A stretch of 20,805 nucleotides of DNA from contig NW_021823869.1 in assembly GCF_006345805.1 (NCBI RefSeq), forward strand, positions 1 through 20,805, read 5' to 3'. Position numbers and translations under genes: made by a program. Below the pieces are notes generated by a model. It saw only the letters and a list, made by a program, of their open reading frames with translations. It was not told the DNA's origin and searched no databases. Positions 1-20,805 of this stretch are shown piece after piece (the first letter of the stretch is position 1; each line of letters starts with the position of its first letter). Origin of the DNA: Octopus sinensis. Taxonomy: Eukaryota.

Positions 1-39
1 TGTACATGTAAAACTGCATGCAGGTGTCTATACACACAT

Positions 40-94
40 GTATATATATGTGTGTGTGTGTGTGTATTTATGTCGCTGTCTGTCTGTCTGTCTA

Positions 95-156
<62 letters not shown>

Positions 157-361
157 AAGATAGACAGACAGAGAGACACATACAGACATACATTCATACA
201 TACATGTGAGGATAGATATAGATACATGCATACATAAATATATACACACACATACATACACACACATACATACATACATACATACATACATACATACATA
301 CATACATACATACATACATACATACATACATACATACATGCATACATACATACATACATAC
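40..361. repeat. Compound microsatellite (TG/TC/TA/GA, then a long (CATA)n)
   Basis: Directly visible di- and tetranucleotide runs; (CATA)n at about 266-361. Confidence 0.95.
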
Positions 362-476
362 AAATGTGAATTTACCTTTGTTAAATACATCCCAAAGATG
401 GAGCCTTGTATCTTTGTTGGAAGCCGGCTCCCTCCTCAGTGGAAGATTTATAATAATTAAAAAATAGAAGTGACAT
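362..476 (+). mobile_element. Diverged 3' UTR fragment of the R4/Dong-like LINE
   Basis: CCAAAGATGGAGCCTTGTATCT..GGAAGCCGGCTC resembles the 3' UTR motif at 1057-1100 and 17722-17768; ends in TGACATAAATACATA. Confidence 0.45.
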
Positions 477-484
477 AAATACAT

Positions 485-1142
485 AAACCTGAAGCCAAAG
501 AAATAAGAATCTACAGTATGGTGAAGGCCATAGTTACTCATAATGAAAAGGAGTACTGGTGGAATGTCGTAGTGAAAACCGCAATAAAATATAAGCATAA
601 TAGGCCTGACATAGTAACTGGGGATGGAGGAGAGAAACTGTGAACAGTTGTAGAAATCAGCTGCCAGCGAATGTTAGCATGAAGCTAAAGATCAACGAAA
701 AAAGGAGATACCTACGCTGTACTATCGGGGAATCTACAGCTAGTGTAACGAGAGTTGAAGTTCAGATGTATACCTGTAATTTGGGGGGCACTGAGATATG
801 TAACACAGTGCTAAATACCAATCTTGAGAAATTAGGCTCCTCAAAACCAAAAAGGAGAAAACTGATTCGAAGACTACAGATCTAAGCTATCACTGGAACT
901 GTAAAAATCTGCAAAACTTTCAAGAAGTTTATCAATCAAGTATATATGAGTATATCTAGATGCGCAAATATGCACAAGAACACATACATAAAACAAGATA
1001 TACAAATCTGCACATATACATACACACGAAAGTACCCTGTTGATGTTGTTGAAGTTCCAATGAGGGAACCTTGCATCTAGGATGGAAACCGACTCTTTCT
1101 CCATTGGCAAGATGTCTTGAAATAAAACTGAATAATGACGTA
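485..1142 (+). mobile_element. 5'-truncated, degraded R4/Dong-like non-LTR retrotransposon (restriction-like endonuclease C-terminus plus 3' UTR)
   Basis: Manual translation from 485 across stops and frameshifts: KEYWWNVVVKTAIKYKHNRPDIV..EKL*TVVEISC/PANVSMKLKINEK/..IPVIWGAL..LEKLG..LQI*AITGTVKICKTF. RPDIV..EISCP..K and PVI.GAL are typical RLE motifs. The 3' UTR ends TCTTGAAATAAAACTGAATAATGAC, followed by CATA repeats. Confidence 0.8.
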
Positions 1143-1158
1143 ATACATACATACTGAA

Positions 1159-1568
1159 TACTATTTTACTATTTTACTATTTTACTATTTTACTATTTTA
1201 CTTGTTTCAGTCATTTGACTGCGGCCATGCTGGAGCACCGCCTTTAGTCGAGCAAATCGATCCCAGGACTTATCTTTGTAAGCCCAGTACTTATTCTATC
1301 GGTCTCTTTTGCCGAACCGCTAGGTGAGGGGACGTAAACACACCAGCATCGGTTGTCAGACAATGCTAGGGGGACAACAAACACAACACACACATATATA
1401 TATATATATATACGACAGGCTTCTTTCAGTTCCGTCTACCAAATCCACCACAAGGCATTGGTCGGCCCGGGGCTATAGTAGAAGACACTTGCCCAAGATG
1501 CCACGCAGTGGGACTGAACCCGGAACCATGTGGTTGGTTAGCAAGCTACTTACCACACAGTCACTCCT
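1159..1568 (-). mobile_element. Full-length tRNA-derived SINE, type A
   Basis: Minus-strand head AGGAGTGACTGTGTGGTAAG..GGTTCAGTCCC (A/B-box-like), internal CA/TA microsatellite, (TAAAATAG)n tail; body nearly identical to 10524-10824 and 20584-20805. Confidence 0.9.
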
Positions 1569-2432
1569 ATACACATTCCTTCTCTTTTTTTTATTTTCAT
1601 TTTTAATGACATTATTTCTGGTGTTTGTAAAAGTTAATGGCACCGGATGTGGTTTTAGTTGTGTTTGGGCTTCATCTTACAGCATTTTCTGTGCCACCTG
1701 GCTCGCACCAACGAGTAGTTCTTCTTCTTCTTAACATTCTTGCTATTTATTTTGGTTAGTTCGATTCTCTATCAAAATATCCGAGTTCAGTTTCTGAAAT
1801 GTGAACTTACAATGGTATATGAACGAGAAAATTCATTTTTCTTTCATTTTCAGTAAATGGAGCTCTAGAAAGATAGGTTTTTAAAGTTTGTTGCTGGGTT
1901 TCTCATGAAGTTTCCATGCCCGCCGTAGGAGGCCAACTTCTTCAAGTTTTAAATTTAATTTTACTATTTCTTAATTTTATATGCTTCGCTTTTTGTTGTT
2001 GTTTAAATTTTATTTACTGTCAGAAAGTACAGTATATGGTTTTATACGTCTATATATTCGTGACGAATAAGTATCGGAAATAGCAGAGAACGTAAGAAAT
2101 TTCGGGAATAATTCTTTTTGAGAATAATTCTTTTTACGGGTTTTGCTGATTATATTTTACAGCTTAGAATCTTCCAAATAAAAAACTTCTACATGTATAT
2201 GTTCGTGACGAACAGGTGTCGTAAGCAGCGTATAAGCATGCGATAGACAGGTAAATAGGATTTAGATATATTCAAATAGCAAGGTAAAATAAAACTGAGA
2301 TACAAATGTAAAACTAACCCAATCCATTCCTGTAGAAATGGGAGCCGGCGGATAAGTGAAACTCATAAAATATATAAATACTAGCATACCCGTGTCTTTA
2401 AAAGTGCTGACAGTTTATATATATATACACAT

Positions 2433-2813
2433 CGTGGCACTCTTATGACGACAAGGGTTCAATTTGATCCGACCAACGGAACAGCCTGCTCGTGAAATTA
2501 ACGTGCAAGTGGTTGAGCACTCCACAGACACTTGTGCCCTTAACGTAGTTCTCGGGGAGATTCAGTGTGACACAGAGTGTGACAAGGCTGACCCTTTGAA
2601 ATACAGGTACAACAGAAGCAGGAAGAAAGAGTAAGAGAAGGTTGTGGTGAAAGAGTACATCAGGGCTCACCCACCTCACCCCGCTGCCGGGACCTCGTGC
2701 AGCTTTAGGTGTTTTCGCTCAATAAACACTCACAACGCCCGGTCTGTGGATCGAAACCATGATCCTACGACCGCGAGTCCGCTGCCCTAACCACTGGGCC
2801 ACTGTGACTCCAC
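2433..2813 (-). mobile_element. Full-length tRNA-derived SINE, type B
   Basis: Minus-strand head TGGCCCAGTGGTTAGGGC..GGTTTCGATCC; head matches 10825-10979 and 3' half matches 20172-20350. Confidence 0.9.
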
Positions 2814-2848
2814 ATATACATACATACACACATACATATGGTGTGCCT

Positions 2849-2924
2849 CCTTCCGTTTCCGTCAACCAAATCTACTCACAAGTCTTTAGTCGGCCCTGGG
2901 CTATAATAGAAGACACTTGCTGAA
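2849..2924 (-). mobile_element. Internal fragment of type A SINE
   Basis: TTTCCGTCAACCAAATCTACTCACAAG..GGCTATAATAGAAGACACTTGC matches 1428-1493. Confidence 0.8.
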
Positions 2925-3059
2925 CATATTAATCTATGCATGTGCGCACACACACGCACATACACTCACACGCACTCACACACACACTCACACACACACG
3001 CATACACACATACCGATTCATACATATACACGTATATATATACATATATATAGTATATA

Positions 3060-3290
3060 TATATTATATTAAATTAGAGACAAAACCACTATTATGCAGA
3101 TCAAACAATGAAAGACTTAAACCAATACATAAATTAATTTATATTATTTAGATATGTAACAATTATTAAAAAATATAATTAATAATTTTTTGTCTCTAAT
3201 TTAATATAATATAATATTTTACTATAAAATTGGATTCAACCTAAATCTGATTTTTCCCTGTAAGTTTGGATTTATTCCCTAATATTTATT
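3060..3290. repeat. Inverted-repeat element in (TA)n, with 26-bp arms and a one-sided extension
   Basis: 3060-3085 TATATTATATTAAATTAGAGACAAAA is the exact reverse complement of 3188-3213; TA runs on both sides. Confidence 0.65.
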
Positions 3291-3298
3291 ATATATAT

Positions 3299-3345
<47 letters not shown>

Positions 3346-3593
3346 ACATCTATGCATGTGCATACGTATGTCCATGGGATTGTGTTTCCGTGTGTGTCTG
3401 CGCGCGCATGTTCACTGGAATTAGGAAGATCGGTGTGAAAGATTGATGGAATCAGTGTCGCCAATAATTTCGTTTGTGACGTGTGAAGTATCTTATCCTT
3501 TAGATGCAAAGAGGAATTCAGGATTAGCGACAGAAAGGGCAAGCATACACAGACAACACTAAAACAAAAGACAGTAAAAACAGGAAAGAATAT

Positions 3594-3686
3594 ATAACAT
3601 ATATATGCACATGCATATATATATATACAACATATATATATATATATTGTATGTGTGTTGTCTGTGTGTGTATGTATATATATATG

Positions 3687-3727
<41 letters not shown>

Positions 3728-3748
3728 TATGTATGTATGTATATATAT

Positions 3749-3794
<46 letters not shown>

Positions 3795-3820
3795 TATGTA
3801 TGTATGTATGTATACATATT
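3594..3820. repeat. Compound (TA)n/(TATG)n microsatellite
   Basis: Directly visible; the block (TA)n-GGTATGTATGTATGTA occurs twice. Confidence 0.9.
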
Positions 3821-4008
3821 TACATAAAGAGGTGATAAATTGAATATTAATTTAATTAACATTAGTTTAAAACCAGTGGTCTATCACATAGAAAAATCTG
3901 AAAATTCAGAAAAATTGTATTACTTGCGTATAAGAAGTTATGACCACTAAGTGGACATCCAATATGCTAGAAATAGATCACCTACGATCTAACCACAAAG
4001 GAAGAGAA

Positions 4009-4055
<47 letters not shown>

Positions 4056-4741
4056 TACGTGCAAGATGATATCTTGAAAACAAAAGTGTTCAATATTTAA
4101 TTTCTTATATATTTATGCGGATGTTTTAGTGTGTGAAATCGATAACATACAATTTAATTTAATTAAAAAAATTTTGCAGTTTTATTTTGATTAATGTACC
4201 AAGGACACCAAACCAAAAACTCTCACTACACCTTCCTACATTTAGCGTCTCTGACCGTAACGCACTCTCGCACTTGTTGTTGTTTTGGTTTCCCTCTACC
4301 AACGTAACCGACGTCGAACACATTGCGTTTTATCACATATGAGATTATATCCTAAATTCTGAATTCAACTTTGTTTAAAATATTAGGGGTCGTTGATCCA
4401 AAAATCCGATTTATGGTTGTAAAATGTGGTTAATTTTGAACGTATAAGTAAGTTATCTCGATATAATTTACTTAATTTTCAGTTATAATATGTAATTTGT
4501 CCATGTTCTATCAGTGAAGCACAATGTCCACAAAACGAACCGTTTCCATGCTACAGAGATTTTGGACAAATTATTCTAGTTGTCATTTATATATATATGT
4601 ATATTTATATATATGTGTGTGTGTGTGTATAATATATTATATATATATGTATACTCAGACCCACAGACCATATATATAAATATATATATATATGTATGTA
4701 TATATACTCAGACGAACAGACAGACACACAGACACAAAAAC

Positions 4742-4776
<35 letters not shown>

Positions 4777-4787
4777 AAGATAGATAA

Positions 4788-5464
4788 GTTTCTTTATTGG
4801 CCACACAGGGCTGCACACAGATGGGACAAGTTACAAGGTAGAGCTTTTCTTTGGGGAGGGTGAAAAAACTAAAACAAAAAAAGAACAAAAGAAAAAAATA
4901 AAGGTGGCGTAGGTTTTCGATCAAAAGGGATCGTAAAAGTGAAAAAAGAACAAAAAAAAGAAAAGAAAAGATAAAAAAAAGGAAAAGGAACAAAAGAAAA
5001 GAAAATGAAAAAAGAAGAAAAAAGAGGAAAAAAAGAGGGAAGAGGAAAAAAAACGATCAATAGGGATCGTGTATCACAGTGTCATGATGTATGGTGTAAA
5101 GGGGAAAGCAAGTAAGGTTTATCCGTGAGAAGAAAAACCTACGGAAAAGACCACGGTAACCTTGGTCAATATTGTTATATATTACCACATTTGTTTGCAA
5201 GTGGGTAACCCTCTGTTTTCAATTTCTGGGTTCATAGGATTATGCTCAAGGTGGCTTCGTCATTCATACGTGCCATCCTTGCTACATTCACCCATCTTTT
5301 TTTAAAAATTCGCTAGACAAAACTTGCCTCTCTACTCTCACTTCCTTTTCAAGTGGTACTTGAAGAAGTTGATGAGAGGTGACCAGAGAGGAAAGTGTTT
5401 GTCTCCAATCCTTTCAGACGCGTCCACCAGATACATTCTTTCGCCATAGCCACAAGGATGATGA

Positions 5465-5465
<1 letters not shown>
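4788..5465 (-). mobile_element. 5'-truncated Tx1/L1-like LINE (ORF2 C-terminus plus 3' UTR), flanked by (GATA)n
   Basis: Minus translation with frameshifts: FIILVAMAKECIWWTRLKG../LINFFKYHLKRK/VRVERQVLSSE/FKKRWVNVARMARMNDEATLSIIL*, stop at 5232-5234. The AK..IW..R and F...W pattern fits Tx1/L1 ORF2 ends. U-rich 3' UTR with terminal AATAAAGAAA. Confidence 0.75.
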
Positions 5466-5546
<81 letters not shown>

Positions 5547-5569
5547 GAATAGATGGCTACATACATACA

Positions 5570-5608
5570 TCTATTGGCAAAAAAATCTTGAAATAAACTG
5601 AATAATAA
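5570..5608 (+). mobile_element. Extreme 3' end (about 39 bp) of the R4/Dong-like LINE within (CATA)n
   Basis: TCTATTGGCAAAAAAATCTTGAAATAAACTGAATAATAA matches 1099-1138 and 17766-17803; CATA repeats on both sides. Confidence 0.75.
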
Positions 5609-6313
5609 CATACATACATACATACATACATACATACATACATACATACATACATACATAAAAAAGTGCCCTGGACTCTACATTTCCCCGTTGGTTGAAG
5701 ACGATTCAAAGAAACAAGGTTGTGTTTGTACAACGACGAGCATTGGAACCAAATCTGTAATGCCAGCAGCCCTATGTGTGATTTCTATAGTCAGAACTGG
5801 AGGAATGGTTTCCCACCGAATTCGAAGAACACAAATGGTGTTTTCTTTTTCGACAGTTTTTGAATCTCGTTTGCAATAAATTTACGAAATTCTGGCAATT
5901 CTGAAGAAAGACAGGTAACAAATGAAATAGAGGAAGCCGAAAGTGAAATGTTTATAATACTGTTTAGCTGTCTCCGTCTGGTGATCGATAGAGCAGCACC
6001 GTTTTATTCATGCTAAATTTACCTGTACTTTCGGCGGTAACGATACAGAAACAATCGATTCAAGGAATGATTTCCCCGAAGGAATTATTTTATAGCAATT
6101 CCTTCACTCTTCATAATAGGTGAGAAGGCCTTTTACCTCTGTGCAAGTTAACTTAATTTCCTTCAGCGAAATGGATTCCACAGGAGTTGCAGCTAAGTCC
6201 GTTACATTATCACTAAATCCGAGCAGAAGAACGCTTATTAGCAAATTCAGTTAATACGATTCCAATTGAATTTCGTTTGCCAGAAAGAGCGCTTCCACCT
6301 GTAAGTATATATA

Positions 6314-6349
<36 letters not shown>

Positions 6350-6353
<4 letters not shown>

Positions 6354-6658
6354 GAAATATTAAAATTACTAAGTCTCTCTAAAGGAGATTACGGCAGCGT
6401 TACTGGATATTAATAGTTATCGCCATAGTAATATGGCAGTCTATAAATATAAGACTAAAGCCGTCGCTGATTAGCTCCAAGACATCTGCAGATGTCTGAC
6501 TAGCAAGGTGAAGCGGCTGACCTTCCCTGTTCGAAGGTTGTAATGGACGCAGGTTCGTGTGACATATACCTAGCTAGAGGCGTGGCCTCTTGGAGCTAAT
6601 CAGCGACAGCTTTAGTCTTATATTTATAGACTTCCATATTAGTATGGCGATAACTATT

Positions 6659-6663
<5 letters not shown>
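6350..6663. mobile_element. Foldback/MITE-like or Penelope-like inverted-repeat element in (TA)n
   Basis: 76-bp arms 6407-6482 and 6588-6663 with 3 mismatches, 105-bp spacer, extra unpaired sequence 6350-6406, (TA)n on both sides. Confidence 0.7.
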
Positions 6664-6692
<29 letters not shown>

Positions 6693-6913
6693 ACCTTATA
6701 CCCTTAGTCCGACAAAATATATTTTGTTTCACCACAGTGCTTCGTTAGACATTGAACTAAGTGGTGTGGTTCAGCCGATTTAATAGGGACTGGGTAGAAG
6801 GATAGATACAAAAGTAAAGAATAGTGGGTAGGGTGTGGTACTGGACAAAATGGAAGTCTACATAATACCCAGAAGATGGTTGAGGCGTGAGATCATTTAC
6901 AAAATCTGTAATA

Positions 6914-7309
6914 TCTCTCTATATATAAACGGCAGTTTGTCTGTGCGTTTTCTGTGTGTCTGTTTTCTCGTACCCTCACTCTGACCACGGCTTTCAACCG
7001 ATTCTGATGAAACTTGACACACACATAGCCCAATGTCATAATTTAAAACTAACGCAGCGAAAATTTTGAAAAGTTCCCCCAGTTCTGAAAAAAATCGATA
7101 AATTCGACATGGGGTCGAGAATCAGAAACACAAACCACAGACAGTCTAGGGGACGCAACTCCACCTGTTTTAACTCTCAAAAAAAATTTACCATAATTTT
7201 TTTTTCCATTTTTTTCCCATTTTTTTGCTATTTTTTGGCTATAACTCTCTAAAAATGCTTTATAGTTATTTCCCTTACAAACCTGAGCAACGCCGGGCGA
7301 TACTGCTAG
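6914..7309 (+). mobile_element. Non-autonomous Helitron
   Basis: 5' TC(TCTCTATATATAAA), subterminal GC-rich hairpin CCTGAGCAACGCCGGG, 3' CTAG; inserted between A (6913) and T (7310) with no TSD. Confidence 0.85.
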
Positions 7310-7559
7310 TATGGTAATAAATTGGAAATATATAAATGGTTATTGAGCTGAGGTTGGTGCCAGTAATATACGTGAAGTGTCGACAAAGGGAATCGGTATT
7401 TCTTATTAGTAATTACGAAGGGAACATGCGGGAACCGGCGTAATGCAGTTCCTTGGGGATACGAGAACAGGTGTGTGAGGGGGGTGGGGCTCTGAGATTG
7501 TTGTAGGGTAGGGCAGACTTTCGCAGGCTAAAATAAAACGCTGGTAATGCGCCAGGTTG

Positions 7560-7962
7560 TAATAACTCTTTCTTCCATCGGTAGAAGACTTGGAATTTTG
7601 AGGGGAGGGGGGTCAAGCTGATTTGATTTCATCGAAACCCAGTGCTCCACTGGTGCGCTTATTTGTATATTGACTCCTGCGTTCTGAGTTCGAATTCCGC
7701 CGAGGTCGACTTCGCCGTTTATCCATTGGGGGTAGTTGAAACAAGTAGCAGTTATGCACTTGGGTCGATGTAATTGACTAGCCCCCTTCCCCCCAAAAAA
7801 ATGTTCGAGGCTTTGTGCCTAGAGTAGAATGAATTATATATCGACTGTGAAAGGATGAACGACAAAGTCGATCTCAGCTGAATTCGAACTCAGAACGTAA
7901 GGATCCGGGACACATACCGCTCAACATTTTGCTCGACTTGCTACCAATTCTGTCAGCTCACC
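7560..7962 (-). mobile_element. Type E SINE, split by a nested antisense copy
   Basis: 7560-7675 and 7837-7962 together match the reverse complement of 11856-12069. Confidence 0.75.
7678..7836 (+). mobile_element. 5'-truncated type E SINE nested in the opposite-strand copy
   Basis: CGTTCTGAGTTCGAATTCCGCCGAGGTCGAC..GTCGATGTAATTGAC..TGCCTAGAGTAGAA aligns to 11916-12060; flanked by TATATTGACT / TATATCGACT (TSD-like). Confidence 0.75.
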
Positions 7963-9139
7963 TAGCGTGACTTAAAAACAAAAGAATAAAGTAAACGGGA
8001 TTAATTTTATTATTTCATTCCTATAAGTACGCTCCAATGATACAAGTTAATGAGATTTATTTTTTAAGGAAATAATCACAATTTTTTTTATTGTTTCCCT
8101 CCTGAACAAGTAATGCTCATGAAGTTGTGCCACTGACATTTACGTAAAGGAATGATGTAATTAAATTAATCTGTCTTATAGTTCTCTTGCTGTTCAATCA
8201 TGATATGTGCCGTGTGCTTCTTACAGTCTGTGCATCTGAATCATACAATTATGTGATATTTTCCAGGCGTATTTATTGAACTGCAACAGAGGATACGTAC
8301 AAAGTAAGGGCAACTCTGAAACGATCTAGAAGTTAAGGTTTGCAAGTTGTCAGAGAGAATGTTTAGTTAGGAAATCAACATTGATTCCTAATATTGACAT
8401 AAAATGTTGCTGAAGGATATTTGAAGATTTGTTCAATTCTTAGCTGATATTTTAAACGTAAAGAAGCTCAAATATACACCTGGTAGTATATTGTTCAACG
8501 TTCTGTTGTTTCTGAAACTGAACTGCTAAACAGAAACAAAAAGTGCTGTTAAATATGAAAATAAAATAAAAGAACATCTGTGAAGGCAAACGTTTCTTCG
8601 CTCCCTTTTTGTACATGTCCCTCTATTATTTCCTTCAAGAAATAATGGCTTTGAATAACGATTAATACGAAATATTAGATTTCGTTATTTCTCAGGGCAC
8701 CCGAATATTAGTCAACTCTATACTTTCTAATCTAATATTGGCAAGGGAGCGACAATTCTAATTGTAGTAAATTTATGAGAAATACGTCGATGATTATTAT
8801 TCCGTTTTGTTGTTGTCTAACGTAGTTTCAGAGTAATAAGATGCCTAAACACACTTGTACCGTATTTTCTTCGAAATTGCCTTCACAACGATGTTAAGGT
8901 AAAGTGCAGGCGACTGTGTGTTTGGAAAATATTGGTTCCAAATCGGTGTAAATAATGATATTCGTCAACGTCTCTCGCCATTTAGACTTCGCTTATACCA
9001 GCCAAAAGAAATTAGATTTTTTCTGGTTCGGGAAACTCTTTTAAATTTGATTTGCTTTGTGAGAGCTTATTTGAAAACAGTCCAAAAATAACCAAAATTG
9101 GAATGAACTTTGGAATACTGCTATAATAATATTTGCATT

Positions 9140-9263
9140 ATGATGAGAATGCCTGCAGTCAGGACTGTGGTATTGACGGCATTGTATGCCAGCGTTTTTC
9201 TCTTTTCACTCACGAGTTCGAAACACCCCGTGAGTCACCGTGCCATGGGTGCAGTGAATCAAG
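9140..9263 (+). CDS. Probable first coding exon of a secreted or membrane protein (signal peptide); product unknown, partial
   Basis: ATG..MMRMPAVRTVVLTALYASVFLFSLTSSKHPVSHRAMGAVNQ plus 1 nt; basic n-region, hydrophobic core and small-residue cleavage region; consensus donor AAG|GTGAGT (phase 1); GC-richer than flanks and inside a ~1.8 kb repeat-free block. Confidence 0.6.
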
Positions 9264-9756
9264 GTGAGTTCATATACTAAATTTAACATATAAAATTATT
9301 AGCAACAACTATATCAAAATTAAAAGAGATACACTGTTGAAAGCCTTCTAACCTGTGGTGTAAGTCTCGAGGAAGAATCTTTTGCAGTTATATCATATTA
9401 AAAATACACAGAAAGGTATCAACAGTAAATATTTTCAATATTTCTGAGATTTTTAACACTATACATTTATAAGAAATTATTTCTCGAGACGAAGCCTTTA
9501 ACAATATATTTACTTAAATATTATATACAGATCGCTAATTTGGACTAATACTGCTTCGTCGCTAATAACGAGTATGAAGTATATATCAGCATCGTATTGG
9601 AGTTGAATTATATAGTTTCTCCTACAAACTGTGGCCTTGAGAGTAAGCAGTATTTGTAAATATAAATAGCATTATATTGTATTCAGTTATATGTTATATA
9701 TTATCTATATATTAATACACTAAAACCGAATACGAAACGCTGACGAATGCGTTACG

Positions 9757-10125
9757 ATGAAGAGAGAGGCGAAGAGTGAGAGAAAAACGAGAGAGAAAAA
9801 GAGGGAAAGAGGAAAAGAGGGAGAGATAAAAAGTGGTCGGGAGAAGTGTTAACACGTGATGTTGGGGAAAGTAATAGTTATTGCGCTAAGACCCTGTTAA
9901 ATATTTAGTTGAAGGGAGAAAGGAAATGAGAAGGAGAGGGAGTGTTAGCGCTGAGAAATAAGAGAAAGGTATTGTTATTACGTTGTGTGGTTAGTTGGAG
10001 AAAGAGGTAGAAAGAAGATACAGTGAGAGGGAGAGAGAGAGAGAAAGAGAGAGAGTTAAACATATCAAGTACAGGGGCGCGTGGTATGGTTGGAGGGAGA
10101 GGCAAAGAGGGACAGTGAGAGAATG
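9757..10125 (+). repeat. Purine-rich (GA) low-complexity tract
   Basis: Strong G/A strand bias with short (GA)n runs. Confidence 0.6.
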
Positions 10126-10523
10126 AGTTTTGACTGAAATGAACGCGGGAGGGGAAAGTTGTTGCGTGATTTTAAACGTGGCAGAGTAGAATGCTGTGAA
10201 AGATAATAAAAGGAAAGTTTAGTTGTTGCTACAAGTTTTAATGTTCAGCCGTTTCTATATCTTCAAGATATAATGACACATAGTTAAGTTAGAGTATAAA
10301 GAAAAACGAAGAGAGAAAAGGAAAAAAAGGGAAAACATGAAACCATACAAAAAAAACATAAAGGAAAGCCAATGAAACGGGAAAAAGCTACAAAAATTCA
10401 ACAGTTGTTCGAAGTTAAATCAAAGTGAAATCATCTTATCATGTAGTTGTGGAGGCTGATTCTTACCTGTTTGTGCGTAGCAGCCCAAAAACTGACGTCA
10501 TACTGGGGAACCACAATCATATA

Positions 10524-10824
10524 TACTCTTTACTCTTTTACTCTTTTACTTGTTTCAGTCCTTTGACTGTGGCCATGCTGGAGCACCGCCTTTTTTAGTC
10601 GAGCAAATCGACCCCAGGACTTATTCTTTGTAAGCCTAGTACTTATTCTATCGGTCGCTTTTGCCGAACCGCTAAGTTACGGTGAGATAAACACACCGGC
10701 ATCAGTTGTCAAGCGATGTTGGAGGGGGGGGCGGAGACAAACACAGACACACAAACATACACACATATATATTTATACATATATACGACAGGCTTCTTTC
10801 AGTTTCCGTCTACCAAATTCACTC
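10524..10824 (-). mobile_element. Type A SINE, body and tail only
   Basis: Matches 1195-1450; (TAAAAGAG)n tail; the type A head is absent. Confidence 0.9.
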
Positions 10825-10979
10825 GTACAGCAGGGATTGCCACCACCCCCTGCCGGAGCCTCGTGGAGCTTTAGGTGTTTTCGCTCACTAAACACTCACA
10901 ACGCCCGGTCTGGGAATCGAAACCGCGATCCTACGACTGCGAGTTCGCTGCCCTAACCAACGGGACATTGCGCCTCCAC
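10825..10979 (-). mobile_element. Type B SINE, tRNA-like head only, fused to the type A body
   Basis: Matches 2656-2813. Confidence 0.85.
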
Positions 10980-11852
10980 ATATTATATTATATTATATTA
11001 TATTATATTATATTACATTGCATTGCATTACATTATATTATATTATACTAGCAGTATCGCCCGGCGTTGCTCGGGTTTGTAAGGGAAATAACTATATAAG
11101 CATTTTTAGAGAGTTATAGCCAAAAAATAGCAAAAAAATGCATTAAAAATGGAAAATAAATGATGGTAATTTCTTTTTTTAAATCGTTGACTCATCGTAG
11201 ACATTTTTAAAGAGTTACTTCCCTTATATAATAGCGAAAAAAATGCATTAAAAATGGGGGAAAAATAATGGTAATTTTTTTTTAAATCGTAGACTCATCC
11301 TAGACGCGCGCTAATACCCAGAAGGGCTCGATATGAATCACGACTATAAGATACCCGCTTTTGGTTAAATTGCACCGCAAAATGTGGGAGTAGTTAGGAA
11401 TCTAAATCATAGGAGACAGACAGCACACAACCTTACTTTTATATATAAAGATTATATTATATTATATTATATTATATTATATTATATTATATTATATTAT
11501 ATCATATTATATTATATTATATTATATTATATTACATTGCATTGCATTACATTATATTATATTATATTATATTATAATAGCCTGTACAGAGAGTTATTCG
11601 TCGGAGAAAGCGGTGCTTACCATGCGTTGATAATAGGCAAATACCTTGAAACCTGGTCCGTATGTAGCATCCGCTTCTTCGGGGAATGACCTCCCTTTGC
11701 AGGCTAGAGAACACCGAGATGGTGTCAGCCCTCCTGGTGACGTTGATGATCGCCTGGGGCTAAATGCATCAGTAACACCCCCACCGCCCTGCCCTGTCCC
11801 TAGCCACATTCAGATGGCTAATGCCCCTTATGTTATATTATATTATATTATT
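10980..11852. repeat. (ATATT)n pentanucleotide array interrupted by two insertions
   Basis: Array segments at 10980-11047, 11452-11576 and about 11828-11852. Confidence 0.85.
11048..11451 (-). mobile_element. Non-autonomous Helitron
   Basis: Minus strand: A|TCTTTATATATAAAAG ... CCCGAGCAACGCCGGGCGATACTGCTAG|T; last ~90 bp nearly identical to 7218-7309; internal ~100-bp imperfect duplication (11101-11201 / 11202-11305). Confidence 0.85.
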
Positions 11853-11855
11853 AAG

Positions 11856-12069
11856 TAAGTGAACTGGAAGAATCGTTAGCTTGAAGAATCGTGAGCAGCA
11901 TTTCCTCGGCTTTTACGTTCTGGGTTCTAATTTTGCTGACGTCGACTTTGCCTTTCATCTTTTCCCGGTTGATGAAATAAATACCAGTGGAGCAGTGGAG
12001 TCGATGTAATCGATTAGCCCCCGCCTCCCTAAAATGTCAGGCCTTATACCTAGAGTTGAACCTATTATT
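11856..12069 (+). mobile_element. Diverged type E SINE
   Basis: GAACTGGAAGAATCGTTAGC..CGTTCTGGGTTCTAATT..GTCGACTTTGCCTTTCATC; homologous to both copies at 7560-7962. Confidence 0.75.
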
Positions 12070-12305
12070 TTATATTCAGTAGTATTTTGATTCTTATGCG
12101 GAGTCGTTATATGCTGGAGGCGAATGAAAAGCGTGATGTGATTTCTTATTGATGTCCTTTCAGTTATTCCTCTTAATAATTCAAAGTCCCTCTCAATATT
12201 ACAAGTGTGACACTATCATATCTGTATTAAGCATACAGAACGATCCCTTGAGGTATTTTAGCTCAGCTCTGACTCCATAATCTCCATCAACTTTAATTCT
12301 TTCAG

Positions 12306-12308
12306 TCT

Positions 12309-12361
<53 letters not shown>
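12306..12361. repeat. (TC)n microsatellite
   Basis: Directly visible. Confidence 0.95.
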
Positions 12362-12365
<4 letters not shown>

Positions 12366-12774
12366 ATATTTCTATTTCTATTTCCACCGATCGTTTATAA
12401 ATCCTGCAAACTGACAGGTTCTTTCTGCATGTTCACTGAGAAGAAGCTCAATTTTAAAAAAAACTTGTCTTTTAAATTAACCAGTTGCCTTAAAACATGT
12501 TCCACTCCTACCTGCATTCCTTTTTATTTTACGAAAATATGGCTTTAGTAGTATTACAGTTAGTTCCCTTTGTTTTAAGATATTCCCCGAGAGGAAGACT
12601 GCTTTTTATTTGTAAGAATAGATTTTCTAAACCGATTTTTTTTCTCATTTGACTCTATTGTGTATGCTAGACACAGTTATCTGTGTGTTAGATTTCCTAA
12701 AATGATTTAGTGAGGTATTTTCACACCATCACTATTTTTCATATCATCAGCGACATTACTGCCGTCTGCTGTAT

Positions 12775-12809
<35 letters not shown>

Positions 12810-12818
12810 ATATATATA

Positions 12819-12857
<39 letters not shown>

Positions 12858-12886
12858 AGTATTATATTATACTGTTATATTATATA

Positions 12887-12998
12887 ATGTTATATTAATA
12901 TGACATGCGATAATGCGATATAACATAACATATAACTGAATAAATTCTAATATTATTCTAAATTATAAAACCTAATAACGAAAGCGCTTACATACAAA
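12887..12998 (+). repeat. Left arm of a 112-bp long-range inverted repeat
   Basis: Reverse complement of 15065-15176 with 5 mismatches; inner 58 bp identical. Confidence 0.9.
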
Positions 12999-13121
12999 AC
13001 CCACACAAGACAAAATACTCACAGTTCTTCCACAAAAGCAAGTGACACTCGGTTAAATGGAAGAAATTATCTTTTAAATAGTTGAAAACGTTTAAAATTT
13101 TTTTATATAATGATATATGTA

Positions 13122-13163
<42 letters not shown>

Positions 13164-13165
<2 letters not shown>

Positions 13166-13280
13166 ATTTTCAGGTTTATTTCAAGATTTCTTGTCAAAAG
13201 AGAAAGAACCGGTTTCTAACCTAGATCTAAGGCTCCTTCTTTGGAATTTCAACACAAACAACAGAGTATTTTTATTTGCT
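13164..13280 (-). mobile_element. 3' UTR fragment of the R4/Dong-like LINE
   Basis: Reverse complement gives CTCTGTTGTTTGTGTTGAAATTCCAAAGAAGGAGCCTTAGATCTAGGTTAGAAACCGGTTC..TCTTGAAATAAACCTGAA, matching 17701-17797. Confidence 0.8.
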
Positions 13281-13369
13281 TGTATGTGTGTAAGTATAAA
13301 TGTGTGTGTGTCTGTGTGTGTGTGTCTGTGTGTGTGTCTGTGTGTGTGTGTGTTTGTGTGTCTGTTGTC

Positions 13370-13400
<31 letters not shown>

Positions 13401-15064
13401 ACATATAATACACACACACACATATATATATATATAGACTCTTCGTACTTTACAGCATTTGCATCGTTTCTATTCACGAAATGTTTTCCTGCCTTCGTCC
13501 ACCTAAACAATTTATATCACAAAAATTTTATGAGTGTCGTGACTGCGAAGATATATCTTTAGATGGCTTGTGTAGCACAGACTGAAAAATATCGAATGGT
13601 AACTACTATTGCAGCTCCAGCGGGGTGGTATCGATAAAAATAAATTTCTTTGATAATTTATAAAAAAACTATATCCACAATGGAAGTGAGAGGTGTTATC
13701 ACATTAAGGAAGAACATCTCTTAACTGTTGGCATATATTCTTTTCAAAGACACCTGTGAACAACGACGTTCTCATTTAAGTCTGCGCCGTCTCAGCAATA
13801 CGAATTTCCATAAAAGAGGCATTATCGAGAGTAGAATCTTTATCCTCTCTTACAGTTACTACTAAGCTCTATGGGAAATTTTCAATAACTAACATCATGT
13901 GTCATTGTGGCATCTTTTCTGATTCATTTTAAAGCATATAATTCATTTCATATATCCCATAGCTGAAATCGAAGACACCGATAAATATATATTTATCTCG
14001 GTATCTATAGATCTTACTTAACCTCGCATAACATTAGAAAACAGCCGGACGTGCCAGTGAAGAAAAAATGCTTCACTGGAGATTTCCGCTCTCCGCCTAA
14101 TTTAAATACAGTACAAACAAATATCTCTTCGTGACCCCCTGATTTCCTACCATGGCCACACTTGACTTTTCTTATATGTTTTATTATGTTTTGCGACCTC
14201 TTCTATTGTTTGGTTTTCTTTAACTACAACGAAGATTTCTGTTTAGACAAACAGGAAAACGTATTGAGATTTCTATTCCCTGATCATTAGCTCCCTCATC
14301 ACCGCCAGCTTCCACATAATTATCTTCATTTATAATTGTTAGGTTTTGTATTACTTTACTGCAGCATCTTTTATTTTCTTTCTCACTTCTTCTCATCCAC
14401 TTCCCTACCTTTTCCTCTTCCTCTTCTCCTGCACAAACAATTCCACTGATAAGTGCTGTTATCATTTTGGCAACTCTAACAAAGAATTTCTCATCGAAAG
14501 GAAATACCAATATATTCTATCGGCATTACTGAGTAGATTTGGGCGTGATCAAGCAAATATCATCCGTTCCTTGAATGGAATGGGAAGAGAGGTCTTACGC
14601 TATCTTCTCCGCCGTACATTTCGCATTAGAGTGTCTAGTAAGAGGTGTGCAAAGCGAATTGTCTACAAATGAGTGCCTTCAGATGGTCTAGGGGCGTCTC
14701 ACATTCTCCAACTATTTAAACGCGTTTATGTATGTGTTTCTATGTTTGTGCGTATATGTATGTATATCTTTATATATCCATGGATACGTACGCACGCAGA
14801 CACGTGGATACACACACACTCACACATTAATATATTGTTCTTTAATATGGAGAAAAAATTCGAATCCTACAGAAAAGATTGAGTTATTTTTCCGTTTAAT
14901 TGATTTTATTATATTTCGATGTAAAAACAAAATTTTATATATATATGCATAATATAATATATATAATATATATATATGCATATATATATATATATATATT
15001 AATATTATATATATATATTATATATATATATACATATATACATATATGCATATATATATAAACA

Positions 15065-15176
15065 TTTGTATGTAAGCGCTTTCGTTATTAGGTTTTATAA
15101 TTTAGAATAATATTAGAATTTAAACAGTTATATGTTATGTTATATTGCATTATAGTATGTCATATTAATATAACAT
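15065..15176 (-). repeat. Right arm of the 112-bp long-range inverted repeat
   Basis: Reverse complement of 12887-12998. Confidence 0.9.
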
Positions 15177-15473
15177 ATATAACATACCCTAGTAACTATT
15201 TTTTTCCGTGTTAATTGTTAACAAGGTAAAAATACATTCATCATATATATATATATTATATATATATATATATGCATATATACATATACAATATAAACAT
15301 ACATATATACATATACATATAATATATATATATATATAGATATATATATATAGATATATATACATACATACATAAATACATATATACATATATAAATGCA
15401 TGTATATATGTATGTATTATCAGTCGCGATTTTGATGTTGTTTGTGTTCCTGGTTAAAATCAATTTTCTTGGT

Positions 15474-15690
15474 ATAACTTAGATAACTTAGATTGGTTTC
15501 AACCCATGACTAACCCAATGGCACCACCTGGAAAAGTCTTTTAGTTCATTATTTCGGGATACCATGAACCACTCGAGCAGAGAGTTGTTGTTGGTTGAGA
15601 TGTATTCAGGTGTAGGTGGTTTATCCGGTATTTCCTGGAGGAATTTTTCCAGGTACCGTTTGAAAGTTGTGGGTCTTTTTCTACTTTAAT
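15474..15690 (-). mobile_element. 3' end of a CR1/L2-group LINE
   Basis: Minus translation IKVEKDP/TTFKRYLEKFLQEIPDKPPTPEYISTNNNSLLEW; 3' motif CAGGTGGTGC and (TCTAAGTTA)2 tail; homologous to 18780-19110. Confidence 0.75.
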
Positions 15691-17309
15691 CATATGCATC
15701 ATTAATATTCTTAAAGGAGTTACATGAACGTTACTGTTGACATATGTAGGAAATTTTCTGATATACTAAAACATGTTTTAATTTTATATTTAAGCTGAGG
15801 TTGAACCGGTGTCGTGTTTTAATGGCGGTCAAATGAACTTCAAAAATACACAGACGCAACATTGCTAACTTTCTTATAAAATACCAAACTTTTTTGCTTT
15901 CTCAAAAGTAAGCTTAAAATATCGGTGAATTTATTAATAACAGAAATGTTACATTTTTAAACAAAATTTGCATTAATAGGATAAAAAGACACAACATTTC
16001 CTTAAGTTGAGGGATTGGCGACATAATTTCGCGGTGAATCAAAGGACATCAATTTTTGTAAAAACAATAGTAAATAAAGTCAAGTCTTGTTACTCATTGA
16101 TAAGTATTTATCAACATTCATTATTATATTTATCGATTTGCCGGACATAAAAGAAAATGTTTATGATAATAGTGATAATAGGATGTAAATAATATTCATT
16201 GTTATGAATAAATTTCACGTTTCCACTCTCTTAGCCATTTTATTTTCTCGTGATTATAACATTTAGCAAGAGAAATTTTTTTTGCGGTGGCGAGGTACTG
16301 ACGATTTAATTTAGCTTAAAATATTACTTACAGTGTTACATACCCTGAAGATATGAAAACAAAGAACATTCTAGCAAAGCGCTGTAAAGTATGTTAATAT
16401 ATAAATGAATTTTCTTTAACACTTCTACCAAATTCTCAATGTTCACCCTTACAATGTTACGCGTTACGAAACCAGAGGTGCGTCAGAAAGTTCAAAACGC
16501 CTGACTAAATACTCGCCATTTAATTAAATCTCATTCCAAAATATTTTGATACCTATCCTTTCCCAGTTGGTACCTGTTATATACTGAGGTCGGTTCATTT
16601 TACGAGAAAGCCTAATTATGGCTTTCTTTTCGTTTTTTGTGTCTACGAAACAAAACGAAACAACAAATGAAAGTTTGCTTTGCTCAAAATAACAAAGCTT
16701 TTCAACATGTGTCAAATTTAGATAACAGAAATGTCTGCTAGATATTGATGAGACCCAAAGTGAAATACGTGACGAAACTTTCGTCTTTCCATCAACTTCA
16801 AAATGCTATTAGAATTGAAAAGTCTTCGATTTAACTTTAGCCGACAAGGAACCAAAATTCCAATGAATGTAACGGCATAAAAAATTCAAATACAGCAAAT
16901 AAATTCGAAATTGAGTCACTGAAAAATTTTAAACAAATTCGAAATCACGACAAGTTAAATGTGTAATGTATGATTTTGTGTGAATTAGTTTAGATTTCGG
17001 AGATCACTTGGAATACCAATGAAAATGTTTCGTAAAAAGGACAATGGAAGTAAAATTGGTAGTAATGATGACAATTTCGAATGAAAAGACGAACAAAATA
17101 AAATGTTTTCTCCCAGTGAAATTGGAATCCAAGAACAGAGAAAATCAAAATTAAAACTCAATACACGGATCTAACTAAATATTGAAGCGAAAATTTAGAA
17201 TGCAAAGCCACAACCAATTTCTCGCCGACGTTATTTTTTATATTTCAAAGAATTCTATACATACACACAGAAATAGAAATGTATCTACAGACACCGTATC
17301 AACATAAAA

Positions 17310-17414
17310 TATACACATACACACAGAGGCACAGACACACATATACACAGTCGTAAATATGTGTGTGTGCGTGTATATGTGTGCATACATACCTATAACT
17401 AAACATACATATAA

Positions 17415-17448
<34 letters not shown>

Positions 17449-17690
17449 GTATATAGATACATATGCATACATATACAAACAAATGCGTATATGTGTGTGT
17501 GTGTACACATACATGTATCATATATATACATACATATATCTATCTAAACATATATCAATCGTTCCATACGTACATCCATCCCTAAATACATGCATCCATA
17601 CATATATACATGCATACATACATACATACATACATACATACATACATACATACATACATACACACATACATACATACATACATACATGCA
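17310..17690. repeat. Compound CA/TA/(CATA)n microsatellite
   Basis: Directly visible. Confidence 0.9.
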
Positions 17691-17803
17691 TACAAAAATT
17701 CCCTGTTGTTGATGTTGAAATTCCTATGAAGGGGCCATGTATCTAGGTTAGAAACCGGATCTTTCTCTGTTGGCAAGAAATCTTGAAATAAACTGAACCA
17801 TGA
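17691..17803 (+). mobile_element. 3' UTR fragment of the R4/Dong-like LINE
   Basis: Aligns to 1025-1139; followed by CATACAT. Confidence 0.8.
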
Positions 17804-17834
17804 CATACATCCATATAATATATGTGTGACTTTT

Positions 17835-18095
17835 TCTAGTTTATTGGATCAGGTGGTCTCGTGCATTCGTTCTGTCCAGGCTAATTTCTCAAGATTGCTA
17901 TTTAGGCAATGTGTCACGTATACCAGGTCCCCAAAAATTACAGATATAAAACTGAACTTGTAATCTGCAAATTCCTCAATAGTTCAGCATCGGTGTTCTC
18001 TTTTTCACTGATCTTCAGCTGTACGTTAACAACCGTTGGGCAGCTGGTTTCGGCACCTGTGAACAGTTTCTCTTTCTATACCAAATCATCCCAAA
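17835..18095 (-). mobile_element. Degraded RLE-coding fragment of the R4/Dong-like LINE
   Basis: Minus translation KEKLFTGAETSCPTVVNVQLKISEKENTDAELLRNLQ/YKFSFISVIFGDLVYVTHCLNSNLEKLA; homologous to 630-840. Confidence 0.75.
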
Positions 18096-18164
18096 TGTAT
18101 GTATGTATGTATGTATGTATGTATATATGTATGTATGTATGTGTGTATGTATGTATATACATAC

Positions 18165-18195
<31 letters not shown>

Positions 18196-18243
18196 TGTAT
18201 GTATGTATGTATGTATTATGTATGTATGTATGTATGTATGTAT
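18096..18243. repeat. (TATG)n microsatellite, i.e. (CATA)n on the minus strand
   Basis: Directly visible. Confidence 0.95.
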
Positions 18244-18631
18244 TACGGATCAATGATGGATGGATGAATATTACATATGATATAATGTCGGTAATCGATC
18301 ATTTCATTATCATTTGACGGAAGAGTGTTTTTTTCTTTTCTTTTTTTTTGTGGACTGAAAGGCTGGTTTATTAGAGACCCCCTCCACACATTTTATTTTT
18401 GGACTAGGAGGAGATAGTGAGGTTATAGAGCCATGCTCCGGTTGAGAACAAATAATATAAATTTTGTCCTATTGTAAAACGGAAGGTTACCCGCTAAAGC
18501 CAAGGGTGGTGAAACTAATAGTTGTAGTATATTAAACGACTAATTTTTAAATAAATACCGATAGGACGACTGGGAAAATATTTAGCTTCTAATTTTGCAA
18601 ATAACCAAACAAATTAGAATTTATATCATAG

Positions 18632-19111
18632 CTAAACATTAGCTTCAAGGTTCATCCAAGACTTGGACCACGGGCTATACGTCCCCTGCCCAATTCAAGA
18701 TCACAACATACATGTACACTGCAACATAATTTCTTTTCCTCAACAGGCCCTGCCCTATTTAACATTGTCCCGAGGGAGATCAAAGAGGAAAAGGATCCCA
18801 TCAACTTTAAACAGAGTCTGGATAGATTCCTTCAAAGAATACCAGATAAGCCACCCATAATTGGATACAACTCACCCAACAAGAACTCACTACTTGAACA
18901 AAACTGGATACAACTCACCCAACAAGAACTCACTACTTGAACAAAACTGGATACAACTCACCCAACAAGAACTCACTACTTGAACAAAAATTGACTTAAA
19001 CAAAACTTGACTTAAACAGGATTCGAATAATGCTATCAGGTGGTGCTATTAAGTTGGACATGGCCTGGACCAATCTTTGGTCGAAACATATCTAAGTTTA
19101 TCTAAGTTATC
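18632..19111 (+). mobile_element. 5'-truncated CR1/L2-group LINE (ORF2 C-terminus plus 3' UTR)
   Basis: Open frame NISFKVHPRLGPRAIRPLPNSRSQHTCTLQHNFFSSTGPALFNIVPREIKEEKDPINFKQSLDRFLQRIPDKPPIIGYNSPNKNSLLE (GP.LFN..P and FK..LD.FL..IPD.P motifs); tail TATCTAAGTTTATCTAAGTTATC. Confidence 0.8.
18862..18989 (+). repeat. Tandem repeat, 3 x 43 bp
   Basis: TGGATACAACTCACCCAACAAGAACTCACTACTTGAACAAAAC starting at 18862, 18905 and 18948, with no spacers. Confidence 0.95.
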
Positions 19112-19198
19112 AACATGAAATTCAACTCGAAACAAAAGTGATAGAAAACACAGTTAAGTTTGTATTTACTGAATATTTAAACGGTTATTTTCCTCTAC

Positions 19199-19563
19199 AG
19201 TGAAGGCGCATGGCTCAGTGGTTAGAGCGTCGAGCTTACGATCGTGAGGTTGTGAGCTCGAATCCCGGACCGGGCTGCGTGTTGTGTTCTTGAGCAAGGC
19301 ACTTTATTTCACGTTGCTCCAGTTCACTCAGCTGTAGAAATGAGTTGCGACGTCATGGGTGCCAAACTGTATCGACCTTTGTCTTTCCCTTGGATAACAC
19401 TGGTGGCGTGGAGAGGGGAGACTGGTATGCATGGGTGACTGCTGGTCTTCCATAAACAACCTTGCCCGGACTTGTGTCTAGGAGGGTAACTTTCTAGGTG
19501 CAATCCCATGGTCATTCATGACTGAAGGGGGTCTTTACTTATAATAGTAAACAAGAGAAGAAG
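19199..19563 (+). mobile_element. Full-length tRNA-derived SINE, type C, with 12-bp TSD
   Basis: A-box TGGCTCAGTGG, B-box-like GCTCGAATCCC, central block shared with type D; ATTTTCCTCTAC at 19187-19198 and 19564-19575. Confidence 0.9.
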
Positions 19564-20032
19564 ATTTTCCTCTACTGGGTGTTTATGTCCTGATCTGTGA
19601 TAACCTCGATCACCTCGATATGTTAATAAGATGCCAACAAACTGTAGTTGTTACCCTGGCATCACAACCAACTTAGTGACCAATAAGCACACGCTGTTTA
19701 ACATCCAGGAGCAGTAATTATGTATTGATAACAATCTGTATAATTATATATAACAAATATAATTATGTGCTTCATAAATATGGTTGATTACGTTGATAAT
19801 ATCGATAACAATTATGTTAATGATTAATTACAATTATCAGTTATTTGGAATTGGAGAAGACGGTGGAATGTGGTATGAAGTACGTTTTACCAATTCTTCT
19901 CCAATATTACACCCTTTACTGCTCGAGGAAGCCGACTCCTTCTGGAATTTACTCTAAATTTTAGTCCAACACATATAAATAAAAAAGCATTTTGTATGAT
20001 GTGTCAATGTGCGTGTGTATATATATATACGC

Positions 20033-20357
20033 GTGAGGGCGCGTGGCTTAGTGGTTAGGGCATTCGGCTCATGATCGTAAGGTTGTGAGTTCGATTCTCG
20101 GCGACGCGTTGTGTCCTTGAGCAAGACACTTTATTTCACGTTGCTCCAGTCCACTCAGCTGGCAAAAATGAGTTGTACTTGTATTTCAAAGGGTTGGCCT
20201 TGTCACACTCTGTGTCACGCTGATTATCCCCGAGAACTACGTTAAGGGTACACGTGTCTGTGGAATGCTCAGCCATTGCCACGTTAATTTCACGAGCAAG
20301 CTGTTCCGTTGATCGTATCAGCTGGGACCCTCGTCGTCGTAACCGGCGGAGTCTTTA
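20033..20357 (+). mobile_element. Full-length tRNA-derived SINE, type D, with 12-bp TSD
   Basis: A-box TGGCTTAGTGG, B-box GTTCGATTC; ATATATATACGC at 20021-20032 and 20358-20369. Confidence 0.9.
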
Positions 20358-20423
20358 ATATATATACGCACTCGCAATACACACACACACAAATACATAC
20401 GTACGTTTGTCCCTATATATACA

Positions 20424-20572
20424 TGACGGGCTTGTTTCAGTTTCCGTCCACCAAATTCACTCTTTGATCGGCCCGAGGCTATAGTAGAAAACACATGGCC
20501 CGAGCTCTAACGCAGTGGGATTGAACCCGAAACCATGTAACTGCGAATGAAGCTTGTTACCAGACAGCCACG
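20424..20572 (-). mobile_element. Type A SINE, diverged 5' half
   Basis: Aligns to 1412-1565. Confidence 0.8.
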
Positions 20573-20583
20573 TTTGTGTGTAC

Positions 20584-20805
20584 ACTCTTTTTACTCTTTT
20601 ACTTGTTTCAGTCATTTGACTGCGGCCATGCTGGAGCACCGCCTTTAGTCGAGCAAATCGACCCCGGGACTTATTCTTTGTAAGCCCAGTACTTATTCTA
20701 TCGGTCTCTTTTGCCGAACCGCTAAGTAACGGGGACGTAAACACACCAGCATCGGTTGTCAAGCAATGCTAGGGGGACAAACACACACTACACAGACACA
20801 CACAC
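20584..20805 (-). mobile_element. Type A SINE, 3' half, continuing beyond the window
   Basis: Near-identical to 1195-1390; (TAAAAGAG)n tail. Confidence 0.9.

What the first reader, a model, noticed from the sequence alone, without database searches (positions are those of the whole stretch)
266..18243. R4/Dong-like RLE retrotransposon apparently targeting (CATA)n microsatellites
Seen: five clear fragments and one weak fragment of one family (485, 5570, 13164, 17691, 17835; weak 362). Copies truncated at different 5' positions (485 and 18095 in the coding region, 5570 at the extreme 3' end) abut CATA-type repeats on their 5' side in the element's own orientation; the 5' flank at 485 is only a short imperfect CATA run. 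The 3' ends also run into CATA. Known: RLE-bearing non-LTR elements are often sequence-specific (R2 and R4 in rDNA, Dong in TAA repeats). Inference: this endonuclease recognises (CATA)n/(TATG)n, and the family may both use and seed these arrays. Caveats: the 13164 copy ends in (CA)n, and the 3' UTR itself has a CATA-like stretch that could explain the 5' flanks at 13280 and 17691.
Basis: partly seen in the sequence, partly recalled or inferred. Interest (0 to 1): 0.75.

Follow-up and report, generated by a model that had tools for sequence, protein, structure and literature searches.

The report
CATA-seeking Dong-like retrotransposon lineage
These are broken copies of two related jumping-gene families that sit in the four-letter repeat CATA almost always in one orientation, which likely means their enzyme seeks out this repeat, likely a new landing site for a known class whose described members use TAA repeats or ribosomal genes.

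Summary
The fragments belong to a ~4.0-kb non-LTR element (family A) with RT, CCHC knuckle and restriction-like endonuclease; the 'weak' copy at 361 is the 3' UTR of a sister family B. Genome-wide, truncated copies have co-oriented CATA at the 5' junction in 32 of 43 (A) and 15 of 27 (B), against 1 and 1 for TATG and 1.1-1.5% background; TAA-type Dong copies of the same genome score 0 of 25. Three insertions lie inside the known internal CATA run of older copies, so the site pre-existed. RT and endonuclease trees put A and B in a well-supported branch apart from TAA-flanked elements, with an intact CATA-flanked relative and four CTTA-flanked ones from other organisms. 'Seeding' is minor: 0 of 23 random CATA arrays touch A or B. 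A 552-bp non-coding element uses the same sites. No intact ORF was found here; cleavage specificity is inferred, not shown. Octopus Dong-R4 families are published, this target was not found in nine searches (Repbase not checkable). The scan noted the same lineage before in another genome (e1-9815366).

The parts
178..362 (+). (CATA)n array, 5' flank of the family B fragment (likely the pre-existing target)
   Evidence: 46.8 copies; 20-nt perfect run at the junction
361..474 (+). 3' UTR of sister family B, 5'-truncated at the ORF end; ends in TGAC
   Evidence: 95% to family B reference; upstream of this UTR other B copies encode an RLE 55-65% identical to family A
475..482 (+). short imperfect CATA tail of the B copy, serving as 5' flank of the A copy
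483..1139 (+). family A, 5'-truncated (ref 3384-4043): broken RLE coding end (483-~940), 3' UTR with internal CATA run (~980-1027), terminus AATAATGAC
1140..1154 (+). short CATA 3' flank
   Evidence: (12-nt perfect run)
5558..5570 (+). short CATA run between a (GATA)n array (5465-5554) and the 40-bp copy
5570..5609 (+). family A, last 40 bp only (ref 4004-4043)
   Evidence: 90% identity, E 8e-8
5608..5660 (+). (CATA)13 3' flank
13163..13290 (-). family A 3' end (ref 3915-4043) lying in CA-rich repeats; 3' flank (CA)20 at 13125-13164
17565..17694 (+). (CATA)n array merging into the internal UTR repeat of the next copy
17693..17804 (+). family A 3' end (ref 3931-4043)
17878..18089 (-). family A, RLE fragment (ref 3515-3740), truncated at both ends
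18095..18243 (-). (CATA)n array on the element's 5' side (ATGT on +)

Best explanation
The fragments are dead copies of two sister non-LTR retrotransposon families (A and B) encoding reverse transcriptase and a restriction-like endonuclease, found in (CATA)n repeats in one orientation, and they likely got there by site-specific target-primed reverse transcription into pre-existing arrays. Inferred mechanism: the single ORF protein (three-helix Myb-like N-terminal domain, RT, CCHC knuckle, RLE) binds a CATA array, nicks the TATG strand, and extends that 3' end on the element's RNA, whose end (...TGAC then ATAC repeats) can pair with the primer; synthesis usually stops early and the cDNA is joined to the upstream half of the array through 1-5 nt of microhomology. 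Family A's own internal CATA run is a target, which stacks copies, and a hotspot of truncation or repeat-to-repeat deletion. A 552-bp non-coding element (C) would borrow the same protein. Shown: anatomy, flank bias, orientation, family specificity, nested insertions. Inferred: cleavage specificity, strand and position of the nick, priming, trans-mobilisation of C.
For: A copies chosen only by their 3' end (80 of 347 exact-motif sites) and truncated upstream of the internal repeat: >=8 nt CATA within 25 nt of the 5' junction in 25 of 33 and 7 of 10 held-out; TATG 0 and 1; background 1.5% (5480 windows) and 1.1-1.3% (400 kb random). Family B, no internal repeat: 15 of 27 vs 1. Intact 5' ends of A: 24 of 30 (27 of 30 within 60 nt), TATG 0. 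Control: TAA-type Dong of the same genome 0 of 25 CATA, 13 of 25 TAA (Fisher p 8e-10). Pre-existing site: a long A copy (L069) and element C (L415, L013) lie inside the internal run of older A copies with the host's 3' remainder downstream; L074 and L057 lie in a SINE tract that is CA/TA/CATA in uninterrupted copies. Microhomology >=2 nt at 20 of 41 junctions vs <=19% expected (p 1e-5). Intact relative L191 (1179 aa, 52% RT identity) has CATA at both ends; L192-L195 have CTTA; these group with A and B at SH-aLRT 99 (RT) and 100/99 (C-terminus).
Against: 11 of 43 A and 12 of 27 B junctions lack CATA. The two copies met in 400 kb of random DNA both lack it at their mapped 5' end. 8 of the 32 positive A junctions adjoin another family copy, three of them as tandem duplicates, leaving 24 of 35. 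Target-site duplications were not above chance (8 of 95 vs 7.7). Some copies sit in (CA)n or (TA)n, so specificity is loose or arrays have decayed. No intact ORF in the copies examined (longest open frame 345 aa); median identity to the reference about 90%. No biochemical data.
Confidence: 0.85

Rival explanations
1. Specificity comes mainly from base pairing between the RNA's CAUA tail and a nicked TATG strand; the endonuclease is only loosely specific. Insertion is still into pre-existing arrays.
For: All three elements end in TGAC followed by ATAC in phase (A 43 of 80, B 16 of 29); some A copies stop at the internal CATA run, as internal priming would give; copies also occur in (CA)n and (TA)n.
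Against: Relatives keep one repeat per lineage (CATA, CTTA, TAA), as expected for protein-encoded recognition; RLE elements are mostly site-specific through their protein (PMC4640811, PMC7998251 passages). Not separable from the best explanation by sequence alone.
Confidence: 0.3
2. The element inserts almost anywhere and writes CATA on both sides itself (tail synthesis, template jumps onto another RNA's tail, later slippage); the arrays are products, not targets.
For: The internal run and tails expand in many copies; tandem stacks exist; no target-site duplication signal.
Against: Three nested insertions into a run that is part of the host copy; insertions in SINE tracts that already hold such repeats; arrays outnumber copies about tenfold and 0 of 23 random arrays touch A or B, so targets are plentiful and independent; a jump onto another RNA should bring that RNA's UTR along, seen at no more than 8 of 43 junctions.
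Confidence: 0.08
3. Passive accumulation in microsatellite-rich, gene-poor DNA.
For: The window is far denser in copies than random DNA (6 in 20.8 kb vs 2 in 400 kb); the genome is rich in microsatellites.
Against: Cannot explain the orientation bias (47 vs 2, p 2e-12) nor that TAA-type Dong of the same genome never has CATA flanks; background microsatellite windows split 81 CATA to 84 TATG.
Confidence: 0.02

Closest known systems
Dong (Bombyx mori), DongAg, DongBg, ostracod Dong1/2; R4 clade
   Same: Single ORF with RT and restriction-like endonuclease, Myb/SANT-like N-terminus without zinc fingers, microsatellite target (PMC7998251 passages; PMC3812793 passages). N-terminal motif aligns with TAA-flanked relatives.
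   Different: Target (CATA)n, not (TAA)n; about 30-37% RT identity to TAA-flanked and lepidopteran relatives and a separate, long-branched clade; no HDV-like ribozyme detected, whereas Dong has one (PMC3774820 passages).
Octopus 'Dong-R4' repeat families
   Same: Class-level annotation in octopus genomes (PMC9115989, PMC13282606, PMC8967140, PMC10294476 passages); families A and B may be among those library entries.
   Different: The passages read give no target sequence. The abundant, ORF-intact Dong of this genome is the TAA type; A and B are a different, decayed lineage.
WaldoAg1, WaldoAg2, WaldoFs1 (ACAY microsatellites)
   Same: The target class ACAY includes (ACAT)n = (CATA)n (PMC3812793 passage), so this repeat has been chosen as a target before.
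   Different: APE-type elements; no APE family hit in 22 members of this lineage. Convergent target, unrelated enzyme.
R2 (R2Bm, R2Tg)
   Same: Best solved-structure matches over RT through C-terminus; model for the TPRT mechanism and for cDNA pairing at the upstream target (PMC13580325 passage).
   Different: R2 has N-terminal zinc fingers and targets 28S rDNA; neither is seen here.

Membership tests
R4/Dong clade | Single ORF with RT followed by CCHC knuckle and restriction-like endonuclease | tested here: met
   RVT_1 E 4e-19 in L092; CCHC, RHD, PD..E in real copies; zf-RVT in 17 of 22 lineage members; R2 matches at profile positions 389-1159. One uninterrupted ORF is seen in relatives L191-L194; in family A the reference has one frame break near position 870 that I take for a pile-up artefact.
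R4/Dong clade | N-terminal Myb/SANT-like domain, no N-terminal zinc finger (PMC7998251) | tested here: inconclusive
   Motif shared with TAA-flanked relatives and no Cys/His finger in the alignment; model is three helices, pLDDT 82; top VIA hits ISWI module Z 5.6 (rmsd 2.3, 66 aligned), Cdc5 Myb Z 5.4 (2.8, 63), GT-1 Z 5.2, tied with TetR Z 5.2; Foldseek nothing at E<=0.001.
R4/Dong clade | RT phylogeny inside the R4 clade with named references (Dong, R4, Rex6) | tested here: inconclusive
   No named reference turned up; trees are midpoint-rooted; nearest outside group is TAA-flanked and lepidopteran proteins.
Dong proper | Insertion into (TAA)n | tested here: not met
   0 of 33 A junctions with >=8 nt TAA.
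R4/Dong clade | 5' HDV-like ribozyme (PMC3774820) | tested here: inconclusive
   No ribozyme family in Rfam scan of 3 loci; 5' end fold z -1.3; no consensus fold with 3 relatives. Divergent HDV-like folds are not excluded.
R4/Dong clade | Target-site duplication | tested here: inconclusive
   8 of 95 vs 7.7 by shuffling; repeats hide duplications; two element-C sites show 12-13 nt non-repeat matches.
R2 clade | N-terminal zinc finger(s) and 28S rDNA target | tested here: not met
Waldo (R1 clade) | APE endonuclease | tested here: not met
   RLE at the C-terminus; no APE family in 22 members
HERO / NeSL clades | RT phylogeny with named references | not testable with these tools
   No reference sequences held; the RT motifs look R4-like to me (recalled, not tested).

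The most novel reading that the evidence does not exclude
An undescribed deep branch of R4-type retrotransposons has switched from the trinucleotide TAA to tetranucleotide TAC(A/T) targets, spans several animal hosts, still has intact members (L191 for CATA, L192-L194 for CTTA), and drives a non-coding passenger that shares only a 4-nt end with it: a natural one-base specificity series for mapping how Myb-like and RLE domains read simple repeats.
Probability: 0.55. Interest if true: 0.68.

Novelty: new variant of a known kind. Interest (0 to 1): 0.52.

Why it matters
Microsatellite targeting by RLE elements is known, but how specificity is encoded and changes is poorly understood (PMC3812793 passage says so for microsatellite-targeting elements). 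Intact relatives that differ in target by one base (CATA, CTTA) next to TAA-targeting ones make domain-swap and nicking assays directly possible, and add target options to the R2-type insertion tools now being engineered. For cephalopod genomics it splits 'Dong-R4' into two lineages with different targets and warns that CATA markers can be tied to multicopy flanks.

Tried and rejected
Pfam on the 52-aa window piece: nothing meaningful. PDB search with the lone RLE piece: 0 hits; the family profile did hit R2. Named Dong/R4/Rex6 anchors sought through two protein searches: none. Ribozyme at the 5' end: Rfam gave only microsatellite-driven miRNA matches below threshold; no consensus fold. Foldseek on the N-terminal model: no match at E<=0.001. 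TSD test: null. A third subfamily end after window 17878: rejected, single copy. Intact ORF in this genome: none in the loci scanned. The first careful RT tree did not finish; its quick version is quoted. Rows left out: copies starting in or 3' of the internal repeat (27 of 60, 10 of 20), L314, L328 (no 5' flank) and the window copy in family B, 3 of 30 TAA loci without a partner and 2 without a 5' end, P0026, P0093, P0099 in the second tree (too short a match). Papers PMC309301 and PMC4400214 are not held; Kojima and Fujiwara 2004, Repbase and Dfam could not be consulted; no supplements were opened.
Full report
Setting. The window is a whole 20.8-kb contig (C340) of a 2.72-Gb animal assembly. 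It is likely an octopus: the SINEs look so to me (recalled), earlier scan notes say so, and an Argonauta protein falls in the lineage; I did not test this further.

Observation. Self-comparison and mapping confirm five fragments of one family (A) at 483-1139 (+), 5570-5609 (+), 13163-13290 (-), 17693-17804 (+) and 17878-18089 (-). The 'weak' copy at 361-474 is the 3' UTR of a sister family B: 40 of 40 scored genomic hits were 92-100% identical (2301 candidates), and upstream of that UTR other copies encode an endonuclease about 55-65% identical to A's. The A copy at 483 sits directly in the tail of this B copy. The 17878 copy has no family 3' end and is followed by single-copy DNA.

Anatomy. 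Walking 5' through the genome gave a 4043-bp reference for A: ~200 nt of 5' UTR, an ORF with an N-terminal motif W.YELN...GYM..L..YW...HP, RT (RVT_1 E 4e-19 in a real copy), C-x2-C-x8-H-x4-C, RHD and PD..E, and a ~200-nt 3' UTR with an internal CATA run (3884-3930) ending in AATAATGAC. A profile of 22 lineage members matches R2 proteins from RT to the C-terminus (E 1e-53) and L1 only in RT. The N-terminal 79 residues of a real copy fold as three helices (pLDDT 82) with middling hits led by Myb/SANT-type domains but tied with TetR (Z 5.2-5.6): consistent with the Myb-like domain reported for R4/Dong (PMC7998251, passages), not proof. No copy examined has an intact ORF (longest 345 aa); 101 coding segments have median 90% and at most 95.5% identity to the reference, the low tail being family B. 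Copy number: 4514 first-look candidates; 2 copies in 400 kb of arbitrary DNA give ~14,000 with a wide interval (1,600-49,000).

Target test. I took 80 of 347 exact matches to a 34-nt 3'-end motif, a sample blind to 5' flanks. Of the first 60, 33 are truncated upstream of the internal repeat: 25 have >=8 nt perfect CATA within 25 nt of the junction, none TATG; background is 1.5% for each. A held-out 20 gave 7 of 10 and 1 of 10. Family B, which has no internal repeat, gave 15 of 27 and 1 of 27. Intact 5' ends of A gave 24 of 30 and 0. Eight of the 32 positive A junctions adjoin another family copy (three are tandem duplicates); without them 24 of 35 remain (by inspection). As a control, TAA-type Dong copies of the same genome have TAA at 13 of 25 5' junctions and CATA at none. 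Against this: 23 of 70 A+B junctions lack CATA, and both copies in the random sample lack it.

Target or product? In L069 a long A copy lies between positions 3883 and 3933 of an older A copy; in L415 and L013 element C does the same. There the CATA run is part of the host and so pre-existed. L074 and L057 lie in a SINE tract that is CA/TA/CATA in uninterrupted copies. In 400 kb of arbitrary DNA none of 23 perfect arrays of >=20 nt adjoins A or B (95% upper bound 12%), so these families use a small part of a large pool and are not its main source, though tails and the internal run do expand. Junctions show >=2 nt microhomology with the repeat phase in 20 of 41 cases against <=19% expected. Apparent 5' ends pile up in the internal run (33 of 80 in 67 bp, against 4 of 80 in the next 78 bp), which fits annealing of cDNA to the target, nested insertion, or repeat-to-repeat deletion; I cannot separate these. 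Target-site duplications were not detectable.

Relatives. One metagenome scan kept 80 of 397 loci. The closest intact one, L191 (1179 aa, 52% RT identity, no internal CATA in its UTR), has perfect CATA arrays at both ends; L192-L195 have CTTA at the ends held; more distant ones (27-40%) mostly have TAA. The RT tree (75 rows, quick search) puts A, L191-L196, L204, Argonauta and 26 unnamed proteins in one clade (SH-aLRT 99, branch 0.66) apart from TAA-flanked and insect proteins. The C-terminal tree (38 rows) repeats this at 100/99, makes A and B sisters (98/88), and places this genome's TAA-type copies on the other side. Both trees are midpoint-rooted and lack named references. Flanks are known for only 7 members of the clade (A, B, L191-L195).

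Passenger. A 552-bp element C (not in the window) with no detected similarity to A or B, no Rfam or tRNA match, 1763 candidates and ~95% identity among top copies, has CATA at 23 of 25 5' ends, TATG at none, and ends in TGAC then ATAC like A and B. It would be mobilised by A, B or a younger relative; this is inference.

Mechanism. Most likely R2-style target-primed reverse transcription: protein binds the array, nicks the TATG strand, copies the RNA from its 3' end, and the truncated cDNA joins the upstream array by short pairing (R2 precedent: PMC13580325, passages). I put insertion into pre-existing co-oriented CATA at 0.85-0.9; whether protein recognition or RNA-tail pairing sets the specificity is open (the two overlap).

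What is known. Dong elements use TAA in most insects, molluscs and cnidarians (PMC7998251, passages); Waldo elements of another clade use ACAY (PMC3812793, passages); some HERO and NeSL-related families use microsatellites (PMC4640811, passages); Dong has a 5' ribozyme (PMC3774820, passages). Octopus Dong-R4 families are annotated without targets in the passages read (PMC9115989, PMC13282606, PMC8967140, PMC10294476). Nine full-text searches found no RLE element targeting CATA or CTTA; subscription papers, Repbase, Dfam and supplements were not seen and may hold it. An unreviewed scan note on another genome reached the same reading, seen after my own tests.

Verdict. Real; a new target variant in a distinct branch of a known kind; interest 0.52.

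Noticed in passing
L066:2858-3409 (element C; loci L412-L436): 552-bp non-coding element, 1763 candidates, ~95% identical, 23 of 25 with 5' CATA, ends TGAC|ATAC, no similarity to families A or B; likely a SINE-like passenger of this lineage and younger than the A copies seen.
   Followed up: partly
L201:84-168; 5' ends of L205 and L209: TAA-flanked relatives begin with tRNA-like sequence (ARAGORN calls tRNA-Gly in L201, nothing in L205 and L209): possible Pol III-type heads on autonomous Dong-like elements.
   Followed up: partly
5' ends of L191, L192, L193 and family A: A short hairpin followed by GGAYGTG or GGCGTG about 17-30 nt from the 5' junction recurs across the lineage; it recalls a downstream promoter element (recalled); no consensus fold.
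   Followed up: partly
family A reference ~740-760 (L116-L134): A (GTA)n run inside the ORF has expanded to long arrays in many dead copies: the element seeds a second microsatellite type.
   Followed up: no
L272, L278, L282, L283, L287, L290: Copies with both ends but large internal deletions.
   Followed up: no
window, whole: Six copies in 20.8 kb against 2 in 400 kb of arbitrary chromosomal DNA; all four long CATA arrays of the window are occupied. May reflect how the window was picked or a real hotspot.
   Followed up: no
window 1163-1613, 2416-2924, 7677-7965, 10498-11008, 11836-12097, 20011-20805: Very high-copy SINE-like repeats (25-53 hits in 400 kb).
   Followed up: no
window 5047-5460: Piece of another high-copy repeat (up to 23 hits in 400 kb over 5047-5664) running into the (GATA)n array at 5465; not identified.
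   Followed up: no
window 6407-6663; 12772-12998 with 15065-15330; 7179-7312 with 11045-11178: A self-complementary stretch and two inverted repeat pairs.
   Followed up: no
window 18862-18989; 10980-11047 and 11451-11576: A perfect 43-bp tandem repeat (3 copies) and two (ATATT)n arrays.
   Followed up: no
G000 (e.g. C13:71694797, C9:90707408): TAA-type Dong is far more abundant (74,459 candidates) and has copies with open frames near 1,200 aa, unlike families A and B.
   Followed up: partly
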